Notes under the pieces: generated by a model
Told to the model about the DNA's origin: nothing
Database searches by the model: none
What the model saw: the letters and a program-made list of their open reading frames with translations, nothing else
Source of the DNA: a virus
Taxonomy: Duplodnaviria > Caudoviricetes
Length of the DNA stretch: 34,512 nucleotides
IMG/VR virus record: IMGVR_UViG_3300037457_000050
Location: 1 to 34,512 of that record
Direction: 5' to 3' (one strand)
In this document: positions 1-34,512 of the stretch, one piece after another
Numbering within the stretch: the stretch's first letter is position 1
How the letters are laid out: every line of letters starts with the position of its first letter
Position numbers and translations under genes: made by a program

Positions 1-37
1 GTCATCGTCGCTCATCCACTCACCGTATCCAGCCAAC

Positions 38-352
38 TCACTGGTTGCCCGCCAGGCGGGTGTTCCTGCCCTGGGCGCGGCGGGTGGCCCGGTTGGGACG
101 GGCTGGGGGTGGTGCGGGGTCGTGACGGCCCAGCTGCTGGGCGATGGTCCGCTTCACCACCGGGTCGCCGGTGTACGCCGCAGCCACCGCCAGAGCTGCG
201 GCCGGGTGGACGCGGGTGGTGGCGGCGATACGGCACACCGGGTGGATGATCTCCCACGGCAGACCGGTCAGGGTGGCAGCCCAGCCGGGCGGGTGGGCGC
301 GGGATGCCAGCCACGCCTCAACCTCGACCCGGGTCGGGAGGGCAGTGTTCAC
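38..352 (-). CDS. Hypothetical protein (104 aa)
   Basis: GTG start with GAGG upstream; same strand as the operon; protein-like composition. Confidence 0.6.
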   Translation of the reverse strand: MNTALPTRVEVEAWLASRAHPPGWAATLTGLPWEIIHPVCRIAATTRVHPAAALAVAAAYTGDPVVKRTIAQQLGRHDPAPPPARPNRATRRAQGRNTRLAGNQ

Positions 353-479
353 CGGCGCGTCGCCTCGAAGCGGTAGACGGTTCTCATGCGTCCGGGTCCG
401 CTGAGATCATGACGCCGACGCCCGGGCCGGCCACCTCGATGCCGAGCCACGCAAGGACGCCGCTCCCGCTCCAGCCGGG

Positions 480-719
480 TCACCGCGTGTTTGCAAGCTC
501 GCGGGCTCCGGTCAGCTCCGGCTCCACCCCGCTGTCGTCGATCTCGCAGTGGCTACCCACCACCCAGACGGTGCCCGGCAGCCCACAGACGCCCTGATGC
601 GGGTGCAGCCACTGCCGGTTGACCTCTTGCAGGTAGCCGAACGCACGAAACTCGGCAATGTCCATGTGCTTGTCGCCGGCCGGCACATCAGCTGTGCCGG
701 TGATAACCGGGTCGGTCAT
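480..719 (-). CDS. Hypothetical phage protein (MDIAEFRAFGYLQEVNRQWLHP motif)
   Basis: ATG at 719 preceded by GGAG; the N-terminal motif resembles a recurrent phage hypothetical family (from memory). Confidence 0.6.
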   Translation of the reverse strand: MTDPVITGTADVPAGDKHMDIAEFRAFGYLQEVNRQWLHPHQGVCGLPGTVWVVGSHCEIDDSGVEPELTGARELANTR

Positions 720-759
720 GGGTGGGAACTCCAAGGTCGGGACGTTGAGGGGACGTTTG

Positions 760-802
760 CAAGGTCGGCTCGGTGAACGTCCCGAACACCGAGCCGACCT
801 TG
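760..802. terminator. Perfect 16-bp inverted repeat (terminator/attenuator-like hairpin)
   Basis: CAAGGTCGGCTCGGTG (760-775) and CACCGAGCCGACCTTG (787-802), 11-nt loop, intergenic; no U-tract. Confidence 0.6.
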
Positions 803-840
803 GTCAAGGGGGAGTGGTGGCGGCCCGCAGCAGCCCTCAA

Positions 841-901
841 GGGGGGGTTGCGGGGGGAGGAGGGGGCCGGGGGCCGCCGGACTGTGGGGGGTGTGAGGGG
901 G
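841..901 (+). other. G-run cluster matching a canonical G-quadruplex motif
   Basis: G7-ttgc-G6-agga-G5-cc-G5 (841-873) plus G6 (886-891) and G5 (897-901), intergenic. Confidence 0.45.
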
Positions 902-962
902 TGCGGCTTACCGGTCAGAGGCGCCGACAGGGGCCGCGGGACACACGGGTGCCGTTGGCGGA

Positions 963-992
963 AGCGTAACTGTCACGTCCGAGGATGGTCAA
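963..992 (-). promoter_or_regulatory. Putative sigma70/HrdB-type leftward promoter
   Basis: TTGACC (992-987) N18 TACGCT (968-963) at the end of the HTH gene. Confidence 0.55.
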
Positions 993-1341
993 CTCGGGGC
1001 CTGCGGCGGCGTGTCTCCTGTACCGCCTTCAGGTCGGCGAGCTGGTAGCGCCAGCCGTGGCGGGTCCTCTCACCAGGCAGTCGCCCGGCCAGCCGCAGCC
1101 GGCGGATGTTGGCGGTGGACGTGCACAGCCAGTCGGCGGCCTGCGCCGGGGTGAGCAGCATGTGCTCATCCACAGTCACCACCTGGGGGACCGCCCACGT
1201 TTCGCCGAACTGGACGGCGGTGGCGTCGGCGGTGTCGCACAGGTCCGTCGACAGGGACCGCAGATGCGCCCGGTACATGTGAGCGACGCGGCGGGCGCGA
1301 GTCAGCGGCGCCTCGCCGGGAAACGGCCACCGGCCGGCCAT
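973..1341 (-). CDS. Helix-turn-helix DNA-binding protein (HTH_17/excisionase-like C-terminal domain)
   Basis: LLTPAQAADWLCTSTANIRRLRLAGRLPGER..WRYQLADL motif; ATG with AGGA upstream. Confidence 0.8.
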   Translation of the reverse strand: MAGRWPFPGEAPLTRARRVAHMYRAHLRSLSTDLCDTADATAVQFGETWAVPQVVTVDEHMLLTPAQAADWLCTSTANIRRLRLAGRLPGERTRHGWRYQLADLKAVQETRRRRPRVDHPRT

Positions 1342-1349
1342 CAGGCGTC

Positions 1350-1378
1350 CTGCCCTTCACACGGGTACCGGGTATGAT
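1350..1378 (+). promoter_or_regulatory. Putative leaderless promoter of tnpB
   Basis: CTGCCC (1350-1355) N17 TATGAT (1373-1378), 7 nt before GTG 1386; no RBS. Confidence 0.5.
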
Positions 1379-1385
1379 GTGAGAC

Positions 1386-2492
1386 GTGGGATTTCAGACG
1401 AGGCGGGGATACAAGTACCGCTTCTACCCAACTCCCGAACAGGCGCAGCAACTGAGCCAAACCTTCGGCTGTGTGCGGCTGGTCTACAACAAGGCCCTCG
1501 CCGAGCGGACCCGCATCTACTCCACCGAGCGTCGCGGCACCACCTACGTAGAGACGTCGGCATGGCTGACCAGATGGAAACACAGCCAGGACCTGGGCTT
1601 CCTGAACGAGGTCTCCTGCGTGCCGTTGCAGCAGACCCTGCGGCACCTTCAAGGTGCGTTCGTCGCGTTCTTCTCGAAGCGCAACCGGTACCCACGCTTC
1701 AAGTCCCGCAAGAGGTCCCACGCATCGGCCGAGTACACCCGGTCGGCGTTCCGGTGGCGCGACGGCAGGCTGACCCTGGCGAAGATGGACCAGCCGCTTG
1801 ACATCCGCTGGTCTCGTCCGCTTCCCGAAGGGGCTGAGCCGTCCACGGTGACCGTTTCCCGAGACGCCGCTGGACGCTGGTTCGTGTCCCTGCTGGTGGA
1901 GACCGTGATCGAGCCGCTGGCGTCCACCGACAAGACGGTAGGGGTCGACGCCGGGATCACATCGCTGGTAGCCCTGTCCACCGGGCAGAAGGTGACCAAC
2001 CCGGGCTACGAACGGCGGGATCGACGCAAGCTGGCTCGCGCGCAGCGCAGCATGACCCGCAAGGTAGTCGGCTCGCAGAATCGCACCAAAGCACGTCGCC
2101 GTTTGGCGCGCGTCCACGCGCGCATCGCCGACCGACGCAGGGATCACCTGCACAAGCTCACGACTCGACTCGTCCACGAAAACCAAGTGGTTGTGATCGA
2201 GGATCTGCATGTGCAAGGGATGATGGCCAACCACTCGCTCGCTCGGGCGATATCTGATGCGTCGTGGTCGCTGCTGCGGCAGTTCCTGGAGTACAAGTGC
2301 GAGTGGTACGGCCGCGAGTTGCGTACTGTCGATCGCTGGTACCCGTCGAGCAAGATCTGCTCCACCTGTGGAGTGCTGCAGAAGTCGCTGCCCCTGGATG
2401 TCCGGTCGTGGACCTGTCCATGCGGGGCGGTTCACGACCGGGACGTGAACGCGGCTAAGAACATCCTCGCGGCCGGGCTGGTCGAGAGGTAA
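1386..2492 (+). CDS. tnpB: RNA-guided endonuclease TnpB
   Basis: N-terminal YKYRFYPT..FGCVRLVYNKAL; intact RuvC triad GVDAG / VIEDL / HDRDVNAA; zinc finger CSTC..CPC; 368 aa. Confidence 0.97.
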   Translation: MGFQTRRGYKYRFYPTPEQAQQLSQTFGCVRLVYNKALAERTRIYSTERRGTTYVETSAWLTRWKHSQDLGFLNEVSCVPLQQTLRHLQGAFVAFFSKRNRYPRFKSRKRSHASAEYTRSAFRWRDGRLTLAKMDQPLDIRWSRPLPEGAEPSTVTVSRDAAGRWFVSLLVETVIEPLASTDKTVGVDAGITSLVALSTGQKVTNPGYERRDRRKLARAQRSMTRKVVGSQNRTKARRRLARVHARIADRRRDHLHKLTTRLVHENQVVVIEDLHVQGMMANHSLARAISDASWSLLRQFLEYKCEWYGRELRTVDRWYPSSKICSTCGVLQKSLPLDVRSWTCPCGAVHDRDVNAAKNILAAGLVER

Positions 2493-2608
2493 AACGCCTG
2501 TGGAGGGCCGGTGAGACCCGACCCGCGTATGCGGTGAAGGCGCGGCCTTACGAAGCAGGAATCCGCCTCCTTCAGGTGGTGGAGCGGTCAACCGCTCGTA
2601 TTCGTCGT
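2450..2608 (+). ncRNA. Putative omegaRNA (reRNA): scaffold to 2591 plus flank-derived guide from 2592 (CCGCTCGTATTCGTCGT...)
   Basis: Established TnpB architecture; structured ~100-nt segment between tnpB stop and TCAA right end; 5' boundary approximate. Confidence 0.6.
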
Positions 2609-3526
2609 TCACGAGCATGCGGCCCCCTCGTGCCAGATCACGAGTCGCATCGACCGTTCGTACTCGTCGTAGGGCCGCCACGCGTCGCACTGGTCGCACC
2701 ACACCCGGGGATCGTCACCCCTCTGCCGGGGCTGGTGCTGGCGCAGTGTGCCGTCGCGTAGGCAGCCGTGGCAGGCGCCGGGGAGCTTCCGCACCGGGGA
2801 CGTGAGGCCGACCACCGACCGGGCCAGGTAGTGCAGCCTGCGCAGATGCGCGATGCCGCCGGCGCCGGTGGGGGAGCACACCTCCGTGGTAGTGGCAACG
2901 CCGTGGCGTTCCGGCCCGTGGAGCACCATCCGCGGCAGGTCGTCATCCGCGCCGGCCCAAGGGTATTCGGCCATGTCCGTCTGGCCTACCCGGGCCAGTC
3001 TGCCCAGCCGGGGAGCGATCACCGTGCACGCGGTTTGCACCGCCCGGCCCTCCCGCACCCCGGCCGTCACCTCATCGGATAGCCGGTCCAACTCCCGCAC
3101 CACCGGCTCCCACGCTGTCGCCGTCTGCCAGATGGTCCGCTGCAGCACCAGCACGAACTCGCGCAGCGGCAGCGGATGCTCACCCCGGTCCCGCTTGCCT
3201 GGCTGGCCGTCGGACCACTGGGACAGCGGCTTCGGCAGCCACTGCTCCAGAGCGGCGTAGTCACCCGGCAGCGCCCGCACTTCCCGTTCGGCGACGCGCA
3301 GGCAGTCGGGGCACAGCGGCACCGACGGATCAGCTAGCAGCGTCGCACGTCGCTTGGCCAGGTCGTACTCGGCGCACCGGTCACCGGCCGCGCACCGGCG
3401 AGACGCCACCAGGCCGCAGCCTTCCGACCCGCACCCACCCGGCACCGAACACGGGGCAAACGGAGAAGCGTGGCATTGGCAGTCCACCGGGCAGGCAGAC
3501 GTGACGGTGGGGGTGGCAGCCGGCAT
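2609..3526 (-). CDS. Cys-rich phage protein (several CxxC motifs), possible regulator
   Basis: ATG 3526 after GAGGA; CPDC, CHGC and WCDQC motifs; directly upstream of the HTH gene. Confidence 0.75.
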   Translation of the reverse strand: MPAATPTVTSACPVDCQCHASPFAPCSVPGGCGSEGCGLVASRRCAAGDRCAEYDLAKRRATLLADPSVPLCPDCLRVAEREVRALPGDYAALEQWLPKPLSQWSDGQPGKRDRGEHPLPLREFVLVLQRTIWQTATAWEPVVRELDRLSDEVTAGVREGRAVQTACTVIAPRLGRLARVGQTDMAEYPWAGADDDLPRMVLHGPERHGVATTTEVCSPTGAGGIAHLRRLHYLARSVVGLTSPVRKLPGACHGCLRDGTLRQHQPRQRGDDPRVWCDQCDAWRPYDEYERSMRLVIWHEGAACS

Positions 3527-3608
3527 GGTCGGGTCCTCTTCCGCGGGCAGCTCGCTACGATGGCGGTGAGCTGCCACCACGGGGGACGCGGGGGCGGTTG
3601 TACGCGGA

Positions 3609-3638
3609 CGGCCCGGGGGATAGGAGTACCCCGGGCCG
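3609..3638. terminator. 10-bp perfect inverted repeat in a 180-bp intergenic gap
   Basis: CGGCCCGGGG (3609-3618) / CCCCGGGCCG (3629-3638), 10-nt loop. Confidence 0.45.
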
Positions 3639-3705
3639 CCACGCTTCACAGGCAGACTACAGGCCGGCTGGTAGGCGGTTCTCGCAGCTCACACGGCGTG
3701 TCGGG

Positions 3706-4167
3706 TCATGCCGACCTCCGCATCGCTTCCAGCGCCTGCCGGACCAGCCGATGGCCGGCCTCACGGTCCACAGACTCGCAGTAGCCGTGTTGGTCCTGCT
3801 CGTACCGGATGTAACCGCGGGCGCCCAGCGCATGGTAGAGGTCATGCTGCCAGCCGCTGTTACCCCACGGGCGCTTGCCCGAGAAGCCCTCGCCCTGGTC
3901 CCAGACCGCCTCAGCGAGCGCTACCAGGTACTCGCGGACGGTGGCCGCGCCAGCGTCGTTCGGCCCGACCGGTGTTTCCAGCACCTGCGCCGGTGTCGGT
4001 GCATCCGGGTCCGGCAGGCGGGTCAGCAGGTGTTCCCACAACGTCAGGTGGTGGCCGCTTGGCCGGTCCTCCACCCAAACCTCTACGGTGACTTGCTCCC
4101 GTTCTGGTCCGTGAACCAGGTGGGCTCGGTGGCCACCGAGCCAGTCCGGCAGGCGGTAGATGGTCAT
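3706..4167 (-). CDS. Hypothetical phage protein
   Basis: NDAGAATVREYLVAL..W..GEGFSGKRPWGNSGW motif; ATGA overlap and GGAGG RBS. Confidence 0.8.
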   Translation of the reverse strand: MTIYRLPDWLGGHRAHLVHGPEREQVTVEVWVEDRPSGHHLTLWEHLLTRLPDPDAPTPAQVLETPVGPNDAGAATVREYLVALAEAVWDQGEGFSGKRPWGNSGWQHDLYHALGARGYIRYEQDQHGYCESVDREAGHRLVRQALEAMRRSA

Positions 4168-4508
4168 GCTGGCCTCCAGCTCTCGTCATACCCGTCCCGG
4201 CCGGCGTACGCCGTAGCCAGGTGCCGGACCACATGCTCCAGCGCCTCGCCGACGGCCTCATCCCGGTCCCGCTCATCCGGGTCGCGGCCGTCGGCCACAC
4301 CCTCCGGCAGGTCCGCATGGAACGCGGCGGCCTCGTACTGGTCCAGGATCGCCCGCTTGGCGGCTACATCGAACGCCACCCGGTCCGCGCAGTCCGGCCG
4401 CTGCGGGCCTCCGTCCTCGCACCGGCACGAACCGCCGTCGACCAGCATCGCCTCATCGGTGCCGATCTGGGTGGCCAGCCATTCGGCGATCTCGTCAGGC
4501 TGTCCCAC
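4164..4508 (-). CDS. DUF6221-like protein
   Basis: EWLATQIGTDE...DVAAKRAILD...RHLATAYAGRDGYDESWRP pattern. Confidence 0.75.
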   Translation of the reverse strand: MGQPDEIAEWLATQIGTDEAMLVDGGSCRCEDGGPQRPDCADRVAFDVAAKRAILDQYEAAAFHADLPEGVADGRDPDERDRDEAVGEALEHVVRHLATAYAGRDGYDESWRPA

Positions 4509-4686
4509 TGCTCACCTCCCGCCATCCGACGATCTGCGGCACCCCGTCCGGCCACTCGATGACCGGCTCAGGGGCACCGTGGAACGCCCCAGAATCGGCG
4601 ACCAACCAGCCAGCCCGCGCAGCGGCGCGGATCAGCTCGGCCACCTGCTCACGGCTGTAACCCGCGTCAGGCTGCCCCATCATCAC
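4495..4686 (-). CDS. Hypothetical protein
   Basis: GGAGG RBS; fills the gap between coupled genes. Confidence 0.6.
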   Translation of the reverse strand: MMMGQPDAGYSREQVAELIRAAARAGWLVADSGAFHGAPEPVIEWPDGVPQIVGWREVSSGTA

Positions 4687-4984
4687 CCCTCCCGTGGAGC
4701 CTCCGCTGGTACTCCGCCAGATCGGCCGCCAGCTCGCGACCGGCGGCCTCGCGGTGGTCGTGCAGCACCGTCAGCACGACGTGGTTGACGACCGCACCCA
4801 ACGCGAAGCCGGCCACGACCTGGACGGCCAGGGCCAGCAACGGCGGCACACCCGCCGGCAGCAGCCGGCCCAACAACACCACCGCAGCAACAACCACGCC
4901 CATGCCGGTGGCGGCATAGGCCAACAGGCGGACCAGCCACGCCCGGAACGCCGGATAGGGCCGGCGGGTCTGGTCAGGCTGCAT
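4667..4984 (-). CDS. Membrane protein (2 TM)
   Basis: Two hydrophobic stretches; GGGGAG RBS. Confidence 0.75.
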   Translation of the reverse strand: MQPDQTRRPYPAFRAWLVRLLAYAATGMGVVVAAVVLLGRLLPAGVPPLLALAVQVVAGFALGAVVNHVVLTVLHDHREAAGRELAADLAEYQRRLHGRGDDGAA

Positions 4985-4995
4985 GGATACTCCCC

Positions 4996-5023
4996 TAATG
5001 TTCGATAATAACCGTTATGTCAA
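4996..5023. promoter_or_regulatory. AT-rich palindromic element with TTGACA
   Basis: ATAAC-C-GTTAT palindrome (5008-5018) abutting minus-strand TTGACA (5023-5018); no canonical -10 at 17-18 bp spacing. Confidence 0.4.
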
Positions 5024-6330
5024 GTTGTGGTGTTTCGTCCCGATTGAGGACCCGTCCAACCGTGCTCGGTGTACCGGCCCTCAGCGACCGCCGCAAACAT
5101 CCGCGCCGCCGACCAGCCGCGCTCCCCAGCGGCGGCCAGGGCAGCCTGGTACATCTCCTCATCGGCACAGACTGTCCGTAGTGCCACCCGGTCGGACTCG
5201 GCCTGTACCGCAGCCGCCACCAGTCGCTGGAACCCGCCAGCAGCGGCCAGTCCATAGCCGTGCGGGTCGGACACCTGCTCACCAAGCCGGCGGAACCTCT
5301 CAGCCATGCCGCTGCGGTCAACCGGCTCGGTGACCGCAGCGCCGTCGGGGCGTATCTCCGCCACCCGCAACTGAGTCGCGTCCCGCCGGCCGTCGGCGGT
5401 CGACCACTCCACCGAGATCCGGTCACCCACCCGCAGCTGGTCGGCCGGTCCCATAACCCTCCGCAGCACCGACCAGTCCACCCGACGGGTCTCGTCCACC
5501 CACGTGGCGGTCGGGTGCGCCACATAAGGCGTCAGGTCAATGCCGCCTGCCAGCTCCGCCAGGGTGGGCGCCTCCGGGTCGGCTGGCGGGTCGGGCATCC
5601 AGAACACGGTCCCCGCGGCGCGCGGGTCCACCCGGCCGTCCAGGACCGCCCACTCACCTTCCTCAGCCTCGTAAGCCTCGGCGAGCTGCCGGGCGAGCCG
5701 GTTGAATCCCTCGGCTGCCTGACTGACGCTGGCACCGAACGCTGACGCGAACTCAGCGAACGCGTCAACGGCCGGTTCCGGGTCGAGCCGGCGCCGGTCG
5801 CCCAGCTCCCGCTCCAACCGGTACCACACCCGATCGCGGCCCTCCCACTCACGCACCACCTCGGCGGAAACGTCCACGCCGACGAACCGGTGCCCGTCGT
5901 CCAGACGGAACCACCACTGGTCGCTACCCGCACGGCGGTAGGTGCGGCGGGTGAAGCTCCCTCGCTCCTCGATCTGCACCAACTCCAGGCCGCTGTCGTC
6001 GAAGGCGGTCACCAGGTCCGGGCGCCAGCGGGCGGCGTGCGGACCACCCAGCCACGGCGCGTCGGTGTCCGGGCCGCGGTGGGTCGGCTCGCAGTCCGGT
6101 GAGCAGTACGTCGAACCCGGCCGCGGGTCGGCGCCGCACGGACACCGGCCGTCGATCGCCGCATCCACCCGGCCCAGGGTGCCGGCCGCGCTGGTCGGCG
6201 GCCCGGCAGCCTGCTCGCGCAACTGCTCCTGCACCATCGCCCCCACATCTAGCGGTGGCCCAGCCAGCTCGGCCTGCACATGCCGCGAGATCGGTATCCG
6301 CCACTGGCTGTCACCCGGCACCGTCACCAC
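5020..6330 (-). CDS. Mosaic hypothetical protein (436 aa) with CPC..YCS..C motif
   Basis: Long ORF with GGGGAG RBS in operon order. Confidence 0.75.
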   Translation of the reverse strand: MVTVPGDSQWRIPISRHVQAELAGPPLDVGAMVQEQLREQAAGPPTSAAGTLGRVDAAIDGRCPCGADPRPGSTYCSPDCEPTHRGPDTDAPWLGGPHAARWRPDLVTAFDDSGLELVQIEERGSFTRRTYRRAGSDQWWFRLDDGHRFVGVDVSAEVVREWEGRDRVWYRLERELGDRRRLDPEPAVDAFAEFASAFGASVSQAAEGFNRLARQLAEAYEAEEGEWAVLDGRVDPRAAGTVFWMPDPPADPEAPTLAELAGGIDLTPYVAHPTATWVDETRRVDWSVLRRVMGPADQLRVGDRISVEWSTADGRRDATQLRVAEIRPDGAAVTEPVDRSGMAERFRRLGEQVSDPHGYGLAAAGGFQRLVAAAVQAESDRVALRTVCADEEMYQAALAAAGERGWSAARMFAAVAEGRYTEHGWTGPQSGRNTTT

Positions 6331-6742
6331 TCCCCTGCCCCTCCCCGCTGATCTTGTCGTCCAGTACCACCGGGATCACCTTCAGGTGCGGGTAGTTCAT
6401 AGCTAGCTCCGTCAGCGGGTTGACCCGGGTATGGTCCTCCGCAGCCAGTGGCGACACCACCAGGAACTCCCCGTAGGTGGCCACCTGCCCGGCCAGCCAG
6501 GCGAGCACGTCCGCCTCGCCGTCGAAGCCCTCCGGCACCGGCACGCCAGCGAGCTTCGGATGCTGGCGCAGCAGCTCCGGCCGGCACTCGCGCATCGCCC
6601 TCGGGAGCTGGTGCGTGAACAGCGTGTCCCTGGTCATGAAGTCCAGCAGCGCATGAACCGCACCGATGTGGCCCGGCGCCACCAGTCGGCCGGTGGTCAC
6701 GGACAGAACCTCACCCAGGTGGAACTTGCGGGTCTCAGCCAC
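6311..6742 (-). CDS. Conserved phage hypothetical protein (DUF7736-like, tentative)
   Basis: FHLGEVLSVTTGRL..LLDFMT.DTLFTHQLPRA..ECRPELLRQHP motif; GTGGCTGA overlap. Confidence 0.75.
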   Translation of the reverse strand: MAETRKFHLGEVLSVTTGRLVAPGHIGAVHALLDFMTRDTLFTHQLPRAMRECRPELLRQHPKLAGVPVPEGFDGEADVLAWLAGQVATYGEFLVVSPLAAEDHTRVNPLTELAMNYPHLKVIPVVLDDKISGEGQGSGDGAG

Positions 6743-6935
6743 GGGTCCCCTCCTCCATCAGCCAACGGTTGACCGCCTCCACCACCAGCGCCGCGTCCGG
6801 GCCGGTGTCCATCACCCCGATCAGTTCCCCCCGCTCCGGACCGCCCGGCATGTGCCGGTAGATGGTGCGGCCGTGGGTGCCCGGGGAGGTGCCGACCCGC
6901 CAACGCTCCCCCGGCTCGGGCGTGTGCTCAACCAC
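6735..6935 (-). CDS. Hypothetical protein (WRVG..GRTIY..LIGVMDT motif)
   Basis: 3' part of listed ORF 6735..7295; GTG 6935 with GGAGG upstream, overlapping the upstream stop. Confidence 0.65.
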   Translation of the reverse strand: MVEHTPEPGERWRVGTSPGTHGRTIYRHMPGGPERGELIGVMDTGPDAALVVEAVNRWLMEEGTRG

Positions 6936-7206
6936 TGTCCACCGCCTCCCCGCTGGCTCCGGTGACCTCCCGGACGATCCGGGCGGAACGGCTGTCGCAC
7001 AGGCAGTCAAGCGCCATCGTGATGGCGTCCTCCTCAACAGCCCGGGCGGCGTCCTCACCAGCCTGAGCCCGGATGCGGGCATCGTGGGCGGGCAGCACCG
7101 CCCGAAGCACGGCGGCGACCACCAACGGCCACGGCCTGTCCGGATACAGTCGCGCCGCAGCACAGCCAGCCTCAAGCTCGGCGGCGGTGAAGGACTCAGC
7201 CGACAT
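6928..7206 (-). CDS. Hypothetical protein
   Basis: ATG 7206 with GGGGGAG RBS; coupled to neighbours. Confidence 0.65.
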   Translation of the reverse strand: MSAESFTAAELEAGCAAARLYPDRPWPLVVAAVLRAVLPAHDARIRAQAGEDAARAVEEDAITMALDCLCDSRSARIVREVTGASGEAVDSG

Positions 7207-7702
7207 CGGTCTCCCCCTTCGTAGCGCGAGCCCGAACAGTGGCGCAGGGCCACATCTCGCCGCAGCCCTCGTAGATCCGGCGGCCGGAAGACCATCCGCA
7301 GTACAGCACCCCGTCATCGCTGAACGGCTTGTGGACCACCGGCGGGTGCGCCGTGCACTCCGGGCGGACCATGACCCCAGCGGTGGGACAGGTGACGTGA
7401 TGGGCGTGCGTGTTCGGCTTGGAGATCCGGCCACCGGTCAGCTCTCCGTACACCCGACTCACTTCGCCCATGATCAGGTAGTAGTCGTGCAGCTCGTCGC
7501 GCACCTTGGCCTCATCAAGGCGGCCGTCGGTGGTCACCAGGTCGGCCCAGAACCGTTCGAACGTGGCTGCCGGGTCCCCATCGCGGAGCTTGCCGGCGGC
7601 GGCCAGCGCGTCTAGCACCGCCACGGCGTGCGGGATGCCATCAGCCCCGTACCAGGCGCTGACCACCAGCTCCACGGTGGCCGGGTCGTAGCGGTCAGCC
7701 AT
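7196..7702 (-). CDS. Hypothetical phage protein
   Basis: FWADLV..DGRLD..KVRDELHDY..V..VY..LTGGRISKPNT domain and C-terminal WPCAT motif. Confidence 0.75.
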   Translation of the reverse strand: MADRYDPATVELVVSAWYGADGIPHAVAVLDALAAAGKLRDGDPAATFERFWADLVTTDGRLDEAKVRDELHDYYLIMGEVSRVYGELTGGRISKPNTHAHHVTCPTAGVMVRPECTAHPPVVHKPFSDDGVLYCGWSSGRRIYEGCGEMWPCATVRARATKGETDVG

Positions 7703-8111
7703 GATCATCCCCCTTCGCCTGCAGCACCCACTCATCCATAGCAGGCGTCACCAGCCCACCGGTCACCTCGGGGCGGAACCGTAGGTCCCACACCGGCGGC
7801 CCGGACGGGCCGGTCGGACCGATGGGCCAGACTTGGGCCAGGTCCCGCAGCGGCAGGGCGTGGTCCAGCAGGATCGCCACGGCGTGCCAGGCGGCACCGG
7901 GCGAGCCGACGATCCGCACGGTCGGGTATGGGTAGCAGTGGCCGGGACTGGCGTCGCACGACTCCACCAGGCCGACGCCCAGCGGAGCGCCGAGTCGCTG
8001 TAGCAGGTCCACTACGTGTGCGATGCCCAGGTCTAGCGGGCACTCCGGCGCGATCCGGCGGGCGGTCATGAGCGCCCGTGCCCTGGCCTGGTCGTGGTCA
8101 GCCGACGGCAT
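7695..8111 (-). CDS. Hypothetical phage protein
   Basis: PLDLGI..V...ESC....GH.YP.PTVR motif; GGAGG RBS. Confidence 0.7.
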   Translation of the reverse strand: MPSADHDQARARALMTARRIAPECPLDLGIAHVVDLLQRLGAPLGVGLVESCDASPGHCYPYPTVRIVGSPGAAWHAVAILLDHALPLRDLAQVWPIGPTGPSGPPVWDLRFRPEVTGGLVTPAMDEWVLQAKGDDHG

Positions 8112-8334
8112 CTCGCACCTCCATGGCGATGGCGGCACCATCCTCGATGCTGGCGCCCGGGTCTGCCCGGCCGCGTGCAAGCAGCCGCGCGGCGATCTCC
8201 TCGGCCACCTCCCGGCGGCAGTCCCGACACGGGCCGGCCAACTCGGTGGGGCGGCGGACCGGCAGCGCCGGCGGGGGCGGCGCCGGCGGCAGCATGGTCT
8301 CGATCCGCTGGCCGCGGTCGTAGCGGTCAGGCAT
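8098..8334 (-). CDS. Hypothetical protein
   Basis: GGAGG RBS; overlapping stop/start. Confidence 0.6.
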   Translation of the reverse strand: MPDRYDRGQRIETMLPPAPPPPALPVRRPTELAGPCRDCRREVAEEIAARLLARGRADPGASIEDGAAIAMEVRDAVG

Positions 8335-8566
8335 CGGGCACCTCCCCGTCGTCCGCGCTGTGAGCGCGCCACCACCGGTCCACCAAGCGCATCATGAGCA
8401 GCCCGGCAGCGGTCGGCATTGCTATCACGATCACCAACGCCGCCGGCCAGGGCAGAAGCAACACCACTAGCCACATCAGCGCCACGACCGCTGCCCCGCC
8501 GCCGGCTACGGCGAGGGCGAACTCCTTCAGGTCGAGGTCGTCCATCGTCGGCCGCCGCTCAGGCAT
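8327..8566 (-). CDS. Small membrane protein (2 TM)
   Basis: Hydrophobic core; GGAGG RBS before ATG 8566. Confidence 0.7.
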   Translation of the reverse strand: MPERRPTMDDLDLKEFALAVAGGGAAVVALMWLVVLLLPWPAALVIVIAMPTAAGLLMMRLVDRWWRAHSADDGEVPDA

Positions 8567-8921
8567 CTCGCACCTCCGGGGGCTCGGGTGGGGCGGCGGA
8601 CAGCCGGCCATGGTCGGCCAGCAGCGACCGCCACGGCTTGACGCACAGGGTCGGGTGCCACACCCGGCCCTGGGCGGCCGGTGCCTGCCACACCAGCCGC
8701 CAGTGACCGGGCACGTCCCGCTCCCACCGGCAGCCGTGCCCGTCGTCCACCGCAACCACCTCCGGGCCGGGCTCGGCCGGCAGCTCCCACGTGGTCGGGG
8801 CGGCGTCCAACTCGGCGGCCCGGCGGCGGAGCCACTGCCTGATGTGCGCGGGCAGGTCAAGCTGGTCGGCAGCCCAGCGCAACGCGGCACTGTGCGTGGC
8901 CGGCTCGTGGGTGGTGGTCAT
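8559..8921 (-). CDS. Hypothetical protein
   Basis: GGAGG RBS; ATGA overlap. Confidence 0.7.
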   Translation of the reverse strand: MTTTHEPATHSAALRWAADQLDLPAHIRQWLRRRAAELDAAPTTWELPAEPGPEVVAVDDGHGCRWERDVPGHWRLVWQAPAAQGRVWHPTLCVKPWRSLLADHGRLSAAPPEPPEVRDA

Positions 8922-9262
8922 GGTCCCTCCGTCTCGGTCTGGGTGGTGGCCGGCTCCGGGCGTGGCTCCTCTGCGCCGGCCAGCTTCGCGCTCAGCTGGG
9001 CGTACAGCAGCCGCGAGCGTTCCTTGTCGCGGACGTACTCACCTGCTGCGGCGAGCGCCTGCCCGATGGTGGGGTGATACTTCGCCACCTCCTGCCCGAC
9101 GACGGAGCCTCCGCCGGTCCACACCGCCCACGACCCGCTGCCCTGCGCGCCGTGTTCGTGCACGGAGACGGCTGTCTCGCCGCAGCGGACCTCGACCCGA
9201 GTCGGCGTCTCGACGACTCCGGGCAGGACCAGATACAGATACAGGGAGATCCCCTCAGTCAT
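8918..9262 (-). CDS. Hypothetical protein
   Basis: GAGGAG RBS; coupled. Confidence 0.7.
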   Translation of the reverse strand: MTEGISLYLYLVLPGVVETPTRVEVRCGETAVSVHEHGAQGSGSWAVWTGGGSVVGQEVAKYHPTIGQALAAAGEYVRDKERSRLLYAQLSAKLAGAEEPRPEPATTQTETEGP

Positions 9263-9584
9263 GGTTGGGCTCCTCTCCGCCGGCTGGGGCCGGCTCCGGG
9301 CGATCGGGTGGAGTCAGGAGACCGGCCATACGCCGGACAGCCCGCATCACATCCTCCTCAAGACGGAGCACCACCTCCGGTGACCAGTGATGCTCGACCA
9401 GCCCCACATACGCGGCAGCCGCCTCGACCAGCACCTTTAGGGCGTCCCAGTCCTCCGCGTGCCCAGCCGCACGCTTCATGGCCGCGCTGGTGCGTTCGAC
9501 CCACGCCGACCGGCCGTCCCACGCGCTGCGGTATCGCCGGTACTGCTCAGACAGTCGGGTCAGCTCACCCGGCATCGTCGCCAC
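9255..9584 (-). CDS. Hypothetical protein
   Basis: Coupled helical-looking ORF; start uncertain (9584 or 9575). Confidence 0.65.
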   Translation of the reverse strand: MATMPGELTRLSEQYRRYRSAWDGRSAWVERTSAAMKRAAGHAEDWDALKVLVEAAAAYVGLVEHHWSPEVVLRLEEDVMRAVRRMAGLLTPPDRPEPAPAGGEEPNHD

Positions 9585-11340
9585 CTCCGTCCGGCTCCGG
9601 GCTGCCGGGGACGGGGCGGGTGCCGGCGGGGACCTCGCCCGCCGTGCCTAAGATCCATTCCGGCACGTTGATGCGATCGGACAGTCGGCGTATCTCCGTG
9701 GCGAGCCAGGCGCCGAAGTCGGCGGCGGCGTCCCGGCGGGCGGTGGCCTCGACCTCGGCGAGCCGGTCGACTGGCACCCACGACAGGCGCATGTCCGGGT
9801 TGGTGCGGATCGTTTCCTGCATCCGGGCGATGGTTTCCCGGTCGTACACTCTCCGCTGCTCCAGCCGGTCGCATTCGCTGCGGACGCCGACCAGCTCCTC
9901 CTCCAGCCGGGACACCTCGGCGCGTAGCCGCTCCACATCCCCGGTGGCCCCGGCCAGCCGCACCGCCAGCCGGCTGGACGCCACACGGTAAGACCCCCGG
10001 TCGGCGACCACCACGGCCAGCTCGGCGGTCAGCTTGGCATGGTCGGCAGCCCACTGGCCGGCCAGACTCCGGCGCACCTCGGCCAGCTCCGCGCGAGCGG
10101 CCTCCCGCTCGCCCTCCAGCATCTTCTCCACGCGCACCCCGTGAGCCAAGATGCGCAGGGCAGCATCCAGCTCGCCGCGGGCGGCGTTGCGCTCGGCCAA
10201 CGCATCGTAGAGCTGGGCGCTTCGGACATCCAGTGCCCCGACGTACAGGTCCAAGTCGGCGAGCAGGGCCAGCACCTGATCCCGCAGCTCCCGCCCCCGC
10301 TCCGGGCTGATCAGCTCGGCATCCAACACCTCACCGGCCAACCCGGCGGCGAGTGCGACGATCGTCTTCCGGTCCCATCCGGGGCCGCCGGCCGGCTCGG
10401 CCGGGTGGTTCTCCGGCGGCTCCAGGCATCGCAGGCACGGATCGCCGGTCGGCTTCAACCCACAGCTGTACGGGCCGCGCGCTGCACCGGTTGCCGCCGG
10501 ATGCCACTCGACTGCTGGGACTGTGGCCGGCCGGTCGGCGTCTCCGGCCGGCTGGGCGGGCGCAGCGTCATGCTCAGCTTCCCGCCTGCCGCAGTACGTG
10601 CTGTCCGTTCGGTCGCTGCGATAGGTGCACTCGTCGTCGTCAGGGTGTCCGCTAACTGCCTGGAACTCGTGCCCCAGGGGAAAGTCGAGCCGGACGCAGA
10701 TCGGGTCTGAGTGGTACTGCCCCGCGTCGTTGACCCCACAGCCGCAGTGTGGACTCGCGTGAGAAGCGGCCGGCTGGGCGGGCGCGGCGGGCGGCTCCGG
10801 CTGGTCGGCCCACGGGGTGAGCTCGCCCGTCTCGATCCGGTGCGCGTCGATCTCCAGCGCGCTGGCGCAGACCCGCATGGCGTCCGCCACGTCCGCCTGG
10901 CCGGTGTGCCGCTGGAACTCGGCGGCGTCGCGGAGCTGGCCTGCCTTCCACCGCAGCGCACCGGCCCACACGCGGCGGCACAGCGCATCCTCCAGCACCA
11001 CCACTGGCACCTGCTCGGGCTCCGGCTCCGGACACCACTGGCAGTCGGCGACCGGCCGTTGGCCCCCGTGACGGGCGACGTGCTCCACCAACTGCTCAGC
11101 CGGGGTCGGGGTCACCGGCTGGCCGGCTCGGGGGCCGCTGGCGTGCACCGCCGGGGCCGGGGTCGTAGCGGTCCGGCCGCCGGTCGGCTCGCCCAGCTCC
11201 ACCCCGGACGCCTCGACGGTCGGCGGCGGGGGCGCGGTCACGCCACGCTCGCCACGGTCGAACGCGGCGGCAACGTCATCCGGTCGCTCGTCCGACTCGT
11301 GGAACTCTCCCGGCTGCGGGGTCGGGTCGGTGGCGGTCAT
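9565..11340 (-). CDS. Large mosaic protein with Pro/Ala linkers, Cys/His modules and C-terminal coiled coil
   Basis: ATG 11340 in ATGA overlap with GAGGAG RBS; 591 aa. Confidence 0.75.
   Translation of the reverse strand: MTATDPTPQPGEFHESDERPDDVAAAFDRGERGVTAPPPPTVEASGVELGEPTGGRTATTPAPAVHASGPRAGQPVTPTPAEQLVEHVARHGGQRPVADCQWCPEPEPEQVPVVVLEDALCRRVWAGALRWKAGQLRDAAEFQRHTGQADVADAMRVCASALEIDAHRIETGELTPWADQPEPPAAPAQPAASHASPHCGCGVNDAGQYHSDPICVRLDFPLGHEFQAVSGHPDDDECTYRSDRTDSTYCGRREAEHDAAPAQPAGDADRPATVPAVEWHPAATGAARGPYSCGLKPTGDPCLRCLEPPENHPAEPAGGPGWDRKTIVALAAGLAGEVLDAELISPERGRELRDQVLALLADLDLYVGALDVRSAQLYDALAERNAARGELDAALRILAHGVRVEKMLEGEREAARAELAEVRRSLAGQWAADHAKLTAELAVVVADRGSYRVASSRLAVRLAGATGDVERLRAEVSRLEEELVGVRSECDRLEQRRVYDRETIARMQETIRTNPDMRLSWVPVDRLAEVEATARRDAAADFGAWLATEIRRLSDRINVPEWILGTAGEVPAGTRPVPGSPEPDGGGDDAG
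10545..10785. repeat. 19-bp direct repeat flanking an in-frame module
   Basis: CGGCCGGCTGGGCGGGCGC at 10545-10563 and 10767-10785, 222 bp apart. Confidence 0.8.
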
Positions 11341-11666
11341 CGGGGGGTCTCCTCGGCGGCAAGCGGGGTGCATCCACACTGGCGGCATATCGCGTCGCGA
11401 CCCAATGACTTGGGCGGCTCGGTGATGCCGGCATTAACCAGCAGGCTCCGGCGCTGCCGCATGGTGGCGCAGCCTGGGCAACCGCCAACTGTTGGCGCGT
11501 CGGAGCCGGGGACGGTGACGAAGTGGTCCATGGACCACTCGCAACCGGGCTCGTTACAGTGCACGGCCACGGTGTCGGCCGGCTCGGCAGCGGCATGGAC
11601 GAGCAAAACGTCGTGCCCGCTGGCGACGTGCCGTAGCAGGTTCTGCGCAGCAACATAGGTAGTCAT
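11337..11666 (-). CDS. Hypothetical zinc-binding protein
   Basis: TGATG overlap; CNEPGC, CPGC and CRQC motifs. Confidence 0.65.
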   Translation of the reverse strand: MTTYVAAQNLLRHVASGHDVLLVHAAAEPADTVAVHCNEPGCEWSMDHFVTVPGSDAPTVGGCPGCATMRQRRSLLVNAGITEPPKSLGRDAICRQCGCTPLAAEETPR

Positions 11667-11887
11667 CAGTGGGCGTCCTCTCGGGTGGTGGTGGCTCCGC
11701 ACCGGCACTTGCAGGTGCCGGGCCGGATCAAGATGGCGCCACATCGGCAGCGGCAGCGCGGCGGGAAGACGTTCCGCCAGTGCGGGTGGTCGGCCGGCAG
11801 GGCACACCGGTGCTGGATCCTGGACGGCAGTCGCACCCACGACAACGGCCAGCGGTGGCCGCACAGCCCGGCGGTGGTCGTGGTCAT
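11666..11887 (-). CDS. Small Cys-rich hypothetical protein
   Basis: HRCALPADH..CRCRCGA motifs; ATGA overlap. Confidence 0.6.
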   Translation of the reverse strand: MTTTTAGLCGHRWPLSWVRLPSRIQHRCALPADHPHWRNVFPPRCRCRCGAILIRPGTCKCRCGATTTREDAH

Positions 11888-12177
11888 CGGCGCCGGTCCC
11901 GGTCATCCTCGCCACCGTCGCCGGGGCGGGAGCCGTCGCGGATCTGCGCAGCGCCCAGCTCGGCCAAGCGCAGCCACAGGCCTCCGACCAGGTCAATGCT
12001 GAACTCAGCAATGCTCAGCGGCATCTCGCCCAGCAGTCGGGCCAGCAGCCGGCCGGCCGTGTCGAGCGCCCGGGCGCGGATCTCCTGCTCCGGGGTCAAC
12101 GCCGCGGCCCGCGGCAGCGGCTTGGGTACGGCCGGGCCGACGGTGGGCGGTGGGTCGGGTGGCTTGTGGGTGGTCAT
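11884..12177 (-). CDS. Hypothetical protein
   Basis: ATGA overlap; GAGGA RBS; EQEIRARALDTA motif. Confidence 0.65.
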   Translation of the reverse strand: MTTHKPPDPPPTVGPAVPKPLPRAAALTPEQEIRARALDTAGRLLARLLGEMPLSIAEFSIDLVGGLWLRLAELGAAQIRDGSRPGDGGEDDRDRRR

Positions 12178-12356
12178 CGTGGGTCCTCTCGGTTGGTTTC
12201 GTCCGGCAGTCCGCACTGGCCGAGGTGGTGCCGCCGACGGCGGACCAACTCACCATCCACGGCAACTCCCATCGACACCGGCCAGCCGATAGGGCAGCGG
12301 CACACCGCCGCCGGGTTGGCCGCCGGCAGGCCCCGGCGGCGGGTACGGTCAGCCAC
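12174..12356 (-). CDS. Small hypothetical protein
   Basis: GGAGG RBS; GTGGCTGA overlap. Confidence 0.6.
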   Translation of the reverse strand: MADRTRRRGLPAANPAAVCRCPIGWPVSMGVAVDGELVRRRRHHLGQCGLPDETNREDPR

Positions 12357-12600
12357 GGCTGACCTCCGCCTTCGTCATGGTCACCTTTCGCTCCCCTCGT
12401 TGATCTCGTTGGTCCAGCAGTTCAGCGAGCCCGTCCAGCACGGGCGCCCCTCCCCCGGTCCTCACCGGTGCCCTCACCCGGACCCGGTGAGGCAGCAGCC
12501 CCCGCCGTTCGGCGCACACCGGCCCGTACCCGTCGTAGGTCACCCCGGTGGGCACCGGGTGGTAGCAGCCACGGCACGCCGGTGGCGGATCGGTGGTCAT
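12349..12600 (-). CDS. DUF6011-like zinc-ribbon protein
   Basis: CRGCYHP....GYGPVCA motif. Confidence 0.65.
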   Translation of the reverse strand: MTTDPPPACRGCYHPVPTGVTYDGYGPVCAERRGLLPHRVRVRAPVRTGGGAPVLDGLAELLDQRDQRGERKVTMTKAEVSRG

Positions 12601-12839
12601 GGCTCATCCGTCACCCACCCCTCGGAACACCCCTCCGGACACGCCGCTGACCCCTCACACCAGTCACACCGGACCACGTCGTCCGGTCCACCCGTCCCGT
12701 GGCACTCCGGGCACCTGCCGCCCTGGCAGCCGGAGCACAGCCACGCGCACCGCCCGTCGTGTCCGTCGTCCAGGGCGCAGCAGCCCCAGTCGTCCACGTC
12801 GGCCGGACCCTGGCCGGGTACCGGATGCTGCACGCTCAT
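12597..12839 (-). CDS. DnaJ-like CxxCxGxG zinc-finger protein
   Basis: CSGCQGG, CPECHGTG and CDWCEGS; ATGA overlap. Confidence 0.65.
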   Translation of the reverse strand: MSVQHPVPGQGPADVDDWGCCALDDGHDGRCAWLCSGCQGGRCPECHGTGGPDDVVRCDWCEGSAACPEGCSEGWVTDEP

Positions 12840-13015
12840 GCCGCCTCGCCCCCTTCGCTGCGGCGCCAGTAGGTCGGCGACACGGGGCACAGCTGGCAAG
12901 CCCTCACGTACGGCCGTCCGGTCCAGTCGGGGGCGTGCCGACCGCAGCACTGGCCGGGTGGGGCGTTCGGATCAGCGGCGGTCACCCGCAGCTCCGCCAG
13001 ATCAACTCCACGCAT
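12836..13015 (-). CDS. Small Cys-rich protein (59 aa, below ORF-track cutoff)
   Basis: Translated by hand: MRGVDLAELRVTAADPNAPPGQCCGRHAPDWTGRPYVRACQLCPVSPTYWRRSEGGEAA; ends in ATGA overlap. Confidence 0.65.
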   Translation of the reverse strand: MRGVDLAELRVTAADPNAPPGQCCGRHAPDWTGRPYVRACQLCPVSPTYWRRSEGGEAA

Positions 13016-13175
13016 CGGCTTCCACCTCTCGCGTCAAAGTCGTGTCCCTGCTATCGACCGGTGCCGCGACGGGCTGGGCAGCCGGGCAGTCCGGGCAGTC
13101 GCACGGCACCCCGGGTTCGCACCCCACTCGGACTAGGAAGTCGTTGGCCAGCCACGTCTCACAGACCACCATCAC
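13002..13175 (-). CDS. Small hypothetical protein
   Basis: GTGA overlap with the primase stop; GGAGG RBS; CDCPDC. Confidence 0.55.
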   Translation of the reverse strand: MMVVCETWLANDFLVRVGCEPGVPCDCPDCPAAQPVAAPVDSRDTTLTREVEADAWS

Positions 13176-14785
13176 AGCCCTCCCCCATCCGGAACGCCGA
13201 GCGCCCACTTCCACGGCCAGTCATGCGGATCGCCGTAGGTCAGAAACCCCGGCCAGTTCCGGTCATCCCGGCCGCCCCGCCACGGCACCACCTCAACGTC
13301 GATCGGACGGCCACCGATCATGCGCGGCGGGTCTCCGGCGGGCCGAATCCCGAGGCCGAACTCGGGCCAGCGCAGCAGCAAGCTGGACCCGGCGGGACGG
13401 ACCTGCCGCTTTAGGCCAGACTCGCCATGCCCGGCGTGTGCCTCGGTGACCAGCGCGCAGTCCACGGCGGTCCGCACCCGGTCGAGAACGGCAACGACCC
13501 TCCGGGCCGGCAGCTCATCGTTCATGTTTGCGTTATGGAGCCGGTAAAACGGGCCGATGAACAGCACGTCCGGCCGGTGGGCGGTGACCCGTTCCATGAG
13601 CCAGTTCTCCCACTCGTCACGGGTCAGGTCGACGCCCTCGGGCTTGTGGATCAGGCGTAGACCACCGCCCGGGACCCGGTGCTGGTGCTTGATCGACGCT
13701 GCCGCTAGTGGACGGAACTTGCGGCGTGACTGGCGGACCGAGTTTTCGCAGTCAATGAACAGCACCCGGTGCGGACGGCACTCGCCGTGCCGGTGCCAGT
13801 AGAACGGGTGCAGCCCGGCGGCGATCATCACCGCCATCTGCCGCGTGACCATGCTCTTGCCCAGACCCTCGAACCCGGTCAAGATCAACCGGTCTCCCCG
13901 TTCCAGAATGTCCGGAACGATCCAGTCGTACGCCTCGTCTGGGGTGGCGATGAACTCCCACAGGTCTGGCGCCAAGTCAGGCTTGGCCTCTTCCTCGCTG
14001 GAAAAGGTCTGCTCCAGCTCGGCGAGGCTGTGTCCCGCAGCAACGTGGTCCGTTGCGTCCTTGCCCGCCCTGGCCTCGACGATGTAGACCGCGCCCACCA
14101 ACCCGAGCAGCGCGTCGCGGACCTTTCTGGCGTGCGCCCGGCCCGGGTCGTCCCGGTCGGCGACGATCGTCACCACCGCCGCGCCCTTCAGCATGTCGCT
14201 GTATTCGTCCCGCCACTTGCCGGCGCCGCCCGGGTTGCAGGTGGCGACCAGGCCGTGCCGCTCCAGCGTGTGGACGTCCTTCTCGCCCTCACACAGGTAC
14301 ACTTCACGGCCCTCAGCGACCGCCGCCAGCACTAGCGGCAAGCGGTACAGGACGCGTCGGATATCGCCGAGCTTCCACGCCCAACCGCCCTTGGCCGACG
14401 GGTCCGGGACCCGCTGGCGGAAGTCTTTGTTTGCGGTCCGGCACACCTGGAACAGCAGCTCGCCGTTCTCGTCGCGGTAGTCGTAGACCGCGACCGCCGG
14501 CCCGGCGGGTGTCCAGTCGTCGCTGCCGTTGCTGGACTGGTCACGCGGTTTGGACAGGTCTTCCCAGGTCAGACCGAGCGCGGTTAGCACGTCCCGCGGG
14601 TCGCAGCCGGCCTGGCAGTGGAACACCACCGGGTGCTTCTCGCCGGGGCCGATGGTCAGGCTCGCGGTGTGGTCTTCGTGGGCCGGACACCGGACCACGA
14701 AGCCAGCCCCGGACCGGCGGACCGAGTGAAACTTCGGGAGGACGATCTCCCGTAGCGGGTCAGCGGGGATCAATTGTCCCACCAC
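13172..14785 (-). CDS. Bifunctional DNA primase (Zn finger + TOPRIM) / AAA_25 RepA-type helicase
   Basis: CPAHEDHTASL..FHCQAGC; LCEGEKD..ADRDDPG; Walker A GFEGLGKS; VLFIDCEN; GAGGA RBS before GTG 14785. Confidence 0.9.
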   Translation of the reverse strand: MVGQLIPADPLREIVLPKFHSVRRSGAGFVVRCPAHEDHTASLTIGPGEKHPVVFHCQAGCDPRDVLTALGLTWEDLSKPRDQSSNGSDDWTPAGPAVAVYDYRDENGELLFQVCRTANKDFRQRVPDPSAKGGWAWKLGDIRRVLYRLPLVLAAVAEGREVYLCEGEKDVHTLERHGLVATCNPGGAGKWRDEYSDMLKGAAVVTIVADRDDPGRAHARKVRDALLGLVGAVYIVEARAGKDATDHVAAGHSLAELEQTFSSEEEAKPDLAPDLWEFIATPDEAYDWIVPDILERGDRLILTGFEGLGKSMVTRQMAVMIAAGLHPFYWHRHGECRPHRVLFIDCENSVRQSRRKFRPLAAASIKHQHRVPGGGLRLIHKPEGVDLTRDEWENWLMERVTAHRPDVLFIGPFYRLHNANMNDELPARRVVAVLDRVRTAVDCALVTEAHAGHGESGLKRQVRPAGSSLLLRWPEFGLGIRPAGDPPRMIGGRPIDVEVVPWRGGRDDRNWPGFLTYGDPHDWPWKWALGVPDGGGL

Positions 14786-15723
14786 CCGGATTCCTCGGGG
14801 GCCGTGGCGGGAGCCGGTTCGTCGGCCCACCGCTCGCCGTTGATCCATCCCTGCGCCATCTTGACCTTCGAGGGCTCGGTCTGCTCGCGGCGCATCCGCT
14901 GGGCGTAGCGGGCAGCGCCTGCGATCATCACGTCCGGGTCGATCTTCTTCTTCACGACCGCGGCCACGAACGCCTTGCGGGCGTCCGCCTTGCCATCTCT
15001 GCGCGGGAAGGCGGTCCAGAACTCGACCCACTTCGGATCTTCGTCGCTGCCTACCGCCGGTGCCTTGATCGGCTGGCCGTCGAGCAGTAGGCCGCCGGCT
15101 TCGACGTGGCCTGGTGGAGATGTATTGGGGGAAGGGGATTCGGGGATCGGGGAGTCACTACTCCCTCTCCGTACCACTCCCCGTTCCCCGGGAGTGCCGG
15201 TCGAAGGGTTCCCGGAAGGGGTGGCGGAAGGGTTCCCGGAAGGGTTCGCCCGCCCCTCCGGGTAGGGGTTCCCTATGGCCTCAAGCATCTGGGCGATGAT
15301 CGGCCCGGAGTCTTTCGGCATCTCCAGCTTCTGGATCCGCCGCAGCTCCTCGGCGAGCACGAAGCGGATCGACCGGCTACGAACGGTCGGCAACGTGTCG
15401 GCAGCTGACCGCAGTACGTTGGGCTGCCGGAACACCTTGTCCCGCCTGATCAGCGCCCTGACCAACAGCTCCTCGGTGTCGAAGTCCAGAACCACCTTCT
15501 CCGCCGCCACCAGCTCCTCCAGGTCCGCCAATACTTCGGCCTCAGTCAGGTCAGCCGCGGCGCTGGCCCACCGCCGCATCCGCAGCCCGAGCACGCCCGT
15601 GTGCGCCAAGTCCGGCTGCGACAGGAGGAAGAAGTACGTCCCCTGCGCCCGCCGGGTCAGCCCGGTGAAGTCCGAGTCAACATCCCAGATGTCCACGGTG
15701 ATCCGTGCCTCGCTACGTGCCAC
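14770..15723 (-). CDS. Phage replication initiator-like protein with internal iteron array
   Basis: N-terminal MAR..RI..DIW..DF..L...AQ..YFFLLSQPDL; repeat linker; C-terminal FWTAFPRRDGKADARKAF..WINGERWADE; AGGAG RBS. Confidence 0.75.
   Translation of the reverse strand: MARSEARITVDIWDVDSDFTGLTRRAQGTYFFLLSQPDLAHTGVLGLRMRRWASAAADLTEAEVLADLEELVAAEKVVLDFDTEELLVRALIRRDKVFRQPNVLRSAADTLPTVRSRSIRFVLAEELRRIQKLEMPKDSGPIIAQMLEAIGNPYPEGRANPSGNPSATPSGNPSTGTPGERGVVRRGSSDSPIPESPSPNTSPPGHVEAGGLLLDGQPIKAPAVGSDEDPKWVEFWTAFPRRDGKADARKAFVAAVVKKKIDPDVMIAGAARYAQRMRREQTEPSKVKMAQGWINGERWADEPAPATAPEESGWWDN
15203..15274. repeat. 12-bp tandem iteron-like repeats (putative origin)
   Basis: GAAGGGTTCCCG / GAAGGGGTGGCG / GAAGGGTTCCCG / GAAGGGTTCGCC, then a degenerate copy at 15263-15274. 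Confidence 0.75.
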
Positions 15724-15749
15724 TTGCTCTCCTGTGCGGACGGTTGCGA

Positions 15750-15797
15750 TAAGGGTTCCCGGAAGGGGTGGCGGAAGGGTTCGGCTACGGGTTCCAT
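15750..15797. repeat. Second iteron array just upstream of the initiator RBS
   Basis: 32 bp at 15751-15782 identical to 15204-15235; four 12-bp units. Confidence 0.8.
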
Positions 15798-16351
15798 GCG
15801 GCGATAAGCCCCCTTCCCCGCTGCTGGGCTGGCCGCCGTGGAACCCGCACAAACGACAACTCGCCCGGCCAGTACAGACCACCGCCGGGAGTGGCCCAGA
15901 ACTTGTTCGGCTTCCGCTGCACCCTCAGGTGATAACGGCAGGTCCAGATGCCCGAGTAGTCCATGAACCCGTGCCGGCCGCACTCCGGGCAGCTGGCGAC
16001 CACGATGTCCTGCCCTTCCTGCGTCCCCTCCCACATGGCACCGTCGACTCGCGCTGGCCTCAGCACCACAACCAGATCGCTAGCCCACTCCCACTCGTCG
16101 TAACCGAGTGCAGCCTGAAGCTTCGCCGGCTTTCCGATCCGCTCGTCGTGGTAGCCCTTGACCTCGGCCCACACTCGCTGGGCCGGGAGCCGGAAGTCCG
16201 GACGGTACAGCTCCCCAGACGGCAACTGGAGCCCTTCGGGTTCGTACTCCCAGTCCCAACCCCACGCGTCGAACGTGGCTGCCCAATCGGCCTCCAGCGT
16301 TGACGCGAACCGCACCCCGCGGTGCCACACCGGTATCGCCCTGATCGTCAC
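15785..16351 (-). CDS. PD-(D/E)XK nuclease-family protein
   Basis: FASTLEA.WA..FD....WEYEPEG..YRPDFRL..WAEVKG; GTGA overlap. Confidence 0.8.
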   Translation of the reverse strand: MTIRAIPVWHRGVRFASTLEADWAATFDAWGWDWEYEPEGLQLPSGELYRPDFRLPAQRVWAEVKGYHDERIGKPAKLQAALGYDEWEWASDLVVVLRPARVDGAMWEGTQEGQDIVVASCPECGRHGFMDYSGIWTCRYHLRVQRKPNKFWATPGGGLYWPGELSFVRVPRRPAQQRGRGLIAAWNP

Positions 16352-16515
16352 TCCACGTCCTCCCCATCCATCCCCAGCCACAGAACGCGCCGACGGCGGG
16401 CAATCTCCGTCGGCTCGTCGTCGCGTCCCTGAGTCTCAGCAGCTAGCGGCGGTGCCTCCGCGACGGGCGGATTCCCGTACCGCTCGCGGAGCAGGTCCCC
16501 AATTAGGTCGCCCAT
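16348..16515 (-). CDS. Small hypothetical protein, first gene of the replication module
   Basis: LLRERYG..EIARRRRVL; start uncertain (16515 or 16548). Confidence 0.55.
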   Translation of the reverse strand: MGDLIGDLLRERYGNPPVAEAPPLAAETQGRDDEPTEIARRRRVLWLGMDGEDVE

Positions 16516-16569
16516 CGCATTGGCCCCCGTAGTTGCCGCCCGTGCCACACAGAGCGTACTCTTAACTCG

Positions 16570-16599
16570 ACTCTAGCGAGTACAGCCAAGTGTACACAA
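16570..16599 (-). promoter_or_regulatory. Leftward promoter overlapped by GTGTACAC/GTAC boxes
   Basis: TTGTGT (16599-16594) N18 TAGAGT (16575-16570); GTGTACAC palindrome 16590-16597; locally AT-richer. Confidence 0.55.
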
Positions 16600-16676
16600 G
16601 AGCGGAGAGCCAAATGACAGCACCCGCGTCCACCCGTACGGACGTTCGCCTGATCCGCCGGTCGTACACTCCGGCC

Positions 16677-16898
16677 ATGGCCAGGCGGAGGATCGTCAGC
16701 ATCAGAACCGCCCGCGCCACCCTCAAGGACCGCATCGACGGGGCACAGGAACGCGAAGAGCACACGATCCTGCTCCGCCGTAGCGAGGTCGCAGCCGTGC
16801 TGGTCCCGCCCGGCTGGTACCGAGACGCCTGCCAGGCGCTTGGTGATCCGTGGGAGGACTGGCAGCCCCCGGAGGACGCAGACACCGACGAGTCCTGA
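16677..16898 (+). CDS. Orphan Phd/YefM-family antitoxin-like protein
   Basis: VSIRTARATLKDRIDGA....EHTILLRRSEVAAVLVP fits the Phd/YefM pattern; acidic tail; TACACT -10 (16665-16670) 6 nt before ATG (leaderless). Confidence 0.75.
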   Translation: MARRRIVSIRTARATLKDRIDGAQEREEHTILLRRSEVAAVLVPPGWYRDACQALGDPWEDWQPPEDADTDES

Positions 16899-16906
16899 CC
16901 GGCCCA

Positions 16907-17395
16907 TCACGCCACCCCTGCCCGGGTGGTGCGGACGCCTTTGGGTCGCTCCGCCGGATCGTCGATGTCGTCCCACGCCCACGCCGTGGCCCAGCCGTAC
17001 CGTGCCGCGACCGTCCGCGCGTGCGTAGCAGTCCTGCCCGCCGGTGGCGGTAGGTCGGTCAGCTGGTCGAACAGCGCAGCGACCTGGCCGGCGGTGCGGC
17101 GGAGCACACCGCGGGTGCGGACCGCCCGGGCGAGCTGCCGCAGCCACGCCTCCGTGCAGCCCAGCCGCCGGGCCAACTCGGCGAACGGGTGGCCGTATGC
17201 CACCAGCGCCTGGACCCGGCGGGACGTGCCCGTGGCGTCGACCAGAGCCGGCACGCCCCGGCCCTCACGGTGCCGTTTGGCGCGGATCCGCTCAGCGTCA
17301 CGGCAGGGCGGGCAGTGGCAGCGCCAGTACCGGTACCGGCGGGCAGTGCCATGCGGCGGCGGGGGGCGTCTACGCCGCCGCGGCGAGTCGGACAT
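16907..17395 (-). CDS. Phage DNA-binding protein (HGT..Y..CxCxxC plus HTH)
   Basis: PHGTARRYRYWRCHCPPC; DATGTSRRVQALVAYGHPFAELARRLG; GGAGG RBS. Confidence 0.75.
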   Translation of the reverse strand: MSDSPRRRRRPPPPHGTARRYRYWRCHCPPCRDAERIRAKRHREGRGVPALVDATGTSRRVQALVAYGHPFAELARRLGCTEAWLRQLARAVRTRGVLRRTAGQVAALFDQLTDLPPPAGRTATHARTVAARYGWATAWAWDDIDDPAERPKGVRTTRAGVA

Positions 17396-17570
17396 GGCCG
17401 GTCACCTCCTCCACAAGCTCGGGGTGTGCGATCGTGTAGTGCGCGTCGAGTGCGGCCAGCGCGGCGTCCAGGTCGCCCCGGCCGCGGGCGGCCGGCACAG
17501 GCTGCCACCGCCGGTACGCCCGGCAGCCAGGTTCGCCGCAGCGCCACCGGGGACGGACCCGATCACGCAC
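17370..17570 (-). CDS. Small hypothetical protein
   Basis: GTG 17570 with GGAGG upstream; WRCGEPGC..H..H. Confidence 0.55.
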   Translation of the reverse strand: MRDRVRPRWRCGEPGCRAYRRWQPVPAARGRGDLDAALAALDAHYTIAHPELVEEVTGHVRLAAAA

Positions 17571-17733
17571 CGGTGGCCACCTCCTGCCGGTCGCCGCGGG
17601 CGTGCCGCGGCTCGTAGCCGGGGTCCAGCTCCCGGCACACCTGGCACAGCAGCTCGCCGTGGGCCAGGTGGTTGATCCGGGCCTCGCGGGTGCCGTGCGG
17701 CAGCAAGTCGTTCGGACCGGGACGCTCAGCCAC
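17563..17733 (-). CDS. Small zinc-binding protein (PHGT..H...GE..CxxC)
   Basis: GTGGCTGA overlap; motif. Confidence 0.6.
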   Translation of the reverse strand: MAERPGPNDLLPHGTREARINHLAHGELLCQVCRELDPGYEPRHARGDRQEVATGA

Positions 17734-18094
17734 CCTCGGCCCCCTCGCCACCGCTCCGCGTGCACTCGTAGCGGCAGCCCTCCACCGGGTCGCCGTAGTC
17801 ACCCGGGCCGTACACCGACACCGACACCGGACGGCCGTCCCGGTCCGCCTTGACCCACACGGTCACACCACCCACGTTCATCCACCAGGTGCCGGTGTCC
17901 ATCTGCTCGACGTGCAACCAGCCAGCCACGACCAGCTCGTCAAACTCGGTGTGCACGGGCAGGTCGTGGTGGACCCGCAGGGGCGAGTCGCTCGGCCGGT
18001 CGAGTGGTCCGATGCCGTGGCTGCGCCGCTCGCCGTGGCGCTCGTGGGCGAGTAGCCGCCACCGGCCGCCGGCGGTGCGTAGACGCTTACCCAT
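17726..18094 (-). CDS. Hypothetical phage protein
   Basis: FDELVVAGWLHVEQMD..WWMNVGGV motif; start overlaps the upstream stop. Confidence 0.7.
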   Translation of the reverse strand: MGKRLRTAGGRWRLLAHERHGERRSHGIGPLDRPSDSPLRVHHDLPVHTEFDELVVAGWLHVEQMDTGTWWMNVGGVTVWVKADRDGRPVSVSVYGPGDYGDPVEGCRYECTRSGGEGAEGG

Positions 18095-18557
18095 GCGGGA
18101 CCACCACCTTGATCGGGTGTACCTGCGGGTCGTAGCCGGCCCGCCGAGCCCGGCGCAGGAAATCGCCCGTGCCGGAGTCGTCGCCCCGCTGGTCCACGAA
18201 CGTGACCACGAAGTCCGCCCGCGGCTTGAGGTCGGCGAGGCGCTGGTTACGGCGCCAGCCGGCCCGCGGGCAGTAGTCCCTCCCGTCCCGGCGCTTCTTG
18301 CGGTGCGGCCAGTCCGGGCAGCCACCCCGGTCCTCCGGCACCGTCAGGTCACACTCGCCCCAGCGGGCCGGCACCGGCTTGACCTGCCAGCCCCACGTCC
18401 GGGCGCAGCCGGCGGCGATGCGGTCCACGCCGGCCGCGTCACCATGGGCAAGCACCCCGAGGTCCCGTCGGCACACCGCCAGCAGTACCGGTCCGATGAC
18501 CTCGATGTGCTGCTCCTCCGTCGCATAGCGAGACCCGCTGCAAATCACCCTGATCAT
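18087..18557 (-). CDS. SLOG-family (DUF2493/YspA-like) protein
   Basis: RVICSGSR..HGDAAGVDRIA..AGWRRNQRL..SGTGD motifs; TGATG overlap. Confidence 0.85.
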   Translation of the reverse strand: MIRVICSGSRYATEEQHIEVIGPVLLAVCRRDLGVLAHGDAAGVDRIAAGCARTWGWQVKPVPARWGECDLTVPEDRGGCPDWPHRKKRRDGRDYCPRAGWRRNQRLADLKPRADFVVTFVDQRGDDSGTGDFLRRARRAGYDPQVHPIKVVVPHG

Positions 18558-19279
18558 CAACGCCCCCGCAGCTTGGCGCTTCTCGCGGCCATGCGCAGAC
18601 GCTGGCACGAGCGGCAGTTTCGTGACCCGTCGCGCCGGCGGTAGGTGTTGGCCTCGTCGTACGGATGCCCCTTCGGGCAATGCGTGACGCGGGCAACCGC
18701 CCGTTCCCGGTTAACCTTTCCCGTCACCGGCTCAAGGTGATCCGGGTTGACACACCTCCTGTGCCGACAGCCCGGCCCTCCGCGGCAAGAGTGGTCATCA
18801 GAGTGGCACCGGTGATCCAACTGCATGCCACGCGGGACCGCACCCTTCGTGAGCGTAAACAGAGCACTGTGTGCGAACACGTTCCTGCCGCCCAGCCACG
18901 CCACACCGTAGCCGTTGTCCATCGTGGTGCCCTGCCATACCCAGCAGCCGGATGGTTCCCGATGGACGAATGCCATGAGTCGCACCATCGGGTCAGCTCC
19001 GCGGTTGGTGTTAGCCCGAAGCCCCTGCTTTCGCAGGTAGCCGTAGACGTAGGACGGCTTGCATCCAACCTTCCGGGCTATCTCTGCGCTCCCGAGCCCG
19101 TCAGCGTGGGCAGCGAGTATCGCCTTGCGCAGCCGCTCACGATCGCCTGGGTCCATCAGCACTTGGACCTTGGGCAAAGATCCGTTCCTGCGCTGGACGG
19201 CGTGACACGTCTTGCAGTGGTCCCGAGCGTGGAACTCCTTCAGTTCGCCACAACCGGCACACTTGATGATCCGCAGCAT
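18557..19279 (-). CDS. HNH endonuclease with N-terminal Zn finger and HTH
   Basis: CWVWQG..GYG..AH..LDHRC..CVNPDHLEPVT..N; THCPKGHPYDEANTY..CRSC; lower GC than neighbours. Confidence 0.9.
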   Translation of the reverse strand: MLRIIKCAGCGELKEFHARDHCKTCHAVQRRNGSLPKVQVLMDPGDRERLRKAILAAHADGLGSAEIARKVGCKPSYVYGYLRKQGLRANTNRGADPMVRLMAFVHREPSGCWVWQGTTMDNGYGVAWLGGRNVFAHSALFTLTKGAVPRGMQLDHRCHSDDHSCRGGPGCRHRRCVNPDHLEPVTGKVNRERAVARVTHCPKGHPYDEANTYRRRDGSRNCRSCQRLRMAARSAKLRGR

Positions 19280-19485
19280 CAGCCCGCCCCCCCGTCGGTC
19301 TCGGGCATGGTCGCCACCAACCCGGCCGGTGTCTGCCGCACCACCGCGCCCTGCCCAGGACACGGCGGCTGCCGCGCCGGGTCGCGCCGATGCCACGGCA
19401 CCACCTCCCCGTACAACCCGGTCAGCGCGATACGCCGGCGACACACCGGGCACTCCACCGTGGGCACTTCTGGGATCAGGCTCAC
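19279..19485 (-). CDS. Small zinc-ribbon protein
   Basis: PTVECPVC..H..CPGQG; GTGA overlap; GAGG RBS. Confidence 0.6.
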   Translation of the reverse strand: MSLIPEVPTVECPVCRRRIALTGLYGEVVPWHRRDPARQPPCPGQGAVVRQTPAGLVATMPETDGGAG

Positions 19486-19934
19486 CGGGCAGCCACCTCT
19501 CCGCCAGCAGGAATCGATGAGCGGGTCGGCACCACGTACCCGGCGGCAACGTCCAGGAGCACATCGGCGTGGCACATGCGGATGTCTGCGCGTCGGGTGG
19601 GCAGTGGGCACCAGCACGCCAGGTCCCGGCCGGCCAGCTCCGCCTGGATCTCCTCCACCGACGGATAGGCGTGCGCGATCCGGCCGTTGAGCAGGTCCCA
19701 CTCGAAGAACTTCGCCGCGAAGTAGCGGGCGGTCTCCAGCAGCGCGTACGACGGGCCGTCGTTGAGGTCTGTCGGGCTGCCGTGGACCCGGTACATCCGA
19801 GTCCACGGCCACCGGTCCAGCCGCTCCGGCGTGATCCGGATCGGATTACCCCACCTCGATGGGCGCGAGACCACCACCGCGCCCGGCGGTTTGCGCCAGC
19901 CACGCTGGCGCCGAAGCTGGATCCGCTCAGGCAT
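19482..19934 (-). CDS. DUF4326 domain protein
   Basis: RIQLRR..GWRKP.GAVVVSRPSRWGNP..LAGRDLACWC..CHADVL. Confidence 0.9.
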   Translation of the reverse strand: MPERIQLRRQRGWRKPPGAVVVSRPSRWGNPIRITPERLDRWPWTRMYRVHGSPTDLNDGPSYALLETARYFAAKFFEWDLLNGRIAHAYPSVEEIQAELAGRDLACWCPLPTRRADIRMCHADVLLDVAAGYVVPTRSSIPAGGEVAAR

Positions 19935-20466
19935 CCGCCACCTCCCCCAGTTGGGTGGCCACTCGGGCGGCCACGTCCGGCGGGAGGGTCCACACCTTCT
20001 GGAACCCCCGGCATGGCACCGGCTCCGGGACCACAACCGGGTCGGACAGGCGCCAGTGGGCCAGCCCGCCGTTGCCGCCCATCGCCCACCGGGAACACTG
20101 GTACGGCCCGTCCGGGTGCAAGTCGCCGTACTTGCCGCGCAGACACGCGCTTGACCAGTGGCTGTCCACCAGGGTCACCCGGGCGATGACGGCACCAAGC
20201 GGGTAGAAGTCCGGGTCCCGCGGGAACGCGCCGCCCGCCAGGTCAGCCGCTGTGCGGAACCCGTCGCTGTCCCACCGCTTGCCAGCGTGAATGTACAGCG
20301 GCCCGCCGCGGACATCCCGCGACGGCGTCCACGGCCGGTTCTCGATGTCTTTCAGGCCGAGGGCGATCAGCGTCGCCCAGGGCTGCCAGACGGTGAGCGC
20401 CGGGAACCGCTCCGGTGTGCCGGGTTCCACCCCGGCCGGCCGCTCCAGCGTGGTGACCCCGCTCAC
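19927..20466 (-). CDS. ASCH domain protein
   Basis: ALTVWQPWATLIALGLKDIENR.W..LYIHAGK. Confidence 0.9.
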   Translation of the reverse strand: MSGVTTLERPAGVEPGTPERFPALTVWQPWATLIALGLKDIENRPWTPSRDVRGGPLYIHAGKRWDSDGFRTAADLAGGAFPRDPDFYPLGAVIARVTLVDSHWSSACLRGKYGDLHPDGPYQCSRWAMGGNGGLAHWRLSDPVVVPEPVPCRGFQKVWTLPPDVAARVATQLGEVADA

Positions 20467-21011
20467 TTCTGCCCACCAACGTGGGGGGTACCGGGCAGGC
20501 CGGCACCTACAAGCCCAGCAGCGGCTACAACCTCAGCGATGTCATCATCGGCGCGTATCCCACCCAGCGTGTCGTCGATCAGCTCGAACAGCTCCCGGGC
20601 GAAGGGCTCCGACCGGACCACAAGCCGCTCCCGCAGCACCAGCACCACCCGCGCCATTGCCCTGGCCAGCTTCACATCGCCCAGCGTGGCCACCTTCTCG
20701 ACCACGTGCGGGCACCAATCTTCGTTCTGGTGCACCGGATTGCCGTCACCATCGGCGAAGTAGTCACATCCCCGCTCCATGCACTCCTCGGTGCCATACA
20801 CGTACGACGCCGGGGCCAGCCGCACGCACTCGTCGACCAGCGCCGGCACGTCCCCCGCAGACTTGGCTGCTGCCTCCAGCAGCGCTATCACCGGGTCCTC
20901 ACGCGGCAGGTCGGCGTACCGCCCATCCCGACGCAGCAGCATCGCGTCTAGCGCGCGCGATGCGGCGTCGTAACGGCCACGCATCTCCTCAAGCTCCGCC
21001 ACGTCGATCAT
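20463..21011 (-). CDS. Hypothetical protein
   Basis: GGAGGGG RBS; ATGA overlap. Confidence 0.7.
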   Translation of the reverse strand: MIDVAELEEMRGRYDAASRALDAMLLRRDGRYADLPREDPVIALLEAAAKSAGDVPALVDECVRLAPASYVYGTEECMERGCDYFADGDGNPVHQNEDWCPHVVEKVATLGDVKLARAMARVVLVLRERLVVRSEPFARELFELIDDTLGGIRADDDIAEVVAAAGLVGAGLPGTPHVGGQK

Positions 21012-21256
21012 CGCTGCCCCTCCCCGGCTACGGCTGGCGCACCATGCGCCAGCGCCTCCACCACCCGCTCGGCCACATGCCGCTCCGACCCCCGCAACGC
21101 GTCCTTATAGCCGGATGGCCCCCCGCTACGGCTGCCGCACATGCACACCCATCGCCAGCGCTCTCCAGCCGGATCGGTGCCGAAGTCCCGTTGGACACTC
21201 AGCCGGTGCACGGCCAGCACGTCGGCGACCAGATCCACACTCGGCTCAGCCGACAC
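21008..21256 (-). CDS. Hypothetical protein
   Basis: VLAVH..CMCG..HVAE motif; GGAGG RBS. Confidence 0.65.
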   Translation of the reverse strand: MSAEPSVDLVADVLAVHRLSVQRDFGTDPAGERWRWVCMCGSRSGGPSGYKDALRGSERHVAERVVEALAHGAPAVAGEGQR

Positions 21257-21845
21257 GGGACACCTCCCGCGGGTACTCCCGGACCTGGAGATCCGGCGGG
21301 AACGCCTCGATGTCGTGGTGGTGCCTGCCCTTCGATTGATCGCTCAGGCCCACCCATTTCTCTCCTCGTCGGATCTTCTGGATGGTGACGTGGCTGACGC
21401 CATAGGAACGCCCGACGACACGAGACGAACGCACATCGGCCCGGATCGCCTCGACCTGGCGCCAGCTCAGCCGAGCGCTCGCGCACTGGTCGCCGCGCGG
21501 CTGGGTGCCGTGTCGTGCGCGGTCAGCAGCCTGTTCGTACCGGTCCCCCCAAGCAAGGTTCGACAACCTGTTGTCCGAAGGGTTGCCGTTCAGGTGGCGA
21601 ACCTCTTGGTGCGGCGGACACGGACCAACGAACGCTTCGAGGACAGCCCGGTGAGCCCACAGCTTGAGGTTCCGGCGGACACCCTTCGCGCCGGCCCCCC
21701 GGCGGTACGTGACGATGTAGAAGTACCCATCGGCGGTAACCTGCGGCTTGCGCGGCCCCTGTGGACCAGCGATCAGACCGGTGGTGCTGACCCGATAGCC
21801 GGGGCGTCCGGGCACGTCGGCCCACTCGATTGCGGTGTCAGCCAC
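21246..21845 (-). CDS. HNH endonuclease (NUMOD4-like, HNH_3, HTH) with DUF5131/Gp37-Gp68-like termini
   Basis: AHRAVLEAFVGPCP..VRHLNGNPSDNRLSNLAWG; termini MADTAIEWAD and FPPDLQVREYP. Confidence 0.85.
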   Translation of the reverse strand: MADTAIEWADVPGRPGYRVSTTGLIAGPQGPRKPQVTADGYFYIVTYRRGAGAKGVRRNLKLWAHRAVLEAFVGPCPPHQEVRHLNGNPSDNRLSNLAWGDRYEQAADRARHGTQPRGDQCASARLSWRQVEAIRADVRSSRVVGRSYGVSHVTIQKIRRGEKWVGLSDQSKGRHHHDIEAFPPDLQVREYPREVSRVG

Positions 21846-21930
21846 GGCCCACCTCCGTCTGCTCTGGGGGCGGCGGCTGGTCCTCCACGGCAGGATCCAG
21901 CGGTGGGCGGGTCTCGATCCGCTCAGGCAC
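21838..21930 (-). CDS. 30-aa coupled mini-ORF
   Basis: MPERIETRPPLDPAVEDQPPPPEQTEVGRG; AAGGAGG RBS; 8-nt overlaps at both ends. Confidence 0.5.
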   Translation of the reverse strand: MPERIETRPPLDPAVEDQPPPPEQTEVGRG

Positions 21931-22108
21931 GGATAACCTCCTTGCAGACCGCGATCACCGTGTGGGCGACGACGTAGATCCCGAACAGCACCAGGTACTG
22001 GCCGAAGTCCAGGGCGTGCAACCCGACCCTGGGCAGCGAGTACGCCTGCGCGGCGTAGCCGCCGACCAGTCCCGCAGCCAACGCGGCGATCACCGCCAGC
22101 GTCTTCAT
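21923..22108 (-). CDS. Small membrane protein
   Basis: Two hydrophobic helices; ATGA overlap. Confidence 0.7.
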   Translation of the reverse strand: MKTLAVIAALAAGLVGGYAAQAYSLPRVGLHALDFGQYLVLFGIYVVAHTVIAVCKEVIRA

Positions 22109-22335
22109 TCGGTCTCTCCGCTCAGTTCGGTGCAGCATTCAGCCACCCACCCGTCCGGAGTGGCAGTGATCATGGCCCCCGCCGGGTACCAGTCCCCACA
22201 GTCAGCGCACTTGCCCGCGTAGCCGGCGGAGATCATGACCCTTCCCCGGCGCTGCGGCGGTGGCGCGTCAGGGATGCGGCGGCAGTGGGCACATTCCGCG
22301 GCCAGCAGCTCGGTCACCCCGCAGCGGTCAGACAC
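22105..22335 (-). CDS. Small zinc-binding protein
   Basis: CAHCR; AGYAGKCADCG..G; GGAGG RBS. Confidence 0.7.
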   Translation of the reverse strand: MSDRCGVTELLAAECAHCRRIPDAPPPQRRGRVMISAGYAGKCADCGDWYPAGAMITATPDGWVAECCTELSGETE

Positions 22336-22693
22336 GCGCCTCCCCCTTCGCCAGCGCCTCAAGCTCTGCCCGGATCTGGCCGGAGAGCCACTGTTGCGGC
22401 CTCCACAGCCGCCACGGCTGCCCGGATGCGAGCAGCACGTCCCGCCACCGCCGCTGGTCCGGGTCCAGGCTGCCGGTGGTGCTCTTGGTCTCCGGCAGCA
22501 GCAGCCCACCCGGGCCGGCGATCGCCAGGTCCGGGAACCCGCGCGTGCCCTGGATCGGCGTGCGCCAGCCTTTGGCGGTGCGGGCCGGCCGGCAGTGGTG
22601 CACCAGCAGCCCCAGCCAGGCGGCGTGCTCCAGCACGGCCCGGAGTAACTGGTCCTCCGACACCTGGGCGGCGAGTACGTCCCGGGCGTTCAT
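22328..22693 (-). CDS. VRR-NUC domain nuclease
   Basis: SEDQL..GFPDL..ETK..G.L..DQ..W pattern. Confidence 0.85.
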   Translation of the reverse strand: MNARDVLAAQVSEDQLLRAVLEHAAWLGLLVHHCRPARTAKGWRTPIQGTRGFPDLAIAGPGGLLLPETKSTTGSLDPDQRRWRDVLLASGQPWRLWRPQQWLSGQIRAELEALAKGEARV

Positions 22694-22953
22694 GCCGGCT
22701 CCCCGGCCTCGGCCGGGCGTAGCAGCTTGCGCCGCTCCCGCTCGGACAGCCCACCCCACACGCCATACTTCTGCCTGGTGTCCAGGGCGTACTCCAGACA
22801 CTCAGGCTGGACCTCGCAGCGTCCGCAGACCCGCTTCGCCTCCCGTGTCGAGCCGCCCTTCTCCGGAAAGAACGCCTCCGGGTCGGTCTGCGCGCACAGG
22901 CCAACTTCGAAGAACTCCGGGTAGCCGCCGAGCTGGCCCAGGATGTCAGCCAC
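22690..22953 (-). CDS. whiB: WhiB-family transcription regulator (WhiB2/WhmD-like)
   Basis: LCAQTDPEAFFPEKGGSTREAKRVCGRCEV..CLEYAL..GVWGGLSERERRKL; four Cys. Confidence 0.97.
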   Translation of the reverse strand: MADILGQLGGYPEFFEVGLCAQTDPEAFFPEKGGSTREAKRVCGRCEVQPECLEYALDTRQKYGVWGGLSERERRKLLRPAEAGEPA

Positions 22954-23245
22954 GGCCCTCTCCCTCCGCCGTCTGCTGGGCGATCAGCGTGGGCAGGTCC
23001 CGCAGGAGGGCGCGATCCCACCGGCCGACGGGTCCGGTCCACACCCGCACGTCACACAGACGCCACCGCCGGCGGTCCCGCAGCTCCCACACCGCCACCG
23101 CCGCTGAGGTCAACCGGCGTGGTGGTGTCAGTGTCAGCTCCACCTGCTCAGGGCCAGGCCAGTCCACCGTCACCGTCCAACCGGCGTCGCCGGCCAGTCT
23201 GGCCAGCGTCCACAGCCGCGGCGGAACACCTACCCGGTCAGCCAC
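22946..23245 (-). CDS. Hypothetical protein
   Basis: GTGGCTGA overlaps at both ends. Confidence 0.6.
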   Translation of the reverse strand: MADRVGVPPRLWTLARLAGDAGWTVTVDWPGPEQVELTLTPPRRLTSAAVAVWELRDRRRWRLCDVRVWTGPVGRWDRALLRDLPTLIAQQTAEGEGRG

Positions 23246-23648
23246 CGCTCCGCCCGCCTTCCCACTTCCGCAGCCGGTCCAGCTCGTGCGGTGGCCGGTA
23301 GAACTCCCCATGCAGGACGCAAACCCCGGTGCTCAGCGCGATCCGGTGCTCGCCGACGTCTTCGTACCCGCCGTCCGCGACGGCCTGGTCCAGCTCGTCC
23401 TGTGTCCACACCCGCTGGATCACCGACCGGTCGGCTACCAGCCCCCCGTCGTCCACCTCAGCTCCCTTCACCTGAGCCCAGGACAGTGGCGGCTCCGACC
23501 CGTCATGGCCGTAGAACCAGTGCCAGCCGGGCTCTTCGCCGCCCTCCCGGGCCGAGTGGTCATCGCGGATCAGCAGCACGTACGGGTCGTCCCCGACCAC
23601 AATCCACGCACCATCGGGTGGCTCCGGCATCGTCGGTAGCTCAGCCAC
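23238..23648 (-). CDS. Hypothetical protein
   Basis: GGAGG RBS; GTGGCTGA overlap. Confidence 0.7.
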   Translation of the reverse strand: MAELPTMPEPPDGAWIVVGDDPYVLLIRDDHSAREGGEEPGWHWFYGHDGSEPPLSWAQVKGAEVDDGGLVADRSVIQRVWTQDELDQAVADGGYEDVGEHRIALSTGVCVLHGEFYRPPHELDRLRKWEGGRSGG

Positions 23649-23952
23649 GGCGGTTCCTCCCCGGCACGCACCCGCATCCATTCTTCATCCATTGCCAGAA
23701 CTCGTCACCCAGCTCGGCGTGGACAGCCAGCCGGGCGGTAACTCCCCGCTTGCCGGCGTCGGCCCGGTCCCGGGCGCGCGGGTAGAACTCGCGCCACGCC
23801 TGGTCTTCGGTCGCGAACACGTCCCTCGACGGGCCGGCGGACAGATCGGCGACCAGCACCCCGAACGGATGCCCGCAGCTGTGGGAGAACACCCAGTCGC
23901 ACGCGGCCAACGGCACCACCTGCCCGTCCACCTCCACATGCAGCTCAGCCAC
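23641..23952 (-). CDS. Hypothetical phage protein
   Basis: VEVDGQVVPLAACDWV...CG.PFGV motif; GGAGG RBS. Confidence 0.75.
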   Translation of the reverse strand: MAELHVEVDGQVVPLAACDWVFSHSCGHPFGVLVADLSAGPSRDVFATEDQAWREFYPRARDRADAGKRGVTARLAVHAELGDEFWQWMKNGCGCVPGRNRRG

Positions 23953-24202
23953 GGCCGTCCACCTCCTCCACAGTCGGCATGTCTGGCGTCTCGACGTACT
24001 CGATCCGCACCACGAGCCGGCCGCCTACGGCGGCGATGGTGACCGCACCCGGCGGCACCTCCGCCTGCGGGTGGTCGGCGGCGATCTGCCGGTAGTCGGA
24101 CAGGGCCTGATGCAGCGCCGTGATCGCGTCTACGGCGTCGGCCACCGCGGGGCCGGTCACGGTCACCAGGTGCCGCTCTTGGCGCTCCCACAGCTCACCC
24201 AC
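23945..24202 (-). CDS. Hypothetical protein
   Basis: Coupled ORF. Confidence 0.65.
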   Translation of the reverse strand: MGELWERQERHLVTVTGPAVADAVDAITALHQALSDYRQIAADHPQAEVPPGAVTIAAVGGRLVVRIEYVETPDMPTVEEVDGRG

Positions 24203-24500
24203 GGCGGGCCTGCCTTTCCTGCCAGCGGTCTACCCGGGCGGTCCGGGTCTGCCGCCGGAGCATGACCTCACGGGCCAGCCACACCCCGACCGCGACCGGG
24301 GCCATCCCCAGCACCGTCTGCCAGTAGGGCAGCGCCAGCGCCGGCTCGTGCTGCCAGTCGGCCAGCACGCCGAGCAGCAGCATTCCCGGCCATGCCAGCA
24401 GCAGCCACGGCACGGCGGCGGACACCACCCGCCCGGCCGGGCCGACACCAGGTGTGGCGTCGGGGACCAGCAGCCGGGACAGCACGCTGCGGCCGGTCAC
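24195..24500 (-). CDS. Membrane protein
   Basis: Two hydrophobic segments; GTGA overlap. Confidence 0.65.
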   Translation of the reverse strand: MTGRSVLSRLLVPDATPGVGPAGRVVSAAVPWLLLAWPGMLLLGVLADWQHEPALALPYWQTVLGMAPVAVGVWLAREVMLRRQTRTARVDRWQERQARRG

Positions 24501-24847
24501 CGGGCCACCGCCGCGGCATCCGCCACCTCGGCATAGCGCTTCACGGCCGCGTCCAGTTCCTCCACCGGAACCCGGCCAGGCCGGTAGTCCTTGGCGTATC
24601 CGCGCGGCGCCTCGGTGATCGTGCCCTCGGCGTCCAGGTAGAAGTAGGAGAACTTCTCCGTCACCGTGCCGCCCCGAACAGAGGAACCAGCGTCGACCCG
24701 AATCGAGTAGGTCCCGTCACCCTTCTTCCGCACCGCCGGGTAGGTGGTCAGCCCGTTGATGCCGTACAACTGGAACGGCACCAGCCGGAACCGCTGCTCG
24801 ATCTCCGCGAACTGGATCACCCGCGCCGGCTTCGTCTTCGCTGCCAT
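24497..24847 (-). CDS. Hypothetical protein
   Basis: GAGGAG RBS before ATG 24847; strong GC3 codon bias. Confidence 0.75.
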   Translation of the reverse strand: MAAKTKPARVIQFAEIEQRFRLVPFQLYGINGLTTYPAVRKKGDGTYSIRVDAGSSVRGGTVTEKFSYFYLDAEGTITEAPRGYAKDYRPGRVPVEELDAAVKRYAEVADAAAVAR

Positions 24848-24848
24848 A

Positions 24849-25307
24849 TCAGCTCTCCTCGCTTCCGTCGTTGCTCTGGTTGGGCGGCCACCGCACCGGC
24901 CGGGCCGGGCCACGCGCCGCGATCGTGAACTCCACATCCCAGTCCTCACCGGTGATAGGGCTGGAGAAGTGGGTGGTGAGTACCTCGCAGTCCACGGGGA
25001 TCAGCAGCGGCACCGGCGAGTTGTGCCGGCCTGCGTCCACCGACACCCCGTCCAGGTCACCGGAGATCAGGTCAATACCGTCCGGGTACAGGTCATCGAT
25101 GCCGGCGGGGCAAAACTCACACGACAGGTCCACCCCGGCACCGTCCTCCGGGTGTTCCAGCTCCAGCCACCACACGTGGCCGCGGGCGTCAGCGCACGCC
25201 TTCACCTCGGCCTGCCGTTGCGCCTCACCGGCCCGGTAGGCCAGTTCCTCCGGGCTGTCCGGGCGCGGTTCGTCCTGAACCCACGTGATCGTCGGCCGGC
25301 CGGCCAT
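24849..25307 (-). CDS. Hypothetical acidic protein
   Basis: TGATG overlap; GGAG RBS. Confidence 0.7.
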   Translation of the reverse strand: MAGRPTITWVQDEPRPDSPEELAYRAGEAQRQAEVKACADARGHVWWLELEHPEDGAGVDLSCEFCPAGIDDLYPDGIDLISGDLDGVSVDAGRHNSPVPLLIPVDCEVLTTHFSSPITGEDWDVEFTIAARGPARPVRWPPNQSNDGSEES

Positions 25308-25864
25308 CAGTTCCACTCCCTGTTGTCCTGGTTGGGTGGGTGGAGGCTGTACCGCGCGTTCGCGGTCAGGTACACCCACCGGCTGCCCCGGCGGATCAGC
25401 ACCGCCACACGGGCCGGATTGGCGCCCTGGGGCACCAGCCAGCCATCCCGCTGCGCCTCAGCCCGGCGCGACTCCACCTCGCCATGGCAGACCGGGCAGA
25501 GAATGCCGAGGTTCGGCAGGCTGTTCGTGTCCGCCGCGCTGGACCCGCCTGCGCCGCGTGGCCGGCGGTGGTGCACATGCCAGTCGCGGCCACGCACCGG
25601 CCCCAGCCCGTTCGAGCACCGCTCACACGCCCAGCCGGCACGCTCCAGCACGGCCTCCACCGTCAGACGGTCGGGTCCGGTTGGGCTGGAGCGGCCCGGG
25701 AACACCGGGCGGACCGGCTTACCGGCCGCATCCGCCGCCTCCTGCTGGCGGCGGCCGACCTGAGCCAGCCCCACCCGCCGGGCCAGCGCTTTGCCGGCGG
25801 CCAGTGCCTTGCCGGGCTTGAGCCCGGTCCGGGACCGCAGCTGCTGCCTACGCGTCAACGTCAT
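25307..25864 (-). CDS. HNH endonuclease
   Basis: RAGWACERC..HHRRPRG.GG..NL..LC..CH. Confidence 0.85.
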   Translation of the reverse strand: MTLTRRQQLRSRTGLKPGKALAAGKALARRVGLAQVGRRQQEAADAAGKPVRPVFPGRSSPTGPDRLTVEAVLERAGWACERCSNGLGPVRGRDWHVHHRRPRGAGGSSAADTNSLPNLGILCPVCHGEVESRRAEAQRDGWLVPQGANPARVAVLIRRGSRWVYLTANARYSLHPPNQDNREWN

Positions 25865-26381
25865 CGCCGGCCACCTCCCCCTCGGCGTCGAAGTCGGGCG
25901 GCGGCAGGTGCAGCGACACGGCTACCAGGTCCAGCACCCGGCCGGCCGCCTCCGCTGCTGCTTCCCGGGCCGGCGTCTCCGGGGTGAAGGTCACCGAGCC
26001 CGGGTTGCCACCCGGGCGGACCTCCATGCCCGGGATCACCGTCCCGTCCCGATCGGTGACCACGTCGCCCTCGATGCGGGCGCCGTCCCGCAGCGCCTTG
26101 ACGAAGGCGGGACGGACCCGCAGCTCCACCTCATTCGGCCGGGTCAGGCTGACCCACTTCGCCAACGCCTCGTGGTCGGTCACCACTGGCGCGGTCTTCG
26201 ACACCGGCAGGAACACCAGCCCAACCTCGGGCGACCGCCACGACGGGGCGGTGCCCTGCTCGGTGAACTCCGCCGTGGCGTCGGCCTGCAACTGCCGGCG
26301 GAACGCCGCCGCCCGGGCGGTGGCCTGCTCTGCCACCCGCTCCCACAGCAGGATGTGCCGGATCACATCTGCCCGGTTCAT
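25848..26381 (-). CDS. Hypothetical protein next to the recombination ATPase
   Basis: ATGA overlap; VTDRDGTVIPGMEV motif. Confidence 0.75.
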   Translation of the reverse strand: MNRADVIRHILLWERVAEQATARAAAFRRQLQADATAEFTEQGTAPSWRSPEVGLVFLPVSKTAPVVTDHEALAKWVSLTRPNEVELRVRPAFVKALRDGARIEGDVVTDRDGTVIPGMEVRPGGNPGSVTFTPETPAREAAAEAAGRVLDLVAVSLHLPPPDFDAEGEVAGDDVDA

Positions 26382-27418
26382 GCCGGCACCGCCTCGGGTG
26401 CGGCCTTGCCGTTCTGGCCGTTCGACTGCCGGGACTCCAGCTCCGCCTTCGTTGCCAGGATCGCCCCGCGCACCTTGTCCGCCTCGGCTTCACTGATCTC
26501 GCCCTGCTCCACCGCCGCCGGCAGGTGCTGCTTCCACATGCGCTTCAGCGCGTCCAAGTCGGCCGTCTCGACGCCGACCATGAACGCCTTGAACCGCGGC
26601 GACTCGGGCGCATCGTCACCGGCCTGCATCGGCGCCAGCGCCCGCTCACCCCCGGTCCGCGGGTCCCACCCCAACACCTCGAAGACCAGCTTTTCGAGGC
26701 TGAACCCGGGCAGCGGTCGGGGCCGCGAGCCGGGCTTGACCCCGTTGCGCACCGAGCGGAGCTTGACCAGCGTCGGGTTGCCGTCGCGTGTCATCCGCAC
26801 CCACACCGGCACGTCGAACGGCATCGACTTCTGCCCCTCGACCCGGTAGTCCTTCTTCCCGACGACCGGCCGGCCGTTCTCGATCAGCGCCGTTTCCCGG
26901 CCGCGGGCCAGGATCACGACGATCCCGGGGAAGGTCAGCAGCGCGGTCATCAGCTTGCGCCACCGCTCGTTGGCGTCGTTCCAGTAGTTGGGGGTCACGT
27001 CGATCTCGGCGTTCGGGTCCGCCGCCAGCTTCTTCCGGTTGGCGGTGGAGCCCTTGGCCCGGTTGTGCGCCCAGTCGGACAGCAGCTCCCAGATCGCGCC
27101 CACCTGGTCGATCACCAACACCAACGGCTTGTCACCGGCAGCCTTCGCCCGGGCCGCCTCATCCTTGGCCTCGATGACCTGGCCGTAGATGTCATGCCAG
27201 GTGCCGTTGTGCTCGATGATCTCGTAGCGGACGCCGGGGATCTCCCCGTACTCGTCGGCGGTGTTCTCGGTGCCGACCTGCAACCACACGGTCCGGCCCA
27301 CTCTGTCCGACGCGGACAGCTCGGCTGCCGACCAGCTCTTGCCGGCGCCTTCGTCGCCTTCTAGCAGGATCACCGGTGGCGGGATCTTGCCGGTCGGCTT
27401 GCGCGTCTTGAGTGCCAT
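26378..27418 (-). CDS. AAA-family ATPase (AAA_24/Sak4-like recombination protein)
   Basis: Walker A GDEGAGKS; Walker B VLVIDQ; MALKTRKPTG N-terminus; GGAGG RBS. Confidence 0.85.
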   Translation of the reverse strand: MALKTRKPTGKIPPPVILLEGDEGAGKSWSAAELSASDRVGRTVWLQVGTENTADEYGEIPGVRYEIIEHNGTWHDIYGQVIEAKDEAARAKAAGDKPLVLVIDQVGAIWELLSDWAHNRAKGSTANRKKLAADPNAEIDVTPNYWNDANERWRKLMTALLTFPGIVVILARGRETALIENGRPVVGKKDYRVEGQKSMPFDVPVWVRMTRDGNPTLVKLRSVRNGVKPGSRPRPLPGFSLEKLVFEVLGWDPRTGGERALAPMQAGDDAPESPRFKAFMVGVETADLDALKRMWKQHLPAAVEQGEISEAEADKVRGAILATKAELESRQSNGQNGKAAPEAVPA

Positions 27419-27666
27419 CACACGTCCTCCAGTCGCTTCATCCGGGCCTCTTCGGCACACAGCGCCCGGTCCTCATCGGTCAGTTCGGAGGCCGGCCCCA
27501 GGTCCGGGTCCCGCACCGACCGGCCGTCCGGCCCGTACACCCACCCGGTCCGCTCGCACACGGTCCGCCCGTCCGGCTGCTGCCGGGCAGTGCCGCCGCA
27601 ACCCAGACCCGGGCACGGCACCCGCACCACCAGCTGCCCGGCGTACCGGTCGACCATGCCGCTCAT
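27418..27666 (-). CDS. Hypothetical protein
   Basis: ATGA overlap; CPGLGC. Confidence 0.65.
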   Translation of the reverse strand: MSGMVDRYAGQLVVRVPCPGLGCGGTARQQPDGRTVCERTGWVYGPDGRSVRDPDLGPASELTDEDRALCAEEARMKRLEDV

Positions 27667-28015
27667 CGCTGGCCCCCCGCGGCGGCTGCGTCGCGCTGCA
27701 GGTCCGCGATCTCAGCCTCCAGGCGCTGCCGCTCCGCGCGCAGCTTCTCGGTGCCGGTGTGGGCGAGCATCAGCGTCATCGGCAGCGCTACCGGCCAGGC
27801 CACCAGGCAGGCGACCGCCGCGCAGACGGCGCGGCGGAACGCGTCGGTCCACCCGTTCTCCATCGTGTACCGGTGGCCGTACTCGCCTCTGCGCTGGACG
27901 GTGCCGCGCCGGGGCTGGTGGCCGAGGGTGCGTACGAACGCGGCCCGGCCGATGATGGCACCGACGATCAGCCAGCCCCAGATGACCAGCAGGGCGCTCA
28001 TCGCTGGCCCCCCGC
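27660..28015. repeat. 21-bp direct repeat at two consecutive gene junctions
   Basis: CGCTCATCGCTGGCCCCCCGC at 27660-27680 and 27995-28015. Confidence 0.8.
27663..28001 (-). CDS. Membrane protein with C-terminal coiled coil
   Basis: Two hydrophobic segments; ATGA overlaps. Confidence 0.7.
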   Translation of the reverse strand: MSALLVIWGWLIVGAIIGRAAFVRTLGHQPRRGTVQRRGEYGHRYTMENGWTDAFRRAVCAAVACLVAWPVALPMTLMLAHTGTEKLRAERQRLEAEIADLQRDAAAAGGQR

Positions 28016-28378
28016 CGGCTCGGGCTGGACGTGCTGGGCGTTGCGGCGCAGAGCCCGCCGGTACGCGTCGGCCACCTCCGCCGGCACTACGGTCAGCAGC
28101 AGTTCGTCGGCCTGTAGCTCGGCCAGTTCGGGGTCTTCGGTGATCGCGTCCAGCTCGGCGACCACTCCGGCGACAGCCGCCGACGCGGCGGGCTGCCCTA
28201 CCAGCTGGGCCGCAAGCTCGGCGGTTAGTGCCGCGATCAGCTGGGCGACCTTGTCCCGGTCCAGCAGCACCACGGTGGTCTCACCGAACGCACTCTCGAT
28301 TGCGAGCACGGTGCAAGCCGGGTAGCGGCTGTCGCGGGTGACGTGGACCTGGGTGGTGCCGTGGCGGATGGTGGTCAT
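27998..28378 (-). CDS. Hypothetical protein
   Basis: AAGGAG RBS; TGATG overlap. Confidence 0.7.
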   Translation of the reverse strand: MTTIRHGTTQVHVTRDSRYPACTVLAIESAFGETTVVLLDRDKVAQLIAALTAELAAQLVGQPAASAAVAGVVAELDAITEDPELAELQADELLLTVVPAEVADAYRRALRRNAQHVQPEPAGGQR

Positions 28379-29217
28379 CAGCGTGCTCCTTCAAGCTCAG
28401 GCTGGATGGTCAGCGGCTGCGTTCCGCCTAGCCGGCGGTGCAGCTCATGCAGACCCTTGACGGTCACCCGCACCTGCGGCGGGTCGATGACCAGCTCGGC
28501 GGTACGGGGGTGGTAGTGGGATGCGGGCAGTTCCGACAGTCGACCGGTGTCTACGGCGGACTGGTACGGGCGCCACCGCTGGTCGGCCCGCTGCCGGTAC
28601 GCCCAGCCGTATTCGCCGAGCAGGGTGAACAGCCGCCCTTGGCCGAGCTTGATCGCTGGGTCGCGGGAGAGCACCTTCGCCGCGTCGGCGACCGAGTAGT
28701 CACCGGCGCCGGTGGCGAGCACATCCCAGGACCGGGCCTTCGGCGCGGCCACCTCAAGCGCGGCCCGCTGCCGCTCGATCTCCTCGGCCTGATCCGCGGC
28801 CAGCCGCAGCGCCTCGGCGTACGTGGCGGGCAGCGCGAACCGCTGTGCCGCAACCTCCGCCTCACGGGTACGTTGGGCGAAGTACGTCTGTGCGTGCGCA
28901 ATCTGCGGCTTGCGCGGATCGCCGTTCATCGCGATCAAGTAGCAGGCATACCGGCTGAGCCGGTAGTCGGTGCTGGGTCGACCCGGACCGCTGGATTCTT
29001 GCCGAAGCCGGCAAAAATGCTGCTGGGGCTCCTGTCCAGAGTTTTGGGCCGCAGCCACTGCCCGCTCGATCGCATCCTCGAACCGGCGCCACTGGTCATA
29101 GCCCAGCGGACCTTGGAGATCACGAGCCGACCACCACTCGCCTTGCTCGTCCTCACGCTTGATCGCGTCGAACGGGCTCGGCCCAACGGCTGGTACGGGC
29201 AGCGGAACCTGGGTCAC
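28378..29217 (-). CDS. Phage antirepressor (DinD/Bro-N-like N-terminus + ANT/KilA-C)
   Basis: SPFDAIK..EWWSARDL..LGY..W..F..DYRLSRYACYLIAMNGDPRK; LPATYAEALR; YSVADAAKVL..GQGRLF..QVRVTVKGL. Confidence 0.92.
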   Translation of the reverse strand: MTQVPLPVPAVGPSPFDAIKREDEQGEWWSARDLQGPLGYDQWRRFEDAIERAVAAAQNSGQEPQQHFCRLRQESSGPGRPSTDYRLSRYACYLIAMNGDPRKPQIAHAQTYFAQRTREAEVAAQRFALPATYAEALRLAADQAEEIERQRAALEVAAPKARSWDVLATGAGDYSVADAAKVLSRDPAIKLGQGRLFTLLGEYGWAYRQRADQRWRPYQSAVDTGRLSELPASHYHPRTAELVIDPPQVRVTVKGLHELHRRLGGTQPLTIQPELEGAR

Positions 29218-29411
29218 CGTGGAAACGCCTCCTCCGCGATCGTCATCTCGCGGTCCGGCTGGACCGCGGCGAACGGGTTGGCGAGTTGGCCGGCGACGCC
29301 AGTGCGGGCGGCCCGTCCGGCCTGTTTCCGCTGCGCCCGGAGTGTGGAGACCCGCTGAGCGTGGCGTGCCCTCCGCTGCTCCCGGTCCCGGTCCGCTCCG
29401 GTGCTGTTCAC
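29214..29411 (-). CDS. Small basic hypothetical protein, first gene of the antirepressor module
   Basis: GTG 29411 with GGAGG upstream; GTGA overlap with the antirepressor. Confidence 0.6.
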   Translation of the reverse strand: MNSTGADRDREQRRARHAQRVSTLRAQRKQAGRAARTGVAGQLANPFAAVQPDREMTIAEEAFPR

Positions 29412-29453
29412 TGGCCTCGCCTCCCGCTGTTGTACGTCTCCGTTCTGTACGTC

Positions 29454-29482
29454 AGCGTACACTACGCTACCGTACTGGGCAA
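29454..29482 (-). promoter_or_regulatory. Leftward promoter embedded in a GTAC-box array
   Basis: TTGCCC (29482-29477) N17 TACGCT (29459-29454); six GTAC between 29432 and 29504. Confidence 0.6.
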
Positions 29483-29513
29483 TGCGGGAACGTACGTCAT
29501 GTACCCTCAGCGC

Positions 29514-29738
29514 ATGGAGACTGACCGTCCGGCTGAGGTCGGTACAACCGATCTCCGTAAGGAACTCGCGGACGTGCTGAACAAAGCCGTCTACGGCGAG
29601 ATCACGCTGGTGACCTCGCGCGGCCGGCCAATCGCCGGCATCGTCCCCGCGCCCGATGCCGAACGCCTGTGGCGCGAGCGGCAGCGACAGCGGAGCAACG
29701 AGACGCGTCACGACGATCGCCCTCGCTCCTCGGCGTAG
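29514..29738 (+). CDS. Orphan Phd/YefM-family antitoxin-like protein
   Basis: EVGTTDLRKELADVLNKAVYGEITLVTSRGRPIAGIVP; TACCCT -10 (29502-29507) 6 nt before ATG (leaderless). Confidence 0.85.
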   Translation: METDRPAEVGTTDLRKELADVLNKAVYGEITLVTSRGRPIAGIVPAPDAERLWRERQRQRSNETRHDDRPRSSA

Positions 29739-29881
29739 AGCTGCGCGTACCGCTCCGGGTGCTCGCGGGCGAGCCTGGCCAGCGCGCGGTTCCGCGCGGC
29801 AGCGCGCCGTCGCTGCGCCTGACGCTGCGCCGTGCTGTAGCTCCGCTCGCGAAGCCCGGTCCGGGTGGTTGGGGTGCTCAC
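29708..29881 (-). CDS. Small basic protein (57 aa, below ORF-track cutoff)
   Basis: Translated by hand: MSTPTT..ARNRALARLAREHPERYAQLYAEERGRSS; GTGA overlap. Confidence 0.6.
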   Translation of the reverse strand: MSTPTTRTGLRERSYSTAQRQAQRRRAAARNRALARLAREHPERYAQLYAEERGRSS

Positions 29882-30330
29882 CGGCAACCACCCCCCGCAA
29901 GCCGGGCGGCTATCGCCTCAGCGTCCGGCAGTTCCACCGTCACCACACCGCCCGGCGGCGGGGCGGGCTCCGGCGTCTGCTCGGCTGCCGCGGTGGCCCC
30001 GGCGCGGCACAGCTCGCACCACCGGGAGTTCGGGTTGTCCAACGCCGCCGACCGCGGCCAGCCGATGCCCGGGCGTTCGACCCATTCGCGGGGCCACGCC
30101 ATTCCGTCGTGGCCGTAGAGGGTGCTGCGATCGTTCCCCTGCCGGTCGCGGGGGCCACCAGGCTTCCAGGTCCACACCCGGCCGAGCGCGTCGGTGATCG
30201 GCGGGTGCTCGGCGACCTCCATCTCGGCGATGACCATGCGCAGCGCCAACCACTCGGTGACCAGCGTCGAGACGGCCTGCTGAGCTTGCGCGATCGTCTG
30301 GCGGTCCGCTTCGGTCAGGCGGCTAGCCAC
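29878..30330 (-). CDS. Hypothetical protein
   Basis: GTGGCTAG overlap; GAGG RBS; WCELC. Confidence 0.7.
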   Translation of the reverse strand: MASRLTEADRQTIAQAQQAVSTLVTEWLALRMVIAEMEVAEHPPITDALGRVWTWKPGGPRDRQGNDRSTLYGHDGMAWPREWVERPGIGWPRSAALDNPNSRWCELCRAGATAAAEQTPEPAPPPGGVVTVELPDAEAIAARLAGGGCR

Positions 30331-30859
30331 GGCCCTCACCGATCCGGTACTCACCCAGCGACCCGACAACCGCCCGTGCCCGACCCTCGGCCAGGGCCAC
30401 CGGCCCACGCAGGAATCGGAAGTAGGCCGCGTCCAGGTCCACTGCGGCCACGATGTCCAGCACGTGCCCGGCGTGCTGCCTGCCATCGGCCGGGGTCCAC
30501 TGCGAGATCCGTCGGCCGTTGACCTCGACGAACAGCGCCGGCTCCCGCTTCGCGGCGGTTACCAGCGGCACGAACCGCAGCGGCGCCGTGGCCGCGTCGT
30601 CGACCGGCGCCCGGTCGGCGCGCAGGTCCGCCACACACCGGGCGGCCATCTCCTCACCGATGCCTAACGTGGTCAGTTGCTTGAGCACCGCTGCGTCGTA
30701 CTCGGCGTACCCGACCGCCGTGTACAGCGCCACCGCGTACGCCAGCGCCCGCTGCCGGTCCAGCACCACTGCCACGTCATCCGACGCCTGCACGGTGGTC
30801 ACGTAGGTGCCGTCTGGTGCCACGTCGGACACCACCCATATCGCCTCAGGCTCAGCCAC
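30323..30859 (-). CDS. Hypothetical phage protein
   Basis: GAGGAG RBS; coupled; globular composition. Confidence 0.8.
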   Translation of the reverse strand: MAEPEAIWVVSDVAPDGTYVTTVQASDDVAVVLDRQRALAYAVALYTAVGYAEYDAAVLKQLTTLGIGEEMAARCVADLRADRAPVDDAATAPLRFVPLVTAAKREPALFVEVNGRRISQWTPADGRQHAGHVLDIVAAVDLDAAYFRFLRGPVALAEGRARAVVGSLGEYRIGEGRG

Positions 30860-31136
30860 GGTCGTCTCCTCCTCTGCGGATGGTCGGCCACCAGCCGGCC
30901 GGGCTGGTCAGCACTGACCGGAGCCGGTCAGCCGGCGGGCGGCAGGCACCGGTGTGCGGCCGGCGGCGGCGGCCCCGGTAGCGGGGCAGCTCCACCGTGT
31001 CCGGGGTGAACAGCGGGTCGCCCTGGTCGTCCTGGTCGGCCCGGTGCTGCCGGGAGTCGGCCCACGCCCAGGCGCCGACGGCGAACAGGCCCGCGGTGAG
31101 CACACACACGGCGGACAGGACCACCCACAGCATCAC
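30852..31136 (-). CDS. Single-TM membrane protein
   Basis: N-terminal hydrophobic helix; GTGA overlap. Confidence 0.65.
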   Translation of the reverse strand: MMLWVVLSAVCVLTAGLFAVGAWAWADSRQHRADQDDQGDPLFTPDTVELPRYRGRRRRPHTGACRPPADRLRSVLTSPAGWWPTIRRGGDDRG

Positions 31137-33952
31137 CGGCCCACCCCCGCCAGGTCGATGCCGGTGATGGCCTCAGCCACCGCTGCGATCAGGTCGCGGG
31201 CGGCTGGCGGGGTGACTGCGTTGCCGAGCATCCGGGTCCGCTCCCGCTTGTTGCCCAGCAGCACGAACTGTGGCGCGAACGCCATACCGGCCTTGATCTC
31301 GTGCACGTCGAGCATCCGGAACGTGCAGTCCTCCACCGCCACCGCGGTACCCAGCAACGCGTCGCCCTGCACGGTGGTCTGCGTCGGCATCGGCTCGGCA
31401 AGCGGGCGCAGATCCCCGGTGTCGTAGCCGTAGAGCACGTGGTCCCACCGGATCAGCGTCTGTTTGCTCTCCGCCAGGATCGTCCGCAGCGGCTGGTTCA
31501 CCGGGGTAGACATCTGCCCTTGGTCGCCGCGGGCGGTCAGGTTCCGCATCACCAGGGCGTGGTGATAGCCGCCGGCTGCCAATGTCACCAGCGGATGCTC
31601 GCCGGCTGGTCTGGCGTTTCCGTTGCGGCGCAGCGGCACCACCAGGGCGTCCTGTAGCCGGGCCGTCTGCGCTCTCGCCGGGCCGGTCACCGGGCGGGCA
31701 TGCACGTTCTCGCGGCCCTCCACCGGCACCAGCAGCGGGTCGACCAGGGCGTGGTTGGACCCGTCGGCAACCACGGTGGCCATCGGGTGATCGACGCCGA
31801 TCGTCCGTGGCCGGCCCGACCGCAGCACGGTCAGAAACGGGCTGACCACGGCGTCGTTGTCCGTGGCCGTGCGGGTGGCCATCGGCCGGTCAACCGTCTG
31901 GGCTTCCCGGCGCCGGGCCCCGCCAGCCGGCACCAGCAGCGGCGTGGCCAGTCCGTGGTGCCCGCCACCGGCGGAGACGGTGTGCAGCGGCTCGTCGACA
32001 CCCTGGGTGCCTGCGTTCGTCCGCATGACCGCCAGGAACGAGGCCGTACCGTTCCCGTTGGCGGCCGGCCGCGAGTAGCGAACCAGCCCGGCCTTTATGC
32101 GGGCCAGGGTCTTCGGCTTCAGCGGCCTGGCCCGGTCGCCGATCCGCTCCGCCGGCAGCAACCAGTCGATCGCGGACGCTGCCGGAAGGATGTACGGCCG
32201 CACCACCGCGTTCTCGCAGCTGGTCGACGGGCAGCGGTAGACGTATTGGGAGCCGTAGCGCATCGGCCGCCGCGGACCCGGCTTCGGCGCGTACACCGCC
32301 CGTACGTCCACATCGCACACCGGGCAGCGGGCCAGTGGACGGGTCCACCGGTCCAGATCCGGCGCCTTGTACCGGGACTGCCAGAACACGACATACACCC
32401 GGTCCCGAAGCTGCGGCGCCGGCGCGCCGAGCTGGTGAGCGAACGCGGAGTTGACGGTGACCACCCGGTGCCGGTAGCCGAGCTTGTGCATCTCGCCCAG
32501 CCACCGGTCGAACTCGGCCCACTTCAGGATGTCCGGCACGTTCTCCACCACCACCGCCTTGTACCGGTGGTACCGGCTGAACCGGGGCACGTCCTCCATC
32601 TGCACCCGCGACCGCTGCACCGCCTCGGGCGGCAACGGCTCGTCGAACAGACCCGGCTGGCCCGCGTAGTCGGTACGCTCCCCGCGGGCCACGGACCAGG
32701 TGGTGCAGTTGTGGACGACGATGCCGTCCGCGACGAACGAGTGGTCCTCCTCCACGGTCAGGTCGTAGACCAGTGTCATATCGCTGGCCGGCCTGATCGA
32801 CTTGACCGGCGCCCACGTGTGCATCGGTGTAGCAACGGTGCTTGGCCGCTTCTGCTCGTACAGCCACACCACGGTCCACTGCGGGCGCGCTCGGCCGGTG
32901 CGACCGTCAATCCTCCACGTGTCACGGTGCTGATATTGCAGCTGGGTTCGGTGACCGAGGGACTCGGCTAGCAACCGAACTCCGAGGGCGAGGCTCTTGG
33001 AGACGGAGGCGGCCCGCCACTCGCGGCCGTCGTTGTAGCCGTCGGCCGACAGGTACCCATCAAGCAGTGCGCGCCGCCACGCCTGCGGCGCACCAAGCAC
33101 CCATGCTGGAACGGTCTTCCCGTGGGCGCGGTGCCCGAAGTGCCGTACAAGCCATTGCGCGAGTTCGGAATGGCTGTTGGCAAACGCCACCGCGGTCCGA
33201 AGCTGACGGCGTGACCAGGTCAGCTCCGGCGCGCACTGATCGCAGTCGTGGTGCACCCATGACAGGGCTTTCGCTAGATCATCGGCCTCATGGTTGCCGC
33301 AAGTAACGAAGGTCTCGTCGTTGCCGTTCGGTCGGACACGAAGGGAACCGTCACCGAGCCACCGCCCAACGAACCAGGCGAACCGCGGATCATCCACGTG
33401 AAGCGGGCGACGGCCACCGATCCTGGGAACGTCCGAGTCGGGGAACAGGTTAGGCGTGGCCCACAGCGCGGTCCCGTCAGCCGGAACGTCGCCGACGTTC
33501 ACCCACTGGGGCGAAGCTCCGTCGGTACGGACCCAGATCGGATGGTTGGCTGTAACCTCGATCCCGCGCGTGTTGCCGTGGCCGCCGAGTAAGACGGTGG
33601 GTGCTTGGCGGCTCATCGTGTTGGTGACGCGTCGGTATCGGCCAACGTGCGTCAGAACACGGTCGCCGGTGTTGACGTTCTGGATCGGGACCAAGCCACG
33701 TTCGGTCAGGACGAGCGTCCCGGCCGCGAAGCACTCCGGGCTGAACCAGCCGATGTCAGTGGACGGGTAGCGCCGCGGGTCGGCCACGGTCACATCGATC
33801 ACGTCGTGATCCACATGGGGCATGTTGGTGTTGTGGACCTCGATCGCCAGCGCCCAGTGGTTGATCGCGTATCTCACCCGGACGCCAGGTACCAGCTCCG
33901 CGCCGGAGGACGAACCGCCCGCGCCACAATAAAAATCCATCACGGTCAGCAC
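31133..33952 (-). CDS. DNA (cytosine-5) methyltransferase with intein
   Basis: Motif I DFYCGAGG; motif IV SPE|C; VVENV; QLRDRVY; motif X LGNAVTPP; start GTG 33952 or ATG 33940. Confidence 0.95.
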   Translation of the reverse strand: MLTVMDFYCGAGGSSSGAELVPGVRVRYAINHWALAIEVHNTNMPHVDHDVIDVTVADPRRYPSTDIGWFSPECFAAGTLVLTERGLVPIQNVNTGDRVLTHVGRYRRVTNTMSRQAPTVLLGGHGNTRGIEVTANHPIWVRTDGASPQWVNVGDVPADGTALWATPNLFPDSDVPRIGGRRPLHVDDPRFAWFVGRWLGDGSLRVRPNGNDETFVTCGNHEADDLAKALSWVHHDCDQCAPELTWSRRQLRTAVAFANSHSELAQWLVRHFGHRAHGKTVPAWVLGAPQAWRRALLDGYLSADGYNDGREWRAASVSKSLALGVRLLAESLGHRTQLQYQHRDTWRIDGRTGRARPQWTVVWLYEQKRPSTVATPMHTWAPVKSIRPASDMTLVYDLTVEEDHSFVADGIVVHNCTTWSVARGERTDYAGQPGLFDEPLPPEAVQRSRVQMEDVPRFSRYHRYKAVVVENVPDILKWAEFDRWLGEMHKLGYRHRVVTVNSAFAHQLGAPAPQLRDRVYVVFWQSRYKAPDLDRWTRPLARCPVCDVDVRAVYAPKPGPRRPMRYGSQYVYRCPSTSCENAVVRPYILPAASAIDWLLPAERIGDRARPLKPKTLARIKAGLVRYSRPAANGNGTASFLAVMRTNAGTQGVDEPLHTVSAGGGHHGLATPLLVPAGGARRREAQTVDRPMATRTATDNDAVVSPFLTVLRSGRPRTIGVDHPMATVVADGSNHALVDPLLVPVEGRENVHARPVTGPARAQTARLQDALVVPLRRNGNARPAGEHPLVTLAAGGYHHALVMRNLTARGDQGQMSTPVNQPLRTILAESKQTLIRWDHVLYGYDTGDLRPLAEPMPTQTTVQGDALLGTAVAVEDCTFRMLDVHEIKAGMAFAPQFVLLGNKRERTRMLGNAVTPPAARDLIAAVAEAITGIDLAGVGR
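31355..32040 (-). repeat. About seven degenerate 30-35 aa repeats in the MTase variable region
   Basis: VDEPLHTV..HHGL / VDRPMATR / VDHPMATV..NHAL / VTGPARAQT / EHPLVTL..HHAL / VNQPLRTI / LAEPMPTQT. Confidence 0.7.
32708..33733 (-). mobile_element. Intein (342 aa) with LAGLIDADG homing endonuclease
   Basis: Starts CFAAGTLVLT; block B IEVTANHPIW; WFVGRWLGDGS and LLDGYLSADG; ends VYDLTVEEDHSFVADGIVVHN followed by Cys. Confidence 0.95.
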
Positions 33953-34137
33953 CCGCCCACCCCCGCCGGTTGGCGGGGCCAGCACATCTCCGCGGCCTGC
34001 CGCATCCCGCCCCGGCCCATCCGCCACATCCGGTGCCCCAACACCCGGCCGCCGCGGCCAGTCGGCGCCGGTCCGCCGCACTCCGGGCACTCAACCGTGG
34101 GCAGGGTCGCGGCGGTCAAGGGGTGCACCCTTGCCAC
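33946..34137 (-). CDS. Small zinc-ribbon protein
   Basis: PTVECPECG..H..C, similar to 19279..19485; start uncertain. Confidence 0.5.
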   Translation of the reverse strand: MARVHPLTAATLPTVECPECGGPAPTGRGGRVLGHRMWRMGRGGMRQAAEMCWPRQPAGVGGC

Positions 34138-34512
34138 GGGATCGCGGGTGCCGGGGTGTGCGCGGGCGGGGTCAGCGCTCGCCGCATCAGCGCCAGTTGC
34201 CGGCCCCAGGTCGCGCCGGTCCGCTCCGCCACCAGCCATCGTGCCTGCAAGCGGGCCGCCTCACGCTCAGCGGCCAGCCGCCGGTGGACCTCACCCTCCA
34301 GCCAGCCCTGCCCGTTGCCGGCCTCGTGCTGGCCGTGCCGCCACCGGGCCGTGTACGTCGCGGCCCACCCGCGTACGGTCTCCCACCGGGCACCGGCCGC
34401 GTCGCGTACGGCCCGGCCCAGCCGGGCCATGCCGAGCCCGGCGAGCACCAGCCCGGCCAGCAGCGGCAGCGGCAGCACCCCCACGGCGCGGGTGGCCAGT
34501 GCCCAGCCGGCG
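34116..34512 (-). CDS. Membrane protein, probably 5'-truncated by the window edge
   Basis: Hydrophobic segment; frame stays open to the window end. Confidence 0.55.
   Translation of the reverse strand, partial: AGWALATRAVGVLPLPLLAGLVLAGLGMARLGRAVRDAAGARWETVRGWAATYTARWRHGQHEAGNGQGWLEGEVHRRLAAEREAARLQARWLVAERTGATWGRQLALMRRALTPPAHTPAPAIPWQGCTP

What the first reader, a model, noticed from the sequence alone, without database searches (positions are those of the whole stretch)
1339..2612. Minimal TnpB element with reconstructable empty site, TAM (TCAG) and guide
Seen: joining 1344 to 2592 gives minus-strand GTG AAC GAC GAA TAC GAG CGG|CTG ATG GCC (MNDEYER|LMAGRW). This GTG overlaps the upstream stop as GTGA. 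The element therefore appears to have inserted into the first codons of the HTH gene, directly 3' of TCAG, with no duplication. The left end is only about 41 bp and holds a hairpin, a leaderless tnpB promoter and an AGGA that could serve as RBS for the surviving ATG 1341. The RuvC triad is intact. Inference: an active RNA-guided nuclease with TAM TCAG and guide CCGCTCGTATTCGTCG, able to cut element-free sibling phages like a homing endonuclease.
Basis: partly seen in the sequence, partly recalled or inferred. Interest (0 to 1): 0.7.

Follow-up and report, generated by a model that had tools for sequence, protein, structure and literature searches.

The report
Self-immune TnpB homing cassette in phage
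A bacterial virus carries an RNA-guided nuclease gene (TnpB) beside a 17-base leftover copy of its neighbouring gene, placed where the guide RNA is predicted to be read, while its working copy of that gene is re-spelled at the predicted cutting signal, so it likely spreads by cutting sibling viruses that lack it; cutting is untested.

Summary
The tnpB (1386-2492), its intact RuvC triad and the right end (TCAA, 2591) are real. The reconstructed empty site and TAM are wrong. A ~96%-identical element-free sibling contig joins 1350 to 2631, not 1344 to 2592. TCAG is the native stop/start overlap of two phage genes. Relatives with full left ends show TCAT (50 of 57); this copy has lost that hairpin. 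The guide (2592-2608) copies the DEYER codons of the upstream gene, not the start of the HTH gene. Siblings read ER-MM there, which puts TCAT next to the guide match. The window's intact copy reads ER-SM (TCGA), the only Ser among 23 proteins. Best reading: an immobilised IS1341-type TnpB with a spare, self-immune gene tail, acting as an RNA-guided free-standing homing endonuclease (0.55). Against: none of three element-free DNA alleles matches perfectly, the omegaRNA lacks one stem, and there are no RNA or cleavage data. A related phage (L068) shows a weaker second case. The scan noted this layout before on other DNA (eight notes). My literature searches did not find it described.

The parts
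973..1341 (-). HTH_17-type phage gene (122 aa), intact; starts at its native ATG
   Evidence: 90% identical to L001 HTH; same protein on a 100,218-nt contig
1341..1354 (-). Leftover native 3' end of the upstream gene (codons G/W-Q-D-A-stop; TGA 1343-1341 overlaps HTH ATG; holds AGGA RBS-like site).
   Evidence: 10 of 13 nt match L001 anchored at the ATG; X2 contig aligns up to 1350 with 4-nt ambiguity to 1354
1355..1385 (+). Inner remnant of the element's left part: TATGAT -10 box (1373-1378), likely leaderless tnpB promoter, inverted repeat 1357-1382; no IS605 left-end hairpin
   Evidence: similar inverted repeat in 25 of 84 relatives; no folding signal; no full sigma70 site
1386..2492 (+). 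tnpB, 368 aa, RuvC D188/E272/D353, CCCC zinc finger; Y54/S58/Q82/T118 align with ISDra2 TAM contacts
2493..2591 (+). Predicted omegaRNA scaffold and right end (GAAT 2559-2562, hairpin 2562-2583, TCAA 2588-2591); short form lacking one ~22-nt stem; 5' end not determined
2592..2608 (+). Predicted guide (16 nt; homology runs 17 nt then stops): leftover copy of the upstream gene's Y-D-E-Y-E-R codons
2609..2653 (-). Replacement 3' tail of the upstream gene (S-M-R-L-V-I-W-H-E-G-A-A-C-S-stop); Ser codon at 2651-2653 removes the predicted TAM
   Evidence: siblings P0041/P0042 end M-M-R-L-V-V-W-Q-G-V; X2 junction 1350|2631
2650..2670 (+). Window's own copy of the target: TCGA in the TAM position (2650-2653), protospacer 2654-2670 with a mismatch at guide position 4 and a wobble at 10; predicted immune
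2609..3526 (-). Upstream (target) gene, ~305 aa, C-terminal CxxC..CxxC; PHROG 1467/1568 (unknown / DNA-binding protein)
   Evidence: PHROG scan was run on sibling P0042

Best explanation
This is a left-end-less IS1341-type tnpB in a phage, with a guide-position copy of the neighbouring gene's DEYER codons and a re-spelled intact copy of that gene, that likely works as an RNA-guided free-standing homing endonuclease. Shown: the layout, the element-free junction, the Met-to-Ser change and the lost left-end hairpin. Inferred history: a TCAT-targeting IS605-family element inserted at ER|MM near the end of the upstream gene, so the gene's own codons became the guide. An intact gene end from another allele was then placed beyond the guide, with TCAT changed to TCGA. 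A deletion removed the left-end hairpin, the TAM and about 19 nt of the old gene end, but kept the old stop and RBS that serve the HTH gene. Inferred function: in co-infection (or against a related prophage) TnpB-omegaRNA would cut ER-MM alleles about 15-21 nt into the protospacer. Repair from the donor between the conserved upstream-gene body and HTH gene would copy the ~1.3-kb cassette. Self and non-self would be told apart by substitutions in the neighbouring gene, not by presence or absence of the element at the cut site.
For: Natural empty junction 1350|2631 in a ~96% sibling. Sibling proteins P0041 and P0042 differ from the window's at 8 of 262 aa, 5 of them in the last 10 positions, and read ER-MM; ATG-ATG places TCAT directly before the protospacer. 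TCAT is also the left-boundary motif in 50 of 57 relatives with a recognisable left end, with none having TCAG alone, and the window's TnpB falls in that 65-row group (quick tree). Y54 and S58 align with ISDra2 Y52 and S56, which contact the -1 T. Ser follows DEYER only in the window; 22 of 22 homologs have Leu or Met. Guide homology stops at 17 nt, about one guide length. No TCAT, TCAG or TCAC site with 3 or fewer mismatches to the first 12 guide bases exists in the window. Catalytic and zinc residues are intact. A related phage, L068, carries a tnpB of another clade with a similar layout.
Against: None of 3 element-free DNA alleles is a perfect target: L242 has TCAT with a mismatch at 4 and a wobble at 10; L002 has TCAT with differences at 3, 4 and 10; L001 has TCAG with wobbles at 10 and 16. 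ISDra2 loses cleavage with double mismatches in positions 1-12 (PMC10097598). The siblings' synonymous bases at the target were not seen. Only 7 of 22 homologs have the MM that gives TCAT. The omegaRNA is 30 nt where 92 of 103 relatives have 50-59 (L103, with an intact left end, has the same short form). Neither the scaffold nor the right-end hairpin folds better than shuffles (z -0.57 and -0.76). TnpB departs from 9 of 188 conserved columns against a median of 3 (upper quartile 6; 10 of 84 relatives have 10 or more). The cassette is seen in one record and its possible source run only. TCAT boundaries of relatives are motif calls, not empty-site proofs, and 9 of the 50 also hold TCAG three bases further in.
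Confidence: 0.55

Rival explanations
1. Rescued relic: the element inserted and broke a needed gene, a spare tail rescued it, the TAM change was selected once to stop self-cutting, and the nuclease now drifts without spreading.
For: Same anatomy. Short omegaRNA, weak hairpins and 9 departures at conserved columns. Mismatches to all three DNA alleles. A single occurrence. 89% of TnpB clusters are immobile (PMC10691335 passage).
Against: ORF, catalytic triad, zinc finger, TAM-contact residues, -10 box and terminal TCAA are all intact. The duplicate has decayed exactly up to guide length. TCAT-bearing siblings at about 96% DNA identity exist.
Confidence: 0.28
2. Competition weapon without homing: the phage or prophage cuts related incoming phages (superinfection exclusion), and cassette transfer is rare or incidental.
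For: Same guide, TAM and self-immunity evidence. The element cannot likely be excised by TnpA.
Against: The cut site lies about 40 nt from the cassette, with near-identical sequence on both sides, which is the geometry for gene conversion. Differences from siblings cluster at the cassette edge. Lifestyle of the phage not established.
Confidence: 0.12
3. One reading: clean insertion after TCAG in the first codons of an HTH gene that began MNDEYERLM, with a 41-bp left end.
For: The join reads in frame. L001 does hold TCAG next to a near-perfect guide match, but in the upstream gene. Distant HTH relatives have N-terminal extensions with some likeness (best 16 of 21 nt, 12 of the 17 guide bases; the other six 11-14 of 21).
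Against: Different natural junction. None of 23 HTH homologs starts with NDEYER. No relative has TCAG alone at its left end. No left-end hairpin. The guide matches the upstream gene better (15 of 17).
Confidence: 0.04

Closest known systems
IS200/IS605-family TnpB-omegaRNA, IS1341-type tnpB-only elements (ISDra2 TnpB, PDB 8H1J/8BF8; Geobacillus ISGst)
   Same: Domain set, RuvC triad, zinc finger, right end ending TCAA, guide taken from flanking DNA (passages of PMC10097598 and 10.1101/2023.03.14.532601).
   Different: Left-end hairpin and TAM are gone, so TAM and guide cannot be rejoined by excision. The predicted target is an allele of the neighbouring gene, and the carrier holds an intact, re-spelled copy of it.
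Free-standing phage homing endonucleases (T4 SegF, SegG, MobE): intronless homing, localized marker exclusion
   Same: Nuclease gene between two conserved genes, predicted cut in a neighbouring gene of related phages, self spared by sequence substitutions (PMC2988022 and PMC13565253 passages).
   Different: Specificity would come from an RNA guide plus TAM, not protein alone. The predicted cut is about 40-60 nt from the cassette rather than hundreds to thousands of bases. Not tested.
TnpB gene drive of IS605 in plasmids ('non-restorative transposon homing')
   Same: TnpA-independent spread by cutting element-free homologous replicons (PMC11870625 abstract; PMC13565253 section 6.1).
   Different: There the target is the exact empty site of an intact element. 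Here the element is truncated, the split gene has been rebuilt and immunity needs recoding.
IStrons (TnpB inside group I introns)
   Same: A way of sitting in a gene without destroying it while keeping a homing nuclease (PMC10690162, search listing only; PMC13565253 passage).
   Different: No intron: Rfam finds nothing at 1200-2800; the gene is restored at DNA level by a spare tail.

Membership tests
IS605-family TnpB nuclease | HTH + OrfB_IS605 + TNB domains, RuvC D-E-D, CCCC zinc finger | tested here: met
IS605-family TnpB nuclease | omegaRNA templated by the right end, guide from the 3' flank | tested here: inconclusive
   scaffold aligns with relatives but lacks one stem; no folding signal; expression not seen
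IS605-family TnpB nuclease | TAM- and guide-dependent dsDNA cleavage | not testable with these tools
   needs a TAM library assay
Intact IS1341-type insertion sequence | Right end: guide tetranucleotide, hairpin, terminal TCAA | tested here: met
   GAAT 2559, hairpin 2562-2583 (imperfect), TCAA 2588-2591
Intact IS1341-type insertion sequence | Left end: TAM, ~15 nt, guide tetranucleotide, hairpin | tested here: not met
   absent; present in 57 of 102 relatives by pattern
Intact IS1341-type insertion sequence | Empty site = TAM joined directly to guide sequence, no duplication | tested here: not met
   natural junction 1350|2631; partial duplication of the gene end
Intact IS1341-type insertion sequence | TnpA available in cis or trans | tested here: inconclusive
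   no Y1_Tnp match in the 34.5-kb record, 36% complete; host unknown
Free-standing homing endonuclease (intronless homing) | Nuclease gene optional between two conserved phage genes | tested here: met
   X2 contig, L001, L002, L242 lack it with the two genes adjacent
Free-standing homing endonuclease (intronless homing) | Target present in element-free relatives, altered in the carrier | tested here: inconclusive
   ER-MM (TCAT) in siblings against ER-SM, but no perfect DNA target among 3 alleles
Free-standing homing endonuclease (intronless homing) | Biased inheritance with co-conversion in mixed infection | not testable with these tools
   needs cultured phages or a plasmid mimic
TldR nuclease-dead repressor | Inactivated RuvC | tested here: not met
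   D188/E272/D353 intact
IStron | Group I intron at the left end | tested here: not met
   no Rfam match; only about 31 nt of element lie upstream of tnpB

The most novel reading that the evidence does not exclude
Phage TnpB elements repeatedly turn into RNA-guided free-standing homing endonucleases: they land in a gene, rebuild it with a self-immune tail, shed the transposon left end and spread by cutting sibling phages. This cassette is a working example with TAM TCAT, and L068 is an independent one in the same phage family. It would be a natural RNA-guided gene drive in phages, with self/non-self discrimination written into a neighbouring protein's codons.
Probability: 0.45. Interest if true: 0.75.

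Novelty: new variant of a known kind. Interest (0 to 1): 0.55.

Why it matters
A 2026 review (PMC13565253, section 6.1 and Table 1 seen) assigns homing that tells self from non-self by sequence substitutions to protein-guided phage endonucleases, and homing by presence or absence of the element to TnpB. This locus has the layout of TnpB doing the first kind. It also offers a reason why TnpA-less, immobile tnpB genes stay intact in phages. The case is directly testable: the predicted TAM, the guide, the immune allele and a close sensitive-type allele are all defined. It adds a predicted TCAT-TAM TnpB with a naturally short omegaRNA.

Tried and rejected
Rejected: the 1344|2592 empty site, TCAG TAM and 41-bp left end. 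Rejected: guide as an HTH N-terminal extension. No hits or no gain: upstream protein against viral contigs; P0042 against 50,697 phage records; Rfam; sigma70 scan; Y1 TnpA in the record. No closer TnpB than 73% in 80 viral loci, 80 genome loci or 401 family genomes. Of 6 + 7 pattern hits in viral contigs, only L236 (= L001), L243 (= L002) and L242 were homologs. No element-free DNA for the L068 case (searches returned only L068's contig). No RNA holder listed. Guide-copy survey: 3 of 58 viral and 1 of 101 genomic loci have a copy within 200 nt at 3 or fewer mismatches (null 0.7% and 2.0%); L005, L031 and L117 look like plain direct repeats, so only L068 was pursued. The careful tree did not finish; only the quick tree is used, and its looser labels disagree for some rows. 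The siblings' exact bases at the target remain unseen, and the upstream gene's function has only PHROG hints. Searches for print precedent found no description of this layout; subscription papers and supplements (for example TAM logos in the supplement of PMC10278001) were not seen.
Full report
Setting. The window is a whole 34.5-kb virus record, estimated 36% complete. It is GC-rich, with primase/helicase, AAA and intein-bearing methylase genes on the minus strand. Homologs of the two genes flanking the finding occur in Micromonosporaceae-type genomes (9 of 401 for the upstream gene; a Micromonospora HTH), so an actinomycete host is likely (inference).

What is confirmed. tnpB lies at 1386-2492 on the plus strand with the three Pfam domains of IS605 TnpB. 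D188, E272, D353 and four cysteines match 103-105 of 105 relatives, and it aligns end to end with ISDra2 TnpB (E 8e-65). The right end ends in TCAA at 2591 as in relatives, so the guide starts at 2592. The in-frame join, the GTGA overlap, the AGGA and the TATGAT box are all present as described.

The empty site is not the one proposed. In element-free L001 and L002 the HTH start overlaps the stop of the upstream gene directly, and the motif DEYER(L/M)M sits in the last 16 residues of that upstream gene; L242 is the same. None of 23 HTH homologs begins with NDEYER. Laying contigs of three runs on 300-3900 gave one contig in run X2 (another study; 3669 nt, depth 115) that aligns to 867-1350 with 14 differences and to 2631-3704 with 47, skipping 1280 nt with 4 nt of ambiguity. 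X1 holds the element without a gap in tiling but may be the source of the window. A protein from a 3669-nt contig (P0042; matched to that contig by length only) and one from a 100,218-nt contig (P0041) differ from the window's upstream protein at 8 of 262 positions and end ER-MM-RLVVWQGV. The TnpB's 90% cluster has only two members, on contigs of 34,512 and 1,690 nt, so the 100-kb contig likely lacks it. Hence 1341-1354 is the old end of the upstream gene (10 of 13 nt match L001, binomial p about 5e-4). Its TGA-ATG overlap, read on the other strand, is the TCAG.

The left end is lost and the TAM is likely TCAT. Of 102 distinct relatives at 60% identity or more, a pattern found a left end in 57. 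Fifty have TCAT 12-18 nt before the guide-plus-hairpin, 3 TCAC, 4 other and none TCAG alone; 43 had no pattern match (the pattern misses some real ends seen) and 2 were too short. Nine of the 50 hold TCATCAG, and these boundaries are motif calls, not empty-site proofs. That this motif is both TnpA target and TnpB TAM, and that single changes abolish cutting, is from passages of 10.1101/2023.03.14.532601; TAMs show little degeneracy (PMC10278001 passages). The tetranucleotide pairing rule I used to read the left ends is recalled from IS608. In a quick tree the window groups with the TCAT-dominated set, apart from TGAC/TGAT elements (support 99). ISDra2 Y52 and S56 contact the -1 T and K76 the -3 G (PMC10097598 passages); the window has Y54, S58 and C78, which fits TCAT. 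The window's 41 nt have no such hairpin (z +0.58, against -2.48 for L004).

The guide points at the neighbour. Positions 2592-2608 match 2654-2670 at 15 of 17 (0.13 matches expected at up to 3 mismatches; 0 of 100 shuffles reach the 3 found), and homology stops after 17 nt. In siblings the two Met codons put TCAT directly before this protospacer, provided the Arg codon is CGG (not seen for the siblings). In the window the first Met is Ser, giving TCGA, plus a mismatch at guide position 4. All 22 other homologs have Leu (10) or Met (12) there; this set includes near-identical cluster members, so it is fewer than 22 independent lineages. Seven of the 22 have MM. No TCAT, TCAG or TCAC site near-matching the seed exists in the window.

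Inferred history and mechanism. Insertion at ER|MM split the gene. An intact tail of a different allele (ending WHEGAA, as against the WQDA-like remnant on the left) came to lie beyond the guide. The TAM was lost from that copy. A deletion removed the left-end hairpin and the start of the old tail but left the stop and RBS for the HTH gene. The order of these steps is not shown. The product sits between two conserved genes, would cut MM-type alleles (cut positions 15-21 nt from the TAM are ISDra2 values) and spares itself: the geometry of intronless homing (PMC2988022 and PMC13565253 passages). Five of the 8 differences from siblings fall in the last 10 positions, as a co-conversion edge would give, but these tails vary across the family anyway.

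Evidence against activity. Three element-free DNA alleles are all imperfect: L242 (TCAT; mismatch 4, wobble 10), L002 (TCAT; 3, 4, 10), L001 (TCAG; wobbles 10, 16). L242 differs from the window's own site only in the TAM. The omegaRNA spans 30 nt between its conserved GAAGCAGGAA and TCAA where 92 of 103 relatives have 50-59; L103, with an intact left end, is equally short. ISDra2 tolerates loss of its stem 3b, but I did not show it is the same stem. Folding is not above shuffles. The protein departs at 9 of 188 conserved columns against a median of 3. There are no RNA or cleavage data, and one carrier.

A second case. L068 is a phage with homologs of both flanking genes (seen in its ORF translations) and a 62%-identical tnpB from the TGAC/TGAT clade with a degenerate left end. 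Its guide reads as Q-A-S-W-T-G codons, as in 3 of 6 homologs of the small gene 91 nt downstream, while its own copy reads Q-A-D-W. The W-L-I-Q of 3 homologs could give TGAT if the codons are CTG ATC; its own W-L-V-Q gives TGGT, but one homolog also has Val and three have Leu at the Ser position. No element-free DNA was found, so this case is weaker. Overall 3 of 58 viral loci had a nearby guide copy against about 0.4 expected, two of them plain repeats.

Comparison and novelty. The protein is an ordinary IS605-family TnpB. The locus fails two defining tests of an intact IS1341-type element (left end, clean empty site) and works like a free-standing homing endonuclease, with the functional tests open. 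TnpA-independent TnpB drive is shown for plasmids (PMC11870625, abstract only). Nine searches found phage TnpB only as TldR repressors, CRISPR-linked effectors or an unexplained cyanophage copy (listings, and passages), not this layout. My reading was recorded; searches then showed eight earlier notes of this scan describing the same layout in other phages. They are unchecked AI notes and are not counted as evidence. Verdict: real feature, first reading partly right, new variant of a known kind, interest 0.55.

Noticed in passing
window 1341-2702 (-): An antisense frame is open through the whole cassette, from the GTG overlapping the upstream stop (2612) to the TGA overlapping the HTH ATG (423 codons); it could relay translational coupling. 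Such frames are common (open over a comparable span in 36 of 91 relatives), so only the register at both ends is notable.
   Followed up: partly
L068 1780-3330 and 3357-4109: Related phage with an independent tnpB just after the HTH stop, guide duplicating the next small gene, and a second, probably truncated, TnpB-like ORF nearby.
   Followed up: partly
L032/L033, about 1865 and 3187: The 16 nt after the right end are repeated exactly 1322 nt upstream, before the tnpB: a direct repeat flanking a TnpB element in a viral contig.
   Followed up: no
L031 1280-1420: A ~60-nt hairpin-forming intergenic unit is duplicated right after the right end, so the guide has a perfect copy 77 nt on, behind a different 5' motif.
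   Followed up: no
L101/L197, L116, L006-L008: Several tnpB relatives also lack a recognisable left-end hairpin but keep the promoter part and right end; L006-L008 are viral and group together in the quick tree.
   Followed up: partly
window 31133-34090 (-): C5 DNA methylase interrupted by an intein with a LAGLIDADG domain: a second homing-type element in the same phage.
   Followed up: no
window 18557-20146 (-): 529-aa ORF with weak HTH and HNH_3 matches below Pfam cut-offs.
   Followed up: no
window 2609-2618 (-): The last codons of the spare tail (C-S-stop) resemble a decayed in-frame copy of C-D-A-W, which precede the target codons; a guess at the duplication joint, not tested.
   Followed up: no

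What the first reader, a model, noticed from the sequence alone, without database searches (positions are those of the whole stretch)
2592..2670. TnpB guide has a synonymously recoded twin 62 bp away with a scrambled TAM
Seen: the predicted guide CCGCTCGTATTCGTCGT (2592-2608) matches CCGTTCGTACTCGTCGT (2654-2670) at 15/17. Both encode DEYER on the minus strand, and both mismatches are synonymous third positions (GAA/GAG swaps). Upstream of the twin is CATCGA, versus CATCAG at the insertion site, so the TAM reads TCGA rather than TCAG. Inference: the resident Cys-rich gene may be a cleavage-immune allele while the guide targets the conserved YDEYERLM-coding allele of related phages, as free-standing homing endonucleases do. 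An old tandem duplication or a recombination scar is also possible.
Basis: partly seen in the sequence, partly recalled or inferred. Interest (0 to 1): 0.72.

Follow-up and report, generated by a model that had tools for sequence, protein, structure and literature searches.

The report
Phage TnpB with self-immune target gene
A sediment phage carries an intact-looking RNA-guided nuclease gene (TnpB) whose predicted guide matches the end of the neighbouring gene, while the phage's working copy of that gene end lacks the short motif the nuclease likely needs; the cassette would therefore spare itself and could cut and convert related phages, but no cutting has been shown.

Summary
The 15/17 repeat is real and not chance. 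The TAM is likely TCAT, not TCAG: 8 of 13 close TnpB elements begin after TCAT. The TCAG at 1341-1344 is the ordinary stop/start overlap of two phage genes. The element's left-end hairpin is missing.

Four relatives without tnpB at this site have a single YDEYER site. The nearest joins 1350 to 2631 and reads YDEYER-MM, which forces TCAT directly before the protospacer (7 of 13 homologues do). The window alone has Ser (TCG), giving TCGA. The two synonymous differences are ordinary family variation.

Best reading: an IS605-type element inserted at YDEYER|MM. The 17-nt guide and a 14-nt left remnant are the severed gene end, and a second, TAM-less gene end restores the gene. This is the layout of an RNA-guided free-standing homing endonuclease.

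Against: no relative with readable DNA shows TAM plus a perfect seed, the cassette was seen in one phage only, and expression and cleavage are untested. This scan has noted the same layout in eight other findings on other DNA.

The parts
973..1341 (-). HTH gene (122 aa); left homology arm
   Evidence: PF12728 E 2e-5, just under its cut-off; phrog_1969 E 1.4e-18; identical protein on a 100,218-bp contig; X2 contig has 14 other letters over 867-1350
1341..1354 (-). Left remnant of the original Cys-rich gene end, reading (W)QDA-stop; its TGA overlaps the HTH start codon.
   Evidence: Sequence; family tails WQDV, WQGA, WQGV; aligns with the tails of L001, L002 and L090; differs from X2 at 1344, 1345 and 1348
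1355..1385 (+). Retained tnpB upstream region (likely promoter and leaderless start); IS left-end hairpin absent
   Evidence: The last ~14 nt match the conserved motif just before the start codon in L100, L003, L101 and L102. The hairpin found 84-141 nt upstream in close relatives is missing. The promoter role is inference; the consensus scan found no promoter
1386..2492 (+). tnpB, 368 aa; RuvC D188/E272/D353 and zinc-finger cysteines intact
   Evidence: NF040570 361.9 bits against cut-off 100; NF038281 380 against cut-off 425, not met; Pfam PF12323, PF01385, PF07282 all above cut-off; residues
2492..2591 (+). omegaRNA scaffold and IS right end (GAAT-hairpin-TCAA); one 22-nt stem is missing, as in L006 and L023
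   Evidence: Covariance model from relatives only: 66.3 bits, E 4.4e-15; L006 scores 60.8; L023 has the same gap; right-end register conserved
2592..2608 (+). Predicted 17-nt guide; inferred to be the severed (Y)DEYER piece of the original gene
   Evidence: Directly after TCAA; 15/17 to the twin, L001 and L090, 14/17 to L002; homology ends exactly at the Cys-rich gene's stop codon, 2609-2611
2609..2653 (-). Second (replacement) gene end, SMRLVIWHEGAACS-stop; the Ser codon makes the TAM position (2650-2653) read TCGA
   Evidence: Ser in 0 of 13 homologues with the motif; 2616-2700 matches the gene end of G002 at 75%; X2 skips 1351-2630
2654..2670 (+). Twin protospacer in the working gene; mismatches at guide positions 4 and 10
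   Evidence: identical 17-mer in tnpB-free L090
2609..3526 (-). Cys-rich gene of unknown function; right homology arm
   Evidence: phrog_1467 and phrog_1568; no Pfam hit; 444 homologues at E<=0.001; DUF7341 lead only; X2 has 47 other letters over 2631-3704

Best explanation
This is likely an immobilised IS605-type TnpB/omegaRNA cassette whose predicted guide is the severed end of the neighbouring Cys-rich gene, next to a likely borrowed gene end that lacks the predicted TAM, so it would spare its own genome and would cut and convert tnpB-free related phages as a free-standing homing endonuclease does. Steps: (1, inferred) an element with TAM TCAT inserted antisense at YDEYER|MM, the family's TCAT site. 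(2, absence shown, deletion inferred) the left-end hairpin, the TAM and about 19 nt of gene end were lost, leaving (W)QDA-stop beside the HTH start. (3, inferred) a second gene end from another family member restored the gene; its stop codon abuts the 17-nt guide and its Ser codon turns TCAT into TCGA. The order of steps 2 and 3 is unknown. (4, predicted) in co-infection TnpB cuts TCAT alleles 15-21 nt into the protospacer, and repair from the donor across arms that are 96-97% identical to the nearest relative copies the 1.28-kb cassette with the immune gene end.
For: TAM: 8 of 13 distinct TnpB elements at 62-72% identity have TCAT just before the left-end sequence; paired copies (L104/L106, L105/L107) become alike at TTCAT, and L100/L003 and L101/L102 share the register. 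The four closest (L004, L100, L101, L099=L102; 69-72%) match the window at 6 of the 7 positions aligned to ISDra2's TAM contacts (C78 versus S at the K76 position), and all four show TCAT (contacts from PMC10097598 passages). Family site: YDEYER-MM forces TCAT immediately before the protospacer in 7 of 13 homologues, including the nearest tnpB-free relatives P0038 and P0039; seen directly in the DNA of L002 and L090; Ser in 0 of 13. No duplication in 4 of 4 relatives; X2 joins 1350 to 2631. Two family-type gene ends in the window, (W)QDA* and WHEGAACS*. The window differs from P0038 at 2 of the first 237 residues but 3 of the next 22 (Fisher p=0.005, boundary chosen after looking), as expected for a borrowed end. 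Nuclease and scaffold intact. In each of three complete related phages the Cys-rich site is the best or joint-best TAM+12 match.
Against: No relative with readable DNA has TCAT plus a perfect seed: L090 has TCAT with mismatches at 4 and 10, L002 has TCAT with mismatches at 3, 4 and 10, and L001 has TCAG with mismatches at 10 and 16. X2 has TCAT by its protein and appears to share the position-10 mismatch, since no difference was listed at 2663; its position 4 could not be read. For ISDra2, adjacent double mismatches in positions 1-12 abolish cleavage (PMC10097598). An exact TAM+15 scan of IMG/VR gave 4 hits, none in this gene family. The cassette was seen only in this contig and its likely source run X1, so spread is not shown. 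The TAM is inferred from relatives at most 72% identical, and the tree gives the window no supported clade. Loss of the TAM can be selected simply to avoid self-cutting, with no benefit against rivals.
Confidence: 0.55

Rival explanations
1. Passive rescue scar. The history is the same (insertion at YDEYER|MM, left-end loss, repair with a TAM-less gene end), but the TAM-less end was kept only because a TCAT end would be self-cut. The guide has since drifted from circulating alleles and the cassette does not spread.
For: All TCAT alleles with readable DNA carry two or three seed mismatches; one carrier only; no tnpA in this 36%-complete contig.
Against: Intact RuvC, zinc finger and scaffold despite loss of the left end. 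The position-10 mismatch would be a rU:dG wobble (inference), so an X2-type allele could be nearly fully paired. TnpB-driven spread without TnpA is reported in plasmids (PMC11870625 abstract; PMC13565253 section 6.1).
Confidence: 0.3
2. Tandem duplication of the gene end inside one genome, IS insertion in the distal copy, then an escape mutation (to TCG) in the working copy.
For: Head-to-tail order with 62-nt spacing; the unique Ser fits an escape mutation.
Against: The two ends differ in length and sequence (WHEGAACS* versus (W)QDA*), and each resembles different family members. No duplication in 4 of 4 relatives. TCG differs by 2 nt from both ATG and CTG.
Confidence: 0.08
3. A foreign cassette (tnpB plus 39 bp of unrelated flank) inserted at a 4-nt microhomology; the twin is simply the native site and the match reflects an earlier insertion in another gene.
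For: X2 can be written as a clean 1,280-nt skip with 4 letters fitting both sides.
Against: The supposedly foreign 2609-2630 is a family-type gene end, the left side carries a second family-type end, and the guide begins exactly where the family has TCAT.
Confidence: 0.05
4. Chance similarity.
For: GC-rich window with other short repeats.
Against: 0.1% background rate, exact register with the right end, the stop codon and the family's TCAT.
Confidence: 0.02

Closest known systems
IS200/IS605 TnpB-omegaRNA (ISDra2, PDB 8H1J/8BF8; Geobacillus ISGst) in restorative homing
   Same: Same nuclease family (E 8e-65 to 8H1J), right-end-encoded scaffold, guide taken from the flank, TAM predicted from left ends. 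[quoted passage not shown]
   Different: Left-end hairpin and TAM are lost, so excision is not expected and the target is not the element's own empty donor joint. The genome holds a second, TAM-less copy of the protospacer in a working gene.
TnpA-independent TnpB gene drive in plasmids (PMC11870625; 'non-restorative homing' in PMC13565253 section 6.1)
   Same: Cleavage of the orthologous empty site in a co-resident replicon (abstract; section read).
   Different: There self and non-self differ by presence of the IS. Here self-immunity also needs a sequence change in a restored neighbouring gene.
Free-standing phage homing endonucleases, intronless homing (T4 SegF, SegB)
   Same: Nuclease gene beside a conserved target gene; self and non-self told apart by sequence substitutions; flanks co-converted (PMC13565253 sections 3.2 and 6.1).
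   Different: Those recognise DNA by protein; this one would be RNA-guided and derived from an IS. The passages read list substitution-based intronless homing for classical endonucleases, not for TnpB.
TldR (nuclease-dead TnpB repressors)
   Same: Phage-borne TnpB derivative with a guide matching a gene (search listing and abstract start only).
   Different: All three RuvC catalytic residues are intact here.

Membership tests
IS200/IS605 TnpB nuclease | HTH + OrfB_IS605 + zinc-finger domains; guided_TnpB HMM | tested here: met
   (NF040570 361.9 > 100)
IS200/IS605 TnpB nuclease | NF038281 IS200_TnpB curated cut-off | tested here: not met
   380.2 < 425; narrower model
IS200/IS605 TnpB nuclease | RuvC D/E/D intact | tested here: met
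   D188, E272, D353
IS200/IS605 TnpB nuclease | omegaRNA scaffold ending at the right end | tested here: met
   66.3 bits, E 4.4e-15, model from relatives only; one stem missing, as in L006 and L023
IS200/IS605 TnpB nuclease | RNA-guided, TAM-dependent cleavage | not testable with these tools
   Needs a bench assay
Mobile IS200/IS605 element | Left-end hairpin with abutting TAM | tested here: not met
   Hairpin present in L100, L003, L101-L107; absent in the window
Mobile IS200/IS605 element | tnpA in the element or genome | tested here: inconclusive
   0 of 1 record matches PF01797, but the contig is 36% complete
Mobile IS200/IS605 element | Empty allele is the precise TAM-guide joint | tested here: not met
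   The nearest tnpB-free relative also lacks 2592-2630; the TCAG-guide joint has no family hit
Free-standing homing endonuclease (works like) | Nuclease absent at the orthologous site of relatives | tested here: met
   4 of 4; G002 has two other tnpB genes elsewhere
Free-standing homing endonuclease (works like) | Self allele lacks the recognition site | tested here: met
   TCGA plus 2 mismatches; rests on the inferred TAM
Free-standing homing endonuclease (works like) | Relatives carry a cleavable site | tested here: inconclusive
   TAM present in 7 of 13 proteins; seed mismatches in all alleles with readable DNA
Free-standing homing endonuclease (works like) | Co-conversion tract or spread among lineages | tested here: inconclusive
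   Differences cluster at the cassette edges (p=0.005 and 0.011, post hoc); one carrier only
Free-standing homing endonuclease (works like) | Biased inheritance in co-infection | not testable with these tools
   No cultured phage or host
TldR repressor | Inactivated RuvC | tested here: not met

The most novel reading that the evidence does not exclude
A natural RNA-guided free-standing homing endonuclease: a TnpB that has lost its transposon left end, is fixed beside a conserved phage gene, carries a TAM-less immune end of that gene, and drives itself through related phages by cutting their YDEYER-MM allele. With the other cases in this scan, this would be a recurrent route from IS elements to phage-versus-phage gene drives.
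Probability: 0.4. Interest if true: 0.8.

Novelty: new variant of a known kind. Interest (0 to 1): 0.58.

Why it matters
If active, it links two known systems: TnpB restorative homing and the substitution-based intronless homing of T4-type free-standing endonucleases. It would show how an IS nuclease can outlast loss of its transposon end and persist beside a conserved gene. This case is easy to test: the TAM comes independently from IS relatives, it falls on a site forced by two Met codons, the resident allele has a unique TAM-breaking codon, and a 96-97% identical tnpB-free relative exists. The layout is not unique within this scan. I did not find it described for TnpB in seven literature searches; those cover open-licence PMC and bioRxiv only, and supplements were not read.

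Tried and rejected
TCAG as TAM or insertion site: rejected. Exact search for the TCAG-type empty joint in IMG/VR gave 1 hit, in an unrelated small HTH gene. Exact search for 21 nt spanning the guide and its flank gave 0 hits. TCAT plus 15 guide letters gave 4 hits, none homologous to either flanking gene. A degenerate YDEYER-MM pattern gave 2 hits, the records of L090 and L002. My first reading, a foreign 39-bp flank (notes), was dropped. Rfam at gathering thresholds: 0 hits. Single-sequence folding of 2470-2611 was no better than shuffles (z -0.02); the covariance model is the informative test. Promoter scan: none. Cys-rich gene: no hit in the phages collection, in viral contigs with the single protein or in genome contigs; HTH gene: none in genome contigs. 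The eight metagenome loci L082-L089 are distant (36-44%) and none has TCAT at the site. Of 149 distant homologues, 13 have a DEYER-like motif and none is followed by M, L or S. No RNA holder listed. No paper held TnpB, TCAT and TAM as whole words. The TnpB tree left the window unresolved in an open 15-row group. The DNA of the 100,218-bp contig and full letters of the X2 contig could not be obtained.

Full report
OBSERVATION. The window is one 34,512-bp virus record, 36% complete. A 368-aa tnpB lies at 1386-2492 (+) between an HTH gene (1341-973, minus) and a Cys-rich gene (3526-2609, minus). The 17-mer after the right end (2592-2608) matches 2654-2670 at 15 of 17; both mismatches are third positions of Glu codons. 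Only 33 of 34,292 start positions in the window have such a close partner within 100 nt. A covariance model built from 14 relatives, without the window, places the omegaRNA scaffold at 2492-2591 (66.3 bits, E 4.4e-15). It lacks one 22-nt stem, as L006 and L023 do. RuvC residues D188, E272 and D353 are intact.

RELATIVES WITHOUT THE CASSETTE. L001, L002 and L090 have one YDEYER site, and their gene ends YDEYER-[LM]M...WQG.-stop overlap the HTH start. G001 and G003 have no tnpB; G002 has two elsewhere. The nearest relative is a 3,669-bp contig in run X2, with 14 other letters over 867-1350 and 47 over 2631-3704. It joins 1350 to 2631 and skips 1,280 nt, so it lacks both the IS and 2592-2630. X1 may be the source of the window and is not independent. 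The duplication therefore exists only with tnpB, in 4 of 4 comparisons.

THE TAM. These letters are the antisense of C-TGA with the overlapping HTH ATG. X2 reads TCAC there, and tnpB-free L090 has CATCAG at its own junction. Close TnpB relatives carry a left-end hairpin starting 84-141 nt upstream of the start codon; the window keeps only about 31 nt. Among 13 distinct elements at 62-72% identity (paired copies counted once; L111 dropped as 5'-truncated), 8 have TCAT just before the left end. L109 appears to have TTAT, L134 TGAC, L005 shows no TCAT, and L007 and L066 have no recognisable left end. Copies L104/L106 and L105/L107 become alike at TTCAT. ISDra2's TAM contacts are Y52, S56, K76, F77, Q80, T123 and N124 (PMC10097598, passages). 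By the alignment these map to Y54, S58, C78, V79, Q82, T118 and R119. The four closest relatives match at all but C78 (S) and all show TCAT. The TAM is thus likely TCAT; this is inference, and the tree gives the window no supported clade.

WHAT THAT DOES TO THE SITE. Met has one codon, so YDEYER-MM always puts TCAT directly before the protospacer. Of 13 homologues with the motif, 7 read MM, 5 read L-x, 1 reads MV and none has Ser (P0013 lacks the motif and P0014 was not aligned; P0038 and P0039 are near-identical). The window alone reads SM, giving TCGA. The twin 17-mer occurs unchanged in L090 behind TCAT, so the synonymous differences are ordinary variation and the TAM codon is the specific change.

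ANATOMY. On the minus strand the order is: working gene ending YDEYERSMRLVIWHEGAACS-stop; immediately the 17-nt (Y)DEYER guide; the element; a 14-nt (W)QDA-stop remnant; HTH start. Both ends fit the family's tails (WQDV, WQGA, WHGA, WQEG, WQGAA), and 2616-2700 aligns to G002's gene end at 75%. The simplest history is insertion at YDEYER|MM, loss of the left end with about 19 nt of gene, and repair with a second gene end lacking the TAM. The wording 'severed end supplies the guide, borrowed end restores the gene' came from e1-5653444; I tested it on this locus only. Differences from the nearest relative cluster in the last codons (2 of 237 versus 3 of 22 residues, p=0.005; 11 of 160 versus 11 of 477 nt, p=0.011). 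The boundaries were chosen after looking and the nucleotide test compares two genes, so this is suggestive only.

HOW IT WOULD WORK. ISDra2 TnpB cuts 15-21 nt from the TAM (PMC10097598), and Geobacillus TnpB is highly sensitive to TAM changes (bioRxiv 2023.03.14.532601, passages). The resident gene would be spared. A co-infecting TCAT phage would be cut within the YDEYER region and repaired from the donor, copying cassette and immune end together. This matches intronless homing as reviewed in PMC13565253 (passages and section 6.1). TnpB drive of IS+ plasmids is reported in PMC11870625 (abstract), and the review states it does not need TnpA.

AGAINST. Every allele whose DNA I could read is imperfect: L090 (TCAT; mismatches 4, 10), L002 (TCAT; 3, 4, 10), L001 (TCAG; 10, 16). 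X2 appears to share the position-10 mismatch; 6 of its 11 differences in 2631-2790 were not listed, and position 4 is unknown. Position 10 would be a rU:dG wobble and position 4 a true mismatch (inference). Adjacent double mismatches in positions 1-12 abolish ISDra2 cleavage. The cassette was seen in one phage only. A passive rescue scar, in which the TAM-less end was kept only to avoid self-cutting, explains the same anatomy (0.30).

TARGET GENE. Function unknown: PHROG 1467 and 1568, DUF7341 as a weak lead. In L001 the Cys-rich/HTH pair lies just upstream of terminase-like ORFs (recognised by eye, not scanned), which suggests a late-gene regulator (inference). An HTH homologue at 69% is named from Micromonospora, hinting at an actinobacterial host.

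KNOWN VERSUS NEW. The protein is a TnpB. The element fails two tests for a mobile IS605 element (left end; precise empty joint) and is not a TldR. It works like a free-standing homing endonuclease, with cleavage and spread unshown. Seven paper searches returned no description of this layout for TnpB. I read passages of PMC13565253, PMC10097598, bioRxiv 2023.03.14.532601, PMC10691335 and 10.64898/2026.02.14.705889, and the abstract of PMC11870625; no supplements. This scan has eight earlier findings of the same layout on other genomes; they are unchecked notes and not independent support. Verdict: new variant of a known kind, interest 0.58; novel case probability 0.4, interest 0.8.

Noticed in passing
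window 1341-2702 (-): A 453-codon open frame runs antisense through the whole tnpB, from the guide's DEYER in frame to the QDA-stop remnant. This may reflect GC-rich codon bias; a cyanophage paper reports a translated antisense ORF on tnpB (10.64898/2026.02.14.705889, passages).
   Followed up: no
window 2588-2603: The guide locus itself is TCAA plus a perfect guide match, so the nuclease must tell TCAA from its TAM at the last base. This makes TCAG alleles (L001) doubtful targets.
   Followed up: partly
L134 (G002:C1:109539-113624) and L135: The related phage G002 carries two other tnpB genes. L134 (64%) has an intact left-end hairpin, apparently after TGAC, with different TAM-contact residues.
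   Followed up: partly
L003 right flank, after 4231: The flank after the right end begins with a short tandem repeat (CAGGGCAGGAACTCCT twice).
   Followed up: no
L104, L107 right ends: The right-end hairpin is interrupted at the same point in two Streptomyces plasmids, followed by similar sequence, possibly another IS.
   Followed up: no
L007, L066 upstream of tnpB: Two other viral tnpB relatives also lack a recognisable left-end hairpin; not checked for a duplicated target.
   Followed up: no
window 31133-34090 (-): 985-aa ORF that looks like a DNA cytosine methyltransferase with an intein (…YCG…FSPE-CFAAGTLV…IVVHN-C…), by eye; not scanned.
   Followed up: no
window 13172-15031, 18557-20146, 21246-21845 (-): ORFs resembling a primase-helicase and two HNH endonucleases, by eye; not scanned.
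   Followed up: no
window 3449-3510: A second patch of divergence from X2 at the N-terminus of the Cys-rich gene, with a 6-nt indel.
   Followed up: no
window 15199-15250, 21022-21145, 10009-10095, 26244-26335: Other short near-identical direct repeats within 100 nt.
   Followed up: no

Follow-up and report, generated by a model that had tools for sequence, protein, structure and literature searches.

A stand-alone Phd/YefM-fold gene beside a predicted two-way promoter: a probable exchangeable accessory regulator in actinophage early operons

The window, a virus record of 34,512 nucleotides (34.5 kb; Caudoviricetes, IMG/VR record IMGVR_UViG_3300037457_000050), has a GC content of 70.6% and shows, according to a codon-based gene call, a nearly continuous minus-strand run of early genes. 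Three genes lie on the plus strand: tnpB (1386-2492) and two Phd-like genes (16677-16898 and 29514-29738). The GC content, a WhiB gene and homologs in Streptomyces point to an actinobacterial origin of the phage. The window ends before the operon head, and the stretch that would hold the phage's own cI gene lies outside of it. Also encoded are a WhiB-family regulator (22690-22953) and a C5 DNA methyltransferase that is split by an intein, which contains a LAGLIDADG endonuclease domain (31133-34090).

The gene at 29514-29738 encodes a protein with the Phd/YefM fold proposed in the first-pass annotation. The protein matches PF02604 (E-value 2.9e-7, 30.6 bits, cut-off 29.8) and TIGR01552 (36.8 bits, cut-off 20.8), passing both curated cut-offs, and its AlphaFold model (pLDDT 89.7) has the topology β-α-α-β-β-α, similar to that of P1 Phd. 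The top Foldseek matches of the model are the N-terminal domain of VapB46 (6jqy, rmsd 1.0 over 43 columns) and P1 Phd (3hs2, 4zm2), with the PfiAT structure also among the matches; a Pfam scan of the protein reveals no peptidase domain. The description of the gene as toxin-less holds as well, as phd has no co-oriented neighbour in the window and no known toxin gene adjoins it. The convergent 57-aa ORF at its 3′ end also adjoins the Phd gene in L036, the nearest DNA-bearing relative.

The genes 3′ of the predicted outward promoter are, in order, a 65-aa ORF, an antirepressor-like gene, three small ORFs and a Sak4-like gene, with overlapping stop and start codons throughout. Both genes that had been placed under the leftward promoter, the antirepressor-like and the Sak4-like one, are thus present in the run, but the first leftward gene is the 65-aa ORF and the Sak4-like gene lies four ORFs beyond the antirepressor-like gene. 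A homolog of the latter is divergent from Phd in L036 and is missing in the sister record L118. The features of the cassette and its surroundings are listed in Table 1.

Table 1. Features of the Phd cassette and associated genes in the window (a dot indicates that no strand is assigned).
Feature	Position	Strand	Basis
AAA_24/Sak4-like recombination gene, part of coupled run with antirepressor-like gene	26378..27418	-	
Bro-N/ANT(KilAC) antirepressor-like gene	28378..29217	-	PF02498, PF03374; phrog_63/130
65-aa ORF, first gene 3′ of outward promoter; homolog kept in L118, which lacks Phd	29214..29411	-	
Exchangeable slot, non-homologous in L118; L118 flanks match at 75% and 90%	29407..29849	.	
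Span with two further GTAC boxes, 29432 (predicted leader) and 29472 (between promoters)	29432..29475	.	
GTAC pair, 10-bp spacing, family core GTACnnnAnnGTAC, over outward -10 and +1	29447..29460	.	
Predicted outward -10 (TACGCT); predicted +1 at 29446	29454..29459	-	position of leaderless ATG in relatives
Possible -35 (TTGCCC), unconserved in family	29477..29482	-	
GTAC pair, 9-bp spacing, over predicted phd promoter	29492..29504	.	GTAC positions
Predicted phd -10 (TACCCT), in GTAC box 29501, 6 nt 5′ of ATG	29502..29507	+	
Stand-alone Phd/YefM-fold gene, leaderless start, 74 aa	29514..29738	+	Pfam, TIGR01552, AlphaFold, Foldseek
57-aa convergent ORF, 31-nt overlap with phd 3′ end	29708..29881	-	no family match
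Second, more divergent Phd-like gene, counter-oriented, 5′ of endonuclease, replication initiator and primase-helicase genes	16677..16898	+	

Six GTAC boxes (29432, 29447, 29457, 29472, 29492 and 29501) extend over both predicted promoters, at exactly the positions claimed earlier. None of the six is a perfect TGTACA. The window contains 137 GTAC tetranucleotides in total; when these were placed at random, a group of six within 69 bp arose 3 times in 5000, so the cluster upstream of phd is beyond chance. The leaderless phd start with its -10 inside a GTAC box (gTACCCT-6 nt-ATG), another element of the first-pass annotation, is present in the sequence, and the TAnnnT-6 nt-ATG spacing is common to the homologous loci. 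Of the proposed leftward promoter, TTGCCC-N17-TACGCT, the letters are found on the minus strand, but the -35 hexamer TTGCCC is unconserved across the clade and was rejected as a family feature. In addition, a generic sigma-70 scan with an E. coli-based threshold called neither the phd nor the outward promoter; the -10 matches 3 of 6 positions. The leftward start is predicted at 29446 because relatives of the cassette have a leaderless outward ATG 7 nt past the hexamer. No U-tract terminator was found on the minus strand upstream of the cassette, so that transcription starting at the main early promoter could run on past it; the cassette is therefore more likely to supply an extra promoter than to gate the operon.

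The close homologs recovered in protein searches measure 56-82 aa, and their ends are unconserved. Using alignments and a profile built on the window's protein, 21 viral and 5 genome loci and 80 of 164 metagenome loci were fetched. L030, L034 and L035 were too weak to count as members and were left out. L001-L005, found by a single-protein search of viral contigs, were also discarded, as they represent a different reading frame of an unrelated gene. In a quick tree of 99 distinct rows, based on 63 columns only, the window protein falls within a clade of 66 rows with an SH-aLRT value of 93 (the tool's support mark is 95). The 66 members are distinct actinobacterial, mostly phage, proteins, with many Streptomyces loci being close kin, so that clade counts are not independent. 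The earlier suggestion of a reusable regulatory module is borne out by the recurrence of the layout across this clade. A Phd match above 80 bits occurs in only 3 of 401 Actinomycetes genomes, with the next scores dropping to 51, which indicates that chromosomes seldom carry a member of the clade and that phages are its main carriers.

A gene for a ParE/RelE, PIN, HepT or MazF toxin lies within 700 nt of none of the 66 clade rows, versus 26 of the 33 rows outside the clade. This comparison is based on 16 toxins taken from the fetched loci, and at least 300 nt of downstream DNA is available for 58 clade rows, less for 8. When 62 of the 70 upstream and 93 of the 97 downstream neighbours were scanned with Pfam, no Doc/Fic gene turned up beside phd either. 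A cognate co-transcribed toxin, as expected for a type II toxin-antitoxin system, is thus absent beside the window phd and among the clade neighbours scanned. The Phd proteins themselves are short, with a median length of 65 aa in the clade versus 91 aa in toxin-linked relatives. Residues beyond approximately position 50 are unconserved and the protein ends vary widely; as conservation stops there, the conserved C-terminal toxin-binding region of type II antitoxins is not found in the clade. Nor does any result support the idea that the protein senses proteolysis or host toxins.

A tblastn search of GenBank phages with the window protein gave no match, and with a Streptomyces homolog it returned only a distant relative, SF3 gp67. 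This gene of a Streptomyces phage (L117:3891-4189) is unannotated, Phd-like, oriented backwards in a leftward run and accompanied by two TGTACA boxes; being carried by a cultured phage, it offers an experimental handle on the backwards Phd layout. S. flavovirens phages are called virulent in the title of a published paper (PMC5336643). The nearest sub-clade of Phd genes (L038, L042 and L047) is translationally coupled to a gene of the pyridoxamine-5′-phosphate-oxidase family.

With two fusions, a truncated gene and a gene lacking upstream DNA set aside, the upstream regions of 62 clade loci were compared with those of 25 toxin-linked Phd loci. A leaderless start is found in 61/62 clade loci versus 11/25 toxin-linked ones, by a rule that favours leaderless starts in both groups. 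The mean number of GTAC per 110 nt is 2.8 in the clade, 2.2 in toxin-linked loci and 0.32 in the background. As GTAC is enriched in both groups alike, it is the usual operator core of Phd proteins, in line with the published work on YefM and Phd. The spacing of the boxes differs, however. Pairs with 10-bp spacing occur 67 times in the clade versus 3 times in toxin-linked loci, where 9-bp pairs are the usual arrangement 5′ of phd (18 times in 25 loci). The core GTACnnnAnnGTAC is present in 32/62 clade loci, in 2/25 toxin-linked loci and in 0/2744 background windows; on the opposite strand it reads TAC(A/G)CT-nnnGTAC-(+1), and in 9 of 10 cases (TnpB, GIY-YIG, HNH and other genes) the outward leaderless ATG is positioned exactly 7 nt past the hexamer. 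An outward -10 box is present in 42 of the 49 loci with a divergent gene versus 4 of the 11 without (p 0.002; two loci were relabelled by hand, and kin are not independent). A divergent gene within 150 nt is found for 41/60 clade loci versus 3/23 toxin-linked loci, a contrast that becomes weak at 300 nt (47/60 versus 15/23). The commonest form of the clade boxes is TGTACA (62/174), and 69 of the 174 boxes lie outside any TACnnT, which shows them to be more than by-products of -10 hexamers. As judged from these sequences, the traits specific to the clade are the 10-bp spacing and the reach of the boxes over the predicted outward promoter.

The identity of the divergent gene varies within the clade and includes a replication initiator, TnpB, GIY-YIG, HNH/EndoVII, a DnaB-like helicase and the antirepressor. 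A PHROG replication-initiation protein is divergent from Phd in 13 distinct rows or loci. An antirepressor takes this position only in the window and in L036, i.e. in 2 of about 49 divergent loci, and a search for the antirepressor gave five loci without Phd. A layout resembling that of P22 immI, with a small putative repressor divergent from a predicted promoter of an antirepressor-like gene, is seen in the window and L036 and is not general in the clade; nor do these numbers bear out the dedicated control of antirepressor and Sak4-like expression that was first proposed. Phd forms a backwards island among opposite-strand genes, either by itself or together with a single co-oriented gene, in 18 of 20 long loci picked by hand, and SF3 gp67 shares this layout.

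Natural exchange of the cassette is evident from L118, which is 96% identical to the window over 24520-27662. Its slot contains an unrelated gene for an 82-aa HTH-like protein and a GIY-YIG gene, which are also backwards (L118:1713-2700), together with four copies of a repeated TTGCG/CGCAA box and a promoter-like TTGCGC-18-TACTAT that faces the same operon. L118 contains neither Phd nor the antirepressor. Two further, related records, G001 (90% complete) and G002 (100%), share several early genes with the window, among them, at 90%, the one that flanks the slot; neither has a cassette at the slot or a PF02604 match. At the operon head, both carry an integrase gene together with XRE-type HTH genes, whose match is above the cut-off in G001 and below it in G002. 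All seven Phd-carrying virus records tested have an HTH_3 match above the cut-off, although proviral records can include host genes. A cI-type gene would be expected at the operon head beside integrase or cro, whereas the cassette is located mid-operon; the window's own head lies outside the record. The swap in L118, the absence from G001 and G002 and the separate HTH_3/XRE genes indicate that the cassette is accessory and exchangeable, and not the cI-like switch that the first-pass annotation had envisaged.

That annotation had also reported the same architecture at 16.6 kb. The copy at 16677-16898 is indeed a leaderless Phd-like gene (gTACACT-6 nt-ATG) with five GTAC at 16556-16664, but it is the weaker case, of a different subtype and without a 10-bp pair; its Pfam match (E 5e-5) is below the cut-off and it shares 25% identity with the 29514-29738 copy. 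The subtype in the region 16515-16898 resembles the C-terminal domains of GIY-YIG fusions.

A tnpB gene (368 aa) is inserted on the plus strand at 1365-2592 of the window, with a leaderless TATGAT-7 nt-GTG start, one GTAC just 5′ and no adjoining tnpA or Phd gene; four GTAC at 2291-2339 lie within tnpB codons and were set aside as a coding coincidence. Elsewhere, Phd is divergent from leaderless tnpB under a GTAC core in L026, L029, L164 (G084), L162/L163/L161 (G243), L054, L057, L063 and L084. L026, L029 and L164 have in common a Phd-tnpB unit of 1.35-1.43 kb with 68-71% identity and unrelated flanks, and G243 contains three partly decayed copies. From its sequence, the unit is likely a Phd-regulated TnpB element of the IS200/605 type.

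Small GIY-YIG proteins with swappable C-terminal DNA-binding domains are encoded approximately 15 nt behind the regulator in L011-L014, L016, L019, L028, L037, L039-L045, L110, L118, L024 and L066. Their C-terminal domains are Phd-like in most cases and, by eye, RHH- or HTH-like in others. In L024 and L066 the GIY-YIG domain is fused to a Phd of the window clade, next to another regulator with other boxes; 0 and 1 GTAC are found upstream, and no array. These two fusions, together with the HTH and GIY-YIG genes in the window's slot in L118, hint at a speculative and rather unlikely scenario, in which actinophage early operons would host interchangeable backwards cassettes (a Phd, RHH or HTH regulator with its own boxes and a two-way promoter) that compete for slots, with GIY-YIG proteins, by means of their swappable and mostly Phd-like C-terminal domains, cutting the operator arrays of rivals and replacing them by homing. 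If true, an antitoxin fold would serve two ends, repressing on its own (TnpB elements included) and directing a nuclease to its target.

With moderate confidence we consider the cassette to be an exchangeable, counter-oriented repressor with a predicted two-way promoter, acting as a negative-feedback limiter on downstream early genes; its role is likely that of a swappable accessory regulator, and not of the main switch between lysis and lysogeny. As in the P1 Phd and YefM operators with their GTAC core, a Phd dimer would bind the GTAC boxes and, when bound, would occlude the -10 and +1 of both its own and the outward promoter, resulting in repression. Entry of the DNA into a repressor-free cell would give a burst of outward transcription, to be followed by shut-off and then by silence in the prophage state, independent of a separate cI-type repressor. 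The targets would be whatever gene lies downstream, in the window the 65-aa ORF, the antirepressor-like gene and the Sak4-like gene. By analogy, the Phd cassette may work like Mnt/Arc, which have a ribbon-helix-helix fold, at P22 Pant.

The operators of YefM and Phd are reported to have a common GTAC core (PMC1802561). Free E. coli YefM is stated to bind more than 200-fold less than the complex (PMC1802561), and for S. lividans YefM alone no band shift is described at 2-8 µM (PMC3303803); a solo Phd could consequently be a poor repressor. In P1 Phd, a second dimer is reported to bind less readily, owing to the disordered tail, as long as Doc is not bound (PMC10135005). A lost or altered tail, combined with more boxes and one-turn spacing, would by analogy be a plausible route to toxin-independent repression.

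Alternatively, Phd could be the controller of a selfish nuclease cassette. In that role it would be likened to the C-proteins of restriction systems; the outward promoter would only relieve insertion polarity, and the window copy would be a remnant without nuclease that hardly matters for regulation of the antirepressor. A hand tally of clade rows, in which GIY-YIG, HNH/EndoVII or TnpB is the immediate neighbour or fusion partner in 35/66, speaks for this explanation, as do the HTH and GIY-YIG genes of L118 in the window's very slot, the Phd-TnpB unit of L026, L029 and L164, and the GIY-YIG partners with their swappable Phd-, RHH- or HTH-like domains. However, the other 31 rows have no nuclease neighbour, and many of these keep the frame, the leaderless start and the boxes. 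The nuclease-less window and L036 have six and five boxes, respectively, and the slot is often directly 5′ of a replication initiator. On balance this explanation, the main rival, appears unlikely. It seems improbable that the cassette is a cI-like switch between lysis and lysogeny, gating the antirepressor and having proteolysis or host toxins as the releasing signal. The divergent layout and the antirepressor downstream in the window and L036 agree with such a switch, the joint absence of Phd and antirepressor from L118 fits a Mnt-ant-like pairing, and P1 Phd is reported to be degraded by ClpXP (PMC10135005). Yet the antirepressor is rare among the divergent loci, integrase and XRE genes are separate in the relatives, HTH_3 matches (some maybe in host genes) accompany Phd in every record tested, the cassette is absent from G001 and G002, and the tail is unconserved.

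The remaining alternatives concern toxins. An orphan antitoxin that neutralises host RelE/Doc-type defence toxins, with boxes for autoregulation only, is quite improbable. Such proteins have been proposed as anti-addiction modules (PMC7354431), toxin-linked Phd genes also average 2.2 GTAC boxes, and P1 Phd itself is only about 73 aa, so that short length is no exclusion. Against this stand the lack of conservation past approximately position 50, the shorter median length than in toxin-linked relatives, and the outward -10/+1 box pair, which is a clade-specific trait and goes along with the presence of a divergent gene. It is very improbable indeed that Phd and the product of the 57-aa convergent ORF are a hitherto unrecognised pair, be it of toxin and antitoxin or of repressor and corepressor. 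The ORF does overlap the 3′ end of phd in both the window and L036, and a homolog of it is found on a contig of 11,424 nt, which is also the length of the contig with the closest Phd homolog. However, its profile matches no other fetched locus and a viral scan gave no relative; it has no Pfam, PHROG or NCBIfam match, it is convergent and not co-transcribed, and its first ~11 codons are common to a different gene in L118.

The limiter interpretation, which we favour, has several implications. Databases label the clade proteins 'type II TA antitoxin', despite the lack of a recognisable toxin partner and the distinct two-way operator. With this clade, the long-standing idea of solo antitoxins turned transcription factors gains a concrete and testable case. 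Replication, recombination and antirepressor genes of actinophages may be under a second layer of control that does not depend on cI, and one group of TnpB elements has a candidate for a repressor of its own. Moreover, the predicted promoter pair is compact and could be of use as a small autoregulated expression part for actinobacteria.

The Phd fold and the GTAC operator core are already known, and stand-alone regulatory use has been suggested in general terms. Searches of open-access text turned up no description of a toxin-free Phd clade, of a two-way 10-bp operator or of a link with TnpB/GIY-YIG. Makarova et al. (2009) suggested that solo antitoxin homologs may regulate diverse operons (PMC2701414); in the relevant part of that paper the suggestion is a general one, and no such clade, operator or phage layout is presented there. 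The PfiA/PfiT module of the Pf4 prophage is similar in that a Phd-like antitoxin resides in a prophage and a replication initiation gene changes in expression under the influence of the module (PMC7264888). Unlike the window Phd, which has no toxin, PfiA is reported to have a cognate toxin as corepressor and to bind an AATTC-N5 palindrome (PMC7264888). In P22 immI, Mnt represses ant, and the region is described as non-essential and not needed for lysogeny (PMC11016777). The window may resemble immI, a secondary region, apart from the main repressor, in which a small repressor limits antirepressor expression (PMC11016777), but its putative repressor has the Phd and not the Mnt/Arc fold, there is one regulator, and the target is variable and seldom an antirepressor. 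The closest parallels are P1 Phd and YefM/Axe (PF02604, TIGR01552), which have the same N-terminal DNA-binding fold and for which GTAC/TGTACA operator cores overlapping the -10 are reported (PMC1802561, PMC3303803). In contrast to these systems, the clade has no Doc, YoeB, RelE or VapC partner and its tail is unconserved; the spacing of the boxes is 10 bp instead of 12-13 bp, the boxes also cover the predicted outward promoter, and the genes are embedded backwards in phage early operons.
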